Made by a program: the position numbers and the translations under genes. From Elusimicrobiota bacterium (GTDB lineage Bacteria > Elusimicrobiota > Elusimicrobia > Elusimicrobiales > UBA9959), in assembly GCA_036574205.1 (NCBI GenBank), contig JAINCQ010000028.1, positions 1-64,000 on the forward strand: a stretch of 64,000 nucleotides of DNA, read 5' to 3'. Below the pieces are notes generated by a model. That model saw only the letters and a list, made by a program, of their open reading frames with translations, made no database searches and was not told the origin of the DNA. Numbering within the stretch: the first letter of the stretch is position 1; each line of letters begins with the position of its first letter. Below are positions 1 to 64,000 of this stretch, piece after piece.

Positions 1-3000
1 GTTAATGTTATGAATGTAAGTTTTAGCTGGAATGCTTCGGTAGATAGTTTAAGTGGGGTAATGGGGTATGAGATAGTTATTTCAACTGATAATAATTTTT
101 CTGTGATATACTCATCTGATTTTGTAAGTGGTTTAAATAAAAGCATTAGTCTTTCAGAGGGTTTATATTATTGGAAAGTGAGGGCAAAAGATAATGCATT
201 GAATTTTAGTGATTTTAGTAGTGTATTTACGATTTTGGTGGATACAACCCTTCCCGAGATAATAGATAATCAAGAGGGGGATGATGTAGAGAGAAGCAGT
301 AATGTTGCAACATATAATGTGAGCTTTGAAGATTATGGATCGCTTCTATATAAGTTTCAAATAAAAGCAACAACAGCTCCAAATGGAGGCGGCGAGCTTG
401 TTTTTGACTGGAGTGATGTGGCTGTAAATATTAACTCAACTACATATTCTGGTGGCTGGCAAATCACAAATACTCAGTTTGATTTATTAAAGCCCGGAAC
501 AAATTATATAAGCATAAGGGTTTATGATAATGCTCAAAATGTTAGTATTTCAACTGATGTTTTTTATATTGTTAAATCGGCTGGAATTCCAACTATAATA
601 GACAATCAAACTGGGGATGATATCTGGATAAGTTCTAACTCAAGGCAGTATGATGTAGATTTTGAAGATAATTCAGCTATTGAAAAATTTGAGGTAAAGA
701 CGTCTTCTTATAATGCTCAATGGTATTTAGTTTTGGATAAGATAGGTCGATCTTCATATACTTTGGATTGGAGTCTTCCAGAGGATTTTTGGGAGCTTTT
801 GCCAGGTGGAACAAATTATATAAGCGTAAGGGTGTGGGATAAGGATAATAATTATTCAATTCAGGATAATGTTTTTTATGTTTTAAAAGATACCATACCT
901 CCCCAGGGAATGCCTACCTCACCTACATATATAAATAACTACACCTTTAATCTATACTATTCAACATCTGATGATACAAGCGGTGTTGATTATGTTGAGC
1001 TTTATTATACATATGAAACCGTAGCGCCATTTAACTGGATAAAGTATGGTTCAACATTTAGTTTAAATCCAATAGTTTTTACTTCAACTCAAAGCGGTTA
1101 TGTTGGCTTTAAGATAATTGCTTATGATAAGGCTCAGAATCAGGAAGAAGGTCTACCTGATTCAACAACTACATATGAGTTTCAAACAATTATTGATTTA
1201 ACAAATCCTCTTATTGTAAAAAATCAAACCGGGGATGATGTGTGGAGAAATAGTGGTGAAACTTTATATGATGTGGATTTTAAATCTGCAGGACTTTCTC
1301 CATTATATAAAGCTCAGTATAAAGCAGTTGATGGTAATGGCAATACAGTAATTGATTGGAGTGATATAGCAAATGTATATGGGATGAGTGAGTATAAAAC
1401 TAACTGGGGTGTTGATTTTAATCTGCTCAGATCAAGTTACAATTATATCTCAGTAAGAACCTCAAATTTAGCTGGTACAACCACTACATTAAGCAATGCC
1501 TTTTATATTAAAAAAGATACTGACCTTCCTCAGATAGCTGACAGTCAATCTGGTGACAATTTATGGCGCGGTATGAATGATGGATATTATGATGTAGATT
1601 TTACTGATAATTTTTCCGGGATATATAAGTTTCAGGTGAAATCAACCACTGGACCTAATCAAAGCGGGGTTGTTACATCTGATTGGACGGATGTTATAAG
1701 CAACATAAACAGCTTTTCATATACTTTGAACTGGCAGTTGCCTCAACAAGTTTTTGATAATATGGCTAGTGGGATAAACTATGTGAGTGTAAAGGTTTAT
1801 GATATTGCCGGGAATATATCAGTTTCAACGGATGTATTTTATGTTTTAAAGGACACACAGCCAGCTTTGATAAATGACAATCAGGATGGGGATGATGTAT
1901 GGAGGAGTACTGCAAGTGGTTTATATAAGGTATATTTTGAGGATTTAGGACAGAGCGGATTAAACAAGTTTCAGATAAAGCTAACAACTGGACCAAATCA
2001 AAGTGGCTTGGTAATCAGTGATTGGGTTGATGTAATAACAAACATAAACGATCAGACATATAACATTGACTGGGAGATACCTGCTTCTATTTTTAATTTG
2101 ATGCAAAATGGTACAAATTATGTAACTGCAAGGGTTTCTGACAATGCGAATCATCTTAGACTCCCAACGGATGTGTTTTATGTTTTAAAGGATAATCTAT
2201 CACCAGTAGTTACTAATAATCACTCTGGTGACAATTTCTGGCATAGTATGAATGATGGATATTATGATGTAGATTTTACTGATAATATTTCTGGGATATA
2301 TAAGTTTCAGGTGAGATCAAGCACCGGACCCAACCAAAGCGGGGTTGTTACATCTGATTGGACGGATGTTATAAGCAACATAAACAGCTTTTCATATACC
2401 TTGAACTGGCAGCTGCCTCAAGAAGTTTTTGATAATATGTTTGATGGAATAAACTATGTAAGTGTAAGGCTTTATGATGTGGCTGGTAATATCTCAGTTT
2501 CAACGGATGTATTTTATGTTTTAAAGGACACACAGCCAGCTTTAATAAATGACAATCAGGATGGTGATGATATATGGAGGAGCACTGGAAGTGGCTTATA
2601 TAGCGTATATTTTGAGGATTTAGGGCAAAGCGGATTAAATAAGTTTCAGATAAAGGTAACGACTGGGCAGGGGCAAAGTGGTTTGGTGATCAGTGATTGG
2701 GTTGATGTAATAACAAACATAAACGAGCAGACATATAACATTGACTGGGAGATACCTGCTTCTATTTTTAATTTGATGCAAAATGGTACAAATTATGTAA
2801 GTGTAAGGGTTTATGACAATGCGAATAATGTTAGGGTTTCAACGGATGTGTTTTATGTGTTAAAGGATACAGTACCACCATATTCTATAAGTGATTTAAA
2901 TGCTTCAACTGGCAATGAAGGTGAGATAAATATAACCTTCACCTCGCCATCAGATACTGATGATACGGCTGTTTCTAGTTATATTGTAAAATATGCTACA

Positions 3001-6000
3001 TTTAATATAACCTCAGATAATTTTGATTTAGCTCAAACATACCAACAGAGCTGGCAGCCCGCACCTGGTAACAATCTTGAATCAAAAACGATAACAGAGC
3101 TTCTTGCAAATACACTTTATTATATCGCTATAAAATCCATTGATAAAGCGGGGAATGTATCCAATATTTCAAATGTGGTAAGCGCTATAAGTGGCAGTGA
3201 TGTTACACCTCCTGCTGCAATTAGTGATTTAAACGCTTATCCTGGTAGTGATATTGCGCCCGGGAGTATTGTTGTAGAGTTTACTGCAACAGGGGATAAT
3301 CAGAGCATTGGAAGCGCATCAGGATATAAACTTAGATGGAGAAATGATGGCGCTATTACAGATGAAAATTTATGGCAAAGCGCAACTGAATATATACAAA
3401 GCTGGCAACCAAAAGCATCTGGTGAAAAAGAAAGTTTTGTGTTATATGGATTTGAAGTGGGAACTACCTATTATTTCAATATAAGAGCATATGATGAGGC
3501 TAATAATATATCAGGACTTTCAAATTCAACTTATACATATGGAGCAACCTCACCTCCAAGGGATGGGATAATTGTTTATCAAAGTGGAACTGGGAATGTT
3601 GCTATTTATAGAAGATACTCCCCTCCTAACTTTGGTCTTGATTATTCGCTTCCTGTTTCTGATGCTGGGGCAACAAGTATTGTTAGACATGTTATTGTAA
3701 GAAGTTCTCCTTTTAGAAATGAGATGATTGCAGGGATTTTATCAAGTGATGGAGTTTTACAGATAATGAGATATAATGGCGCTACAAACCAGTGGACAAA
3801 GGAGTGGTCAACGACAACAATTACAGCTACCAACTCAGCATATAGAGGTTTTGATATAGCATATGAGCAAATCTCTGGTAGAGCAATGGTTTTATATAAT
3901 GGAGTTATTGCTGGTACGCTTTATTATAACATATATGATGGTGAAAATTGGAGTGGAGCAGTTACTTTGAGTACTGGAAGCGCGTACGCTGTTGCCTGGG
4001 TGAGGCTTGAGCCAGGACCAAATAGCAATGAGTTTATGGCAGTTTTTTCAAAGTTAACCTCGCTTGAATTATATGCTATTAAATGGAATGGTACAAACTG
4101 GCAGGATGGCTATCAGCTTAGAAATGGAGTTGGTGTTACAACAATGCAGGATTTTGATTTAGCCTGGACAAATGATGGCTCTAAGTGTCTGGTTGTCTTT
4201 GGAGCTGGTAATATAGGTTATGCTCAAACAAGGATTTATTCTGGCATATGGGCAACAGGCCCTAATTTTAGTTTGCAGGGCGCAAATGGGACGATAAGGT
4301 ATATTGTTGCAAAATCAGACCCTAATTCAAAATATATTGGCGTAGCAAGTTTTGATACAGGCGCTGACTGGAATGCTAATATATATGACTCTGACTCAAA
4401 TATTTTTATCTCTCAAGCAACTGAAAACCCATTAATAAGAGCAATCGCAAATCAAAATAGACCAATTGATGCTATATGGGATAACTCATCTAAATTTATA
4501 ATTGCTGCAGCACACAATTCAAGTTATGGTGTTTTATGGGCAAGCTGGACCGTAAATAATGGTTGGGCAATAAGTTTAGCCAATGCGCCAGTTTTTACCG
4601 GGTGGTCTAACCGTATAAATGGTGTTAAGCTGGAAAATGATAAGGATTTAAACTCTGTTTATTTATGCGCAAACTCTGTAACCTCAAATGATTTAAGATG
4701 CGCAAGATTTACAGGGGCTGATTGGGAGTTTATTTCGCCAAATCCACTTACAACAAACCTAACTGCAAATACATACCAGCCATATTATTTTGCAACAACA
4801 AGGCATGATGTTATCTCTCCAACAATTACTGATTATCAAACCGGGGATGATATATGGAGAAGTTCAAATACTGCTTATTATGATATAGATGCAACAGATG
4901 CTGGTGGAAGTGGTTTGAGGTTTATTCAGACAAAGATATATACTGGTCCGGGCAAAACAGGTAGCTTGATTGAGGATTGGACTGCTCAGGCATCAACCTC
5001 TGGTGTAAATTTTTATTATGATAACTGGAGGTTAACGGATGAAACTTTCAATAAACTTAAAGAGGGGATAAATTATGTAAGTGTAAGGGCAGTTGATGGT
5101 GCTTTTAATTATTCAAATGAGATAGTAGATGCCTTTTACATCAAAAAGGATACAACCCCTCCGACTGCTCCCTTATTAAATGCACCAGCGGATGGTTTAA
5201 GATTAAACCTTCTTTCTGTTAACTTTAGCTGGAATTCTTCAAGCGATTATTCAAGTGGTGTTAAGGATTATGAGATAATTATTTCAACCTTTAATGATTT
5301 TTCACAAGTTTTATTTTCAAGTTCAGCCCCCAATACATCAATTGTAATTGATCTTCCTTATGAAGGAGAATATTTCTGGAAAGTTAGGGCGCGGGATAAT
5401 GCTTTAAATTATTCAAATTATTCTTCAACATGGAGTATTTTAGTAGATACAACTGTTCCGCAAATAATCAACAATCAAACTGGCGATGATATATGGATAA
5501 GTTCAAACTCAAGATCATATGATGTTGATTTTAATGATAGTGGCGGTTCGCTTTTAAATAAATTCCAGATAAAAGCAACCACCGGTCCATCTGAAACAGG
5601 TACGGTTATATTCAACTGGAGTGATGTTCTTGTTGATATTAACCTTTCAAGCTATACTGATAATTGGATAGTTCCACAAAATTTGTGGAATTTGCTTCCA
5701 AATGGAACAAGTTATATAAGCGTAAGGGTTTATGATAACGCTGGAAATTTTTCGACCTCAGCAGGTTTTTATATAAGAAAGGATATTATATCTCCTCAGA
5801 TAATAAACAATCAAATTGGTGATAATATATGGAGAAATACAAATAATGCTTATTATGATGTTGATTTTCAGGATAGCGGAGGATCATTAATTGAAAAGAT
5901 TCAGATTAAATCATCAACCGGAGCAAATTTCACAGGGATTCTTAACTTTGACTGGATTGATTTTATCATCGCAGTTGATAGTGCCTCTTATACGCAGGAT

Positions 6001-9000
6001 TTTCAATTGCCACCTGCTTTGTGGAATAATCTTAAAACAGGTAAGAACTATATGAGCTTTAAGGTTTTTGATTATGCTGGAAATGTTACAGTTTCAACAG
6101 ATACATTTTATATATTAAAAGATTCGACTCCACCTTCAACACCTATTTTATATTCACCTGATAATAACTCAAACTCTTTGAGCTCAACTATCAATTTTAA
6201 CTGGTATCCTTCAGTTGATGATGCTTCAGGTATAAAGGAGTACTTACTTTATATCTCAACTGATGAAGGCTTTTCTGTTATTTATTCATCCATTACAGCT
6301 ATTTCAACATCCGTTGTTGTAACCCTTTTGCCTCAAAGATATTTCTGGAAGGTGGTTGCTTTAGATAATGCATTAAATTATTCTCAATACTCATCAACAT
6401 TTTCATTATTTATTGATACAGTTCCTCCTCAGATTGTAAATAATCAAACTGGCGATGATATATGGAGAAATGCAAACAATGCTTATTACGATGTTGATTT
6501 TATTGACTCAGGTGGCTCGCTTTTAAGTAAGTTTCAGATAAAGGCAACCACTGGTCCTGATGAAACAGGTATGGTTATTTTTAATTGGAGTGATGTTGTT
6601 ACGAATATAAATTTTTCAAGCTATTCTGATAACTGGACAATTCCACAAGATTTATGGAATTTACTGCCAGATGGCACTAGTTATATAAGTGTTAAGGTTT
6701 ATGATAACGCTGGGAATTTCTCAAACATCAATGCTTTCTATATCAAAAAGGATGTAACTTTCCCTACTATTTATGATAATCAAAGTGGGGATGATGTATG
6801 GCGGGCTGAAAACACTGGCTTTTATAATGTTGATTTTTATGATGCTACTTCATTTTTAAATAGGTTTGATGTTAAAATAACTACAGGTTTAAATCAGACA
6901 GGTACGGTTATAGTTGATTGGACACCTTTGGTTACAAATATTAATTCAAATTTATATACTGAAGACTGGAAGATAACAGATTCAATGTTTAACCTTTTAC
7001 CCGTTGGGGTTAATTATGTAAGTGTAAGGGTTTATGATAATGCTCAAAATGTTAGTATTTCAACTGATGTCTTCTATATACGTAAAGATACAATGCCTGT
7101 TAGTATAATAAACAATGAAACATTTTCTCATTACGGTATATGGCTTAATACAAATAGTCTGGTTTATGATATTGATGCTTATTCCAGTGGAGTTTCTTCG
7201 CTTGACAGAATTGAAATAGCTATTTCAACTACAGGATATGGTATAGAGCCATATTTTATTAGCTGGACAACGGCAGTACTCAATATAAATGCCACTTATT
7301 ATACCATGGACTGGGGTATATCCGATGAGATCTTTGGTCAGCTTCAAAGTGGGCTTACAAACTATGTCTCAGTTAGAGTTTATAACCAGGCAAATAATAA
7401 GACCACGCTTTCAGATGCATTTTTAATATTTAAGGATACTGTTAGTTCTATTTATCAAAATAATATTTCAAATGAATATATATGGCATAATTCCTCTTCT
7501 ACGCTTTATGATGTTGATATAATTGATTTAGGTGGTAGTGGGGTACTTTCTTTTGAAGTTATGGCTTCTACTTCCATTAATGGACAAAATCCTCTTACCA
7601 GTTGGGTTGTTGCTGTTTCAACTCCTATAAATAAACTTTCTTATACTGATAACTGGGCATTGCCCCAAACTGTGTGGACAAGTTTGATTGAGGAGGTCAC
7701 AAACTATATTTCAATTAAAATATATGATGTTGCTTATAATACTTCTACATATTATGATGTCTTTAAAGTTTTTAAAGATACAACTCCACCAACAATAACT
7801 GATAATGAACCCGGGGATTATTACTGGAGAAATGATGAAAGTGGTTTTTATAACGTGGGCTTTGAAGATAGCGGCGGCTCGGGGTTAAATAAATTTCAGT
7901 TAAGGGTTTCTACAAATGAATCATCCACTTCTTATTATATTGACTGGATGGATAATACTTTAAACTTAAACACAACCTATTATAACACTCCATGGCAGAT
8001 AAATTCACAAATATGGAGCTTAATACCTGAAGGTACGGGATATATTGATGTCAGGGTTTTTGATAATGCAGGAAATTTTAGAGTTTCTCCTTCGCATGTT
8101 TTTATTGTGAAAAAGGATACAACTGCACCATCTATTCCAATTCTAATATCACCACTTAGCGAAAGTTCAACAAACAGTTTAACTGTTAATTTTAGCTGGG
8201 GGGACTCAACTGACTTATTAAGTGGAACAACTGTTTATGAGATAGTTGTTTCAACTTATGAAAGCTTTGATTTCATATATTATTCAACCATAACAGTTTC
8301 AACACAACTAAATATTAGTTTACCGCATGAAGATAAATATTTTTGGAAGGTTAGAGCAAAAGACATTGCAGGTAATTGGTCAACTTATTCATCAAGCTAT
8401 TCTGTTATAATTGATACAACTTCTCCTGAGATAATTAACAATCAGCCTCAAAATAATCTCTGGATAAGTTCAAATACAGGATATTATGATATTGATTTTA
8501 ATGACAGTGGTGGTTCGCTTTTAGATAAGTTTCAGATAAAAATAACAACAGGTCCTTCATTTAGCGGTATTCTTATTACAGATTGGGTTGATATCTCAAC
8601 AAATATTAATGCCTCCTCATATACGGACAATTGGCAGATACCACCCAACATATGGGATTTAATGCAAACTGGGACGAACTATGTAAGTGTTAGGGTTTAT
8701 GATAAAGCACAAAATCTTGAACTTTCAACAGACACATTTTATGTTTTAAAGGATACAATTACTCCCGCAATTTCAATTAATCAAAGTTATGATCTCTGGT
8801 ATAGTTCAGATCCTGGTAATATATTCAATCCAGAATTTTCTGATTATCACTCAAGGCTTTCATCTGCAGCATATTATGTTTACTCTCAGGAAAATAAAGG
8901 TGGTGTTTTTATAACAAGCTCAACCATATTTGGACCAAATCTGGATAGTTATTCTTATACAGATAGCTGGAGTATTTTGTTTGATAATCTAAAAGAAGGT

Positions 9001-12000
9001 TATAATTGGGTAAGTATAAAAGCCTGGGATATAGCTCAAAATACTACTGAATATATTGATGCATTTTATGTTAAAAAAGACACAACATCACCGTTGATTG
9101 AGGATCTTCAGGAGGGTGATACTAATTTTTATAAAGCAAATCCAGGGAATATATTTAATGTGAATTTTTATGACTATGGAGTTGGAATTTCATCTGTAAG
9201 TTTAAAGATTACAACTGGACCATATGAAAGTGGGAGCGTTTTAGTTGATGGAGCGACGATTTATTACTTTGAAACTCCGCAAAATTCAGTTGCAGGTAAA
9301 TGGGGGATAAGTGATGAAATATGGAATTTGCTTATATCCTCGACGAACTATGTAAGCATTTATGCATATGATGGGCTTAATCAAATGAGTTTCAAAAAGG
9401 ATGCTTTCTATATTCAAAAAGATACCATTGTTCCGGCAGCAATAACTAATTTAAATGCCTATAATAATTTAGTTCCACAAGATGAGGGGACAATTTACCT
9501 AAGCTGGACGGCTAGCGGTGATGATGGAAATGTTGGGGTGGCAAAATCATATTTGATAAGATATGCAACTTATCCAATAAATGAATCAAATTTTGAAAGT
9601 GCTCTGGTTTATAATTCAACTCTTACTCCTAAGTCAGCAGGGGAGATTGAATTGATTAAGCTTGATGGGCTTGAGCCCGGAAATACCTATTATGCAGCAA
9701 TTAAAGTTGTGGATAAAGCTAATAATATAAGTAATGTTTCAAATACAACTTCAACCTATGCAACTCCAGACTTAACCCCGCCACAGGCTATATCAGATTT
9801 AAATGCCATTGTTGGTGATTTTACAGGTCAGATAAAGCTTATCTGGACTGCGCCAGGGGAAGGCACAAAAGATAATCCAGGAAATAATCCCGTAAGTGGC
9901 TATGTTGTAAAATATGCTACATATCCTATTGATTCTTCCAATTTTGATTCAGCACAGACTTATAATCAAAACTGGGCGCCAGAGCAACCTCAAAGTTTAG
10001 AAGAAAGAATAATGGAAGGGCTTGAACCTGAGACAACATATTACATCGCTATAAAATCATATGATGAAGTAAACAATATAAGTCAGATATCCAATACTAC
10101 CTCAACCTATGCAGCTCCACGCGGTGCAAGGGACGGGATTTTGCTTTATTCAAAAGGTGGTTCAGCAACATTAAAATACAAGAAATACACTCCTCCGAAC
10201 TGGTCACAGGAATTTGATACCGGCATTTCATTTAGCGGGACTGTTAGATGGGTTGTTTTAAAATCCTTGCCTGTTATAAGAAATATTAAAATTGCTGCTG
10301 TAATTGATTCAAATAATGTTTTGAAGGTTCTAAAATATGATGGTGTTTCTGATACCTGGTCTGATATAACTCCATCACCTGCCCCTACACCCGGCTCTTC
10401 AGTTTATAGAAACTTTGATTTAGCAGTTGAGCAAAATAATGCAAGGGTAGTCTTTGTTTATTATAATGGCACTCTTGGTAATGTAAGTTATGCTGTTTGG
10501 TCGGCTACTCAAAATGCCTGGGGTATTGCTCCATCCAATCTTGCTATGGCATCGCTTACCGGTACAATTAATTGGTTAAGATTAAAAGAAGCACCAAATT
10601 CTGATAAAATTGCTTTAGCTGTACTGGATTCAAATTCAGATATCTCAGCAAGCATATGGAATGGGACAAGCTGGATAGATAATATTAATTTAACACTTAG
10701 TGGTTCTATTGCAACTCAGGAAGCATTTGATATATCGTGGGAAAGCCAAAGCGGTGATTTGCTTGCATTATGGGGAACTGGAACAACTACAAATTATAGA
10801 AAATGGTATTCAACAAGTACATGGGGAGCAACTTTACAAGGACCCAATGTTGGAAATACTGTTAGATGGGTTAGATTATGTTCTAGCCCCCTTTCAGATA
10901 AAATTGGCTTAAGCGTAATTTATGGAGCAACAGCCTGGAATGTGGCTATATGGAGACCATCAGGAACAGAAGGATGGAGCGCTTTACCAGCAGCTGATAC
11001 TGCTATGAGCGCAAATGATAAAAGAGTAACAGATTGTGCGTGGCAGTCAAAGACAGAGAAGTTTGTTGCTGTTTCAGTTGATAACCTTGGAACTTATGAT
11101 AATCAGTTTGATTGGATAGTCTGGCAGAATGGTAATTGGAATCCCGCTTCTCCATCTGTTACAATTGCAAACTCAAATACAAATTTTGGTTCAAGCAATA
11201 TAAAATGGGTAAAATTAATATCAGATCCTGATACTGATAATATAAAGTTTTTAGGTGTGGATAGTATAAATAATTTAAGAACAACTGTGTGGTCTGGAAG
11301 TGTTTGGGCAGGTGCTGGAAGCTCAAACAATGCTTATCACGGCTCTGTTGGGGATTTTAATTATGAGCCGTTTGCTTTTGATTTTTCAAGACATGATAAT
11401 ATACCACCAACTATAGTTGATAATCAAAGTGGTGATGATTTATGGAGAAATTCAAATTATGCTACATATAGTGTTTTTGCAAATGACACTGGAGGCTCAT
11501 TGTTAAAAGATATACAGACAAAAATATTTTTTCAAGCAAATTTAATTGAGGATTGGACAACTCAGGTTTTATCAATTAATGCTACTTCCTATACCCAGCC
11601 CTGGAAGTTAACTGATTTTACCTTTAACAAACTTCCACAGGGGCAATCAAATGTATATGTTAGAACTGTTGATAATGCAGGAAATTATTCAAATGGAATA
11701 GAAGCTTTTTATATAAGAAAAGATACAACCCCGCCAGCTATAATCAATAATATGCCGTCAGGTTTTTCAAGTACATGGACAGCAACAGGGGTTGGTCTGA
11801 TAAACATAGATTTTACTGATAGGGGAGGTTCAGGGCTTTCAAGCGCGACATATTCGGTTTGGACAAGCACAAATCTAAGTGGGATAAATGTAGTTTCAGA
11901 TGTTTTGATATCATCTAATATAAACTCAAATTTATATACAGATGATTGGAATATAGATTTTTCGCTTCTTGCAAACGGAACAAATTATATAACAGTTACT

Positions 12001-15000
12001 GTTTGGGATAATGCTAATTCATCAACAACCCTTGTTGATGCATTTAAAGTGCTAAAAGATACAATTGCGCCGGCTCAAATAACTGATCTTGTTGGTTCTT
12101 TGGGTCCTACGCTTGGAACAGTTTTATTGAATTTCACATCGCCCGGCGATGATGGTTCAAATGGAGATAATTTTCAAGGTGGATATATTATAAAGTATGC
12201 TACATTTGCAATCATAAATGATGTTTTATTTGATATGGCAACAACATATAACGAGGCAATTATTCCAAAGCCTCAGGGTGAAACAGAGAGTATTATAATA
12301 TATTCTCTTGATGAGAATACTACATATTATTTTGCGGTTAAAACCTACGATAAGGCAAACAATTTATCTCTTATCTCTAACTCAGCTTCTTCAATGCCTC
12401 AAAGATCAAATATTTTTATAAATGAAGTCTATCCTTCTGGTGGAAGTGGAGAAGACTGGGTTGAGCTTTATAACAACACTTTACAGGATTTCTCTCTTGA
12501 AGGATGGAAACTTGTATATAAACAGGGTCCAGTTGATTCTCAAGCTGCAGAGGTTGATATCTGGACTGGGGTTTCAACTGATACTATTTTAAGTGGTGGA
12601 TTTAAACTTATAAACATAAACTTAGACTTAAACTCTGCTCAAAGTTATTCCCTGTTGCTTAAAAACTCAGCTGGCAAAGTTGTAGATAAACTTCAATGGC
12701 CAGTGCTTTCAGCTGGACAGTCTTTTTCAAGGATATATGATGGCTCAAAGTATTTTGAAGTGGATCTTACTCCAACAGGAGGATATAACAACTCACTTTC
12801 AAGCTCTACTATCAAAATAAATGAGATTTCATTTGACAGTAGCTGGAAGTTTATTGAGCTTTACAATACAACAAATACTGTAGTAGAATTAAATAACTAT
12901 TTATTAAGAAACTCAAACAATACTCCTTTTAGATTTTCAAGAAGAGTTTCATCTTATAGTTATACTCTTGTAGATGACTCATCAATATCTTTAGATGGCT
13001 ATAATTGGATAGATGCCTTTGGTATAACAGGGCTAAAAACAGATGGGGATTTTTTGGTCCTTGAAAATGAGGCTGGTCAGACTGTTGATAGAGTTAACTG
13101 GAAACAAAGCTTAGCAACACTATATCTTTACAATTCAAGTTTAGCTTTAAATGCTCCTTATGCGCCTTCTGCAAATGTTTCATTAGTGAGATTTAGAGGT
13201 GAGGGTTCTGATACTAATGATGATTCATATGATTTTTCACAATCTTCCTTAATGACCCCTCTTTCAAGAAATGTTGCTCCATCAGCAAATTCAAATTTAT
13301 TAATATATCCTTATCAAAATGCTTATCTACCTCCAAACTTTACTATAAAATTAAAATTAGGAGAAGATTTTTCTCAAGGGTATGCTAACATGATATCCTT
13401 TATAAGAACCGGCGGAAATCCTGATGAAAACTCTCCTCATATATTTATTTTAAATGATATTGGTTTTAACCTTTCAAATCTCTCAACTCAAACTGTATCT
13501 TTCTCATATGATAGTTTAGTAGATATTGATGGTAAAAAATTAAACGATGGTAGTATTTATAAAGTACTTTTAGTTTCTGATAATTCATCAGCATCAGCGC
13601 CTTCCGTTATAGTAACCAGTGTAACGGTTAATAATATCAGAAATCACATTAACGGTTATGAAAGCGGGAATAAATGGTTAGATGAGAATAAGTATATAGA
13701 TGTTTTTAAACTTGATGTTTATAATGAATCTAAATATGAGATTAAAATTTCAACGATTGTTTTAAAATTTCAAACCACCGATTATATAAATTTAGATACC
13801 CAACAACTTAGAAGTATTTTAAAGGAAATAACTATCTTTAAAGATTCAAATTATGGTAATAAAGGAATGTATGAATATGATATAGATAATGAAGATCTGG
13901 TCAGTGTTTATAACAATAATTTTAATCTTTCAGATGGCTTGCTTTATATATCGGTAAGCAGCACAAACTTTTCTGCTGCTATTCCATCAAATTCTTCTGC
14001 TACTTATTTTATAGTTATGGTTGCATCAGACAACGCATCAAACGCTACTTTAAACGCTTTTATATCATCAATAGAACTTTCAAGCTCAACCTTTATAGAT
14101 AAAGACAATATGATATCTCAGCCGGTGATCTTAAATTATTCAAGTGTTGAATCATCGTTTACTGTAATACTTGCAACTGCCATTGAAGGTTGGAGCTTTG
14201 ATACTGGGGTGATATCCAATATTAATACTACAATTAATTACTGGTCAAATGTGTATATAGGAGCAACTGATGGAGTATTAAGAACCCTGGATTATTATAA
14301 TGGTCAGTTAAAATGGAGCTTTACCACAAATCCAAACTCTCCAATTATAACAAGTCCTCTTGTGAGTCTTAGCACTGGTTATGTAGATACCTATCTTTAT
14401 TTTGGGTGTGCAAATGGTGATATCTATAAGCTTAAGGATAACGATACTACATATTCACTTGTATGGAAGACAAATATCTCTGGTGTAATAACAAGCGAGA
14501 TTTTTGATTCTGATACTAAATTATATTTTGGAGTAAATAATAATAGAATATATTGTCTTAACAAGGCTGATGGTAATATATGTGATGGCTGGAATTTTGA
14601 TTCATCTATAGACTCACCAATAACTTCTCCTATGGCTATAGATTACAGACCTGATGTAAATCTTGGATGGGTTGGACTTGAAAATGGCAGAATGATTGCT
14701 TTCAGGTTAAATGATGGAGTTGTCGTAAATCAATTTGTAAGTGGAGGTGCTATTTATTCTTCACCATTTGTAGATAGTGCTTATGCTCAGGCAACAAATA
14801 ACATTTATGTAGGTTCAACTGATGGTAAGTTATATTCACGTATAGCAGCAAACCTCAATGTGACTCCACCTTACTGGTCTGATTTAAATACTTTATCACC
14901 TATTTATTCTTCACCGTTTAAAGTGCCTTACTCAGATTACATTATTATTGGTAATAATGCAGGAAAATTATATAAGGTTAGTGCTTCAAGCGGAGTTGTA

Positions 15001-15243
15001 TTGGCTGAATTTAATAGTAATTATCCTATAAAAGCTATGCCAGTTGAATTTAATGGTGTGGTTTATTTTGCCGCTGGAAAATATGTATATGCAATAGATT
15101 TAGCTTCCTTTCAGTTGAAGGAAGGATGGCCTATTTATATAGGAAGTGAGATAAAAGCAAATTTTGTTCTTGATGCCTGGGAAGGTAATATAATGTTTTC
15201 TACCAATGATGGAAGAAGTCATATGATTGAGCTATGGGAGTAG
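1..15243 (+). CDS. Giant repetitive surface/secreted protein (>5077 aa, N-terminus outside the window): about 20 Ig-like repeats of ~112 aa, Fn3-like domains, two propeller-like blocks, two lamin-tail domains and a C-terminal PQQ/BamB-like beta-propeller
   Basis: The frame is open from base 1 and starts mid-repeat (VNVMNVSFSWN resembles internal LSVNFSWN/LTVNFSWG). Recurrent motif DTxxPxIxDNQxGDDxW...YDVDFxD...GTNYVSVRVYDxAxN. Lamin-tail motifs IFINEVYP...DWVELYN and IKINEI...FIELYN. PQQ-type repeats (VYIGATDG, IYSSPF) at the end. Confidence 0.85.
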   Translation, partial: VNVMNVSFSWNASVDSLSGVMGYEIVISTDNNFSVIYSSDFVSGLNKSISLSEGLYYWKVRAKDNALNFSDFSSVFTILVDTTLPEIIDNQEGDDVERSSNVATYNVSFEDYGSLLYKFQIKATTAPNGGGELVFDWSDVAVNINSTTYSGGWQITNTQFDLLKPGTNYISIRVYDNAQNVSISTDVFYIVKSAGIPTIIDNQTGDDIWISSNSRQYDVDFEDNSAIEKFEVKTSSYNAQWYLVLDKIGRSSYTLDWSLPEDFWELLPGGTNYISVRVWDKDNNYSIQDNVFYVLKDTIPPQGMPTSPTYINNYTFNLYYSTSDDTSGVDYVELYYTYETVAPFNWIKYGSTFSLNPIVFTSTQSGYVGFKIIAYDKAQNQEEGLPDSTTTYEFQTIIDLTNPLIVKNQTGDDVWRNSGETLYDVDFKSAGLSPLYKAQYKAVDGNGNTVIDWSDIANVYGMSEYKTNWGVDFNLLRSSYNYISVRTSNLAGTTTTLSNAFYIKKDTDLPQIADSQSGDNLWRGMNDGYYDVDFTDNFSGIYKFQVKSTTGPNQSGVVTSDWTDVISNINSFSYTLNWQLPQQVFDNMASGINYVSVKVYDIAGNISVSTDVFYVLKDTQPALINDNQDGDDVWRSTASGLYKVYFEDLGQSGLNKFQIKLTTGPNQSGLVISDWVDVITNINDQTYNIDWEIPASIFNLMQNGTNYVTARVSDNANHLRLPTDVFYVLKDNLSPVVTNNHSGDNFWHSMNDGYYDVDFTDNISGIYKFQVRSSTGPNQSGVVTSDWTDVISNINSFSYTLNWQLPQEVFDNMFDGINYVSVRLYDVAGNISVSTDVFYVLKDTQPALINDNQDGDDIWRSTGSGLYSVYFEDLGQSGLNKFQIKVTTGQGQSGLVISDWVDVITNINEQTYNIDWEIPASIFNLMQNGTNYVSVRVYDNANNVRVSTDVFYVLKDTVPPYSISDLNASTGNEGEINITFTSPSDTDDTAVSSYIVKYATFNITSDNFDLAQTYQQSWQPAPGNNLESKTITELLANTLYYIAIKSIDKAGNVSNISNVVSAISGSDVTPPAAISDLNAYPGSDIAPGSIVVEFTATGDNQSIGSASGYKLRWRNDGAITDENLWQSATEYIQSWQPKASGEKESFVLYGFEVGTTYYFNIRAYDEANNISGLSNSTYTYGATSPPRDGIIVYQSGTGNVAIYRRYSPPNFGLDYSLPVSDAGATSIVRHVIVRSSPFRNEMIAGILSSDGVLQIMRYNGATNQWTKEWSTTTITATNSAYRGFDIAYEQISGRAMVLYNGVIAGTLYYNIYDGENWSGAVTLSTGSAYAVAWVRLEPGPNSNEFMAVFSKLTSLELYAIKWNGTNWQDGYQLRNGVGVTTMQDFDLAWTNDGSKCLVVFGAGNIGYAQTRIYSGIWATGPNFSLQGANGTIRYIVAKSDPNSKYIGVASFDTGADWNANIYDSDSNIFISQATENPLIRAIANQNRPIDAIWDNSSKFIIAAAHNSSYGVLWASWTVNNGWAISLANAPVFTGWSNRINGVKLENDKDLNSVYLCANSVTSNDLRCARFTGADWEFISPNPLTTNLTANTYQPYYFATTRHDVISPTITDYQTGDDIWRSSNTAYYDIDATDAGGSGLRFIQTKIYTGPGKTGSLIEDWTAQASTSGVNFYYDNWRLTDETFNKLKEGINYVSVRAVDGAFNYSNEIVDAFYIKKDTTPPTAPLLNAPADGLRLNLLSVNFSWNSSSDYSSGVKDYEIIISTFNDFSQVLFSSSAPNTSIVIDLPYEGEYFWKVRARDNALNYSNYSSTWSILVDTTVPQIINNQTGDDIWISSNSRSYDVDFNDSGGSLLNKFQIKATTGPSETGTVIFNWSDVLVDINLSSYTDNWIVPQNLWNLLPNGTSYISVRVYDNAGNFSTSAGFYIRKDIISPQIINNQIGDNIWRNTNNAYYDVDFQDSGGSLIEKIQIKSSTGANFTGILNFDWIDFIIAVDSASYTQDFQLPPALWNNLKTGKNYMSFKVFDYAGNVTVSTDTFYILKDSTPPSTPILYSPDNNSNSLSSTINFNWYPSVDDASGIKEYLLYISTDEGFSVIYSSITAISTSVVVTLLPQRYFWKVVALDNALNYSQYSSTFSLFIDTVPPQIVNNQTGDDIWRNANNAYYDVDFIDSGGSLLSKFQIKATTGPDETGMVIFNWSDVVTNINFSSYSDNWTIPQDLWNLLPDGTSYISVKVYDNAGNFSNINAFYIKKDVTFPTIYDNQSGDDVWRAENTGFYNVDFYDATSFLNRFDVKITTGLNQTGTVIVDWTPLVTNINSNLYTEDWKITDSMFNLLPVGVNYVSVRVYDNAQNVSISTDVFYIRKDTMPVSIINNETFSHYGIWLNTNSLVYDIDAYSSGVSSLDRIEIAISTTGYGIEPYFISWTTAVLNINATYYTMDWGISDEIFGQLQSGLTNYVSVRVYNQANNKTTLSDAFLIFKDTVSSIYQNNISNEYIWHNSSSTLYDVDIIDLGGSGVLSFEVMASTSINGQNPLTSWVVAVSTPINKLSYTDNWALPQTVWTSLIEEVTNYISIKIYDVAYNTSTYYDVFKVFKDTTPPTITDNEPGDYYWRNDESGFYNVGFEDSGGSGLNKFQLRVSTNESSTSYYIDWMDNTLNLNTTYYNTPWQINSQIWSLIPEGTGYIDVRVFDNAGNFRVSPSHVFIVKKDTTAPSIPILISPLSESSTNSLTVNFSWGDSTDLLSGTTVYEIVVSTYESFDFIYYSTITVSTQLNISLPHEDKYFWKVRAKDIAGNWSTYSSSYSVIIDTTSPEIINNQPQNNLWISSNTGYYDIDFNDSGGSLLDKFQIKITTGPSFSGILITDWVDISTNINASSYTDNWQIPPNIWDLMQTGTNYVSVRVYDKAQNLELSTDTFYVLKDTITPAISINQSYDLWYSSDPGNIFNPEFSDYHSRLSSAAYYVYSQENKGGVFITSSTIFGPNLDSYSYTDSWSILFDNLKEGYNWVSIKAWDIAQNTTEYIDAFYVKKDTTSPLIEDLQEGDTNFYKANPGNIFNVNFYDYGVGISSVSLKITTGPYESGSVLVDGATIYYFETPQNSVAGKWGISDEIWNLLISSTNYVSIYAYDGLNQMSFKKDAFYIQKDTIVPAAITNLNAYNNLVPQDEGTIYLSWTASGDDGNVGVAKSYLIRYATYPINESNFESALVYNSTLTPKSAGEIELIKLDGLEPGNTYYAAIKVVDKANNISNVSNTTSTYATPDLTPPQAISDLNAIVGDFTGQIKLIWTAPGEGTKDNPGNNPVSGYVVKYATYPIDSSNFDSAQTYNQNWAPEQPQSLEERIMEGLEPETTYYIAIKSYDEVNNISQISNTTSTYAAPRGARDGILLYSKGGSATLKYKKYTPPNWSQEFDTGISFSGTVRWVVLKSLPVIRNIKIAAVIDSNNVLKVLKYDGVSDTWSDITPSPAPTPGSSVYRNFDLAVEQNNARVVFVYYNGTLGNVSYAVWSATQNAWGIAPSNLAMASLTGTINWLRLKEAPNSDKIALAVLDSNSDISASIWNGTSWIDNINLTLSGSIATQEAFDISWESQSGDLLALWGTGTTTNYRKWYSTSTWGATLQGPNVGNTVRWVRLCSSPLSDKIGLSVIYGATAWNVAIWRPSGTEGWSALPAADTAMSANDKRVTDCAWQSKTEKFVAVSVDNLGTYDNQFDWIVWQNGNWNPASPSVTIANSNTNFGSSNIKWVKLISDPDTDNIKFLGVDSINNLRTTVWSGSVWAGAGSSNNAYHGSVGDFNYEPFAFDFSRHDNIPPTIVDNQSGDDLWRNSNYATYSVFANDTGGSLLKDIQTKIFFQANLIEDWTTQVLSINATSYTQPWKLTDFTFNKLPQGQSNVYVRTVDNAGNYSNGIEAFYIRKDTTPPAIINNMPSGFSSTWTATGVGLINIDFTDRGGSGLSSATYSVWTSTNLSGINVVSDVLISSNINSNLYTDDWNIDFSLLANGTNYITVTVWDNANSSTTLVDAFKVLKDTIAPAQITDLVGSLGPTLGTVLLNFTSPGDDGSNGDNFQGGYIIKYATFAIINDVLFDMATTYNEAIIPKPQGETESIIIYSLDENTTYYFAVKTYDKANNLSLISNSASSMPQRSNIFINEVYPSGGSGEDWVELYNNTLQDFSLEGWKLVYKQGPVDSQAAEVDIWTGVSTDTILSGGFKLININLDLNSAQSYSLLLKNSAGKVVDKLQWPVLSAGQSFSRIYDGSKYFEVDLTPTGGYNNSLSSSTIKINEISFDSSWKFIELYNTTNTVVELNNYLLRNSNNTPFRFSRRVSSYSYTLVDDSSISLDGYNWIDAFGITGLKTDGDFLVLENEAGQTVDRVNWKQSLATLYLYNSSLALNAPYAPSANVSLVRFRGEGSDTNDDSYDFSQSSLMTPLSRNVAPSANSNLLIYPYQNAYLPPNFTIKLKLGEDFSQGYANMISFIRTGGNPDENSPHIFILNDIGFNLSNLSTQTVSFSYDSLVDIDGKKLNDGSIYKVLLVSDNSSASAPSVIVTSVTVNNIRNHINGYESGNKWLDENKYIDVFKLDVYNESKYEIKISTIVLKFQTTDYINLDTQQLRSILKEITIFKDSNYGNKGMYEYDIDNEDLVSVYNNNFNLSDGLLYISVSSTNFSAAIPSNSSATYFIVMVASDNASNATLNAFISSIELSSSTFIDKDNMISQPVILNYSSVESSFTVILATAIEGWSFDTGVISNINTTINYWSNVYIGATDGVLRTLDYYNGQLKWSFTTNPNSPIITSPLVSLSTGYVDTYLYFGCANGDIYKLKDNDTTYSLVWKTNISGVITSEIFDSDTKLYFGVNNNRIYCLNKADGNICDGWNFDSSIDSPITSPMAIDYRPDVNLGWVGLENGRMIAFRLNDGVVVNQFVSGGAIYSSPFVDSAYAQATNNIYVGSTDGKLYSRIAANLNVTPPYWSDLNTLSPIYSSPFKVPYSDYIIIGNNAGKLYKVSASSGVVLAEFNSNYPIKAMPVEFNGVVYFAAGKYVYAIDLASFQLKEGWPIYIGSEIKANFVLDAWEGNIMFSTNDGRSHMIELWE
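1549..2868 (+). repeat. Intragenic tandem duplication, 675-bp period (two Ig-like units per copy)
   Basis: 1549-2193 aligns with 2224-2868 at a constant 675-nt offset with long identical stretches. Confidence 0.9.
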
Positions 15244-15247
15244 TTAT

Positions 15248-18200
15248 ATGAAAAAGTTTTTTTTAATATTTTTTATTGTTTCAGCGCAAAATTTAAAAGC
15301 AGATTGGTCTTCTTTTATGGGTAATTATGAAAGAAATGCCTTTAAACCTGTTTCACTCAAAATCCCTTTTACTAAAGCTTATGATGATATTAAAGTGCCT
15401 GGATCTATATTATCATCTCCTGTTATTTATAATAAAAAGCTTGTTATTACAACAAGGTTTGGGTATATAATTGCTTTTGATATTGAAAATGGCAGGTGGC
15501 TGTGGGATTATTCAAGTTCAGGATTTATTGATGCTACTCCTTCTGTTGTATCTAATACAGTAGTTGTTCCTTCTATGGACGGCTATCTTTATGCGATTGA
15601 TTTAAATAGTAGTGGTAATGGCTTAATTAAATGGCAGACTGATCTTGGCGCCCCATCTGTTTCAAGCCCACTCATATACAAAAATAAAGTTTATGTTGGT
15701 GTGGGTGTACCTGAAAATTCACTTAAAATAGTAGATTTTTATGATGGTAAGGTTTTGAAAACTTTAAAATTTGAAAAACCAATAAACTCAGCAGTAGCTT
15801 TGTGCTCTGATAGAATTATCTTTGGTGGAAATGATGGAAGGATCTATTCAATAGATGAAAACGGAGGGGATTTAAAATATTATCCAACATCTGGCGGAAA
15901 TTTTAATATGAAGGCAATATCCTGTCATAACAGTAGATTATACGCTTTACCCGGTTATGATGAAAGGAGTCTTTATAAATTTGATACAAACTTAAACCTG
16001 ATTTTAAAAACAACTGATCTTACTCAAAATACAGGAAGTGATGTGTGGAACTGGCAACATACCTCATCTATTGCGCTTTCAACATATGCCGCTTATTTTG
16101 TCGTTGGTAATTCAGCTACATATTTATATGGTATAAATCAAGATTTTTCATCGGTGGTTTTTTCATCTTTTCCTATAGGAGTCATCTCAGATTATAACAT
16201 TGTAGCCTCACCTGCGCTTTCAAACGATTATATATTTCTTACAACAAATCTGGGAAAGTTTTATGTTATAGATTCAACTGGCGGAACTGTGTTATATGAC
16301 GATATCCTTTCTTCATCCTCTTACTCAGTTCCTGCAATATCTGATGGATATATTGCTGTTACTTCTGTTGATGGATCTATTGCAGTCTATAAAGCTTTAA
16401 GTTACATTGATTTTGATATAAGAGATGAGGAGATAATAACCTCAACATATCCTATTAAAATAAACGCGCTGAATCCTGATGCAACTTATTATATTCTTGA
16501 TTATTCATCTGATATGGAAAACTATAATTTTCTTATTTCAATTAACTTTGCAAAATCACAAGACGAATTAAAATCTTATATTATATACAACTGGGATACA
16601 ACACAAATTGAAAATGGAGTTTATTATTTAAGGATTCGCTATGGGGACCTGTATGCTATAAAAAGGATAAGGATAAATCAAAAACCATTACCCCCACAAA
16701 ATCTTGTGGTTTATGATAATCCCAACGATAATTGTAATAAATTGATACTTAACTGGCAAAGTGAAAAGGATTATACTTATAGGATATATAGAAAAAAATT
16801 AGATGAAAATAATTTTTCATTAATAACATCAACGACTGGAAAGTCATATATTGATAATACGGCTTTATGTGGAACCACTTTTACTTATGTGGTTAGTGCA
16901 TATGATGGATTTATGGAAAGTGATTACTCAAATTATGCTTGGGGTTTTTCAATAAATGACAATCCTTTAAATGATAATATAGCTCCTTCAAAGGTAAATG
17001 ATCTTTCAGCTTCAGAAGGATCTTGTGGAGGAAGTGTAGCATTGTTTTGGACTGAAAGTGGCGATGATGATGTGATAGGAAAAGCAAATAATTATGAAAT
17101 AGGATATAGTAGCTTTTTACCTTTTGTCTGGGAAGATTCTGTTATATCTACTGGACAGGTAAATGCTATGGCTGGTTCTATTGAAAATGCTATTGTGAGT
17201 AATTTATTTTATGGTGTTACATATTATTTTGCTGTAAAGGTATATGATTATGCTCAAAACTCAAGTGAGCTATCAAATCTGGCAACTAGTTTTGCAAAGA
17301 TAGATTTAACTCTGCCAGCGCCGCCAACTAATTTTGTAGTTTATGATGCAGATGGAGATAGAGGGGGAAAGCTTGTTCTTGAATGGGATCTTTCAGATGA
17401 TGATTTTAAAACTGGTTGTGATGAAAAGATATATGGCTATAAAATATTTAGATCTACTCTGCCGACATTCAATTATTCAGTTTATTATGCAACAGTAAAT
17501 CCAGGTGTTAATGGATACATAGATAAAAACGCAGTAGCAGGTATAAGATATTATTATAAGGTTTGTGCTTATGATTCCTCAAATTTATCTTGTTCTCAAA
17601 CAAAAGATGGTATTTCAGCTGATAATTACAGGTTTGTGAGTGTGGAATATGGTGGGCAGATTGTGGATTTAAGCGGGGGTAAGATTTTTATCCCACAAAA
17701 CTCATTAAACCAGAATGATTATCTTATCTTTTATAAATTATCAAAGGAAGATATCACCAGATTTTTAAATTTATCTTCTTTTAGAGCTTCTTCAAATTTA
17801 AATTTTAAACCAACTGAGATAGTATATAAACTTGAAAGCTCAAATCCTAACACAAAACTCCTTTCAAATGCCACAATTACCATTCCATACGTTTCAACTC
17901 AGATAGCTCACATAGTCGAGGATAATTTAAGGATGTATTATTATGATAATGGAAAATGGACTTTACTCAGGAATTCAAAACTGAATAAGGAGTTAAAATA
18001 TGTTGAAGCAAGTTTTGATAAATTTGGATATTATGGAGTTTTTGGTTATGAACCTCAAGGAAGCGTATTTGATGATGAATGGGTTTATGTATATCCAAAT
18101 CCAGCAAGGGGTGATAAGATAACATTTAAATTTGTGGTAAATTATAAATCAGATGTTGAAATAGAAATTTACAATGTTGCCGGGGAGATTATAGATAAGC

Positions 18201-18349
18201 TTGAGAGAAAAAACTGTGATGGGGGAATAATAACCGAGATTGACTGGAGCATAAAAAACATAGCAAGCGGTGTTTATGTTTATCTTTTTAAAGCAGATGG
18301 AGAAGGTGGAAAGAAAAAGGTTATAAAGAAATTTGCTGTGATAAAATGA
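15248..18349 (+). CDS. Secreted PQQ-like beta-propeller / Fn3 protein with a T9SS type-A-like C-terminal sorting domain
   Basis: ATG 15248 follows GGGAG. Signal peptide MKKFFLIFFIVSAQNLKA. PQQ repeats (SSPVIY, DATPSV, SSPLIY) and Fn3 motifs. C-terminus YVYPNP...IEIYNVAGE...IASGVYVY...KKFAVIK. Confidence 0.8.
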   Translation: MKKFFLIFFIVSAQNLKADWSSFMGNYERNAFKPVSLKIPFTKAYDDIKVPGSILSSPVIYNKKLVITTRFGYIIAFDIENGRWLWDYSSSGFIDATPSVVSNTVVVPSMDGYLYAIDLNSSGNGLIKWQTDLGAPSVSSPLIYKNKVYVGVGVPENSLKIVDFYDGKVLKTLKFEKPINSAVALCSDRIIFGGNDGRIYSIDENGGDLKYYPTSGGNFNMKAISCHNSRLYALPGYDERSLYKFDTNLNLILKTTDLTQNTGSDVWNWQHTSSIALSTYAAYFVVGNSATYLYGINQDFSSVVFSSFPIGVISDYNIVASPALSNDYIFLTTNLGKFYVIDSTGGTVLYDDILSSSSYSVPAISDGYIAVTSVDGSIAVYKALSYIDFDIRDEEIITSTYPIKINALNPDATYYILDYSSDMENYNFLISINFAKSQDELKSYIIYNWDTTQIENGVYYLRIRYGDLYAIKRIRINQKPLPPQNLVVYDNPNDNCNKLILNWQSEKDYTYRIYRKKLDENNFSLITSTTGKSYIDNTALCGTTFTYVVSAYDGFMESDYSNYAWGFSINDNPLNDNIAPSKVNDLSASEGSCGGSVALFWTESGDDDVIGKANNYEIGYSSFLPFVWEDSVISTGQVNAMAGSIENAIVSNLFYGVTYYFAVKVYDYAQNSSELSNLATSFAKIDLTLPAPPTNFVVYDADGDRGGKLVLEWDLSDDDFKTGCDEKIYGYKIFRSTLPTFNYSVYYATVNPGVNGYIDKNAVAGIRYYYKVCAYDSSNLSCSQTKDGISADNYRFVSVEYGGQIVDLSGGKIFIPQNSLNQNDYLIFYKLSKEDITRFLNLSSFRASSNLNFKPTEIVYKLESSNPNTKLLSNATITIPYVSTQIAHIVEDNLRMYYYDNGKWTLLRNSKLNKELKYVEASFDKFGYYGVFGYEPQGSVFDDEWVYVYPNPARGDKITFKFVVNYKSDVEIEIYNVAGEIIDKLERKNCDGGIITEIDWSIKNIASGVYVYLFKADGEGGKKKVIKKFAVIK

Positions 18350-18375
18350 GATAAAATTTTTTATGAGAAGGTTTT

Positions 18376-19347
18376 ATGAGAAAACTTTTTAAAGCAGTAC
18401 TTATTTCTATATTGTTTTTCAGTCTATCATTTAATTATTTATCTGCTCAAAAAATATATCCTTCAGCTGGAACTCTTTCGGCTTATTTTTTAAAAATTCC
18501 ATTAGGACCAAGACCATCCTCAATGGCACAGGCATTTGCTTCAATTGATAAAGATCCATATTCTTTTTACTATAACCCTGCAGGTCAGCTATTGGATAAT
18601 AAAGTTTTAACGTTAGCGCATAACAGACATTTTGCTGATTTTAACCAGTTTTTTGTTGGTTATGGTGTTAAAGCTAATTTAGATTTTTTGCCGGGGAAAG
18701 ATAAATATTTATTTTTTTCATTAAATTATTTTTATACATCAAATCTTGAAGAAAGGAGTGGAGAATACGAGTCAGATCCTTTTAATCCAGGCCCTGTAGA
18801 AGGAAATTTTAAGGCTGGTGATATCTGCTTTTCTTTAAACTATGCTTTTTCGTATTCATCTAATTCATTATTTGGTGTGGGGTTAAAATATATAAATCAA
18901 AAAATATCTGATGAAAGTGGTTATAGCTTTGCTTTTGATATTGGAGTTATTAAAAAAACAAAAATATACGGGAAAGACATTAATCTTGGATTTTCAATTC
19001 TTAATATTGGTCCCGGCATAAAGTTTATTTCTAAAAGATACGATTTGCCTCTTACTTTTAGATTGGGAAGTTCATTATATTTAAATTCTCTTTTATTGAG
19101 TTTTGACATAACAAAATATATAGACAACTATCCATATTTTTCTTTGGGGTTTGAGAATAAAATAGGAAAATATCTTTTTATAAGAATTGGATACAGATAC
19201 AGGCTTTATGGAAATGAGCTGGGATTCTGGTCTGGTTTTTCAACAGGATTGGGTTTTGAATATAACAGGTTGATTTTTGATTATTCCCTAAATCCCTATG
19301 GTGATCTGGGATATTCTCATAAAATAGGCTTATCAATTAAATATTGA
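18376..19347 (+). CDS. PorV/PorQ-like (FadL-like) outer-membrane beta-barrel
   Basis: Signal peptide, N-terminal FLKIPLGPRPSSMAQAF...YYNPAG plug motif, amphipathic strands and a terminal aromatic residue (IGLSIKY). Confidence 0.75.
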   Translation: MRKLFKAVLISILFFSLSFNYLSAQKIYPSAGTLSAYFLKIPLGPRPSSMAQAFASIDKDPYSFYYNPAGQLLDNKVLTLAHNRHFADFNQFFVGYGVKANLDFLPGKDKYLFFSLNYFYTSNLEERSGEYESDPFNPGPVEGNFKAGDICFSLNYAFSYSSNSLFGVGLKYINQKISDESGYSFAFDIGVIKKTKIYGKDINLGFSILNIGPGIKFISKRYDLPLTFRLGSSLYLNSLLLSFDITKYIDNYPYFSLGFENKIGKYLFIRIGYRYRLYGNELGFWSGFSTGLGFEYNRLIFDYSLNPYGDLGYSHKIGLSIKY

Positions 19348-19391
19348 TCTCTGGATTAATAAAAAATCTTTTATTTTGCTAAAATTTAATT

Positions 19392-20771
19392 ATGCCAGAT
19401 AAAGCAGTCTTAATCCTTGCGGCAGGCCTTGGGACGAGGATGAAGTCTGATATTCCCAAGGTTTTACATACTTTTGACAACAAGCCACTTATAATCAGAC
19501 TCCTTGAAAAAATTGAAAAATTGAAAATTAAAAATATAATAATTGTTGTGGGATATAAGGCTGAGTTTGTTGTTGATGTCGTAAAAAAATGGAATGCTAA
19601 CAAAGGATTTAATATAGTATTTGTTTATCAGAAGCTTCTTAAAGGGAGTGGTCAGGCTGTAGTTGAATCAGCAAAAGAAATTAAAAAATTTGAGGATATT
19701 TTCATTATATCTGGAGATATCCCACTTATAAGCCTCAAGACGCTTAAAGGAATGCTTAGAAATTATGATAATAAAAAGATTGATGCTTTGATTTTAACCG
19801 CCACAGTTTCAGATACAAAAAGCTATGGCAGGATAATCAGGGATAACAATAAAAATGTGAAGGCTATTGTTGAGGCAGACGAATTAAAAGGTGATGAGAA
19901 ACTTATAAATGAAATAAATGGCGGGGTATATATATTTAAAACAAAAAAACTTTTAGAAGCTATTAGGGATTTAAAGCCTAAGGGATTAAAAAAAGAATAT
20001 TATTTGACAGATGCTATAGAAAATATTTATAAATCTGGTGGTAAGATTGATACCTTTATTATATCTGATGAGGATGAGATATCAGGTCCAAACTCAAAGA
20101 AAGAACTTAATGAACTTGAAAAAAGGTATTATATGAAAAATGCAATTAAACTTGGCGAAGAAGGTGTGAGCATAAAATCTCCAGAGTTTTCATATATATC
20201 TGAGACGGTTGAAATAGCCAGAGATACAATCATATATCCCGATACGCATATATATGGAAATTCAAAGATAGGTAAAAATTGTTCAATTGGACCATATGTA
20301 ATAATAGAGGATTCAATAATAAAGGATAACTGCACTATAAAGCCTTTTAGCTATATATCAAAAAGCGTAATCAGGGAAGGTTCTATAGTTGGTCCATTTT
20401 CGCATATAAGACCTGAATCTGATATAGGTCCTGATGCCAAGATAGGGAATTTTTCTGAGATAAAAAAATCTAAGATAGGTAAGGGTTCAAAGGTTCCTCA
20501 TTTAAGCTATATTGGCGATTGCGAGATGGGTGAAAAAGTCAATATAGGGGCGGGGACTATTACCTGTAATTATGATGGAGTTAAAAAACATAAAACGACT
20601 ATTAACTCTGGAGCTTTTATAGGCTCAAATACTAATCTTGTTGCTCCAGTAAGGATAGGGAAAAATGCTTTAATTGGAGCTGGCTCTACCATAACGATCG
20701 ATATCCCTGACAATAAACTTGCGATAGCGCGATCCAGAGAAGTTATAAAAGAAAAAAAGAGGAAGGTATGA
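19392..20771 (+). CDS. glmU: Bifunctional UDP-GlcNAc pyrophosphorylase / glucosamine-1-phosphate N-acetyltransferase
   Basis: ILAAGLGTRMKS, EYYLTD, hexapeptide repeats, HLSYIGD, GAGTITCNYDG. Confidence 0.97.
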   Translation: MPDKAVLILAAGLGTRMKSDIPKVLHTFDNKPLIIRLLEKIEKLKIKNIIIVVGYKAEFVVDVVKKWNANKGFNIVFVYQKLLKGSGQAVVESAKEIKKFEDIFIISGDIPLISLKTLKGMLRNYDNKKIDALILTATVSDTKSYGRIIRDNNKNVKAIVEADELKGDEKLINEINGGVYIFKTKKLLEAIRDLKPKGLKKEYYLTDAIENIYKSGGKIDTFIISDEDEISGPNSKKELNELEKRYYMKNAIKLGEEGVSIKSPEFSYISETVEIARDTIIYPDTHIYGNSKIGKNCSIGPYVIIEDSIIKDNCTIKPFSYISKSVIREGSIVGPFSHIRPESDIGPDAKIGNFSEIKKSKIGKGSKVPHLSYIGDCEMGEKVNIGAGTITCNYDGVKKHKTTINSGAFIGSNTNLVAPVRIGKNALIGAGSTITIDIPDNKLAIARSREVIKEKKRKV

Positions 20772-21718
20772 GAAAATACTGGGAACAAGGAGAATTAAAA
20801 TTATTTTGTGGCAATTCAAATCCTTCACTTGCCATTAAAATATCGGAACTTATTGGCATACCGCTTGGCAAGATTAAAGTTTCAAGGTTTGCTGATGGTG
20901 AGATAGAGGTAAGGATACTTGAGAATGTTCGTGGAGCTGATTGTTATGTACTTCAGTCAACATCTCGTCCTGTAAATGAAAATTTGATGGAACTTTTGAT
21001 TATGATAGATGCATTTAAAAGAGCAAGCGCGGCAAGAATCATAGCAGTTATTCCTTATTTTGGATATGCCAGAGCAGATAGAAAAGCTGAACCAAGGGTT
21101 CCAATAAGCGCAAAGCTGGTTGCAAATCTTCTTACAATAGCAGGAGCGGATAGGGTTATAACAATAGACCTTCACGCTCCACAAATACAGGGTTTTTTTG
21201 ATATACCCGTGGATAATCTTTATGCAAGGCCTGTATTTCTTGAATATATAAATAATATCGGATTTTCAAATGCTGTGGTCGTATCCCCGGATATTGGCAG
21301 TGTTGATAGAGCAAGGTCTTTTGCAAAAAGACTTGATTTGGGGCTTGTTATCGTTGATAAAAGAAGACCGAAACCCAATCAGGCTGAGGTTTATAATATC
21401 ATAGGAAATGTCAATGGAATGAACTGCCTTGTATTTGATGATATGATAGACACAGGGGGAACACTTACCGCAGTAGCCAGAGCAATTAAAAATGCTGGCG
21501 CTTCAAGGATAATAGCTTTTGCCACACATGGCGTACTTTCAAAAGATGCGATTGAAAGAATAAACAACTCTGATATAGAAGAGGTAGTTTTTACTGATAC
21601 AATACCAATTGACACCACAAAAAGCAATAAAATCAAGGTTGTAAGTGTTGCCAGAATACTTGCTGAGGCTATTAGAAGAAATCACTTACGTGAATCCATA
21701 AGCGAGCTGTTTGATTAA
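20768..21718 (+). CDS. prs: Ribose-phosphate pyrophosphokinase
   Basis: FADGE, PYFGYARADRK, DLHAPQIQGFF, DDMIDTGGT; follows glmU. Confidence 0.97.
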   Translation: MRKYWEQGELKLFCGNSNPSLAIKISELIGIPLGKIKVSRFADGEIEVRILENVRGADCYVLQSTSRPVNENLMELLIMIDAFKRASAARIIAVIPYFGYARADRKAEPRVPISAKLVANLLTIAGADRVITIDLHAPQIQGFFDIPVDNLYARPVFLEYINNIGFSNAVVVSPDIGSVDRARSFAKRLDLGLVIVDKRRPKPNQAEVYNIIGNVNGMNCLVFDDMIDTGGTLTAVARAIKNAGASRIIAFATHGVLSKDAIERINNSDIEEVVFTDTIPIDTTKSNKIKVVSVARILAEAIRRNHLRESISELFD

Positions 21719-21751
21719 ATAAGTAATATATAAATCAGAATAAATTGAATA

Positions 21752-21819
21752 GGACTTTTTTCCTATTGAAATAAGGGACCAGAAAAGCTTGTAATATTGC
21801 TTTTTTAATATTATAAAAT
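21752..21819 (+). promoter_or_regulatory. Paired GGAC-N4-GTCC-like operator plus putative sigma70 promoter
   Basis: ggacttttttcc (21752) - tattgaaataag - ggaccagaaaag (21776), then TTGTAA (21789) and TATAAA/TAAAAT (21812-21819). Same architecture at 56922, 58366 and 62151. Confidence 0.5.
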
Positions 21820-21833
21820 AGATAGAGGTGGTT

Positions 21834-24800
21834 ATGAAAAAAATAATCAATCTTTTAATAAGTATCGTTTTCTTAACGATTTTATCCCTTAAAGCGCAGG
21901 ATTCTCTTTTAAGTGGATATTCGGAGTTGATGGGATCAACAAAAACCGTCGCTCCTTCTCCTACAGCTTCAATAGATAGAAACAGTTCAGATGTAAAGAT
22001 AAAAGATAAATATGAATGGCTTGTCTTTGTGTTTATAAACGGAGTTAATGATCTTGGAATATTAAGGCTTTCACTTAACGATATAAATGAGATGGAAACA
22101 TTTGGTTCAAGCGATAAGGTGGCTGTGGTTGTGGAACATAATAGAATAGAAGGGCAAGCAGGCAGAACTCTCAAATTTTCTGATGGAGCAGTCACTTATT
22201 TTATAACCAAAGATAGACCTAATAATCCTGAGATAGTGTCAAAAATAATAGATGAAACACCCGATGGCGATATGGGGAGTTACAGGCATTTTGTCAGATC
22301 AGTTAAAAAAGCCATAAAAAGATTTAAGCCTGATAAGTTGATGCTTATAATCTGGAACCATGGTAATGGATATTTTGGTATATCATATGATGATGTGAGC
22401 GGAAACGCTATAACCGTTCCCCAGATTAAATCTGCTTTAAGCGAAATAGTCTCAAGTTACGGGAAAAAGGTAGATATATTTGCTATGGATGCCTGTCTTA
22501 TGCAGATGGCTGAGGTCGTTTATGAAATTAAAAACTATGCTAATTTTATAGTAGCAAGCGAAGAGTCAATTCCTGGCGGGGGTTTCCCATATGATGATCT
22601 TTTAAATACCTTAGAAAGATCTACTTCTATAAAACAGGCTGCCAGTGGAGTTGTTGAAGATTATCATAGAGCCTATGATTCTCAAAGGATAACATTGTTT
22701 GGTAGATATGACGATAAATCCACAACTTTAAGTGCTATTGATACCTCAAAATATTCTTCATTTATAAATCTTTTAAATAATTGGATATCCGCTGCTATTA
22801 GATCTGAAGATTTTAAGGCTATAACTGCCAAAGAAGTAACAGAAAAATCCTTTTTCTTCTTAGGTGGAGAGCAACAGGAGACAGTAAACTTAGGAGAAAG
22901 CAGTATACTTACTACTGAAACAGAAGATATAATGACAAGATCTGCCGATTTAGTAGATTACCTTAAAAAAGCAATGGAGAAGATGAAGGATGAGAAGTTG
23001 AAATCTTTGACTCAGAAGTTAATAGATTTTATAACAAACAAGCTAATTGTCATTCATAAAGGTGGAGATTATCAGAATTCAAAAGGTCTTTCATATAAAG
23101 ATGAAACATATGGAATTGCAATATATTTTCCGCTTTTAAGATATAACTCAGCAAAATATGAAAGTCTCGGATTTTCAAAGGCAAGTTTATGGGATGAGTT
23201 TATAAAGAAAATGCTTGGGAGAGAAAACATAGAAGAAAGAGCTGAATATAATATTGGTGGTGAAGATGCGTCTGCAGAGACTGTAGCTGATGGCGATGAA
23301 GAAACAATAGCAGAACCAGAGGCTAAAACAGTTTCAAAATCTTTTTCTAATGTAACTCAGACTAACAAGGTTCCAGACATACCCTCAGGCGACATAGCTT
23401 TACCTGTTGTTTCAAAGGCGATGCATTCTTTAAATTCAAATTCTCAAATGGTTAAACTTGGTAATAATATAACTGCAAAGCCAATAAATATATACTCTAC
23501 GATATACACCACAGATAAAACTCTTAAACCAGATATTGATAAACTTGTGGGAGCAAGGTCCGGTTCAAATGAAACTCAGACTAAAACAACTGAGAGCAAT
23601 AAAACCGAGCAGACACAAAATGTTCAAAAAGGCGTTATAGAAAAATCAAAAGACGCTCTTAAAAATATCGCTTTGCTTGCCTCCGAAAAAACAAAAGATT
23701 TGATAGAGAAAGTTTTTCCTGATAAAGAAAAACAAAAAGCTTATAATGAGATACTTAAAGAGTTTGAGGTTGAGATATCAACTAAGTTGAGTCTTTCTCA
23801 TTCAAAAAAACTTGTTGAAGATCAAAATTTGCAAAAAGAGCTTTTAAAAATAGACAGGAATAAAACACTCAAACTTATTTCATATGCTAATGAGATTATA
23901 GAATTAGACAGAATAGTCTCAAAGAGTTATCAACCTGAGGATATAAATCCTTTGAGTAAAACTCTTGAAACTACCCTTGATAAATCAAGGCTGATATGTG
24001 ATCTTAAAATATGTATACCACCTGAAAAACTTAGCGAGTGGATGAGTAATAGCGGTAGATATAAAAATGATAATATCTCCAATGTTGAGACTGCAATAAG
24101 AAAATGGGAGAAGATATTTACCGATCCAGTCCAGTTTACCGCATGGGCTCAGGCAGGTTATGTAAGATTTACTACAACAACATGGTCTAATATGAGTATT
24201 AAAGAAAGAAATGTTGCTTTAGATAGATTTATAAAAGAGGAGTTAAAAAGCGGGACAACTTCAAGTGCTTTAATATCTTTAAGCGATCGAAGACTGACTA
24301 ACGCCAGGAACTATCAAGAATTAAGCGTAGCTGTTGAAAAGGTTTCTCAGAAAATGCTTGATTTAAATGTTTTAAACGCATCTGAGTTAGCCGTAATAAG
24401 AAACAAACCGCTTTCAGAGCAGATGTATATACTTTCAAACCTTTTTGATAGAGGTGGAATAAAAACAGATGAAACAGTTTCTTCTTATGTAAAGCTTATT
24501 AATGCAAATAGAACATCTTTTACGAATGAGGTCATTGATTCTGGAAAAAGAACTGTGCTTTCAACCTATCTTTCAAACTCAATTAAAACTGAAGTTTCAA
24601 AAAGTCAAACTGCAAAAGCACTTTATTCTCAAGTTTATGGCAACAAAAAACCGACTATAACTGTTGAATATCTTGAAGGCGTTGAGTCAAAAAATGACGG
24701 CCAAAAAATAATAATAGACGCAAAAATTGTTGAGCAGTTTTTGAGAGTTAAGGGATACACTTCTACTGATTTGCTTAAAAATAAAACAACTCAATCTGAG

Positions 24801-25364
24801 CTTTTAAGTTATATTTCGCCGCTTGTTGTCAGGGAGATGGCTAATATATCTATATCAAGATCTATGGACCGTGGATATTCCCCCCAGGTGAGGGAAAAAT
24901 ATGCTACTGCTTTATTATATCAGGCAAAATACACTCAGGAAAGGATGGGGGATAAATCTTTTAAAGAACTTTTTGAGAGTTTTAGCGGGGTGAGTGACTA
25001 TGCTGATAAAGTTATGGTTGTTAAAAGAAATTATGAAAAGGCTGATAATGTAGATGATTTTATCCAGACAGCTGGTTTAAGATACTATTCTAATATGCCT
25101 GCTGCTTCTTCAGCAAAAAGCGAGATATTAATAGCCATATCAAAAGAGCTTGAAAGAAGAAATGCTCTTGACAAAAAGGAAAAAGACAGAATAGACAAAT
25201 ATGCTATATTCGGGGATAAGGAAATATATGGCCTTTCTCCTTTTGAAATTACAAACTATATAAAAGATATAAAGACGGATGCTTTGTTAAAACTTCAAAA
25301 GGATCTCTCAGATAAATCAAATTTTTCAACTCGTCTTGAAAATATTATAGGCAGAATAAAGTGA
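21834..25364 (+). CDS. Secreted clostripain-family (C11) cysteine peptidase with a long C-terminal extension
   Basis: Signal peptide; VFINGVNDL, catalytic His in IIWNHGNG, catalytic Cys in MDACLMQ, ASEE. About 700 aa of unassigned C-terminal sequence after a low-complexity linker. Confidence 0.85.
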   Translation: MKKIINLLISIVFLTILSLKAQDSLLSGYSELMGSTKTVAPSPTASIDRNSSDVKIKDKYEWLVFVFINGVNDLGILRLSLNDINEMETFGSSDKVAVVVEHNRIEGQAGRTLKFSDGAVTYFITKDRPNNPEIVSKIIDETPDGDMGSYRHFVRSVKKAIKRFKPDKLMLIIWNHGNGYFGISYDDVSGNAITVPQIKSALSEIVSSYGKKVDIFAMDACLMQMAEVVYEIKNYANFIVASEESIPGGGFPYDDLLNTLERSTSIKQAASGVVEDYHRAYDSQRITLFGRYDDKSTTLSAIDTSKYSSFINLLNNWISAAIRSEDFKAITAKEVTEKSFFFLGGEQQETVNLGESSILTTETEDIMTRSADLVDYLKKAMEKMKDEKLKSLTQKLIDFITNKLIVIHKGGDYQNSKGLSYKDETYGIAIYFPLLRYNSAKYESLGFSKASLWDEFIKKMLGRENIEERAEYNIGGEDASAETVADGDEETIAEPEAKTVSKSFSNVTQTNKVPDIPSGDIALPVVSKAMHSLNSNSQMVKLGNNITAKPINIYSTIYTTDKTLKPDIDKLVGARSGSNETQTKTTESNKTEQTQNVQKGVIEKSKDALKNIALLASEKTKDLIEKVFPDKEKQKAYNEILKEFEVEISTKLSLSHSKKLVEDQNLQKELLKIDRNKTLKLISYANEIIELDRIVSKSYQPEDINPLSKTLETTLDKSRLICDLKICIPPEKLSEWMSNSGRYKNDNISNVETAIRKWEKIFTDPVQFTAWAQAGYVRFTTTTWSNMSIKERNVALDRFIKEELKSGTTSSALISLSDRRLTNARNYQELSVAVEKVSQKMLDLNVLNASELAVIRNKPLSEQMYILSNLFDRGGIKTDETVSSYVKLINANRTSFTNEVIDSGKRTVLSTYLSNSIKTEVSKSQTAKALYSQVYGNKKPTITVEYLEGVESKNDGQKIIIDAKIVEQFLRVKGYTSTDLLKNKTTQSELLSYISPLVVREMANISISRSMDRGYSPQVREKYATALLYQAKYTQERMGDKSFKELFESFSGVSDYADKVMVVKRNYEKADNVDDFIQTAGLRYYSNMPAASSAKSEILIAISKELERRNALDKKEKDRIDKYAIFGDKEIYGLSPFEITNYIKDIKTDALLKLQKDLSDKSNFSTRLENIIGRIK

Positions 25365-25374
25365 GGAGGTTATT

Positions 25375-25914
25375 ATGAAAATCATAATAGCTTTTTTGTT
25401 AATTTCTTTTGGATTACATTCCCAGCAGATGAAAAACTATACTATGGATAAAAAATATTTTTCATGCAAAATACCTTCTGGCTGGATTATTGAAAGGGAA
25501 AAGGATAAGGATATAAAAAATAAAATATACAAAGTAACTTTCAGAAACCCAAAGGATTCAAAGTCTGTAATAACGATAAAATACTATCATCCTTTAAGCA
25601 AAAAGGATTATAAATCTTTTGTTGAAATCCAATCAAAAACATCTGATGGGACACTTGAAAGCGCAACTGAAAAATATGAAAAACCTAAAGAGATAAAATT
25701 GATTAATAGGGAAGCGGTTGAGATAAACAGAAAATTCAAAGATTTTGAGTCCATTGAATCAAAATCTGAATCCTACTGGCTTAAAGAAAAAATTATAGTT
25801 ATACCAGCAAAAAAAGGTTTTTACTCCCTTATGCTTTCAGCAAAGGAAAGCACCTTTGACAAAAACAACGAAATATTTGAAAAAATAATTAGTTCTTTTG
25901 TCCCGCTATATTGA
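25375..25914 (+). CDS. Secreted PsbP/DcrB-like protein
   Basis: GAGGAGG RBS, signal peptide, YFSCKIPSGW near the N-terminus and FEKIISSF at the C-terminus, typical of the Mog1/PsbP fold. Confidence 0.55.
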   Translation: MKIIIAFLLISFGLHSQQMKNYTMDKKYFSCKIPSGWIIEREKDKDIKNKIYKVTFRNPKDSKSVITIKYYHPLSKKDYKSFVEIQSKTSDGTLESATEKYEKPKEIKLINREAVEINRKFKDFESIESKSESYWLKEKIIVIPAKKGFYSLMLSAKESTFDKNNEIFEKIISSFVPLY

Positions 25915-25920
25915 AAAACT

Positions 25921-27225
25921 TTACAAAAGCTCTGAAACGAGTTTTGCCAGCTCGCTCCTTTCAGTTTTTGTGAAAGTTATATGCCCGTATATAGACTGTC
26001 CTTTAAATCTATCTACTATATATGTGAGTCCATTTGACGCTATATCTAAATAAGGATTATCTATCTGATAAGGGTCCCCTGTGACGACAACCTTGGTCCC
26101 CTCCCCTGCTCTTGAAAGTATAGTTTTAATTTCGTGTGGTGTTAAATTCTGAGCATCATCTACTATCATATATTGTCTTGGTAAAGACCTTCCTCTTATA
26201 TGGGTAACCGAGGCTATTTCTATTTTGTTTTGCTGCAGGAGATAGTCAAATCGTAAAATTCCTTCATCAGATGGATGTTTTTTATCCATTATAAATTCAA
26301 GATTATCATAGATAGCTCCCATCCAGCTTTGAAGTTTTTCGTCTTTTGTTCCCGGAAGATATCCTATATCGCGTCCCACCGGCACTATTGATCTTGAAAC
26401 AACTATTCTCCTAAAAGTATTTGAGTCAACAGTTTTATACAGTCCACAGGCCAGTGATATAAGGGTTTTTCCAGTTCCAGCCATTCCCAGAAGAGTTACA
26501 AGCTTTATATTGTCGTCTAACAAAAGTTCCATTGCAAATCTCTGTTCTTTATTTAAAGGTTTTATCCCCCATGGCGCCTGTTCTGGACTTAAAGTTTTTA
26601 TAATAGAAACATCATTATGGGGTATTCTTCCAAGAGCGGCTTTTTTGGTGTCTGAGTTGGATTTTAAGATTACAAATTCATTTGGATAAGAATCTTTTAA
26701 CATATTTTTCACACTTTTTGTTTTATAAAAATTTTCAATAAGAGCATCATCTACTTCAACGATTGTGACACCGGAATAAAGCTCGTCTATATTAACCTTG
26801 CCAGTTTCATAATCCTGGGCGATAAGTCCCAAAGCTTCAGCCTTTAATCTCAGGTTTATATCTTTTGAAACAAGTATTGAGTTCTTATTTTTTTTGCTGT
26901 AAGAATAGGCTGTATTTAATATCCTGTCATCCATATTGGTTTTTGAAAAACCTTGCGGAAGCATAAAATTATGTTCCATATCTATTTTTATCATTCCACC
27001 GTCTTTTGTCTTTACTCCTTTATCAAGCCTTCCAATTCCCCTTAACTCATCCAGCTTTCTTGAAACTATTCTTACATTTTTGCCACGCTCATCCGCGTAA
27101 TTTTTAAATCCATCAAGTTCTTCTATAACTGCTATTGGTATTATAACTGTGTTGTCTTCAAATTTTAGAAACGATAAAGGGTCGTGTATAAGAACATTTG
27201 TATCAAGTATATAAGTTTTCTTCAT
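25921..27225 (-). CDS. phoH: PIN-PhoH family ATPase (PhoH2/YlaK type)
   Basis: PIN motif ILDTNVLIHDP, LVSKDINLRLKA, Walker A GMAGTGKT, GYLPG, RGRS, AQNLTPHE. Confidence 0.92.
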   Translation of the reverse strand: MKKTYILDTNVLIHDPLSFLKFEDNTVIIPIAVIEELDGFKNYADERGKNVRIVSRKLDELRGIGRLDKGVKTKDGGMIKIDMEHNFMLPQGFSKTNMDDRILNTAYSYSKKNKNSILVSKDINLRLKAEALGLIAQDYETGKVNIDELYSGVTIVEVDDALIENFYKTKSVKNMLKDSYPNEFVILKSNSDTKKAALGRIPHNDVSIIKTLSPEQAPWGIKPLNKEQRFAMELLLDDNIKLVTLLGMAGTGKTLISLACGLYKTVDSNTFRRIVVSRSIVPVGRDIGYLPGTKDEKLQSWMGAIYDNLEFIMDKKHPSDEGILRFDYLLQQNKIEIASVTHIRGRSLPRQYMIVDDAQNLTPHEIKTILSRAGEGTKVVVTGDPYQIDNPYLDIASNGLTYIVDRFKGQSIYGHITFTKTERSELAKLVSELL

Positions 27226-27535
27226 TGTTTTACTCCTTAATTTTTAAAGCTTTTAAAATAATATTATAGAAAATAAATTAAATGATTTTGTGATTTTGTT
27301 TATAAACATACTTTTTAATATAATTAAAGATAGAAATGATTGTAAAATTTGATAAAGATAATTTCATAAAACAAATAAAATCTTGCGGAATAAAAGTGGC
27401 AAGAAGCTGGTTTTCTATCTAATATAAAAGCACATTTAAATTATGATTGATAATATTACTTTTGTTGAGACAAGTTTCAATGTTCAAGCTATGATGAGAA
27501 AAGGATTATTTCAAGATAACATATAAGGAGGAGTT

Positions 27536-28303
27536 ATGAGAATACCTATGATAGCTGGAAACTGGAAGATGCATCTAAGAAGAGATGAGGCAAGAGATCT
27601 TGCTCTTGCAATTAAAAATGGAATTGATCCTGATTTAAAACATGAAGTATTACTTGCTCCAACATTTACAAATTTAGAAACAGTAAAAAATGTAATATCA
27701 GGATCAAAGATACTTCTTGCCGCTCAAAATATGTGCTGGGAGGAAAAGGGTGCATTTACTGGAGAGGTTTCACCAGTTCAGTTAAAAGATATGGGCTGTG
27801 ATTATGTTATAATTGGACATTCTGAAAGAAGAAGAATATTTGGCGAAACTGATGAGATGATTAATAAAAAAATAAAATCGGCTTTAAAAAACTCTCTTAA
27901 AGTTATATTCTGTATAGGTGAAACTCTCAAAGAAAGAGAAAACCAGAAGACATATGAAGTCTTACAAACTCAAATTCAAAACGGAGTTAAGGAAATAACA
28001 AAACAAGAAATGGAAAAAATAGTTATAGCTTATGAACCAGTATGGGCTATTGGAACCGGAAAAACTGCCACGCCCCAGCAAGCAGAGGAAGCTCATATCT
28101 TTGTGAGAAAAGAAATTGAAAGACTTTATGATAGAGATGTTGCAAGTGAAATAAGAATACTTTATGGTGGCTCGGTTAAAGCAGAGAATATAGATTTGTT
28201 AATGGCTCAACCTGATATAGACGGCGCGCTTGTTGGCGGAGAAAGTTTAAAAGCTGATAAATTTTTAAGAATAATTCATTATCAAAAGGTTTTATCTAAT
28301 TAG
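27536..28303 (+). CDS. tpiA: Triosephosphate isomerase
   Basis: AGNWKM, GAFTGEVS, GHSERR, AYEPVWAIGTG, LYGGSVK. Confidence 0.98.
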   Translation: MRIPMIAGNWKMHLRRDEARDLALAIKNGIDPDLKHEVLLAPTFTNLETVKNVISGSKILLAAQNMCWEEKGAFTGEVSPVQLKDMGCDYVIIGHSERRRIFGETDEMINKKIKSALKNSLKVIFCIGETLKERENQKTYEVLQTQIQNGVKEITKQEMEKIVIAYEPVWAIGTGKTATPQQAEEAHIFVRKEIERLYDRDVASEIRILYGGSVKAENIDLLMAQPDIDGALVGGESLKADKFLRIIHYQKVLSN

Positions 28304-28450
28304 TATGAATGATGAGTTAGTTTCACAAATTTTAAAGGATATAAAACTTAAAATAAAGCATTTAAAACTTTCTAGATTGGATTGATGCTTTAAATAAATA
28401 TAAACTTAACAACATCTTGAAATGCTTTTTTGAAAAGATTTCTAACTAAC

Positions 28451-28600
28451 ATGAAATATACACTTACTAAAGGAGATAAGGTTATAATAATAGGACAGGA
28501 TGGTAAGTTTTATAAGGTCAGAAAACCAGCTATGGCAATAAATGAAAATTGGAAAAAAGATGAGGGATATGTCAGCGCTGATGATCTTCATCTTCAGTAG
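28451..28600 (+). pseudogene. 49-aa SH3b-like ORF, probably a truncated remnant
   Basis: MKYTLTKGDKVIIIGQDGKFYKVRK...EGYVSADDLHLQ matches the bacterial SH3 pattern. There is an in-frame stop at 28418 and no clear RBS. Confidence 0.5.
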
Positions 28601-28626
28601 TGATTGACTGTTATTAAAGAACTCCT

Positions 28627-28658
28627 AAAAGCCGCCAGATAAACTGGCGGCTTTTTTT
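28627..28658. terminator. Rho-independent terminator (possibly bidirectional)
   Basis: aaaa-GCCGCCAG-ataaa-CTGGCGGC-ttttttt. Confidence 0.9.
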
Positions 28659-28730
28659 GTTTGATAAACATAGAAAAAAATTCTAAAAATATTATGTTTG
28701 TTTTTGTAAAATATATTTTCAGGAGGTTTT

Positions 28731-29165
28731 ATGAAAAATAAAGGGTGCGCTTATGGTAAAGTTGATGATATAAAAACAATGGATGATGCTATAACTGCTA
28801 TTTCTATACTTGCGATATCAAGTGATGGTAAGATAAGTAAGAAAGAAGTTGATATGATTGAAAATATGTTAAGAGTTAGTCCTATTTATGAAAATATCAG
28901 ACCTATTAAGCTTTACATAGATTGTGTTTATAATCTTGTGATGAAAAATACAAGAGATGAGGTGATAAAAAAATCAGTTAAGCTTATTCCTGAAAGATTA
29001 AGGCCAACAGTGTTTGGGTGGATTTATATGATAGTTAAATCTGATAAAAAACTTACTCAAAGCGAACATAGATTTATGGATGAGGTATTTAAAGAGTTAA
29101 AGATTAACGGAAATTTAGCAGGCAAAATAAAGGCGGTTTGCGAAATTTTGTTAAGGAGTGAATGA
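28731..29165 (+). CDS. TerB-family (tellurite resistance-like) protein
   Basis: LAISSDGKISKKEV and IVKSDKKLTQSE paired motifs; AGGAGG RBS. Confidence 0.75.
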   Translation: MKNKGCAYGKVDDIKTMDDAITAISILAISSDGKISKKEVDMIENMLRVSPIYENIRPIKLYIDCVYNLVMKNTRDEVIKKSVKLIPERLRPTVFGWIYMIVKSDKKLTQSEHRFMDEVFKELKINGNLAGKIKAVCEILLRSE

Positions 29166-29621
29166 GTGGTTTTATTATTTTTGATTTTCCTTGTTTTCTC
29201 CAATATTTTAAATTCAACTGAAAAGGATTTGGGTGTCGGAATACTTTTTGGAACAAAGAGTGGTTTGAGTTTTTCTTATGAAGATGAAAGGTTTAAAAAA
29301 AATAAAACTTCATTAAATTCAATGGTTTTCTGGGATGAGGACGATTTCTTTATCTCTGGAGATTGGGTTTATAATAGGGTTTATTTAAAGGAAAGGAAGG
29401 AAGATGTTTTAAATCTTCCTTATTATTACGGTTTTGGGGCAGGGTTTCTTTTTGAAAAAAATTTTAAACTGCTGTTGAGGGTTCCAGTTGGCATAAATTA
29501 CAGATTTCAAAAAGAGCCGGTAGAAGTTTTTCTTCAATTGGTGCCTTCTTTAAAAATAATTAAATCAATGAAAGCAGAGGTCTGGCTTGGAATTGGAGGC
29601 AGATATATTTTTAAGATATGA
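29166..29621 (+). CDS. Small outer-membrane beta-barrel protein
   Basis: Signal-like N-terminus; LGVGILFG, YYGFGAG, LRVPVGINY and terminal GIGGRYIF strands. Confidence 0.6.
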   Translation: MVLLFLIFLVFSNILNSTEKDLGVGILFGTKSGLSFSYEDERFKKNKTSLNSMVFWDEDDFFISGDWVYNRVYLKERKEDVLNLPYYYGFGAGFLFEKNFKLLLRVPVGINYRFQKEPVEVFLQLVPSLKIIKSMKAEVWLGIGGRYIFKI

Positions 29622-30400
29622 AGTGGATAATTTTTTTAATTTTTTTAGGATTTTTTTCCGTTTTTAGTTTTGCTAATGATATTGACAGGCTAACCCAGCT
29701 CCTTTTACCTGCTAAAAATGTTGTTTGTTCTAAAAATAATCAAGACGCATGTAAAGATAAAAAAGGGGGAGATATGGTTGATAAAATTATTGAGAATATA
29801 AACTGGCTTGGACATGCTTCCATTATGATAAAAGCAGATGGGAAAAATATATTTATAGATCCATGGAAATTAAAGAATATAAAGGAAAAAGCTGATATAA
29901 TTCTTATAACTCACTCCCATTTTGATCACTTTAGCGAAGAGGATATTGAAAAGATAGCAAAGAAGGATACTGTGATATACTCCTCAGAGGATGTTATATC
30001 CCAGACTAAAATAAAAAATAAAAAGGTAATAAAGCCATTTGAAGAGGTAAAAGTTGGCGGGATTAAGATAAAAGGTTTTCCCGCATATAATACAAATAAA
30101 GATTTTCATCCTAAAAAAAATAACTGGCTTGGTTTTGTTATAGAAATTGATGGAGTTTCTATCTATATTGCAGGTGATACAGATTTTACTGATGAGATGA
30201 AAAAATTAAAGGTCAATATAGCACTTGTTCCAATAGGCGGGACATACACGATGAATAAAGAGGAAGCGGCAGATTTTATAAATTTAATAAAGCCTGATGT
30301 TGTAATTCCAATTCACTGGGGGGATATAGTCGGCACAAAAGCTGATGCGGAAAAATTTAAATCTCTTATTAAGCCTCCAACAAGGGTTGTTATTAAGTGA
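29618..30400 (+). CDS. Metallo-beta-lactamase-fold hydrolase (UPF0173-like)
   Basis: WLGHAS, IDPW, THSHFDH, AGDT, PIGGTYTM, IPIHW. Alternative internal start at 29774. Confidence 0.88.
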   Translation: MKWIIFLIFLGFFSVFSFANDIDRLTQLLLPAKNVVCSKNNQDACKDKKGGDMVDKIIENINWLGHASIMIKADGKNIFIDPWKLKNIKEKADIILITHSHFDHFSEEDIEKIAKKDTVIYSSEDVISQTKIKNKKVIKPFEEVKVGGIKIKGFPAYNTNKDFHPKKNNWLGFVIEIDGVSIYIAGDTDFTDEMKKLKVNIALVPIGGTYTMNKEEAADFINLIKPDVVIPIHWGDIVGTKADAEKFKSLIKPPTRVVIK

Positions 30401-31050
30401 TTAAAGAAGAATACTTTACAAAAGAAAACATATCTTCAAAATCTAGAAAATGGCTTGAAAAAGTAACAGGGCGCAGAGTATCTCGTTTTAGAAAAAATAT
30501 TTCAATAGAAAACTCCGCCCTTTTGGTGATAGATATGCAAAAATATTTTACAAAAAGCCAATCACACGCTTTTGTAAAATCTTCAGAAGCTGTTATTGAC
30601 AATATAAAAAAATTAATTGATATATTTTTAAAACACCATAAACCAGTAATTTTTACAAGGCATATAGATAATCTCAAAGATAAAAATAATATGCTTTTAA
30701 AATGGTGGAGGGATAGAATACTTAAATCTGATCCATTAAGCAAGCTTGATGAAAGGATTTATTTTAAAGGAGCGGTTATTATTGAAAAAAGTCAATATGA
30801 TGCCTTTTATAACACAAAACTTGAAAATATTCTTTCAAGAAAAGGGGTAAAATCGGTTTTTATATCCGGGGTTGTCGCAAACCTTTGTTGTGAAACTACT
30901 GCAAGATCGGCTTTTGTAAGGGGTTATAATGTTTATTTCGGAGTAGATTCTACGGCAGCATATTCCCCGCATCATCATTTAGCAACCTTATTGAATCTCT
31001 CTTATGGTTTTGCCGTGCCATTTTTAGTTGAGGATCTGGATGAAAAATAA
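30397..31050 (+). CDS. Isochorismatase/nicotinamidase-family cysteine hydrolase
   Basis: LLVIDMQKYF, EKSQYDAFYNT, ANLCCETTARSA (Asp-Lys-Cys triad). Confidence 0.88.
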   Translation: MIKEEYFTKENISSKSRKWLEKVTGRRVSRFRKNISIENSALLVIDMQKYFTKSQSHAFVKSSEAVIDNIKKLIDIFLKHHKPVIFTRHIDNLKDKNNMLLKWWRDRILKSDPLSKLDERIYFKGAVIIEKSQYDAFYNTKLENILSRKGVKSVFISGVVANLCCETTARSAFVRGYNVYFGVDSTAAYSPHHHLATLLNLSYGFAVPFLVEDLDEK

Positions 31051-31897
31051 GGTTATAATAGTAGGTGGTGGACCTGCGGGGGTTTTAACAGCGGTATATC
31101 TTAAAAGATTTAAAATTGACTCTATTATCTTTGAAAAAAATGAGATTGGTGGAACGATAAAATATGCAAATCTTGTAGAAAATCTCCCATTTATAAAGCC
31201 AATTAAAGGCATTGAAATAACTAATTTATTAAAAAAATATGTTTTTGATTTAAAGATATCAGTTATAAAAGAACAGGTTTGCGATATTAGATATGTTAGG
31301 GGAAAATTTAATATAGAAACATCTAATGCAAAATGTTACTCAGATTTTTTGATTTTAGCAACAGGGAGTAAAGCTGTAATTGGAAAAGAGTTTAAGTATA
31401 TATTTGATGATTTGAAAGATTTTGAGGAAAATGTGATAAAACTAAAAAATAAGAAGGTTGCTATTATCGGTGGTGGTGATGTAGCTTTTGATTATTCGTT
31501 AAATCTTGCTTCAAGAGGTAATAAAATAGTTTTATTTATAAGGGGTAGTAAAGCAAGGGCTATAGGATTGCTTGTTGAAAAGACGGAAAGAAGCAAACAA
31601 ATAGATATAAGATATAATAGCCCTATTAAATCAGTTTATAAATATGGCAAGCAATATTTGATTGAAATGAAAAACGGAAGTTTTGGTGATGAAGTTTTTG
31701 ATTATGTTTTTCCGGCTTGTGGACGGCTGCCATATTTTGGAGGGATTAAAAATATTGATAAAATTTTATATAACAGGAGTTTAAAGAATAAGTTTTTTTT
31801 GGCGGGAGATGTTAAGAATAAAAATTTCAGGCAACTTGTTAACTGTTTTTCAGACGCTATGAATATAGCTATGACAATAAAGGATGCTGTTTTATGA
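31040..31897 (+). CDS. FAD/NAD(P)-dependent oxidoreductase, thioredoxin-reductase-like, lacking CxxC
   Basis: IVGGGPAG, LATG, IIGGGDVA, FLAGD. Confidence 0.82.
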   Translation: MKNKVIIVGGGPAGVLTAVYLKRFKIDSIIFEKNEIGGTIKYANLVENLPFIKPIKGIEITNLLKKYVFDLKISVIKEQVCDIRYVRGKFNIETSNAKCYSDFLILATGSKAVIGKEFKYIFDDLKDFEENVIKLKNKKVAIIGGGDVAFDYSLNLASRGNKIVLFIRGSKARAIGLLVEKTERSKQIDIRYNSPIKSVYKYGKQYLIEMKNGSFGDEVFDYVFPACGRLPYFGGIKNIDKILYNRSLKNKFFLAGDVKNKNFRQLVNCFSDAMNIAMTIKDAVL

Positions 31898-32823
31898 AAG
31901 TTGTAGCGAAAGCAGGCAGAGACGATATCGCTACTGTTTATATTGCAAAACATCAAAGCTATGGATATCTTGAATTTGCGCAATCTCTTACCCCCCCACT
32001 GTCAAGGAAAGAAAAGTGGGTTATTCTTGTTTCAAGTCTTTATGGTTGTCCCTTAAATTGTGTTTTTTGCGATGCTGGTGGAAATTTCAAGGGGTTGGTT
32101 TCAAAAGAGGATATCTTCTTTCAGATAAACTATATCCTTAAAGAGTTTAAATCAGAAAATTTTTGCTGCAAAAAACTCAAAATACAGTTTGCGAGAATGG
32201 GGGAGCCTTCTTTCAATGATAATGTGCTTTTGGCGCTTAATGAGATGAAGTCAAAAATAAGAGGGCATAAAATTTATCCAAGTCTTTCAACTGTTGGTCC
32301 AGCTAATAGAGAAAAATTTTTTACTGAGCTACTTTATTTGAAGAAAAAGCTTTATAAAAAAACTTTTCAGCTTCAATTTTCCATTCATACCACCGACAAA
32401 ACAGTAAGAGATGAAATTATAAAAGGTAAGAAAATGGATTTTGGTGAAATATCGGAATATGCAAGAGATTTTTTTGATGAAGATGGCAAAAAGATAACCC
32501 TTAATTTTATTTATTCAGAAAAACTTCCGGTTTCTATTGACGTTATAAAAAAATATTTTGACAGGGAAATATTTCTTATAAAAGTCACTCCGGTCAATCC
32601 GACGCTTAATGCGATAAATAATAATTTATATTCACCTTTTTCTTACGACTCTAAATCCTGGTTTAATAAGTTGCGCAGTTATGGTTATGATGTGATTGTA
32701 AGCGTTGGGGAATATGAAGAAAATAAGATAGGCTCAAATTGTGGTCAGTATATAACTAATTATCTTAATTCACATAAAAATATATCGCCCAGCTATACTT
32801 ATAGAATAGAAAAAGTTTTATAG
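31894..32823 (+). CDS. RlmN/Cfr-like radical SAM protein (divergent)
   Basis: VSSLYGCPLNCVFC (CxxxCxxC), RMGEP, LQFSIH, C-terminal IGSNCGQ. Confidence 0.8.
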   Translation: MKVVAKAGRDDIATVYIAKHQSYGYLEFAQSLTPPLSRKEKWVILVSSLYGCPLNCVFCDAGGNFKGLVSKEDIFFQINYILKEFKSENFCCKKLKIQFARMGEPSFNDNVLLALNEMKSKIRGHKIYPSLSTVGPANREKFFTELLYLKKKLYKKTFQLQFSIHTTDKTVRDEIIKGKKMDFGEISEYARDFFDEDGKKITLNFIYSEKLPVSIDVIKKYFDREIFLIKVTPVNPTLNAINNNLYSPFSYDSKSWFNKLRSYGYDVIVSVGEYEENKIGSNCGQYITNYLNSHKNISPSYTYRIEKVL

Positions 32824-33426
32824 TTGCCAGACTCTTTTAAGTGATTTTACAAAATACTCGGTTATTGCGCTTATAGTTGTTGTTGTATCAAGTCCTTCCC
32901 AGCCCATATAAGCTGACCAAATAACACTTCCTGTTTCTATATCTATCATTCTAACTGACAGCGCAACCTCAGCGGTAGTTTCAAGTATAGTGGTATCGCT
33001 TGAAGAATCTAAATTTTGGGTATAAATATTTTTACCCTTTATCTCTTTTATTGAGTCAAAAGAGGCGGCGGAGTTTTTTACAAGATATTTAGTGTTTGGT
33101 TTGAAATTTATTACGCTTCCAACAAACAGCGCGTCTATTGAAAGCATTCTGCCTATTTTTTTTCTATTATGCTGTTCTATAAGATTAGATTGGTTTAAAT
33201 TTAGCTCTTTTATAACCGAATCAATCTGCTGTCTTTCAACTACATCCGCTCCATATTTAAGCAAGGTTATAGTCATAATATCTGCCGCAGCATCTCCTTG
33301 CGGACCGCTAAAATTTAGAACTGCAACTCTTTTAATTTTAGAAAAATCAGCTTTTTTGTTTACAGCAATCTGCGGTGAGGCGCAGGAAAAAGTTAAAGCA
33401 GATAAAAAGATTATAATTTTTTTCAT
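32818..33426 (-). CDS. CsgG/HfaB-like lipoprotein
   Basis: Lipobox-like TFSC; RVAVLNF, VVERQQIDSVIKE, GSV, VRMIDIETGSVIWS. Confidence 0.7.
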   Translation of the reverse strand: MKKIIIFLSALTFSCASPQIAVNKKADFSKIKRVAVLNFSGPQGDAAADIMTITLLKYGADVVERQQIDSVIKELNLNQSNLIEQHNRKKIGRMLSIDALFVGSVINFKPNTKYLVKNSAASFDSIKEIKGKNIYTQNLDSSSDTTILETTAEVALSVRMIDIETGSVIWSAYMGWEGLDTTTTISAITEYFVKSLKRVWQL

Positions 33427-33824
33427 TTCATTTCTTTGAGATATTTAATATGTTTTGACGCGATATCGGTTAGTTGTTTTGATTTTGAGTATTTCAGGCA
33501 GTTTTCCCAGTTTTCTATTGCTTTTGTATAATCCTTTTTCTTTTCATAAATCATTGCAATCATATAATAGATACTTGCGTTTAAAGGATCAAAGTTTTTT
33601 GCTTTTTCAAAATAAAGCAAAGCGTTGTCTATATCCTCTATTGAAAGATATAGATGCGCTATTTTTATATAATCAGGGGCTGGATTTTTAGGGTTTACTG
33701 CTGCCTTTATCTGCTCTATTTTAATTTTTATCAAAGCTATTTCTTCATCAGATTTTTTTTGTTGCTCAGCAAAAAAATAACTGCCAGCAAACAGTATAAC
33801 AAACAAGAATATAATTTTCTTCAT
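33423..33824 (-). CDS. Secreted TPR protein
   Basis: Signal peptide and two TPR motifs (ALLYFEKA..DP, YYMIAMIY...AIENWE). Confidence 0.75.
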   Translation of the reverse strand: MKKIIFLFVILFAGSYFFAEQQKKSDEEIALIKIKIEQIKAAVNPKNPAPDYIKIAHLYLSIEDIDNALLYFEKAKNFDPLNASIYYMIAMIYEKKKDYTKAIENWENCLKYSKSKQLTDIASKHIKYLKEMK

Positions 33825-33871
33825 AACATTTCCTAATTAAGTTTTTTTTCTATTTCTAAACTCCAATAAAA

Positions 33872-34232
33872 TGGAGGCGCCGGGATTTGCACCCGGGTCC
33901 ATAAATGATGCCACATGCTTACTACAGGTTTAGTCGCTGTTGTTTAAAGAAGGATTAGGTCAGCGACAACCATAATTCCTTCCCAGTCCGTTTGTTTTTC
34001 GCAAATTTTCATCACGGACTTACGATGAAAATTGCTATCCCGGTTAATGACGCAGTATCAATTGCCCCGGGAAAGCAATTGTCTGCGTGGACATTTAACG
34101 CTTATTAGGCGTGTGCCCATGCCATCTCGTATGAGTTGGCAGTTGTTTTTTTGACCCTTTTTTACGTGGCCGGGGTCATCCACGACCTGCAAGCGATGCG
34201 ACAACCCATCTATGTCAAGCCTATTCGCCCCC
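33872..34232 (-). ncRNA. ssrA: tmRNA; tag peptide (A)ANSYEMAWAHA
   Basis: 5' GGGGGCG pairs with 3' CGCCTCC-A with a G3-U pair; T-arm CCGGG-TGCAAAT-CCCGG. Resume codon GCC at 34140; ORF ends in tandem TAA TAA (34107-34102). 361 nt, CCA not encoded. Confidence 0.93.
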
Positions 34233-34371
34233 TTATTGTAAAAGAACTCCTCTAATATATTTTAGCAGATTTAAATATTATATCAATAGATAAAATCCTA
34301 CTTGGTTTAACCCAAGTTTGCAAAATGCCATAAACATATTTGCCAGATTTAATATCATCTAACCATAAAAC

Positions 34372-34422
34372 AACATCCACTAATTTTCCACGGCCGTGTT
34401 TAAACTGTGGATAATAATTTAG
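34372..34422. repeat. Dispersed palindromic repeat, copy A
   Basis: aacatccactaattttccacggccgtgtttaaactgtggataataatttag; similar copies at 59145 and 59223. Confidence 0.85.
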
Positions 34423-34473
34423 TGCAAAATTAGCTATTTATTTAAATCCCTTCCCCCACTTAAATTTATTTTT

Positions 34474-34508
34474 CTCTCCCTTGATGGGAGAGGAACAAGG
34501 TGAGGGTG
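34474..34508. repeat. REP-like CTCTCCC-N5-GGGAGAG...GGTGAGGG element
   Basis: Perfect 7-bp stem followed by GGTGAGGGTG; resembles a widespread intergenic palindrome family (recognised from memory). Confidence 0.55.
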
Positions 34509-34707
34509 AAAAAAAAGAGAGGGGACATAGCAGTTAAACCGTCCCGGAAGGTAATATTGTGGTTAAACTGTGGAAAATTGTTTATGTAAAGCTTGATGAG
34601 ATAAATGATAAAGTTTGTAGCTTATATGTTATGATATTGAGAAACATTATAAATGAGCTGATGAATTGGTTTTTTAGATTAGCAATTTCAAAATCATGAA
34701 AAGTCCA

Positions 34708-34769
34708 ACCTGCCTGTGCGTGTCCGCCTGACTGCGAGTGTCTTTGCTCAGGTAGACACGCAGACAGGT
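34708..34769. repeat. GC-rich long hairpin (REP/MITE-like or structured RNA)
   Basis: acctg/caggt, tgcgtgtc/gacacgca and gcctga/tcaggt nested stems in an AT-rich background. Confidence 0.6.
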
Positions 34770-34831
34770 ATGTATAGATATCTTACAATTACTTGTGAAT
34801 ATGTGAGTTTTTATTGTAAAATAGTTTTATT

Positions 34832-34903
34832 GGCGCGGTAGCCAAGTGGTAAGGCCGCGGTCTGCAAAACCGCTATACGTCGGTTCGATTCCGACCCGCG
34901 CCT
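34832..34903 (+). tRNA. tRNA-Cys(GCA)
   Basis: Cloverleaf: GGCGCGG/CCGCGCC acceptor stem, U discriminator, anticodon arm gcggt-ctGCAaa-accgc, T-loop TTCGATT. CCA not encoded. Confidence 0.97.
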
Positions 34904-34925
34904 TTTTTTCTTTATAGAGGTTGAG

Positions 34926-36089
34926 ATGGAATTAAGTAAAATAGCTGTTTCAATAAAACCTTCTGCAACTCTTAGATTAAATGAAGTAGCTAACAGGCTT
35001 AAATCTGAAGGAAAAGATATAATACACCTTGGCGGCGGGGAACCAGAGTTTGATATCCCTTTAAAAGCCATAAGCCGCTCAATTGAGAAATTGAACTCTA
35101 AAAGGGTTAATTATACTCCCACCTCAGGAATAAAAAAACTCAAAGAAAAAATTTGCGAATATGCTGGCGCACTTTATGGAATTGAGCCGGATATAGATAA
35201 TATAGTTGTAAGCTCGGGAGCAAAACAGTGTATATATAATTTTTTGATGGCAACTGTTGATCCGGGAGATGAAGTTATAATTCTGGCGCCTTATTGGGTA
35301 AGTTATCCTGAGATGGTTTCAATGGTATATGGAACTCCTGTTATTGTTAAGCCTTCAAATGGACTTATCCCTTCCTGGGAGGATATCAAATCCCATATCA
35401 CATCTAATACAAAAGCGATAATGATAAATAGCCCAAATAATCCGAGCGGGCTTGTTTATCCTGATAAGTTAATGGAAAAAATTTTGACATATTGCTATGA
35501 TAATAATATATACATCCTTCTTGATTCAATATATGATCAGCTGATAATAGATGATATAAAGACTTCTTCGCCATTTTCACATACCGGTGGGATTATAGAT
35601 AATGTAATATTGGTTAACGGAGTTTCTAAATCTTTTGCTATGACTGGTTTTAGAATAGGATATTCAATATCTTCAAAACCTGTTGCAAAAGCTATGACAA
35701 AAATTCAGGCTCAGGTTACATCCTGTCCGAGTGATCTTTCTCAAGTTGCTGCAATAGGTGCTATTGAAGAAGGTAAGGATTTTACTTTAAAGCTTGTTAA
35801 CGATTTGAGAAGGAAAAGAGATATCCTCTGTGCCGGGCTTGATAAAATAAAAAAAGCTGTTTATATAAAACCACAGGCTACTTTTTATAGCTTTGTTGAT
35901 TTTTCGGCATATGAAAAAGATAGCACGAAACTTTCTTCAACCTTAATAGAAAAAGTAGGGGTTGTTACTGTTCCGGGTTGTGAGTTTGGAATGGAGGGGT
36001 ATTTGAGGATAAGCTTTTGCGGAGCAGATAACGATATAAAAAGAGGAGTTGATAGAATACGGGAATTTGTTGATGGAGGAAATTTATGA
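34926..36089 (+). CDS. aspC: Aspartate aminotransferase (class I/II PLP)
   Basis: GEPEFD, PYWVSY, NSPNNPSG, NGVSKSFAMTGFRIG. Confidence 0.88.
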   Translation: MELSKIAVSIKPSATLRLNEVANRLKSEGKDIIHLGGGEPEFDIPLKAISRSIEKLNSKRVNYTPTSGIKKLKEKICEYAGALYGIEPDIDNIVVSSGAKQCIYNFLMATVDPGDEVIILAPYWVSYPEMVSMVYGTPVIVKPSNGLIPSWEDIKSHITSNTKAIMINSPNNPSGLVYPDKLMEKILTYCYDNNIYILLDSIYDQLIIDDIKTSSPFSHTGGIIDNVILVNGVSKSFAMTGFRIGYSISSKPVAKAMTKIQAQVTSCPSDLSQVAAIGAIEEGKDFTLKLVNDLRRKRDILCAGLDKIKKAVYIKPQATFYSFVDFSAYEKDSTKLSSTLIEKVGVVTVPGCEFGMEGYLRISFCGADNDIKRGVDRIREFVDGGNL

Positions 36090-37642
36090 ATGCTATTGGA
36101 TTGAATACAAAAGGGAAAATTTTTGTAAATTTAAATGAGGCTGAGCTTTATGAGCATATAATTAAAAATGATGAGGGGGTTATTTTAAATACCGGGGCAG
36201 TTTGTGTAAATACTGGAAAACATACTGCCAGAAGCGCTCAGGATAAGTTTATAGTCAAAAAAGAGCCATCATCAAATAATATAAACTGGGGTGAAAATAA
36301 TGTTCCAATAGAGGAAGATGTTTTTTTAAATTTGCTGGATAAGATGAAGGATTATCTTTCTAAAAAAGATATATATATTAGAAACTCATATATTGGCTCA
36401 AATCTTGATTTTCGTTTGAAAACAAGAGTTATAACTGAATTGGCATGGCACAGTTTATTTGTCAAAAATCTTTTCTTTGATTATGAGGGAGAGTTGAAGG
36501 ACAGTGATGTTGATTTTACCATAATATGCTTGCCTCGTTTTAAGGCTAATCCTGCGATTGATGGGACAAGAACTGAAACTTTTATAATAATAAGTTTTGA
36601 GCATAAAACAGCTATAATTGGTGGGACAGCATATGCTGGTGAGATTAAGAAAACAGCTTTTAGCGTTATGAACTATCTTCTCCCACTAAAGAATGTTTTC
36701 CCAATGCATTGCTCTGCGAATATATCCGTTAAAAATGAAACAGCAATTTTCTTTGGCCTGTCTGGAACTGGAAAAACGACTCTTTCATCAGATCCTCAAA
36801 GAAGGTTAATAGGGGATGATGAACATGGCTGGGGGGATGATGGGATTTTTAATTTTGAAGCAGGATGTTATGCTAAGGTTATAAATTTAAGTAAAGAGGC
36901 AGAGCCTCAGATATATGCTGCAGTTAATAGATATAAAAGCGTTCTTGAAAATGTAGTATTTGATAGTAATCGTATGCCTGTCTTTGAAGATGGAAGTTTT
37001 ACTGAAAATACAAGATGTGGATATCCCCTTAGTTTTATTGATAATGCAGTCTATGGAGAAAAGTTTCCTCATCCTAAGAATATAATTATGCTTGCATATG
37101 ATGCTTTTGGAGTTTTGCCACCAATAGCAAGATTAAATCACAATCAGGCAATGTATCATTTTATATCGGGATATACCGCCAAGGTTGCAAATACTGAGAT
37201 GGGGATTAAGGAGCCAAAAGCGACTTTTAGCGCCTGCTTTGGAGCTCCTTTTATGAGCCATCATCCAAAGGTTTATGCAAGTATGTTAAGCGAGAAAATG
37301 AAAAAACATAATTCTAACTGCTGGTTGATAAATACCGGGCTCAGTGGAGGTCCTTATGGAGTTGGGAAAAGAATCAGCATAAAACTAACAAGAGAGATTT
37401 TAAACTTCGCGCTTGAATATGAGGAAAACTGGGGAGTAAAATTTGAAAAAGATAAGGTTTTTGGATTTGAAATACCTCAGATTTCAAATATAGATAAAAA
37501 GCTTTTAAATCCATCGCTTTCCTGGAATAATAAAGCAGAATATGATGCTAAATACAGGGAGTTAGCTGAGATGTTTAAGAAAAACTTTCAGAGGTTTAAT
37601 ATAACCGACTCTGATATAACAAAAGGCGGTCCGCTTATATGA
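36086..37642 (+). CDS. pckA: Phosphoenolpyruvate carboxykinase (ATP)
   Basis: YAGEIKK, MHCSAN, FGLSGTGKTTLS, LIGDDEHGW, FSACFGAPF. Confidence 0.97.
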   Translation: MNAIGLNTKGKIFVNLNEAELYEHIIKNDEGVILNTGAVCVNTGKHTARSAQDKFIVKKEPSSNNINWGENNVPIEEDVFLNLLDKMKDYLSKKDIYIRNSYIGSNLDFRLKTRVITELAWHSLFVKNLFFDYEGELKDSDVDFTIICLPRFKANPAIDGTRTETFIIISFEHKTAIIGGTAYAGEIKKTAFSVMNYLLPLKNVFPMHCSANISVKNETAIFFGLSGTGKTTLSSDPQRRLIGDDEHGWGDDGIFNFEAGCYAKVINLSKEAEPQIYAAVNRYKSVLENVVFDSNRMPVFEDGSFTENTRCGYPLSFIDNAVYGEKFPHPKNIIMLAYDAFGVLPPIARLNHNQAMYHFISGYTAKVANTEMGIKEPKATFSACFGAPFMSHHPKVYASMLSEKMKKHNSNCWLINTGLSGGPYGVGKRISIKLTREILNFALEYEENWGVKFEKDKVFGFEIPQISNIDKKLLNPSLSWNNKAEYDAKYRELAEMFKKNFQRFNITDSDITKGGPLI

Positions 37643-38490
37643 GATGCCTTGCTATTTTTAGAGAATTAACAAATTCTCCAAATAGAGAAAATGACGATGC
37701 TTTAATATTAAAAGCTGTCTGTGATGAACTTGTAAAGCTTGGGGTTAAGGTTCATCTTATAGAACCTGAGATTATAGATGATGTTCTAAATGAGAAATGG
37801 GATGTTGTCATTGCAATGTGCGAAAATCCTCATAACTTAAATAAAATCCGTAAAATTGATGCTATTTTTGTTAATCCAGTTGAATCAGTTTTCAATTGTT
37901 ATAGAGTCAAAATGTATGAACTTGTAAATAAAAAATGTCCTGATATTTTTCCAGAATCAGAAATAAGAAGGATGTCTGATTTTCCGGGTAAAAAGCCAGA
38001 TTTCATAGATGGTGAAGGTGTTTGGGTTAAAAGAGGGGATGTTCATAATACCTGTCTGCATGATGTTCATTATGTCAAAAAATGGGAGGATGCAGTTAGA
38101 GTGAAAAAAGATTTTGAAACAAGGAATATAACAGATGTAATGATTCAAAAACATATATCAGGCGATTTGATAAAATTTTATGGCGTTGGTCCTGGAAAAT
38201 GGCTTGATTGGTTTTATCATAAACCAACTGTTGCAATGAAATATGAATTTGATGTAAATAAATTACATAAAAACGCAATAAGATTTGCTGAGGCTGTTGG
38301 TGTTGAGGTCTATGGTGGAGATGCAATAATTACCAGAGATTCAAAAATATATATAATAGATATTAACAGCTGGCCATCTTTTGCAAGAGTAAGAGATAAA
38401 GTAAAAAGGGTAATAGCAGAGCATATTTTTAATAAAATAGCGGTAGTCAATAAAATTGGAGGAGAAAATGAAAGCGGAAACAAAAAATAA
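37639..38490 (+). CDS. ATP-grasp-like protein
   Basis: WVKRGD, MIQKHISGDLIKFYGV, VYGGDAI, IIDINSWPSF (ATP-grasp C-terminal metal-binding pattern). Confidence 0.7.
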   Translation: MRCLAIFRELTNSPNRENDDALILKAVCDELVKLGVKVHLIEPEIIDDVLNEKWDVVIAMCENPHNLNKIRKIDAIFVNPVESVFNCYRVKMYELVNKKCPDIFPESEIRRMSDFPGKKPDFIDGEGVWVKRGDVHNTCLHDVHYVKKWEDAVRVKKDFETRNITDVMIQKHISGDLIKFYGVGPGKWLDWFYHKPTVAMKYEFDVNKLHKNAIRFAEAVGVEVYGGDAIITRDSKIYIIDINSWPSFARVRDKVKRVIAEHIFNKIAVVNKIGGENESGNKK

Positions 38491-39823
38491 AAAAATAAAA
38501 AAATCTGGAGATTTTATCCCCGGACCTAATTCCCTTAAAATATTTGAGGAAGAACAGAAATACATAGCGCCGGGGGTTCAGAGTATTGCGCTTTTTTCTA
38601 AATTAGTTATGGAGAAAGGCGAAGGGGCTCATTTTATAGATGTAGACGGCAATAAATATCTTGATATGTATGCAGGGGTTGGAGTTGCATCTTTGGGACA
38701 CGGTCATCCTAAGTATGCAAGGGCAATCAGCGATCAGGTTTCAAAAATAAATACAGGAAGTTTTACCACAGCAAGAAGAGCAAATTATTGTAAAACCCTG
38801 GCAAAATACACTCCCGGAAATCTAAAAAGAATCCAATTTTACTCAGGCGGAGCTGAGGCGGTAGAGGCTGCTATAAGGCTTGCAAAAAGTTATACTAAAA
38901 ATTATGAGGTTGTTGGTTTTTGGGGTGGTTTCCATGGAAAAACTGGTACTGTTCTGGGGCTTCTTGATGATTTTAAAAGAGAATTGGGACCTATAATGAG
39001 TGGGATTCATTCTGTCCCATATGCTTATTGTTATAGGTGTCCATTTAAAATGGAGTATCCTTCATGCGGGCTTTATTGTGTGGAGTTTATAAGAAAGCAA
39101 TTAAAGCAGGAAAGCGCTGGAAAGATAGCCGCTTTTATTGTGGAACCGATACAGGGGACAAACGGAAATGTTGTTCCTCCACCGGATTTTCTTAAAGCTG
39201 TAAAAGAGGTGGCGTGGGAAAATAATGCGGTTTTGATAGCCGATGAGATGATATGTGGTTTTGGAAGGACGGGGAAGATGTTTGGGGTTGAACATTTTGG
39301 AGTAGTTCCTGATATAATGACTGTTGGCAAGGGCATAGCAAATGGTTTCCCGGTAGCTGGCGTTATTTCAACTGATGAGATAATAAACTCAAAACCATTT
39401 GCAAATCCAAGTGGGAGTTCATCCAGTTATGGGGGAAATCCCCTTGCAGGATGTGCGTGTGATGTTACATTAAGCGTTATAATAGAGGAAAACCTTGTTG
39501 AAAATTCAAGAAAAGTTGGTGAGTATTTGCTTAATGAGTTTAAAAAACTTCAGGAAAAATACAGGTTTATAGGTGATGTGAGAGGAAAAGGACTTATGAT
39601 AGGGGTTGAACTGGTGAAAGATAGAAAAACAAAAGAACATCTTGATAAACATATAACAAGAAGATTATTTGATGAATGTTTAAAACGCGGAATGATTTCA
39701 ATGTGCTATTCTCACACTATAAGAGTAAACCCTCCGCTTGTTATAACGCAAAAGGAAGCTGAAACTGCTATAAGAATTTATGATGAAGCTTTTAGCGCTA
39801 TATCAAAGGAATTTAATATTTGA
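38468..39823 (+). CDS. Class III PLP aminotransferase
   Basis: DVDGNKYLD, GGAEAVEAA, FHGKT, VEPIQG, LIADEMICGFGRTG, TVGKGIANG. ATG 38468 follows GGAGGA. Confidence 0.92.
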   Translation: MKAETKNKKIKKSGDFIPGPNSLKIFEEEQKYIAPGVQSIALFSKLVMEKGEGAHFIDVDGNKYLDMYAGVGVASLGHGHPKYARAISDQVSKINTGSFTTARRANYCKTLAKYTPGNLKRIQFYSGGAEAVEAAIRLAKSYTKNYEVVGFWGGFHGKTGTVLGLLDDFKRELGPIMSGIHSVPYAYCYRCPFKMEYPSCGLYCVEFIRKQLKQESAGKIAAFIVEPIQGTNGNVVPPPDFLKAVKEVAWENNAVLIADEMICGFGRTGKMFGVEHFGVVPDIMTVGKGIANGFPVAGVISTDEIINSKPFANPSGSSSSYGGNPLAGCACDVTLSVIIEENLVENSRKVGEYLLNEFKKLQEKYRFIGDVRGKGLMIGVELVKDRKTKEHLDKHITRRLFDECLKRGMISMCYSHTIRVNPPLVITQKEAETAIRIYDEAFSAISKEFNI

Positions 39824-39835
39824 TTAATTGATAGT

Positions 39836-40831
39836 ATGAAAAAACTTGCAATTGTTGGCTTTGGCGCTGTTTGCGAAAATGCTCACGCAAAAGCCTTAAA
39901 TGAATTAAAAGATATTATTACACCTGTATGTGTTTTTGATCTATCAAAGGAAAGGATAAAAAAAGCGGTTGAAATTCTTAAAGTTGTGGGGTATGAAAGC
40001 CTTGATGAGATGATAGAGAAAGAAAAAATAGATGTAGCTCTTGTTTCCACTCCTCCATCAACCCATAAGGATATAATAATAAAACTTCTTGAAAAAGGGA
40101 TAGATGTATTATGCGAAAAACCCTTATGTGTTAATTTAAGCGAGTTTGATGAGATATCTGATGCGGTTTATTCAAACGAAAAGATAGTATATACTGTACA
40201 TAACTGGAAATATTCCCCTCATATATTGAAGATAAAAGAGTTAATTCCTGAAATTGGTGAGTTGAAATATGTAGAATGGAAGACTTTAAGAAAAAACCCT
40301 TCTCAGTCAGCATCATATAACTGGAGAATAGATCCCAGACTTAGTGGGGGGGGAATAGTATTTGATCATGGATGGCATGTCATATATATTTTAAATTCGC
40401 TTATAGGGAAGAGAATTTGTGATATAAATGCTCAATTTGATTTTACTCAAAATTTAATAGATGAGGTTGCTGATTTAACACTGGTTTATGAGGATAAAAC
40501 AATAGCAAATATTCATTTAAGCTGGAAATCCTGTTTGAGAAAAAATTTTATCTTTGCATATGGCTCTAAAGGAATTCTAATTTTTGATGATGATATAATA
40601 AAAATAGAAAAAAAAGATGGCGAAAAAATAGAATTTTCTTTTGATGAAAAGCTATCAGCATCATCCGCTCATCCTCTCTGGACAAAATATATTTATATGG
40701 ATTTTATTAAAGCCATAGATGATAGAGGTAAGTTTGAAGAAAATTTTGATGAGGCAAGACAGTGTATCAAAACTATAATGGCTGGCTATAAGTATTATGA
40801 TCAGAGAAAAGATAAAGCTATATGTAATTGA
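39836..40831 (+). CDS. Gfo/Idh/MocA-family oxidoreductase
   Basis: IVGFGAV, VLCEKP, GGGIVFDHGWH. Confidence 0.9.
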   Translation: MKKLAIVGFGAVCENAHAKALNELKDIITPVCVFDLSKERIKKAVEILKVVGYESLDEMIEKEKIDVALVSTPPSTHKDIIIKLLEKGIDVLCEKPLCVNLSEFDEISDAVYSNEKIVYTVHNWKYSPHILKIKELIPEIGELKYVEWKTLRKNPSQSASYNWRIDPRLSGGGIVFDHGWHVIYILNSLIGKRICDINAQFDFTQNLIDEVADLTLVYEDKTIANIHLSWKSCLRKNFIFAYGSKGILIFDDDIIKIEKKDGEKIEFSFDEKLSASSAHPLWTKYIYMDFIKAIDDRGKFEENFDEARQCIKTIMAGYKYYDQRKDKAICN

Positions 40832-41273
40832 ACTAATAAGACTTGGGATATTGCTGATAACTTTTTATATGCTTGAAAGTTTTTTAACCTCACTTTCATT
40901 TATATCTGAATTAACCATTTTTTCAAATAAAATCCTTTTTACAGAATTTTTAGCCTTTTTATTCTTGTCTCTGTCTTGTTATATAATTTATGAGTTTTCT
41001 GTAAGAACCAGGAATATAGTAAATGAGATGTTTCCTATTATTCCAGATGCTGGGCTTATTCATTGTTTTATTATATATCTGATAGTAATTGTTTTATCTT
41101 ATTTTGCCGGGATTGGTATTTTTAGAAAAGTAGTAGAAGAGGATTTGTGGTGGAGTTATAATCTTGTTTTTATAGGTTTTTTGATTTATTATTCTGCTAA
41201 AATTGGGTTGGTAGTTTATAAAAACAGCCATACAATAAGCTCTAATATATTTGAAACATTTAAAAAATTTTAA
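40797..41273 (+). CDS. Hypothetical membrane protein (~4 TM)
   Basis: Hydrophobic segments; overlaps the upstream gene as in an operon. Confidence 0.65.
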   Translation: MIREKIKLYVIELIRLGILLITFYMLESFLTSLSFISELTIFSNKILFTEFLAFLFLSLSCYIIYEFSVRTRNIVNEMFPIIPDAGLIHCFIIYLIVIVLSYFAGIGIFRKVVEEDLWWSYNLVFIGFLIYYSAKIGLVVYKNSHTISSNIFETFKKF

Positions 41274-41282
41274 GGAGGATAT

Positions 41283-42137
41283 ATGAAATTATTATTTTTG
41301 ATTTTCAGCTATCTTGTTTTTGCTGAAGACTATTCCATCCAGCCGTATGCTGTTATAAGCGATACAAAGATGATAAATGAAGGTTCTACTCTTGTTAAAA
41401 GTAAGAAATACGATGTGTTATGGACATTAAATGACTCGGGAGATACTGCAAGAATCTTTGCAATTGATTTATCAGGTAAGGTTATAAAGCCCCAATGGCT
41501 AAAAAAATACAATGGAATTAAAATAGTTGATGCGGCTAATATAGATTGGGAAGCAATGACATATGATAATGAGGGAAATCTTATAATCGCAGATATAGGT
41601 AATAACTATAACTATAGAACCGACCTTGCTTTATATAAAATAGCAGAGCCAAACCCATTTTATGCTGATCAGTCAGGGATAATTTCAAAGTATCTTATAA
41701 GATATCCTGACCAAAAAGGGTTTCCACCATCACCAAATGATATGAATTTTGATGCGGAAGCTATTTTTTATTATAAAGGAAAGCTTTATTTAATAGCCAA
41801 AACTAGATCAACAACCATAGCTACTATTTATAGGTTTGATTCTTTAAAGCCATGGGATATAAATATCCCACAAGTGTCAGCTAAATTTGACTTTAAATCA
41901 ATGGTTACAGATGCCGCAGTATCTGAAGATGAAAAGCACATTGCAGTTTTAACATATAATTATGTATGGCTTTTTGAAACTGAGGATAAAGAAAATCCCT
42001 TTTCAGGTCGTTTTTATAATAAGGAAATATCACTTGGACAATGCGAGGGTATCAGTTTTTTAAACAATAATGAGATTGTTATTTCAAATGAGGAAGGGTA
42101 TTTGTTTAAAATAAAAATCTCAGATTTGAAAAAATAA
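41283..42137 (+). CDS. Secreted beta-propeller-like hypothetical protein
   Basis: Signal peptide; WTLNDSG, DWEAM, ADIGNN, FDAEA, QCEGI acidic repeats. Confidence 0.65.
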   Translation: MKLLFLIFSYLVFAEDYSIQPYAVISDTKMINEGSTLVKSKKYDVLWTLNDSGDTARIFAIDLSGKVIKPQWLKKYNGIKIVDAANIDWEAMTYDNEGNLIIADIGNNYNYRTDLALYKIAEPNPFYADQSGIISKYLIRYPDQKGFPPSPNDMNFDAEAIFYYKGKLYLIAKTRSTTIATIYRFDSLKPWDINIPQVSAKFDFKSMVTDAAVSEDEKHIAVLTYNYVWLFETEDKENPFSGRFYNKEISLGQCEGISFLNNNEIVISNEEGYLFKIKISDLKK

Positions 42138-42347
42138 AGACACAACTTATCCCTGAAAGCTTTTCAGAAAATCCAGATGACAATACTTTTTAATTCGTGT
42201 TTCCTCTAAGTAATCTTATTTTTTTATATGGTGATAATATATAGGGCAGAAAAGAATAAAATTTAAATTCAAAATTGTTTCTATTATCCTTATTAATATT
42301 TTTAAAATGATATAATTTAATATGAATTGATTTTTTTGGAGGCGCTT

Positions 42348-43820
42348 ATGAAATTTGTTGAATGCGTTCCAAATTTTTCCGAAGGAAAAGATAAAAAGAA
42401 AATTGATAGCATAGTAAATGCCGCTAAAAGTGTTAGCGGGGTAATGGTGCTGGATGTTGAAAGCGATATAGACCATAATAGAACTGTTTTGACTTTTATA
42501 GCTCCAGTTGAAAATGCAGTTGATGCAATGTTTGAGGTTGCTAAAAAATCTCTTGAACTTATTGATTTAAATTATCATAAAGGGGAACACCCGAGAATGG
42601 GGGCTCTTGATGTCGCTCCTTTTATCCCAATAATAGACACAACTATTGAAGAATGCATAGATCTTGCAAAAAAATTAGGGAAAAGGATTGGAGATGAGCT
42701 TAAAATACCGGTTTATTTATACGATCAGGCCGCACAAAGAGAGGATAGAAGGGATCTGGCGAAGGTTAGAAAAGGTCAGTTTGAGGGACTTAAAGAGGAG
42801 ATAGGTAAAAATCCTGATAGGATTCCTGATTTTGGACCAAACTCAATTCATCCTACCGCTGGCGCTGTGGCTGTTGGAGCAAGGTATCAGATAGTCAATT
42901 TCAATGTTAATTTAGATACAACTGATATGAATTTTGCAAAGACTCTTGCAAAAAAAATTAGAACAAGTGGTGGAGGATTGCCGGCTTTAAGAGCGAAAGA
43001 AATATTTTTAGAATCCAAAAATCAGGTTCAGATATCCACAGTTCTTACTAACTATAGTGTAACATCAATTAAAAAAGTTCTTGATGAAATAAGAAAAGAA
43101 ATAGACCCTAAGGGTATAAAAATAACCGATACTGAGTTGATAGGACTTACTGCCCAAAAACCGCTTATAGATTATGCTATAGAAAGTTTAAATGTTAGCA
43201 ATTTTAATTATGATAATCAGGTTCTTGAAAACAAAATAACAAAGATGTTAATGCAATGGGATGTCGCGTCAAGCTTTGTGATAGAGGAGATGGCAAACTC
43301 TTCTCCAACACCCGGGGGAGGGTCTGCTGCTGCTATAAGTGGCTCTATGGGAGCGGGGCTTATTGAGATGGCTTTTTCTATAACAGCAAAATCAAAAAAA
43401 ACGCCTGAGGAGGTCAAGAAAAAGCTAATTGATTATATTAAAAAGATTTATGCCAAAAGAAAAGAGCTTGAATATCAAATAAGAGAAGATGCAAGGTCCT
43501 TTGATCTTGTTATGGCTGCTTTTAAACTACCGAAAGAAAATCCTGAAAGAGGAAAGGAAATAGAAAATGCCCTTATATATGCTGCAAATATTCCGCTTAA
43601 AACTGCCCTTTTATGCGCTCAGGTTATTGAAATTGCAAAAGAGGTAAGTGAGACAAAGGAAGAAGTAATATCAGATTATAGAAGCGGTATATATATGCTT
43701 GAATGCGCTATTAAATGCGCTCTTGAAAATGTTTATATAAATATAAAATCCATAAATAGTGAAGAGATAAAAAAGAAGATATCTGAGGAAGCATCCAGAG
43801 TTGCTATGCTTATTAAGTGA
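42348..43820 (+). CDS. ftcD: Fused glutamate formimidoyltransferase / formimidoyl-THF cyclodeaminase
   Basis: ECVPNFSEG, DHNRTV, HPRMGALDV; C-terminal SPTPGGGSAAA cyclodeaminase domain. ATG 42348 follows GGAGG. Confidence 0.93.
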   Translation: MKFVECVPNFSEGKDKKKIDSIVNAAKSVSGVMVLDVESDIDHNRTVLTFIAPVENAVDAMFEVAKKSLELIDLNYHKGEHPRMGALDVAPFIPIIDTTIEECIDLAKKLGKRIGDELKIPVYLYDQAAQREDRRDLAKVRKGQFEGLKEEIGKNPDRIPDFGPNSIHPTAGAVAVGARYQIVNFNVNLDTTDMNFAKTLAKKIRTSGGGLPALRAKEIFLESKNQVQISTVLTNYSVTSIKKVLDEIRKEIDPKGIKITDTELIGLTAQKPLIDYAIESLNVSNFNYDNQVLENKITKMLMQWDVASSFVIEEMANSSPTPGGGSAAAISGSMGAGLIEMAFSITAKSKKTPEEVKKKLIDYIKKIYAKRKELEYQIREDARSFDLVMAAFKLPKENPERGKEIENALIYAANIPLKTALLCAQVIEIAKEVSETKEEVISDYRSGIYMLECAIKCALENVYINIKSINSEEIKKKISEEASRVAMLIK

Positions 43821-43834
43821 TTTTGGGAGGTTAG

Positions 43835-45475
43835 ATGAATCAGCTTGATACAATAACCAGAAGTCTTATGCTTTCAAGCCTTAAAGAATATGCAAAAAGA
43901 AAACTTACATATGATTTTATAAGGGAAAAGGATAGGGAGAATGAATGCCCCGTTGATATTTTGAGGGAAATGTATAATCCAGATATTCTTGGGATACACC
44001 TTGTTTCAATACCTCAAGAATATGGAGGACTTGGTGGAGGGACTTTTGATTTATACAGAATTTGCGAGCAGCTTGCAAAAATAGATCTTGGTATAGCTAC
44101 AAGTGTTTTTGCGACATATCTTGGTATAGATCCTATAAATGTCGGTGGGACAAAAGAGCAAAAGGCGAAATGGTTGGGAAAGATAGCCAGAGAAAGGCTT
44201 ATGGTGGCTTATGGCGCAACAGAACCAGATGCTGGGAGCGATTTAGTCAATTTGAAAACTAAAGCTGAACGTGTTATAAAAGACGGCAAAATAGTGGGAT
44301 ATAATATAACAGGGTTAAAACAGTGGATTTCAAACGGCGGAATAGCTGATTTATATACAATTCTTGCAATGGCTGAAGGAGGACCAAGCTGGTTTATAGT
44401 TGAAAGAGGAGCAGAAGGTTTTACCAGCGCTCATCATGAAGATAAGCATGGCATAAGACTTTCAAACACTGCCGGGCTTTCACTTGATTCTGTTTATGTA
44501 CCTGCTGAAAATTTAATAGGTGGTGTAGAGGGACAGGGGCTTTTACAGGCGCAGGCGGTTTTTGGATATACAAGGCTTATGGTTGCAGCTTTCGGTCTTG
44601 GTTGCGGATGGTCAGCGCTTGAAACATCTATAAGATATAGCCAGCAAAGGATTCAAGCAGGCGGGCCTCTTTCTGAAAAGCAGGGGTATACTCATAAATT
44701 AATAGTTCCAAATGCGGTAAATCTTGAAGCTTCAAGAGCATATATTGAGTATGTGGCAAATAGACTTGATAACGGTGAGCATGGACTTCAAACTGAAGGG
44801 GCAATAGCTAAATATTTTGCAACAGAAAGCGGTAATAAAGCTGCAGAGGATTCAATTCAAGCTCTTGGAGGATATGGTTATACCAGGGATTTTCCAGTAG
44901 AAAAAATTAAAAGGGATGTAAAAATTACCTGTATATATGAAGGGACAAATGAGATTATGGAAATGACAATATATAGAGGAAGGTGGCAGGAGCATTTAAA
45001 AACAAGAGGAGAGTATTATAGTAAAATGGCTGAGGAACTTGAAAAGTTGGTGGAAAAAAATAGTGACTGCGGTTTAGAAGAATCTGCTATGGCTTTAAGA
45101 ACCTTAGCGGCTGTTATGGAGGAGGCAAGGATTGGGAAACTGACAAGGCATCAATATGTAACTTTTGTTCTTGGAAAACTCATATCCATAGCAGAGCATG
45201 CTTATGTTTTTGCGAAGACAGCTATGAAAGAAAAATATAGCGAAACCATTAAATTTGATTCAAACACTTATAAAGCTATGGCAAGGATATTCGCTAAAAA
45301 TGCCGCGCTTAAAATAGCGTATGAAGGCTCTGCTTTGATATTTCAATCTGCGGAAAATGTTGGGAATTTAAGTGGGAAAATTAATCTTGAAAAAATAAAT
45401 AAAATCCAGAAAGGAGTTGTAAATGATATGGATTTAGTTGCAAAATCTTTAACTCAGGTTTTTAAATCAAGATAA
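43835..45475 (+). CDS. Acyl-CoA dehydrogenase with C-terminal extension
   Basis: ATEPDAGSD, KQWISNG, QALGGYGY, IYEGTNEI. Confidence 0.92.
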   Translation: MNQLDTITRSLMLSSLKEYAKRKLTYDFIREKDRENECPVDILREMYNPDILGIHLVSIPQEYGGLGGGTFDLYRICEQLAKIDLGIATSVFATYLGIDPINVGGTKEQKAKWLGKIARERLMVAYGATEPDAGSDLVNLKTKAERVIKDGKIVGYNITGLKQWISNGGIADLYTILAMAEGGPSWFIVERGAEGFTSAHHEDKHGIRLSNTAGLSLDSVYVPAENLIGGVEGQGLLQAQAVFGYTRLMVAAFGLGCGWSALETSIRYSQQRIQAGGPLSEKQGYTHKLIVPNAVNLEASRAYIEYVANRLDNGEHGLQTEGAIAKYFATESGNKAAEDSIQALGGYGYTRDFPVEKIKRDVKITCIYEGTNEIMEMTIYRGRWQEHLKTRGEYYSKMAEELEKLVEKNSDCGLEESAMALRTLAAVMEEARIGKLTRHQYVTFVLGKLISIAEHAYVFAKTAMKEKYSETIKFDSNTYKAMARIFAKNAALKIAYEGSALIFQSAENVGNLSGKINLEKINKIQKGVVNDMDLVAKSLTQVFKSR

Positions 45476-45491
45476 TTTTAAGGAGTAGAAT

Positions 45492-46283
45492 ATGAATATA
45501 TATGTTTGTATAAAACAGGTTCCAGATAGCACAGAGGTTAAAATTAATCCGGAAACGGGGACGCTTATAAGAGCGGGTGTCCCATCTATACTTAATCCTT
45601 ATGATCATTTTGCTGTTATGACTGCTGTAAATATCAAAAAATCCAATCCACGAGCGGTAGTTAATGTGATATCAATGGGACCTCCGCAGGCAAAAGAAGT
45701 GATTCAGCTGGCGCTTGCTCTCGGAGCTGATAAGGGGTATCTTTTAAGCGATATGGCTTTTGCGGGCTCTGACACATGGGCGACAGCTTATGCCCTGTCT
45801 TCCGCAATTAGAAAAATAGGAAAATTTGATCTTATAATATGCGGGATGCAGGCTATAGATGGAGATACTGCTCAGGTTGGGCCTCAGATAGCCGCTCAAC
45901 TAAATATAGAGCAAATAACATTCTGCGATTCAATAAATATAGAAGGCAATAAAATTATAGCCAAAAAACACATAGATGATGGTTATGATATAGTTGAAGC
46001 TAATCTTCCGGTGCTTGTTACAATGGTTATGCCAAAAGACTTTGAATTAGCTTTTCCATCATTTGTTCATATAAAGAATGCTCTTTCAAAAGAGATAAAT
46101 GTTTATTCTGCTGATAATATAGGAGTTAATAAAGAATTAGTAGGACTTAAGGGTTCTCCAACTCAGGTAAACAGAATATATCCACCTAAAAGAGAGGTTA
46201 AGACAACATTTATAAATACTACTTCAGTAGAAGCGGTTGATCGTATAGTTGAGATATTGAAACAGGAAAATTTTATAAAATAG
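45492..46283 (+). CDS. etfB: Electron transfer flavoprotein beta subunit
   Basis: VCIKQVPD, SMGPPQA, AGSDTWAT, CGMQAIDGDTAQVGP, GLKGSPT. Confidence 0.95.
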   Translation: MNIYVCIKQVPDSTEVKINPETGTLIRAGVPSILNPYDHFAVMTAVNIKKSNPRAVVNVISMGPPQAKEVIQLALALGADKGYLLSDMAFAGSDTWATAYALSSAIRKIGKFDLIICGMQAIDGDTAQVGPQIAAQLNIEQITFCDSINIEGNKIIAKKHIDDGYDIVEANLPVLVTMVMPKDFELAFPSFVHIKNALSKEINVYSADNIGVNKELVGLKGSPTQVNRIYPPKREVKTTFINTTSVEAVDRIVEILKQENFIK

Positions 46284-46295
46284 CGGAGGTATGAA

Positions 46296-47522
46296 ATGGC
46301 AATAGCTGTTTTATCAAATTGTATAGGTTGCTCTAAATGCGTTGCTTCATGTCCCTTTGAGGCGATATCAATCTCCAATAAGAAAGCTGTTATAGATTTG
46401 ACTAAATGCACTTTATGCGGCGCTTGTGTCCCTGTTTGTCCTGTTAAATCTATAGTTATATCCAGAGATACGGAAAAAAAAGATTTAAGCGACTGGCGGG
46501 ATGTATGGGTTTTTGTGGAATTTGAAGATAATATTAATCCAAAAGAGCAAGGAGAAATTAAAAAAGTATCTTTTGAGTTAGTTTCCAAGGCAAGGGAACT
46601 TGCTGATAAACTACATCAAAATCTTTGTGTGGTTGTTTTGACTGATAAAAACAGAGAATATGAAAAGATTTTTTCAGAGTATGGTGTAAATAAAATGTAT
46701 ATTGTGGAAAATGAGGAATTTCTGCCTTATAATACCTCAATTTCATCCCTTGCGCTTACCGCATTAATAAATAAATATAAGCCAGCTGTTGTTCTTTTTG
46801 GAGCCACATATAAGGGACGGGACCTTGCGCCTCATATAGCATCTAAACTTTATGTAGGCCTTACCGCTGATTGTACTGGACTTGATATAAACAAAGATGG
46901 ACATCTTGTACAGTCTCGTCCAGCTTTTGGCGTAAACATTATGGCAGATATATTATCCCCCAATTCAAGACCTCAGATGGCAACTGTAAGACCTAATGTA
47001 ATGAAAGTGGTGAAATCAACTTCTGTGCCAGTTGAGGTAATAAAAGAAGATATTAAAATAAATCCTGGCATAAGAAAAGTAAAACTAGTGGAAAGGCATA
47101 AAGAGGAACATAAAGGTTATGTTAAAATTGAAAATGCGGATATAATAGTGTCAGGTGGAAGGGGATTGAAAACAAAAGAGAAATTTGAAGTCCTTCATGA
47201 ACTTGCCGCTCTTTTAGATGCAAGTGTTGGCGCTTCAAGAGCTGCGGTTGACAGCGGCTTTATAGATAAAAAACATCAGGTAGGTCAAAGCGGAACTACT
47301 GTTAGACCAAGGCTTTATATGGCTTTTGGGATATCCGGCGCTGTTCAACATCTTGTTGGAATGAGAAACTCAGATGTTATAATAGCTGTTAATAAAGACC
47401 CTAATGCAATGATATTTACAGTCTCTCAATACGCTGTTATAGGGGATGCGCAGGATATAATAAAAAAGCTTATAGAAAAGCTTAAAGCTGCGAAAGAGTC
47501 GCGATTAAAAACTGGTAGCTGA
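46296..47522 (+). CDS. etfA: Electron transfer flavoprotein alpha subunit with N-terminal 2x[4Fe-4S] ferredoxin domain
   Basis: CIGCSKCVASCP and CTLCGACVPVCP; GLTADCT, VSGGRG, QVGQSG, GISGAVQH. Confidence 0.95.
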   Translation: MAIAVLSNCIGCSKCVASCPFEAISISNKKAVIDLTKCTLCGACVPVCPVKSIVISRDTEKKDLSDWRDVWVFVEFEDNINPKEQGEIKKVSFELVSKARELADKLHQNLCVVVLTDKNREYEKIFSEYGVNKMYIVENEEFLPYNTSISSLALTALINKYKPAVVLFGATYKGRDLAPHIASKLYVGLTADCTGLDINKDGHLVQSRPAFGVNIMADILSPNSRPQMATVRPNVMKVVKSTSVPVEVIKEDIKINPGIRKVKLVERHKEEHKGYVKIENADIIVSGGRGLKTKEKFEVLHELAALLDASVGASRAAVDSGFIDKKHQVGQSGTTVRPRLYMAFGISGAVQHLVGMRNSDVIIAVNKDPNAMIFTVSQYAVIGDAQDIIKKLIEKLKAAKESRLKTGS

Positions 47523-47599
47523 ATAAGTTGTTGTTATTTTTGGTGGAAATAAGAACTGCGAAGTAATCTGATCAATTACTTTTAATACTTCGTGATACT

Positions 47600-49570
47600 A
47601 TGGGTGGGATATTTAGGAAATTTTTTAATACGATAATAGGTGTTGGTTTTTTACCAATAATTTTTGTTCTTATTATAATTTTCTATTACCAGTCTGTTTC
47701 AAAAAAAAATCTTATAAACAATTATCAAAGGTTATGCGATTTATATGCCGTTTCTTCTTATGAAAGTATAAATAATTTTGCAACCCGGCTTGATTATTTA
47801 TATTATCTAAGAAGTGTATATAAGGATGATTCTATTTTCCTTAAAAAAATAATAGAAAAATATGAAGAGGTTGTCTTTGTTGCTCTTCTCAACTCTTCAG
47901 GCAAAGAAAGCATGAGATATTCTGTTGAGGGTTTTTCAAAATTATTTCCCGTGATAGACATATCTTCTGAGGATTATTTTGCAAGAATAAAGGATTCTGA
48001 TAGAGGCGTTATAGGTAATTTTCAGATTGTAAAAGACTGGCCAATAGCAAGTATAGTCTATCCTGTTGGAAAAGATTTTGTGTATGTTGTAGTTAACCTT
48101 AGAAAGTTTTTTTCTAATGTGTATAAAACAAGAATAGGGAATACTGGTTTTGCTTTCTTTTTAAGCGAGGGTGGGGTAGTTTTAAGCGATATTGATGTTA
48201 ACATTGGATATAAAGAGATGAATAAAATTACCCAAAACCTTTATGGAAACGCTGAAATTTTTATTAATGGGAAAAATTATTTTTCCGTTTTTAGAAAAAT
48301 AGCCGATCTTGAGTTGTATCTGGTGCTTTCAATGCAAAAGGAAGAATTTTTTAGAGATATAAACCTGATATTCTACTCAATGCTATTTTTGATATTTCTG
48401 GTTTTAACTGTTTCTTATTATATAGCTTTTGTAACATCCAGAAATCTTGCCAGACCCATTTCTGCGCTTATATCAGCAAGCGAAAGAGTTTCTAACGGAG
48501 TTTTTAACGAGCCTGTTGTTGAAAGAAGCGATTTTAAGGAATTTAATGATCTTCTTAAAGTTTTTAATTCAATGATGATAAGGCTTGGAGAATATAATAA
48601 TTTACAGATAGATAAAATAAAAGACGAAAGAGAAAAACTTTATACCATAACTAACAGTCTCAAAGATGCTATTATACTTATTGATTTTAATGGGGATGTT
48701 GTTTATTCAAATAAACAGGCGGAAGAAATTTTCAATGGGGATTTTAAAATAATAAAAGAAAATATAGGTATAATAGATAATAAAAACGAAAGTTTAAACA
48801 GGATAATAAATATTAAAGATAAATATTTTGAGATTTACTCTGATATTATAAATCTTACAAGGGGAAAACCCTTAAAACTTGCGGTTGCAAGAGATGTTAC
48901 ACTTGAAATGAATATATATAAGGTTAAGGAGGATTTATTTCGCTCTATAGCGCATGATTTGAGAAATCCTCTTTTGAATATGCAGGGTTATATCAAGCTG
49001 CTTTCCTATGATGCCGATGAGAAATCAAGGCGATACATAGATGGGCTTAAAAACGAAAGCGAGATTGTTTTTAGAATGATTGAAAATATTCTTGATATGT
49101 CACGAATAGAAAATAAAAAACTTGAATTGAAAATCTCTAAGACCAATATTGTTGAGTTTGCAAAAAAGCTTGCTGAAAGATATGATATAAGGGCAAAAAG
49201 CAAGAATATATTTTTTGAATTGGATATTCCCTCAGAGCCGATATATGCCGCAATAGATGAGGAGCTTTTTTCGCGCGCAGTTGATAATATTCTTTCAAAC
49301 GCTTTTAAATATACTGATGAAGGTGGAAGGGTAAAATTTCAAATTGTTTGCTCAGATAAAATTTATATAATTATAGATGACACAGGTAAAGGAATTGATC
49401 CCTTAATGTTGAAAAATATTTTTGACAGGTTTAAGACAACCTCAAAAGACGGTTTTGGACTTGGTCTGAGCATAGCTAAGACAATAATAGATATGCATAG
49501 GGCTTCAATAAAAGTTGAGTCTGAGTTGTCAAAAGGAACTAAGTTTACTATTTCTCTGGATAAGGTATAG
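47600..49570 (+). CDS. Membrane sensor histidine kinase (Cache-like sensor, HAMP, PAS-like, HisKA, HATPase)
   Basis: Two TM segments; SIAHDLRNPL, NILSNAFKYT, DDTGKGI, GFGLGL. Confidence 0.92.
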   Translation: MGGIFRKFFNTIIGVGFLPIIFVLIIIFYYQSVSKKNLINNYQRLCDLYAVSSYESINNFATRLDYLYYLRSVYKDDSIFLKKIIEKYEEVVFVALLNSSGKESMRYSVEGFSKLFPVIDISSEDYFARIKDSDRGVIGNFQIVKDWPIASIVYPVGKDFVYVVVNLRKFFSNVYKTRIGNTGFAFFLSEGGVVLSDIDVNIGYKEMNKITQNLYGNAEIFINGKNYFSVFRKIADLELYLVLSMQKEEFFRDINLIFYSMLFLIFLVLTVSYYIAFVTSRNLARPISALISASERVSNGVFNEPVVERSDFKEFNDLLKVFNSMMIRLGEYNNLQIDKIKDEREKLYTITNSLKDAIILIDFNGDVVYSNKQAEEIFNGDFKIIKENIGIIDNKNESLNRIINIKDKYFEIYSDIINLTRGKPLKLAVARDVTLEMNIYKVKEDLFRSIAHDLRNPLLNMQGYIKLLSYDADEKSRRYIDGLKNESEIVFRMIENILDMSRIENKKLELKISKTNIVEFAKKLAERYDIRAKSKNIFFELDIPSEPIYAAIDEELFSRAVDNILSNAFKYTDEGGRVKFQIVCSDKIYIIIDDTGKGIDPLMLKNIFDRFKTTSKDGFGLGLSIAKTIIDMHRASIKVESELSKGTKFTISLDKV

Positions 49571-51679
49571 ATGAAGATATTTAAGAAAGAATATAAATCT
49601 GTTTATATAGTTGGAATAGTTTTTAGTTTTATATTTACAATTTTTTACCTTATAGATTTTGAACTTTCTCAATCTCTCTTTTTTTCATCCCTTGAGAAAA
49701 AATGGCATGACACTAAATTTTATAGTGCGATTGATATATTAAGGGATCTACATATTTTTCCTCAACTTAAAGAGCCGGACAAAAGGATAATAATAGTTGG
49801 CATTGATGATAAAACACTTGAGTCTTATGGCTGGCCTATGCCAAGGAGATATTATAAGCCTTTGATTGAGAATCTCAATAAATATGGCGCAAGGGTAATT
49901 GGATTTGATATTATGTTTTTTGACCCGGATAAAAGGGATCCAGAAAATGATAAAATTTTATCTCAAACTGTCAGGGAAAATAAAAATGTTGTTCTTGCTG
50001 TCTCTGTCGGAGATAACGCAAATATTAATCTTCCAATGAAGGTTCTTCTTGAAAACACTACTAACCTTGCATCTCTTTCAGCATCAACTATGATAGACTC
50101 TGACGGGAAAATAAGGAAAATTTATCCTTTTCTTACAGCTATGAACTTTGAAGGTGAAGAGAAGGTTTATTATTATAAAGATGTTTGTCCCGGGTGTGGG
50201 GATATTTCAGAAATTGGCCTTCCACTTTTAGGAACATACCTTTATTCTTTTTATAGCGGAATAAGCTTAAAGGATTTATATCAAAAATGGCATAGCGAAT
50301 GGGGGGATAAATCCTTTCTTATTAATTTCAGGAAAACTAGAGAAAAATCCTTAACTGTTTTTTACGATTATATTTCTGTTAAAGATGTAATAGAGGATAC
50401 TTTAAGCGATGAGGAAAAAAATAAACTTAAAGGAGCTATAATCCTTGTAGGTTCTATATCTCAGGGAACATTTGACCATTTTCCAACTCCAGCATCTGAA
50501 CATACTCCGGGGATAGAAGTTCATGCGCTTGCGATAGATAATCTTCTAAACAACGATTACCTTTTAAAGACTAAATTTTATATTTTCTTTCCAATTTTTT
50601 TGTTTTATATATGGTTGCCAGTATTATTGATAAAAAATAATGTTTTGAAACTTACTTTATATGATTTTGCTTTTTTGGTTATTCCTCTATTTTTAAGTGT
50701 GAGTTTAATAAAATATAGATACGATTTTTATTTTATAACCTATCTTATCCCAAATCTTATAAGCTATACTTATGTAGTAGCGTATAAATCCATTGTTGAA
50801 GATAAACAAAAAAGGTGGATTAAAAATACATTTTCACAATATCTCTCTCCAGAGGTGGTTGATATTCTTGTAAGTGATCCGAGCAAACTAAAACTTGGTG
50901 GAGAGAAGAAAGATATGACTATATTTTTTATGGATATAGCAGGTTTTACTTCTATAAGCGAAAAATTATCACCTGAAGAAGTCACAAATCTTTTAAATAT
51001 TTATCTATCTGAGTTAAGCGATGTTATTTTAGCTTATAAGGGAGTTATAGATAAATATATTGGAGATTGTATTATGGCATTCTGGAATGCTCCTGTTGAT
51101 TTGAAAAATCACAGGACTTACGCTGTAAAATCAGCAATTAAATGTTTGGATAAAGTAAGAGAGTTAAATTCCAGAAATAGTGGCACAAGCGGGATAAATG
51201 TAAGAATAGGAATAAACAGTGGGGATGCGGTTGTTGGTAATATGGGTTCAAATAAGAGATTTTCATATACTGTTCTTGGAGATACTGTTAATTTAGCTTC
51301 AAGGCTTGAGGGAGCAAATAAATATTTCCACACCAATGTGATGGTAAGTGATGATGTTTATAAAGAGGCAAAGGAAGAAATAGTTTTCAAATATATTGGT
51401 GATATTCTTGTTGTTGGAAAAGCTCAAAGTGTAAAGGTTTGGGAGCCTTATAAGGAAATAAAGGATATGAATGATGAAGATAAAGAGTTTATCAAAAACT
51501 TTGAAAATGGCATAAAATATTTCTATGATGGAGATTATCCTAAAAGCGCCGATTTTTTTAAATCCGCTTTAAGACTAAAAGAAGATGCTCTTTCAAGGTT
51601 TTATTTTGAACTTTCTCAAGAATTTTTGAAAAAAGGCAATGATGGTTTTAATGGAATTTTTAATATAAGGAGTAAATAA
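49571..51679 (+). CDS. CHASE2-domain adenylate/guanylate cyclase
   Basis: IIIVGIDD, GWPMPR, PGIEVHA; FMDIAGFT, DKYIGDCIMAFW, GDTVNLASRLEG. Confidence 0.93.
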   Translation: MKIFKKEYKSVYIVGIVFSFIFTIFYLIDFELSQSLFFSSLEKKWHDTKFYSAIDILRDLHIFPQLKEPDKRIIIVGIDDKTLESYGWPMPRRYYKPLIENLNKYGARVIGFDIMFFDPDKRDPENDKILSQTVRENKNVVLAVSVGDNANINLPMKVLLENTTNLASLSASTMIDSDGKIRKIYPFLTAMNFEGEEKVYYYKDVCPGCGDISEIGLPLLGTYLYSFYSGISLKDLYQKWHSEWGDKSFLINFRKTREKSLTVFYDYISVKDVIEDTLSDEEKNKLKGAIILVGSISQGTFDHFPTPASEHTPGIEVHALAIDNLLNNDYLLKTKFYIFFPIFLFYIWLPVLLIKNNVLKLTLYDFAFLVIPLFLSVSLIKYRYDFYFITYLIPNLISYTYVVAYKSIVEDKQKRWIKNTFSQYLSPEVVDILVSDPSKLKLGGEKKDMTIFFMDIAGFTSISEKLSPEEVTNLLNIYLSELSDVILAYKGVIDKYIGDCIMAFWNAPVDLKNHRTYAVKSAIKCLDKVRELNSRNSGTSGINVRIGINSGDAVVGNMGSNKRFSYTVLGDTVNLASRLEGANKYFHTNVMVSDDVYKEAKEEIVFKYIGDILVVGKAQSVKVWEPYKEIKDMNDEDKEFIKNFENGIKYFYDGDYPKSADFFKSALRLKEDALSRFYFELSQEFLKKGNDGFNGIFNIRSK

Positions 51680-51680
51680 G

Positions 51681-52385
51681 ATGGATATATTCTGGCGGCT
51701 TTCTTTAAGCCATTTAATAGCTGATTTTACACTTCAAACAAACTGGATAAATAGAATGAAAAGGGAAAATGTAAAAGGAGTAATTATACATGTTCTTGTT
51801 CATATAATAGTTACAACATTACTTCTTACTCCTTACCTTGATAAGCTCTGGTTTAATTTTTATAATTTCAAATTAACCGGATATGCCATGATACTTATCA
51901 TATGCTTTTTTCATTTTATAATAGACCAGACAAGGGTTTATGCCATAAAAAACAAGATATATCCTGATAATACAATAAGCTTTATAGCTGATCAAATTTT
52001 TCATTTTTATTTTATTTTTTTATTCACTCCTTTTGTAAACGTTCCAATAGATTTTTCAGGAGAAAAAATAATTATGCTTTTCACATTTCTCGTTATTATC
52101 ACTCATACGACCACTATTTTTGTTTATTATATAGAAAAAGATTTGAGTAACTTGCCTTTTCCGAGCTTTGATCAAAAATATTTCATGATTTTTGAAAGAG
52201 TGGTTATATGGGCATTTTTTCTTCTTAATGGATGGTGGTGGGTGTTTTTACTTGCTGCCTGGATTTATCAGCTTTATTATTTTAAAAAGAAAAAAATAAT
52301 AGATATAACTAATGTTAATTTTTATATTAGTGTAATATTTTCTATGTTCTTTGGAATTTTATCAAGGCATTTTTATTATAAGTAG
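51681..52385 (+). CDS. DUF3307-like membrane protein
   Basis: HLIADFTLQ, HVLVH, HFIID, DQIFH, ER motifs. Confidence 0.75.
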   Translation: MDIFWRLSLSHLIADFTLQTNWINRMKRENVKGVIIHVLVHIIVTTLLLTPYLDKLWFNFYNFKLTGYAMILIICFFHFIIDQTRVYAIKNKIYPDNTISFIADQIFHFYFIFLFTPFVNVPIDFSGEKIIMLFTFLVIITHTTTIFVYYIEKDLSNLPFPSFDQKYFMIFERVVIWAFFLLNGWWWVFLLAAWIYQLYYFKKKKIIDITNVNFYISVIFSMFFGILSRHFYYK

Positions 52386-52493
52386 ATTTTTTATATTTAT
52401 AAGCGAAATAATTTAGTATGTATTAATTTTAGGTTAAATTAAAGGGAAAGTTCGTGATCTTACAGGCTTTATTGAGTATTTAAATATAGAAAT

Positions 52494-53018
52494 ATGAGTA
52501 TTATTATTAAAAAAGGAGATATAACAAAAGAAAATGTTGACGCAATAGTAAATGCGGCAAATTCAAGCCTTTCAGGTGGTGGTGGAGTGGATGGCGCCAT
52601 ACATAGAGCCGCAGGTCCTGAGCTTTCTAAAAAATGTTTTGAGATTATAAAAAAAATCAAAGTTCTTTCTCCGGGCGAATGTGTAATAACGCCTGCTTAT
52701 AATATATCAAATGTTAAATACATAATACACACAGTCGGTCCTATATGGCGTGGCGGAGATTTTAATGAAGAAAATATTTTAAGAAGTTGTTATGAAAACT
52801 GCTTTAAACTTGCGCGCGCCAATAACATAAAAACTATAGCTTTTCCATCTATTTCCACGGGCGCTTATGGTTATCCTGTGGAAAAAGCTGCAAAGATAGC
52901 AATAAGATCGGCTATAAGTAATAAAGAATTTTTTGATAAAATTATACTTATAACGTTCAGCGATTTTGATTTTAATGTTTATGAAAAAGAGATTGGAAAC
53001 TATGAAAATTGGGATTAA
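52494..53018 (+). CDS. Macrodomain O-acetyl-ADP-ribose deacetylase (YmdB-like)
   Basis: GDIT, AIVNAAN, GGGGVDGAIHRAAG, HTVGP, ISTGAYGYP. Confidence 0.93.
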   Translation: MSIIIKKGDITKENVDAIVNAANSSLSGGGGVDGAIHRAAGPELSKKCFEIIKKIKVLSPGECVITPAYNISNVKYIIHTVGPIWRGGDFNEENILRSCYENCFKLARANNIKTIAFPSISTGAYGYPVEKAAKIAIRSAISNKEFFDKIILITFSDFDFNVYEKEIGNYENWD

Positions 53019-53586
53019 TACTCCTATTGAAAATGTTAAATTTGTTATTGTTGATGTTGAAACTACCGGGCTTGATCCTGAAAATGACAGGATATGTGAG
53101 ATAGCAATTTCTGCGCTTTTAAATTTTAGAGAAGTAAATAGTTTTTCTACTTTAATAAATCCTGGTATTCCTATACCAAAAGAGATTTCAAGGATACATG
53201 GTATAACTGATGATGATGTTAGTAAAAGTCCTCATTTTTCCAATATAATTAATCGAGTCCTTGAGATGCTTTATGATGGGGTTTTTGTAGGACATAACGT
53301 GGATTTTGATTATGGATTTATAAATGCCGAGCTTGCCCGTTGGGGTTATACAATGCCAGATGTTTATAGAATTGATACTCTAAAGATTTCAAGAAAATTT
53401 TGCAACAATATCCCAAACAATAAACTTGAAACTGTTGCAAGATCCATAAATCTTTTTTCTGATGACTGGCATAGGGCGGAAAACGATGTGCAGATAACAA
53501 GAAAAATATTTGAGTATTTTCTCAGGATGTTTGTAAAAGAAAATCAAGTTATAATGCTTGGAGATCTTTTAAAAATAACAGGTTGA
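53002..53586 (+). CDS. DEDDh 3'-5' exonuclease (DnaQ-like)
   Basis: DVETTGL, GHNVDFD, IDTL, HRAEND. Confidence 0.9.
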   Translation: MKIGINTPIENVKFVIVDVETTGLDPENDRICEIAISALLNFREVNSFSTLINPGIPIPKEISRIHGITDDDVSKSPHFSNIINRVLEMLYDGVFVGHNVDFDYGFINAELARWGYTMPDVYRIDTLKISRKFCNNIPNNKLETVARSINLFSDDWHRAENDVQITRKIFEYFLRMFVKENQVIMLGDLLKITG

Positions 53587-53598
53587 AAAGGAGGAATA

Positions 53599-55131
53599 AT
53601 GTCTATTAAGATAGATGGAAGTTCTTTGAAGATTGAAGATGTAGTTAAGGTTGCAAGATACGGAGAAAAAGTTGAGTTGACCCCCGATGCGGTGGAAAGG
53701 ATAAAGAAATGCAGGGCGATGCTTGAAAAAAAGATTGAGAAAAATGAAATTATGTATGGTGTTAATACCGGAATAGGAGAGCTTGTAAATGTTGTTCTAA
53801 ATGAGGAACAGATAAAACAATTTCAGAAATATCTGGTATATAACCATGCAGCCGGAATAGGAGATCCATGTCCAATAGAGCATGTAAGAGCTGCTATGCT
53901 TAGCAGGATAAACGTTCATGCTAAAGGGCATTCTGGATGTAGAATTGAGATAACTCAGACATATGTTGATATGCTAAATAAAGGTGTGGTCCCGGTTGTA
54001 TGCGAGAAAGGTAGTGTTGGCGCCTGTGGAGATCTTGCTCCAATGAGTCAGATAGCTTTATCACTTCTTGGAGAAGGTGAGTGTTTTTATGAAGGCAAAA
54101 GGATGCCAACAAAAGATGCTATGGCTAAGGCTAATATCCCAATTCCAGGTCTTAAAGCAAGAGATGGTCTTGCTGCTATAAATGGTTCAAACCTTATAAC
54201 GGGGATAGGATGCCTTATTATATATGATGCTGAGAGATGGATAAAACAGGCTGAAATATGCGCCGCAATGACCCTTGAAGCTCTTATGGCTAATATGAAG
54301 CCATATGATAGAAGGCTTCATGAATTAAGAGGTTTTAAGGGAGCTATAACTTCTGCGGAAAATATAAAAAAGGTTATAGATGGTTCAGATCTTTTAAGTG
54401 GAAAGGTTAAAGTTAAGGTTCAAGACGCCTATTCTATGAGATCAACCCCTCAGGTTATAGGCGCTTTAAGAGATCATCTTAGCTGGACTAGGAAACAATT
54501 TGAAATAGAATTAAACGGCGTAGCCGATAATCCTATATTTTTGCCAGAATCAGATACTGTTTTAACAGGGGCAAACTTTCAGGGAACACCGATAAGCATG
54601 CCGCTTGATATGGTAGGAGCTGGCATAACAATGGTTTGTGTTTTAAGTGAAAGGAGGCTTAACAGATTGCTTAACCCGGCGTTAAGTGTTGGCCTTCCGG
54701 CTTTCTTGACAAAAGGGGCTGGAATGTTTTCAGGTCATATGTTAAGTCAGTATACAGCGGATATGATGATAGTTGAACAGAGAATATTAAGCGCGCCAGC
54801 CTGTATCCAGTCTATTCCAGCAGCAGCCGATCAGGAAGATTTTGTAAGTATGGGGATGAATACCGCTCTTAAAACCAAACAAATACTTGAAAACGCTTAT
54901 GGGGTGCTCGGAATAGAGTTTATAGCCGCAGCTCAAGCTCTTGATTTCAGAAACTTTGAATTTGGCAGAGGGACAAAAGCTGCGCATTCTGCTGTCAGAA
55001 AAGTTGTAAAACATCTGGATGAAGATAGGCCTTTATTTAATGACCATAATGCAATGAAACAAGCAGTTAAAGAATGTGGAGTGCTTGAAGCTGTTGAAAA
55101 TGAAATAGGGGAATTGAAAACTTCCTGGTAA
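53599..55131 (+). CDS. hutH: Histidine ammonia-lyase (MIO family) with Ala-Cys-Gly triad
   Basis: [36 protein letters not shown]; directly upstream of hutU. Confidence 0.85.
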
Positions 55132-55151
55132 AAACAAAGGAGGAAGATAAT

Positions 55152-56792
55152 ATGAAAGTAAAAGCGCCAAGAGGAAATAAAATAACTTGTAAAGGTTGGG
55201 AACAGGAAGCTGCTATGCGGATGCTTATGAACAATTTGGATTCCGAAGTAGCTGAAAAACCTGAGGAACTAATAGTTTATGGTGGAAGAGGAAAAGCTGC
55301 AAGAAATTGGGATGCTTTTAAAGCTATAATTAAAAGCTTAAAAGAATTAAATGATGATGAAACACTACTTGTTCAATCAGGAAAACCGGTTGGCATAGCT
55401 AAAACACATGAATATGCTCCAAGGGTTTTAATAGCAAATTCCAATTTAGTTGGTAATTGGGCTAAATGGGAAGTTTTTAATGATCTTGAAAAAAAAGGTC
55501 TTATAATGTATGGTCAGATGACTGCGGGCTCCTGGATTTACATAGGCACTCAGGGTATATTACAGGGAACTTATGAGACTTTTGCGGCATGTGCCAGAAA
55601 ACATTTTAAATCTGATTTAACTGGCAAGCTTGTTGTAAGTGGTGGGCTTGGTGGAATGGGAGGGGCTCAGCCTCTTGCAATTACAATGAATAATGGAGTT
55701 GGAATTATTATAGAGGTTGATCCTCAAAGGATTCAAAAAAGGCTTAAAACTGGATATTTAGATACAATGACTGAAAGTTTAGATGAAGCTCTTGAAATAG
55801 CAAACAGATACATAAAAGAGAAAAAACCTATTTCAATTGGTCTTTTGGGAAATTGCGCTGAAATACTCCCACAGATGCTTAAAATGGGAGTAAAGATAGA
55901 TGTTTTAACTGATCAAACTTCAGCGCATGACCCGTTAAATGGCTATATTCCAAAAGGTTTAAGTTTAGAAGAAGCTAAAAAGTTAAGAGAAAAAGATCCG
56001 GATAGCTATATAAAAAAATCAATGGAGTCTATGGCAATACATGTTGAAGCAATGCTTGGATTTTTGAAAAATGGAACGATTGTTTTTGACTATGGAAATA
56101 ATATAAGGACGATGGCTTATAATCAGGGTGTTAAAAATGCTTATGATTTTCCCGGTTTTGTGCCAGCTTATATAAGAGATTTATTTTGTGAAGGTAAAGG
56201 ACCATTTAGATGGGTAGCTTTAAGTGGGGATCCGAAAGACATATACTTTACGGATAAACTTGCAATGGAAACATTTCCCAAAAATGAGACTATGATTAGA
56301 TGGATTAAGATGGCTTCAAAAAAGGTTCATTTTCAGGGCCTTCCAGCAAGAATATGCTGGCTTGGTTATGGAGAAAGGCATATTTTAGGGCTTAAGTTTA
56401 ATGAGATGGTTAAAAAAGGTAAGATATCCGCTCCTATTGTAATTGGAAGGGATCATTTAGATAGCGGATCTGTTGCAAGCCCTTTTAGAGAGACAGAATC
56501 TATGAAAGATGGCTCAGATGCAATAGCAGATTGGCCTATTTTAAATGCTTTGCTTAATACCGCAAGTGGTGCAAGCTGGGTTAGCTTTCATCACGGCGGT
56601 GGGGTTGGGATAGGATATTCTTTACATGCCGGTCAGGTTATAGTTTGTGATGGAAGCAAGAAAATGAGAGATAGGATTGAAAGGGTTTTAACAAATGATC
56701 CTCTTATGGGAGTTTTAAGGCATTATGATGCAGGATATGAGATAGCCAAAAAATTTGCTCAAAAAAATAAGATAAAAATTCCAATGAGATAG
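55152..56792 (+). CDS. hutU: Urocanate hydratase
   Basis: [45 protein letters not shown]. Confidence 0.98.
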
Positions 56793-56850
56793 CATATAAC
56801 TGCTAGTATTATTGTTATCATCCTCCTCCGGTTAGGATGAACCCAAAGAT

Positions 56851-56868
56851 AACCTACGAGGTTGAAAA
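56851..56868 (+). repeat. 18-bp direct repeat, left copy (aacctacgaggttgaaaa)
   Basis: Identical to 59412-59429; contains the palindrome AACCT-acg-AGGTT. Confidence 0.8.
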
Positions 56869-56911
56869 TAACTTTAAAACATAAATCTTCATCTTATTAT
56901 CCTCCACTTAA

Positions 56912-57042
56912 AAAAATGATGGTATAAAAAACCTATTTAATTATAGGACTAAGGTTATTGAAAAATGAAATATTTTGAGGTAATTTATAAGTGGTTTAAG
57001 GTGAATATTATAAGGAGATGTTGAAAAGTAGATGTATTAACA
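56912..57042 (+). promoter_or_regulatory. Duplicated ~130-bp promoter/leader block, copy 1
   Basis: Near-identical to 58356-58480. Paired boxes at 56922 and 56946, then TTGAAA (56958) - 17 bp - TAATTT (56981). Confidence 0.75.
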
Positions 57043-57103
57043 GACTGAGAAAAAAATAAAATCACACAATATAAATCAAGGAGAAAATGGTAAAATAGTA
57101 GTA

Positions 57104-57739
57104 GTGGTGTTAATGGCAGTGTTAATGTTCTCTTATACAAATGCAGAAGAGACTAAAATGGACTTTGATGGGAAAGTTCAAAGAACTGAGAGTATTATTG
57201 AAACTATAAAAGCAAACATTGATAATGCTAATGCTCTTAATGTTTCCCTGCCGAAACCAGAACCTGAGGTAGTGAATAATACTGATAAAATGGAAGAAAG
57301 GAATCTTGATTATTCAATTAAAACAGCTATAGAATACTGTAAAAAACAAAATTTCAGTATTCTTGAAAATAACTTTAGAAACTTGCTTATCCATGGGACA
57401 AGGGAAGAAAAATATGAATTCGTTTATAATGCTGGAAAGACTTATGTTTTCCCTCTCAGGATTAGAAGAATGTCTTTGTTTGATAATAAAAGTACCCAAT
57501 ATAACATTCAACAGTTATCTAAAACGAGATTATATACATGTATCGCATCTCATATTGAAGAGGAATGTATAAACCGTCCGGTTTGTAGAATTGTTTGTAC
57601 CGCTGCATCTACTTTTGCGGGAAGTGTAGCTGGCGGACACACTGGGGCAGCGGTTGCTATTGGTGTTTCCGGACAAATATGCCAAGAATTATGCGAACTA
57701 ATTCCTGAATGCAGCTTAATAACAGTTTGCGATAAATAG
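57104..57739 (+). CDS. Secreted protein with a C-terminal 8-Cys hairpin domain (candidate toxin/bacteriocin precursor); start possibly frameshifted
   Basis: Hydrophobic N-terminus ending TNA|EE; C-terminal C-x8-C-x5-C-x3-C-x27-C-x3-C-x5-C-x5-C around a Gly/Ala-rich segment. Confidence 0.7.
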   Translation: MVLMAVLMFSYTNAEETKMDFDGKVQRTESIIETIKANIDNANALNVSLPKPEPEVVNNTDKMEERNLDYSIKTAIEYCKKQNFSILENNFRNLLIHGTREEKYEFVYNAGKTYVFPLRIRRMSLFDNKSTQYNIQQLSKTRLYTCIASHIEEECINRPVCRIVCTAASTFAGSVAGGHTGAAVAIGVSGQICQELCELIPECSLITVCDK

Positions 57740-57809
57740 CAAGACGATCCGATTAATATTGGGATGCAAGATCAAAATGGAAATTGGTATTAATGCAAGG
57801 AGAAATAAA

Positions 57810-58262
57810 ATGAGCAAAGAAACAAAAGCTATGATTTATATTACTTCGGTGGTAAGTATTTGCTTTGTGAGTATAGAATATCTGAATGGCTTAAGTTTTT
57901 TTAGACAACTTACGCCTGTTTTGAGAATTTTTATAGCAGGTATAATTGGTGGGGTTGTTGGTTTAGTATTTACAAGCATAGCGTATTTGTGTGATAAATA
58001 TATTAAAAGTGAAAAGGGAGGTCCTCCAATATCCTTCTGGAAATATATTCTAATCTTTTCTCAACCTCAAAAGGGAAAATTAAGACGCGCAATAACAGCA
58101 GGGTTTGTTGCGTCTTGTATAATCTTACTCCATGAGTTAGGGTATTTTGTTCATCTAAATCTGGTTGCAAGATTTTTTATTGGTGTAGTTTTGGGTGTGA
58201 GTATTGGTTTATTGGTTGAGTATGTAGCTAAAATTGTACCTAAACAAAAGACTATTACATAG
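57810..58262 (+). CDS. Membrane protein with two similar 2-TM units (candidate immunity protein)
   Basis: AAGGAG RBS; FFRQLTPVLRIFIAGIIGGVVGLV resembles YFVHLNLVARFFIGVVLGVSIGLL. Confidence 0.65.
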   Translation: MSKETKAMIYITSVVSICFVSIEYLNGLSFFRQLTPVLRIFIAGIIGGVVGLVFTSIAYLCDKYIKSEKGGPPISFWKYILIFSQPQKGKLRRAITAGFVASCIILLHELGYFVHLNLVARFFIGVVLGVSIGLLVEYVAKIVPKQKTIT

Positions 58263-58355
58263 TTTCTGCTCAAGAACTTATAGAAATTATTGTGCCAACT
58301 ATAAATTAAAGCCAAAAAAGTTTTTTCTTGGCAAATTAAATTAACTATTATGTAG

Positions 58356-58480
58356 AAAAATGATGGCATAAAAGACCTATTTAATTATAGGACTAAGGTT
58401 ATTGAAAAATAAAATATTTTGAGGTAATTTACAAGTGGTTTAAGGTGAATATAAGGAGATGAAAAGTGGATGTATTAACA
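58356..58480 (+). promoter_or_regulatory. Duplicated promoter/leader block, copy 2
   Basis: Near-identical to 56912-57042. Confidence 0.75.
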
Positions 58481-58509
58481 CTATTTGCCAATAATTGGAA
58501 AGAGGGATT

Positions 58510-58758
58510 ATGAATATCATAAAGGTTGTGAGTATCCTAAAAAAGATAAATAATGATAAAGAATTTAATAATTCTTTTGTCCGTATGACGGGCATATTTG
58601 TCGGGATAATGCTTATAAATCACTATTTAAAGATATTTGATAAATATAGTGGTTTTATCGCAGTTTTCATGGCAGTAATTGTTAGCTGTGTATCTTATAG
58701 TTTATGGATATTTATTATTGGAGGTTTATATAAATTGTATAAGCGGCTTAAAGCATAA
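58510..58758 (+). CDS. Small 2-TM membrane protein
   Basis: GAGGG RBS, two hydrophobic helices and a basic tail. Confidence 0.6.
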   Translation: MNIIKVVSILKKINNDKEFNNSFVRMTGIFVGIMLINHYLKIFDKYSGFIAVFMAVIVSCVSYSLWIFIIGGLYKLYKRLKA

Positions 58759-58906
58759 AAGATTTTCCTATACTGGTCAAAACCTGTTATATTTTAAAAA
58801 TGTTAGTAGAAATTAGTAATTTTCTTACCAGCTATAGATGCTTTTTTAGGTAAACATATACAAAAAATGTATTTTTCTAAATAGAATATTCCAAAGGGGG
58901 TTTTTT

Positions 58907-59101
58907 ATGATAAAAAGGATATTTGAAAATACGGCTTTTTGGTTATGTCTTGTTGGAATAATAATAGCCCGTATTATTCATAAAAAATATGGTAATTCTA
59001 TCCCAGAATATATTGATTTTTTGGTTACTTCTTTGTTACCATCATTTGGTATATTGATAGGTATTTATATTGAGAAGAAACGACGCAAGCAAATAACTTG
59101 A
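58907..59101 (+). CDS. Small 2-TM membrane protein
   Basis: AGGGGG RBS, two hydrophobic helices and a basic tail (KKRRK). Confidence 0.6.
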   Translation: MIKRIFENTAFWLCLVGIIIARIIHKKYGNSIPEYIDFLVTSLLPSFGILIGIYIEKKRRKQIT

Positions 59102-59144
59102 AACATCAAATTTAGTAAACAATAATTTATATTTTGCTTTCAAA

Positions 59145-59273
59145 AACATCCACTAATTTTACACGATCGTAGTTAAACTGTGGATAATAATTTATTAGAA
59201 ATTCTATAACTTTCTTCTGACTAACATCCACTCATTTTACACGGCCGTGTATAAACTGTGGATGATAGTTTAG
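59145..59273. repeat. Dispersed palindromic repeat, copies B (59145-59194) and C (59223-59273)
   Basis: aacatccact-atttt-[acacgatcgtag / acacggccgtgt]-taaactgtggat, matching copy A at 34372. Confidence 0.85.
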
Positions 59274-59411
59274 TATAAAAAAAATTTCTACTACTGTAAT
59301 TGATTATATATATGTTATGATATTGATAAGCGACATAAATGATTAAATCCGAAAAACGCCAATGGGATATTTTTTAAATCAGAAATTTCAAAATCATGAC
59401 AATCTTTAGAC

Positions 59412-59429
59412 AACCTACGAGGTTGAAAA
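59412..59429 (+). repeat. 18-bp direct repeat, right copy
   Basis: Identical to 56851-56868. Confidence 0.8.
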
Positions 59430-59572
59430 AGGTTAGAAATTAAATATGATTATTTTTAATGCGACTGCTTTTTCAATCAATAGTATAAAGTAAAAAAACA
59501 GAGTTTCGCTTAGATTGGTTTCGATCTGAATCATTGTTTTTTTATTGTTTTTCAATCTTATATAATATATTT

Positions 59573-62125
59573 ATGTCAACTTCTAAAACAATAAACGATA
59601 TAGACACTCCATTAATGAATCAGTATAAAGAAATAAAAGCTCAATATGAGGATTCTATATTGTTTTTCAGGTTAGGTGATTTTTATGAGATGTTTGATGA
59701 GGATGCCAAAACTGCTTCAAGAATACTTGGTTTGGTGCTTACCAAAAGACATGGTGTGCCAATGTGCGGGGTGCCATACCATTCTGCCATTAATTATATC
59801 TCAAAGCTTATTAATAATGGTTTTAAGGTTGCAATATGCGAGCAGATAGGGGAGGATGACAAAAAGTCAAATCTTTTTAAACGAAAGGTTGTAAGGGTAA
59901 TAACCCCCGGCACTGTAATAGAAGACAATCTCCTCAACGCCAAATCAACAAATTATCTTGCGGCTGTTATAGTTGATATGGTTGGCTGGGGTATGAGCTG
60001 GATTGATGTATCCACAGGGGAGTTTTATTCTATTAATAAACTTGATGATGCATATTTTAGTGATTTTCTTTCCTTAATATCAAGGGTTTCTCCCAGAGAA
60101 ATAGTCAGCGATTCAAATACTTTGAGATATATTGAACAAAACAGGATTAATATTTTTAAAGATAAAGTATCTGTTTTAAATCCAGATTATAATTTAGATT
60201 ATCCCTGGATAAAAGAGTCTATATGGCAAAATAATAAATTGGCGCTGAAATCCGCTTTGCTTGCCCTTTCTTATATAAAATCCGTTCAACCCGAAATGAC
60301 ATCCTCTCCTAAACCGCTTTATTTTGATGACTCAAACAATTTAAAGCTTGATGAAACTGCTATAAAAACACTTGAGCTTATAGAGCCTGATTATGAGGGG
60401 GGGCATTCTCTTTTTGACGTCATAGATTATTCAAAAACCTCTATGGGTTCAAGATTAATTAAGAAATGGATCTTAAACCCGCTTTCAGATTATTATACGC
60501 TTAAATCAAGACTTGATGCTGTGGAATATTTTTATAATAATGAAGAAAAGGTTGAGGCTTTATGGAAGGTGATTTCAGAAATTCCTGATATAGAAAGGAT
60601 TTGTGGTAGAATTCTAAACACAAGCATAACGCCTCAAGATGCTGTTGCTATAAAAAATGCGATTAAAAAACTTGATTTAATAGCAGATTATCTTAAAGAA
60701 GGCGATTTTATTTCTTATATTCCGGATGTTGTCAGAAGGGTTGACGCAATAAGAGATCTTAATAATCTTGGACAGTTGTTAGAAAAAGCTATTGATGAAA
60801 ACTCATCTCTTAAAGCAGGGGAAGGAGATCTTTTTAAAAGCGGATATAATTTAGACTATGATGAGCTAAAAAAACTCATTGATGACTCTCAAAGTATTAT
60901 AAAAAATCTTGAATTAGCCGAGAGAGAAAAGACAGGGATTAACTCGCTTAAAATTGGATACAATTCTAATTTTGGATATTTTATAGAAGTTACCAAAACT
61001 CATATTTCCAAAATCCCATCTCATTACATAAGGAAACAGACGTTAGTTGCTTCAGAAAGGTTTATAACGGATGAGTTAAAAAGACTTGAAGAAAAGATTT
61101 TAAGCGCAAGCGAAAAAATAAAGAAACTTGAGCTTTCTCTCTTTATGGAGATAAAGAAAGAGGTTTTGAAGTATATTTCAAAAATAAGCGCTTTTGCTTT
61201 TGTTATTGCATATGTAGACGCTTATGCTGCGTTAGCTGAGGCGGCAAGGAAAAACGATTATGTAAAACCTGAGATAGTCAATGAAGATGTAATAGAAATT
61301 GAAGATGGTCGTCATCCTGTTGTGGAAAAATTTTTAAGCTCTTCTTCTTCTTTTGTGCCTAATGATCTTACATTTAATGAGAAAATAAGGTCTATAATTA
61401 TAACAGGACCTAATATGAGCGGAAAAAGCGTTTACTTAAGACAAAACGCTTTGATAGTTATAATGGCTCAGATGGGTTCTTTTGTTCCGGCTTCTAAAGC
61501 CAGAATAGGGATTGTTGACAGGATAATGACCAGAATAGGCGCTCATGATAAGCTTGTCAGAGGCGAGTCTACTTTTATGGTTGAAATGAAGGAGACAAGT
61601 AACATATTAAAGCTTGCAACAAGAAAAAGCCTGATACTTTTAGATGAAATTGGAAGGGGAACTTCAACATTTGACGGGATTTCTATAGCATATGCGGTAC
61701 TTGAATATATACATAAAAATATAGGAGCCAAAGTTCTTTTTGCCACTCATTTTTTTGAGATAACTGAGTTGGCAAATAAATATGAGGGAATCAGAAATCT
61801 TAATATATCGGTTAAAGAGTGGGTAAACTCAAAAGGTAAAACCGAAATATCTTTTCTTCATAAAGTTGTGGAAGGCGCAGCTGACAGATCTTATGGTGTT
61901 CATGTTGCACAGATTGCAGGACTTCCAGAACAATGTATCAAACGAGCAAGGGAGATATTAAAAGAACTTGAAAGCAGGGAAATAGACTTACATGCAAAGT
62001 CTGAAATGCTTCCACTTTTTTCATCAAATCCTTTAATTGATAAAATCAAACTAATAGACATAGACAAAATCACACCTATAGAGGCTCTTAATATACTTTC
62101 TGAATTAAAGAAAGAAATAGAATAA
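59573..62125 (+). CDS. mutS: DNA mismatch repair protein MutS
   Basis: TPLMNQY, FFRLGDFYEMF, GPNMSGKS, STFMVEM, DEIGRGTST, ATHF, SYGVHVA. Confidence 0.98.
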   Translation: MSTSKTINDIDTPLMNQYKEIKAQYEDSILFFRLGDFYEMFDEDAKTASRILGLVLTKRHGVPMCGVPYHSAINYISKLINNGFKVAICEQIGEDDKKSNLFKRKVVRVITPGTVIEDNLLNAKSTNYLAAVIVDMVGWGMSWIDVSTGEFYSINKLDDAYFSDFLSLISRVSPREIVSDSNTLRYIEQNRINIFKDKVSVLNPDYNLDYPWIKESIWQNNKLALKSALLALSYIKSVQPEMTSSPKPLYFDDSNNLKLDETAIKTLELIEPDYEGGHSLFDVIDYSKTSMGSRLIKKWILNPLSDYYTLKSRLDAVEYFYNNEEKVEALWKVISEIPDIERICGRILNTSITPQDAVAIKNAIKKLDLIADYLKEGDFISYIPDVVRRVDAIRDLNNLGQLLEKAIDENSSLKAGEGDLFKSGYNLDYDELKKLIDDSQSIIKNLELAEREKTGINSLKIGYNSNFGYFIEVTKTHISKIPSHYIRKQTLVASERFITDELKRLEEKILSASEKIKKLELSLFMEIKKEVLKYISKISAFAFVIAYVDAYAALAEAARKNDYVKPEIVNEDVIEIEDGRHPVVEKFLSSSSSFVPNDLTFNEKIRSIIITGPNMSGKSVYLRQNALIVIMAQMGSFVPASKARIGIVDRIMTRIGAHDKLVRGESTFMVEMKETSNILKLATRKSLILLDEIGRGTSTFDGISIAYAVLEYIHKNIGAKVLFATHFFEITELANKYEGIRNLNISVKEWVNSKGKTEISFLHKVVEGAADRSYGVHVAQIAGLPEQCIKRAREILKELESREIDLHAKSEMLPLFSSNPLIDKIKLIDIDKITPIEALNILSELKKEIE

Positions 62126-62150
62126 AATTTTTAAAAACTTATAGATATTG

Positions 62151-62215
62151 TGTCTTTAGTCCTATTGCCAATATAGGCTTTAAGCCTTGACATGTCAACA
62201 ATTATCTGTTAGTAT
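62151..62215 (+). promoter_or_regulatory. Paired operator plus sigma70 promoter of the second C11 protease gene
   Basis: tgtctttagtcc (62151) - tattgccaatat - aggctttaagcc (62175), then TTGACA (62187) - 17 bp - TAGTAT (62210), with an extended -10 TG. Confidence 0.65.
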
Positions 62216-62231
62216 TAATTTAGGAGGCGTT

Positions 62232-63665
62232 ATGAAATTATTAAAGATTTTCTTAGCGGTTTTAATAACAACGAATTTAAATTTAGTTTCACAGGATTTT
62301 AAGGGGATTACCTCAAAGGAGATAAAAAATGTAGATGTCCCAATGCCCAATAAAGGGTTTGTGACAGATGTGGTTAACGCGGCAGGGCAGGTAATAGAAG
62401 AAGCAGGAAATATAATAAAAGATTATGCAATTGTAAATCCAGTTAGAGATTTGACGATAATGGTTTTTATAAACGCTAAAAATGATCTTGAATCTGCGGG
62501 ACTTTATAATGTAAATGATATGGAAAGAATTGGCTCAAATGATAAGCTTAATATTATAGTTGAGCTAGGCAGAATGAATGGGCAAAGCGGAGATACACAG
62601 GATGATGGAAATTGGATAGGCGTTAGAAGACTTCTTATTAAAAAGGATAATGATACAAAAAAAATAACATCCCCGATTTTATATTCCAAAACTGGAGCAA
62701 ATGTTTATGATATGGGGGATTATAAAAAGGTTATAGATTTTGTTAAATGGACAAAGAAAAAATTTCCTGCAAAAAGATATATGCTAATTTTATGGGATCA
62801 TGGCACGGGATGGCTTGATCCAAAGAAAAAAGAAGAAGCGGCAAATAAAGGAATTTCTTTTGACGATGAAACTGGAAACTATATAGCTACTGAGGAAATA
62901 GGAAAGATAGTCAAAGAAGTTGGTGGGGTGGATATACTTGCCTTTGATGCATGTCTTATGCAGATGGCAGAGGTGCTTACTGAGGTGAAAGATAATACAA
63001 AGGTTGTTATAGGTTCTGAAGAGGTTGTGCCTGGATATGGCTATCCATATGGATTGTTTCTTGATGTAATTTCAAAAAATCCAAATATGTCTAATGAGGA
63101 TATTGCAAAAGTTGTAATCGAAGCCTTTAAGGTTTTTTACGCGTATGTAAAACAACCTGCCATGCTCAGTGCGGTTAGATCAAATAAAATTTCTCGCTTA
63201 AACAATCTTATGTTTGAGTTTGCTAAAGCGGCTATGGCTGGTGATGAGATAGAAGCATTAAAAAAAGCAAGACAGGAAATAATAAGGTTTGATATACTTG
63301 GAGAAGACACCGATCCTGATAAGAATATATCTTTTTTTGGAGATATATATCAGTTTGCTGATATAGTATCCAGAAATATATCAAAAACTGATGATAAGTC
63401 AATAGAGCTTAAAGCAAAAGCTGAAGCACTTAAGAACTTTATAGTAAGAGAGTTAGTAATCTCAAGAGCTTCTTATGGCAATGAGAGAACTGGAAAATCT
63501 CTTGATATGGCATATGGGGTAAGTGCTTATTTTCCTCCAGTTCTTACTCAAATAACATCTGATAAGATAGATGGAATATTAAGGCAACCTTATAGAAATT
63601 TTAAGTTTGCAAAGGAAAGTGGCTGGGGTGATTTTGTAAAATTTCTATACGAGAAAGCAAAATAA
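62232..63665 (+). CDS. Secreted clostripain-family (C11) cysteine peptidase
   Basis: AGGAGG RBS, signal peptide, MVFINAKNDLE, ILWDHGTGW, FDACLMQ, GSEE. Confidence 0.9.
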   Translation: MKLLKIFLAVLITTNLNLVSQDFKGITSKEIKNVDVPMPNKGFVTDVVNAAGQVIEEAGNIIKDYAIVNPVRDLTIMVFINAKNDLESAGLYNVNDMERIGSNDKLNIIVELGRMNGQSGDTQDDGNWIGVRRLLIKKDNDTKKITSPILYSKTGANVYDMGDYKKVIDFVKWTKKKFPAKRYMLILWDHGTGWLDPKKKEEAANKGISFDDETGNYIATEEIGKIVKEVGGVDILAFDACLMQMAEVLTEVKDNTKVVIGSEEVVPGYGYPYGLFLDVISKNPNMSNEDIAKVVIEAFKVFYAYVKQPAMLSAVRSNKISRLNNLMFEFAKAAMAGDEIEALKKARQEIIRFDILGEDTDPDKNISFFGDIYQFADIVSRNISKTDDKSIELKAKAEALKNFIVRELVISRASYGNERTGKSLDMAYGVSAYFPPVLTQITSDKIDGILRQPYRNFKFAKESGWGDFVKFLYEKAK

Positions 63666-64000
63666 TTTTAAATTCGGTTTTGTATTTTGCTGATATGTGA
63701 GGGTTGGGAATTAATAATTTGAAGTGAAATTATTTAGTTGAAAAAAATATGTTTATTTATTTTATATAATAAGCTTATAGTAGTAAAATATTGTGTTTAA
63801 ATTTGTGCTAATATATATTCAATAAAATTATCTAGGGTATGAATGAAAAACAGATATGAGTAAATATAAGTGGAGCAAGTTGAAATTATTACAATTAGGA
63901 AAATATGCTGAGTACTTTGTAAAAATGGAATTTACTCTTTATTGTTTAAATTTGTGAAATCTAAATTGCTCTATAAATATAAAGAAGATAGTTAAGGAAA

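Follow-up and report, generated by a model that had tools for sequence, protein, structure and literature searches.

A 2.6-kb block in the genome of an uncultured Elusimicrobia bacterium can be read, with a probability that we put at roughly 0.55, as a toxin-immunity cluster that is degenerating and whose family is undescribed. The block lies in a window of 64,000 nucleotides (the whole stretch of DNA that was analysed) and comprises a Cys-rich gene followed by three genes for small membrane proteins, named here genes 2, 3 and 4 (Table 1). Most likely, it contains one damaged copy from an unnamed family whose proteins are secreted, stapled by disulfides and attack membranes, and its small membrane-protein genes most likely would shield the cell from toxins of this kind. 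A sequence-only reading had proposed a toxin-immunity island from a bounding repeat, an eight-Cys domain with an uncharged loop, three small membrane-protein genes, an internal duplication in the first of these and a second copy of the promoter, and every one of these elements is present where it was placed. The interpretation holds with regard to the nested Cys, the existence of a family, the downstream membrane-protein genes and the orphans, but the toxin gene does not have the intact start that it assumed, and the repeat does not serve as a boundary signal.

Table 1. Coordinates of the features of the block, given as positions in the window.
Feature	Positions	Strand	Remarks
Left flank repeat	56847..56868		core AACCTACGAGGTT, 5-bp palindrome; member of a dispersed motif family
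Promoter/5'-leader cassette, copy 1	56909..57042	+	TGGTAT at 56920-56925; sigma-70-like TTTATA-16-TATTAT at 56984-57011
SD-linked ATG	57087..57098	+	ATG GTA AAA TAG; frame offset by one base from the long ORF
Cys-rich protein gene	57104..57739	+	211 aa from GTG
Disulfide-ladder/glycine-zipper hairpin domain (putative)	57539..57730	+	C146 to C209; loop encoded at 57599-57679
Gene 2	57810..58262	+	150-aa membrane protein, two 2-TM units; 71 nt past the toxin stop
Promoter/5'-leader cassette, copy 2	58353..58480	+	TGGCAT at 58364-58369; directly upstream of gene 3
Gene 3	58510..58758	+	82-aa membrane protein, type B; orphan immunity candidate
Gene 4	58907..59101	+	64-aa 2-TM protein, type A2; orphan immunity candidate
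57-nt REP-like hairpin element, two copies	59145..59279		35 genomic matches; outside the gene system
Right flank repeat	59408..59429		member of the same dispersed motif family as the left copy

The Cys-rich protein consists of a truncated signal peptide (residues 1-14), a DFDG motif, a helical N-domain (residues about 59-108) and the hairpin domain. The C-terminal Cys, at residues 146, 155, 161, 165, 193, 197, 203 and 209, are spaced x8-x5-x3-[27]-x3-x5-x5, so that the mirror-symmetric core of 5-3-[27]-3-5 is present as initially described. As also described, the 27-residue loop TAASTFAGSVAGGHTGAAVAIGVSGQI is devoid of charged residues, and it contains a G-x3-G-x3-G pattern inside AGSVAGGHTG. 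Among 133 cluster representatives of the family, 70 fit the pattern C-x8-C-x5-C-x3-C-loop-C-x3-C-x5-C-x5-C, with a modal loop of 27 residues (28/70), mostly 60-80% Gly+Ala and no charges; a Gly recurs at every fourth residue in the loops of many members, and the loop harbours no Cys in 50 of the 70, two in 19 and one in a single case. All eight Cys are retained in 69 of 101 aligned domains, while C3 and C6 are jointly missing in 13 and C4 and C5 in 5. The nested disulfides expected from the spacing are thus supported by Cys that are lost in the nested pairs C3+C6 and C4+C5 and gained in the loop by twos, with four domains out of 101, each lacking one Cys alone, as exceptions to the pairing rule. 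These four single-Cys losses all occur in a subfamily carrying extra Cys, in which the alignment is uncertain.

An AlphaFold model computed from 65 sequences pairs the C2 strand with the C7/C8 strand (pLDDT about 94) and displays both CX3C motifs on facing helices, with a beta base, but in the other AlphaFold model the loop is a long beta hairpin (all-beta), and the two models disagree on a loop whose tip has a pLDDT below 50. Searching the PDB with the full model by Foldseek returned no match at E<=1e-3; weaker rows, consisting of long stem hairpins of pore toxins, were set aside as a trivial likeness common to any long hairpin. The best score of a wide VIA-align search with the domain model was a Z of 3.7, to generic helical hairpins, and a profile search of PDB sequences gave a single row at E 0.084. 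A disulfide-closed loop of 27 residues is short for a helical membrane span, which counts against the toxin reading.

The family is rare. A profile search found 133 cluster representatives at E<=1e-3, of which 70 at E<=1e-10, among 1.84 billion, and the sequence-only reading's failure to recognise the family was justified in that no Pfam, NCBIfam or PDB profile corresponds to it. A Pfam scan of the 133 members at E<=0.01 matched 11 families; DUF5769 (PF19073) was taken as chance, since it matched one of 7 and one of 133 members below its cut-off. Searches of papers outside subscription journals yielded no account of the family. A degenerate DNA pattern of the Cys spacing, run over the genome contigs, returned 138 loci, all of them TG-repeat or unrelated Cys-repeat noise, with no member among them. 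Family members carry Sec-type or lipoprotein signal peptides, and their conserved unit is the uncharged Gly/Ala hairpin, the short forms being made of a signal peptide and this hairpin only. In other members, a common region comprising the signal peptide, DFDG motif and helical N-domain is joined to the hairpin, to variants with 13-15 Cys, or to unrelated Cys-rich C-termini. The family is accessory and unevenly spread: it was found in 20 of 401 genomes of the phylum, including 16 of 46 in the window's own taxonomic family, and of two genomes of the same genus, one (G001) gave no match and the other (G002) a non-significant one at E 0.11.

In 12 of the 13 related loci with room for one, a small TM gene follows in the same orientation within 60 nt, in agreement with the predicted gene order. 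At L038, the small TM ORF is on the opposite strand, which counts against the toxin-immunity reading. Three partner subtypes, together with a 3-TM type, track the type of toxin. Window-type toxins are accompanied by a MSER..GGISG..RAVIAG partner in 4/4 loci (L030, L031, L192 and L194) and 13-15-Cys toxins by a type B partner in 2/2 (L027 and L043), while in 7/9 loci the proteins that join the N-domain to Cys-rich C-termini of other kinds are accompanied by a partner of another type, with 3 TM and 165-185 aa.

In the window, genes 2, 3 and 4 are intact ORFs with hydrophobic segments and Shine-Dalgarno sites. The duplication proposed for gene 2 is real, its halves aligning by BLASTP at E 6e-5 with 33% identity over 39 residues. 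Gene 2 occupies the place of a cognate immunity gene, and it is the top, albeit non-significant, match (E 0.56) to an HMM of the partners of window-type toxins; a predicted complex of its product with the hairpin domain scored 0.07, in a run without controls. Gene 3 matches the type B partners of the 13-15-Cys subtype (E 7.6e-17) and has an intact paralog on C22 of the same genome (E 1.6e-17; 44% identity at E 6e-22). Gene 4 matches type A2, the partners of toxins with extra loop Cys, at E 1.4e-3, the best value among 452 ORFs of the window. Since they match partners of two other toxin subtypes, genes 3 and 4 look, as far as sequence comparison goes, like the orphan immunity genes that had been suspected. 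The sole PADLOC match was that of gene 4 to a '4TM effector' model (E 9.9e-5), which is weak and probably compositional.

The toxin gene itself looks disabled at its start. The out-of-frame ATG at 57087 is preceded by AAGGAG and is the only ATG of the gene with a ribosome-binding site, which leaves the signal peptide crippled; upstream of the GTG, the long frame offers no canonical start. A remnant of the signal peptide that had been noted is indeed present, but it is defective, because the in-frame starts leave 11-14 residues ahead of the TNA|EE site, with no charged n-region, compared with about 20-24 residues in homologs. The ATG at 57087 is probably the ancestral start, disabled by loss of one nucleotide in an A run. 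Contigs of DNA run X1 have the same A4 run without an indel, although contigs cannot reveal minority variants. In the paralogous locus on C22, the secreted gene is frameshifted after its signal peptide and the partner gene is intact.

A 100-nt segment (56909-57008) is repeated at 58353-58452 with 95% identity, extended by 21 nt at 57022/58460, and has no further copy in the genome; it is not a known RNA, as an Rfam scan of 56500-59800 was empty at E<=1. The consensus of sigma-54 promoters is GG at -24 and GC at -12. TGGTAT and TGGCAT in the two window copies represent a -24 sigma-54 remnant, the TTGC of the -12 element being absent. The second promoter copy described earlier is thus present as a repeat, but it keeps only the -24 half of the relatives' promoter. 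In 15 of 21 related loci, TGGCA[CT]-N5-TTGC occurs 57-116 nt upstream, and it is found also at L192 and L193. In relatives, genes nearby encode histidine kinases, REC+Sigma54_activat regulators, SBP_bac_5 proteins and radical SAM proteins, and these are tightly linked to the pair in 7 of 8 extended loci; a radical SAM gene lies within a few kb in 4 of the 8, and one locus has a weak YcaO-like match. The window genome contains none of these relatives' genes (sensor kinase, sigma-54 response regulator, peptide-binding protein and radical-SAM gene), and Sigma54_DBD was not found in it at 95% completeness. Another genome, G049, has a sigma-54 promoter with no Sigma54_DBD detected, which is counted as contrary evidence. 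That the family is linked to sigma-54, to a sensor that binds peptides and to a radical SAM gene suggests an undescribed signalling circuit, which would control antagonism.

A signalling or envelope-stress module would be an equally good fit to the co-occurrence with two-component and sigma-54 genes. The Cys-rich protein would then act in the periplasm as ligand, scaffold or stress factor, the small membrane protein would be its anchor or receptor, and the adjacent kinase and sigma-54 circuit would switch both on. The gene linkage, the frequency of sigma-54 promoters and the lack of any matching toxin fold in the Foldseek and VIA-align searches are all in keeping with such a module. We nevertheless consider it rather unlikely, as the patchy occurrence is unlike that of housekeeping functions, and such a module would not exchange C-terminal domains together with the downstream partner. 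Nor would it be expected to leave orphan partner genes without a secreted protein, as genes 3 and 4 are, or partner-only remnants that survive while the secreted gene decays.

The flank repeats are alike over 22 nt with one mismatch, of which 18 nt are exact, as first described, but they are not a boundary signal: their palindromic core AACCTRCGAGGTT has 11 copies in the genome, against none for the reversed control, mostly in pairs spaced 43-66 nt. An att site was rejected on the ground that the repeat belongs to this dispersed palindromic family, and the idea that the island had inserted into a paired AACCT element, separating its two halves, was abandoned because the copies in the window both belong to the 'ACG' type, whereas pairs in the genome consist of ACG then GCG. 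Both copies of the 57-nt hairpin element lie in the final 290 nt of the block, the second with a z of -4.7. It could be argued that a repeat-mediated hutU/mutS rearrangement trapped fragments of a dead module, and that no gene of the block, the small TM genes included, is functional. Such inert debris would account for the abundance of dispersed repeats, the defective toxin start, the broken sigma-54 promoter in a genome where Sigma54_DBD was not found, and the fact that hutU and mutS are not adjacent in G001 or G002. It appears improbable, since genes 2-4 have all remained intact with their Shine-Dalgarno sites, gene 3 holds its identity to an intact paralog, and the leader cassette is well preserved ahead of gene 3.

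Sactipeptides are hairpins cross-linked from Cys, and the radical SAM genes of four extended loci, with the YcaO-like match of one, might point to a RiPP precursor bearing sactipeptide-like thioether bridges in place of disulfides, but this is very improbable given that the proteins bear Sec signal peptides, that their Cys stand in mirror pairs and are lost as pairs, that the radical SAM gene adjoins another small ORF of its own (60 aa), and that such an enzyme is lacking in the vicinity in the window as well as at many other loci.

With regard to known systems, polymorphic toxin-immunity systems were reportedly defined by Zhang et al. in 2012. Their traits recur here, namely, a conserved N-terminal trafficking part with variable C-termini, and a cognate downstream partner co-varying with the toxin domain, plus orphan cassettes. 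Glycocins (sublancin), plant alpha-hairpinins and the twin-CX3C small Tims consist of two antiparallel segments with nested disulfides, and glycocins need a glycosyltransferase and a double-glycine leader. The small Tims recall the CX3C...CX3C motifs that the AlphaFold model places on facing helices; however, all three groups have two disulfides rather than four, no glycine-zipper tip and no membrane partner. The Pfam families Gly-zipper_YMGG (PF13441), Gly-zipper_Omp (PF13488) and Rick_17kDa_Anti (PF05433) have a Gly/Ala hairpin of similar length but no flanking Cys ladder, and they are absent from the 11 families matched by the 133 members at E<=0.01. Clusters of Pfam glycine-zipper families are structural neighbours of an ESM Atlas model at a TM of about 0.5, which serves as a lead only; feature matches from the Atlas, scoring at most 0.83, were set aside.

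The CdzC/CdzD-CdzI system of Caulobacter crescentus (PMC5380434) likewise has small secreted proteins that consist mainly of an extended GxxxG region without charges, a small multi-TM immunity protein in the operon and condition-regulated expression. An extended GxxxG or small-xxx-small pattern in an uncharged segment and a small multi-TM gene in the operon are common to our loci (12 of 13, plus the window). Cdz proteins (PMC5380434) have a type I secretion leader, adjacent ABC/MFP genes and no Cys ladder, whereas the present proteins combine eight laddered Cys with a Sec signal peptide, and their long forms also have an N-domain of 120 aa; neither a type I leader nor adjacent ABC or membrane-fusion genes were found here, and no sequence similarity to Cdz proteins was detected. 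Pore-forming colicins, for which PMC11630599 gives background, are modular, with a C-terminal killing module whose uncharged hairpin inserts into the inner membrane from the periplasmic side, and have a small, subtype-specific immunity protein of 3-4 TM; their pore domain differs in being a 10-helix bundle of ~200 aa without disulfides, and no Pfam colicin family was matched by any of the 133 members. CDI ionophore toxins (PMC11630599) are comparable in being polymorphic and membrane-active with a putative glycine zipper, and their CdiI proteins in being highly variable, hydrophobic and protective against the cognate toxin only, but sequence and architecture are unlike ours. Class II microcins and class IIb GxxxG bacteriocins (PMC12219008) are small membrane-active peptides that are rich in Gly and come from Gram-negative bacteria; some contain disulfides, and small immunity genes lie adjacent. 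They use double-glycine leaders and dedicated exporters, unlike the Sec signal peptides of the present family. Bacteriocin_IIc (PF10439) matched one of the 133 members at E 2.7e-4, below its cut-off.

Taken as a toxin-immunity system, the intact relatives would export their first gene product by the Sec route as an N-terminal module (signal peptide, DFDG motif and three-helix domain) followed by a hairpin of ~65 residues. In the oxidising periplasm, four nested disulfides (C1-C8, C2-C7, C3-C6 and C4-C5) would form a ladder clamping a polar stem, leaving a Gly/Ala glycine zipper, uncharged and about 27 residues long, at the tip. The protein would be exported beyond the periplasm, and its hydrophobic tip might enter the cytoplasmic membrane from outside and self-associate through GxxxG faces into an ion-leaking, and thus toxic, assembly. 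Against this counts that no outer-membrane export route is evident. Neither the island nor the neighbours that were scanned contain a transporter. The small 2-TM protein, which has its own small-xxx-small motifs, would reside in the inner membrane of the producer and there bind and block the matching toxin subtype. The operon of the relatives would fire from its sigma-54 promoter under a two-component system, probably sensing a peptide signal. In the window, where the toxin gene has neither a proper start nor a -12 element and three immunity-type genes persist, one cognate-positioned and two orphans, the island would most likely now serve protection rather than attack.

A more far-reaching proposal, which we hold tentatively and judge possible though against the odds, is that the family constitutes a new class of Sec-exported diderm bacteriocins, whose four-disulfide ladder with a glycine-zipper tip forms a pore and whose subtypes are each disarmed by their own 2-TM glycine-zipper immunity protein. 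Production in Elusimicrobia would then be a quorum-like response to a peptide signal that radical SAM has modified, acting through a sensor of SBP_bac_5 and histidine kinase and through a sigma-54 regulator dedicated to it, and streamlined lineages without sigma-54 would keep the shields only. If confirmed, the disulfide-clamped glycine zipper of about 65 residues would be a structurally distinct warhead among the few membrane-active bacteriocin folds. Being small, with predictable cross-links and natural subtype/immunity pairs, the hairpin would be a tractable model for glycine-zipper assembly and for its blocking by two helices. If confirmed, the family would also give the little-studied Elusimicrobiota one of their first described competition systems, in which the intact loci, set beside this decayed one, would illustrate how immunity genes outlive toxins.

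The interval between hutU and mutS is a 2.7-kb, AT-rich island (29.6% G+C, against 33.3% for the whole window), in which the ORF of a Cys-rich protein is followed by three small genes whose products carry hydrophobic segments. A sequence-only reading had proposed a toxin-immunity island of this layout, and its description is accurate, since the ORFs, the repeats, the Cys positions and the halves of the gene 2 product are all as it stated. These halves, regarded there as an internal duplication, align to each other (E 6e-5), and the supposed second promoter copy corresponds to a 100-nt segment recurring with 95% identity, with 21 nt more shared just beyond; no further copy was found elsewhere in the genome. 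The flank repeat is present at both ends but is not island-specific, its palindromic core AACCTRCGAGGTT having 11 genomic copies, mostly paired 43-66 nt apart (reversed control, 0). The pairs usually consist of an ACG-type followed by a GCG-type copy, with a partly conserved spacer beginning TATAKTT, and the motif sometimes lies 0.5-1.5 kb from a 57-nt element. The latter looks REP- or MITE-like, folds in its copy 2 with -20.4 kcal/mol (z -4.7), and has 35 matches in the genome, single or paired and often at contig ends, so that the island sits in a repeat-rich junction. In two genomes of the same genus (G001 and G002), hutU and mutS lie on different contigs with other neighbours. The space upstream of mutS in G002 (L021, 1-1238) holds two genes resembling an AbiE-type nucleotidyltransferase toxin-antitoxin pair, which suggests that gene content next to mutS is variable.

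Features of the island and of related loci (L, related loci; C, contigs of G000, the window's genome)
Feature	Location	Strand	Remark
hutU	55152-56792	+	left neighbour of island
Flank repeat, 22 nt (18 nt exact)	56847-56868 and 59408-59429		
AACCTRCGAGGTT copies, window	56851-56863 and 59412-59424		dispersed palindromic motif
AACCTRCGAGGTT copies, G000	C6:31376-31431, C7:56469-56525, C17:12759-12815, C36:32197-32275, C8:134239		dispersed palindromic motif
Duplicated 100-nt segment	56909-57008 and 58353-58452		
Cys-rich ORF, 211 aa	57104-57739		first ORF of island
Gene 2, 150 aa	57810-58262		hydrophobic segments, good Shine-Dalgarno
Gene 3	58510-58758		hydrophobic segments, good Shine-Dalgarno
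Gene 4	58907-59101		hydrophobic segments, good Shine-Dalgarno
57-nt imperfect-palindrome hairpin element, two copies	59145-59201 and 59223-59279		
57-nt hairpin element, further copy	34372-34429		
mutS	59534-62125	+	right neighbour of island
Downstream small TM gene	L025, L026, L027, L029, L030, L031, L032, L043, L044, L045, L192, L194		
Three-segment partner, 165-185 aa	L033, L036, L037, L040, L047, L048, L050		
Three-segment partner fragments	L005 2122-2349, L192 1716-2213		
Radical SAM/YcaO-like module	L208 13628-14960, L214 9306-13916, L207 9453-13999, L210 2124-6729		beside relatives' toxin loci

Among 5.8 billion proteins, a word-indexed search returned only the Cys-rich protein itself and one relative (35% identity), and a paralog is encoded on contig C22 of the window's genome (E 4.3e-11). 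With a seven-sequence profile, 133 of 1.84 billion cluster representatives matched at E<=1e-3, of which 70 reach E<=1e-10 and 25 reach E<=1e-30; such relatives with variable downstream TM genes had been anticipated, and their partners fall into subtypes. The family, unrecognised in the sequence-only reading, finds only weak matches in the libraries, no Pfam family being matched by more than 3 of the 133 members and no NCBIfam model by more than one; where a source is named, as it is for a few members, the entry is a 'hypothetical protein' of Elusimicrobia. Within the phylum, matches at E<=1e-5 occur in 20 of 401 genomes, with 16 of 46 in the taxonomic family of the window and none in the 118 and 89 genomes of two other well-sampled families, a distribution typical of accessory genes. 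G001 and G002 are without a significant match.

Long forms comprise a signal peptide, a DFDG motif directly after the cleavage site, a helical domain (pattern IEYCKK...LL..GT.EEK..F, residues 59-108, pLDDT about 80) and the Cys domain, while short forms of about 100 aa consist only of a signal or lipoprotein signal peptide and the Cys domain. In other members, the N-terminal module of the long forms is joined to unrelated Cys-rich C-termini. A 185-aa protein on contig C40 (L003, 1063-1620, minus strand) resembles the window protein only in the leader MLSYINAEE.K.NF. Its C-terminal domain, rich in Cys and aromatic residues, is a different one, and the gene that follows is no small TM gene but a lipoprotein-like one of 337 aa. 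Loci from Pirellulales (L072, L100, L105, L115, L122, L130, L171 and L172) contain ORFs of tandem CYxxC(K/R)MVPEC(R)xKTVC units, a Planctomycete family that surfaced only because it fits the Cys search pattern, kinship not being implied.

With regard to the C-terminal domain, the eight Cys (residues 146, 155, 161, 165, 193, 197, 203 and 209; C1 to C8) and the uncharged 27-mer TAASTFAGSVAGGHTGAAVAIGVSGQI enclosed by C165 and C193 are as previously described. The spacing C-x8-C-x5-C-x3-C-loop-C-x3-C-x5-C-x5-C fits 70 of the 133 members, and the loop, 27 aa long in 28 of these 70, is usually 60-80% Gly+Ala and mostly uncharged, often with Gly at every fourth position. All members were aligned to the domain HMM and the eight Cys columns scored. 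Among the 101 aligned domains, 69 keep all eight Cys, 13 jointly lack C3 and C6 (typically Trp at C3, Asn or Ala at C6) and five jointly lack C4 and C5, counts that are not independent events because related sequences share the changes. A single Cys is absent in four, all from an extra-Cys subfamily whose alignment carries the greatest uncertainty; the remainder are truncated or ambiguous, and no other combination of losses occurs among the 101. Extra loop Cys number zero in 50 proteins, two in 19 and one in a single protein. Paired losses and paired loop Cys are what nested C4-C5 and C3-C6 disulfides predict; the four outer Cys, which are invariant, would then pair as C2-C7 and C1-C8.

In the AlphaFold model from a 7-sequence alignment (mean pLDDT 58), the domain forms a single long beta hairpin (149-175 / 183-209). 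With 65 sequences and the domain alone (pLDDT 68), the C2 strand and the C7-C8 strand make up a sheet at the base (pLDDT about 94), both CX3C motifs lie on facing helices, and the tip falls under 50. The models differ at the Gly/Ala tip; the disulfide clamp is well supported, the tip conformation is not. Structure searches found no solved fold matching either model, nor did sequence searches find a solved relative; the Atlas model has glycine-zipper clusters as structural neighbours (TM about 0.5), which serves as a lead only.

Downstream sequence of about 200 nt or more is available for 13 related loci, and 12 of these carry, 4-54 nt after the stop and on the same strand, a gene of 56-92 aa with two hydrophobic segments; in the exception, L038, a small TM ORF is convergent. 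The partner varies with the toxin type. In 4/4 loci with a window-type protein (no loop Cys, ...GQICQELC...), the partner is of the MSER..GGISG...RAVIAG..FLVF kind; proteins with two loop Cys go with ...LP(W)xG..G..Y..K partners, and those with 13-15 Cys go with MNI(I/K)K...NDK(E/N)(F/M)N partners in 2/2 loci. N-domain proteins with non-hairpin C-termini have an unrelated partner with three hydrophobic segments in 7/9 loci, with the conserved tail ...ACEAYKAKTGAYP...PEYIKDIPAAK...YRLV and no Pfam match for the two members searched. Where found, this three-segment family always lies just 3' of N-domain proteins with non-hairpin Cys-rich C-termini. When subtype HMMs were searched against all 452 window ORFs, gene 3 matched the partner of the 13-15-Cys type (7.6e-17) and gene 4 that of the two-loop-Cys type (1.4e-3, best of the window), and gene 2 was the sole, non-significant match of the window-type HMM (E 0.56). 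Furthermore, gene 3 shares 44% identity with the gene that follows the C22 paralog. Together with gene order, these results leave a single gene at the cognate site, while the other two resemble partners of toxin types that the island does not contain, in agreement with the orphan immunity genes first suggested.

In 15 of 21 related loci, the start codon is preceded at a distance of 57-116 nt by a promoter motif, TGGCA[CT]-N5-TTGC[ACT], against a chance expectation of about 0.006 per locus (a rough estimate with equal base frequencies), and also in both metagenome loci with upstream sequence. Regulators of the REC+Sigma54_activat type are encoded divergently or nearby in L004, L005, L207, L208 and L211, and near the eight extended loci there are histidine kinases (6/8), radical SAM (4/8), SBP_bac_5 (3/8) and a weak YcaO-like protein (1/8). 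A recurrent module beside the relatives' loci contains a radical SAM (or weak YcaO-like) gene, SBP_bac_5, a histidine kinase of 540-750 aa and a 60-aa ORF whose product has a signal peptide but lacks Cys. This ORF adjoins the radical SAM gene, and the module is a candidate peptide-signal circuit feeding a sigma-54 regulator. The strongest alternative to a toxin is a role in signalling or in the envelope; we consider it unlikely, swappable C-termini and orphan partners being among the features that lead to the toxin reading.

Sigma54_DBD genes occur in 16 of the 20 family-bearing genomes, one of them (in G007) 2.4 kb downstream of the family locus, and both same-genus genomes have a match; none was found in G000 (95% complete), G010, G355 or G049. 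In several larger relatives there are 2-4 ORFs that bear Sigma54_DBD and are short (about 355-400 aa). The duplicated cassette of the window retains TGGTATAAAA / TGGCATAAAA, ten bases of copy 2 being identical to the -24 half of the relatives' promoters, and has ACCT in place of TTGC; a sigma-70-like TTTATA-16-TATTAT lies further along.

The start of the candidate toxin gene is damaged. AAGGAG and 3 nt precede an ATG at 57087 whose frame reads ATG GTA AAA TAG, and the long frame, offset by one base, has no ATG, GTG or TTG before 57104. The signal peptide claimed earlier persists as a remnant up to the TNA|EE site, but its start is out of frame, and the part ahead of this site amounts to only 11-14 residues, with no charged n-region; joining both frames would restore a normal 20-residue signal peptide, as in homologs. 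The A run has the same length, with no indel, in the Logan contigs of the one run containing the stretch. In the C22 paralog the gene is shortened and its frame shifted immediately behind the signal peptide, and the G010 copy is split mid-gene, the partner gene being intact in both cases. That the island is inert debris, a reading set beside this decay, is less probable still; decay of the toxin with retention of the partner is part of the polymorphic toxin-immunity signature.

This signature further comprises a conserved trafficking end, swappable C-termini, a co-varying linked membrane partner, orphan partners, patchiness and conditional expression. Uncharged glycine-zipper hairpins are a known membrane-active element, exemplified by CdzC/D with CdzI (PMC5380434) and, in PMC11630599, by the CDI ionophores, whose CdiI is a membrane protein, and by the hairpin of colicins. 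The signature and this known activity together lead to the toxin reading of the family, and a radical-SAM-modified peptide, for all the radical SAM genes near relatives, is very improbable. We favour, with a probability of roughly 0.55, intact members as periplasm-matured, disulfide-clamped membrane toxins and the window as a decaying locus, now mainly immunity; the toxicity itself, the membrane attacked, the formation of pores, the function of the N-domain and the way out of the cell are what we infer. A description of the family was not found in the family libraries or in the openly accessible literature searched. As a kind of system, bacteriocin-like toxins paired with membrane immunity proteins are already known; what is new in the family is that a glycine zipper is clamped by four disulfides, together with Sec export and a sigma-54 / peptide-sensor context.
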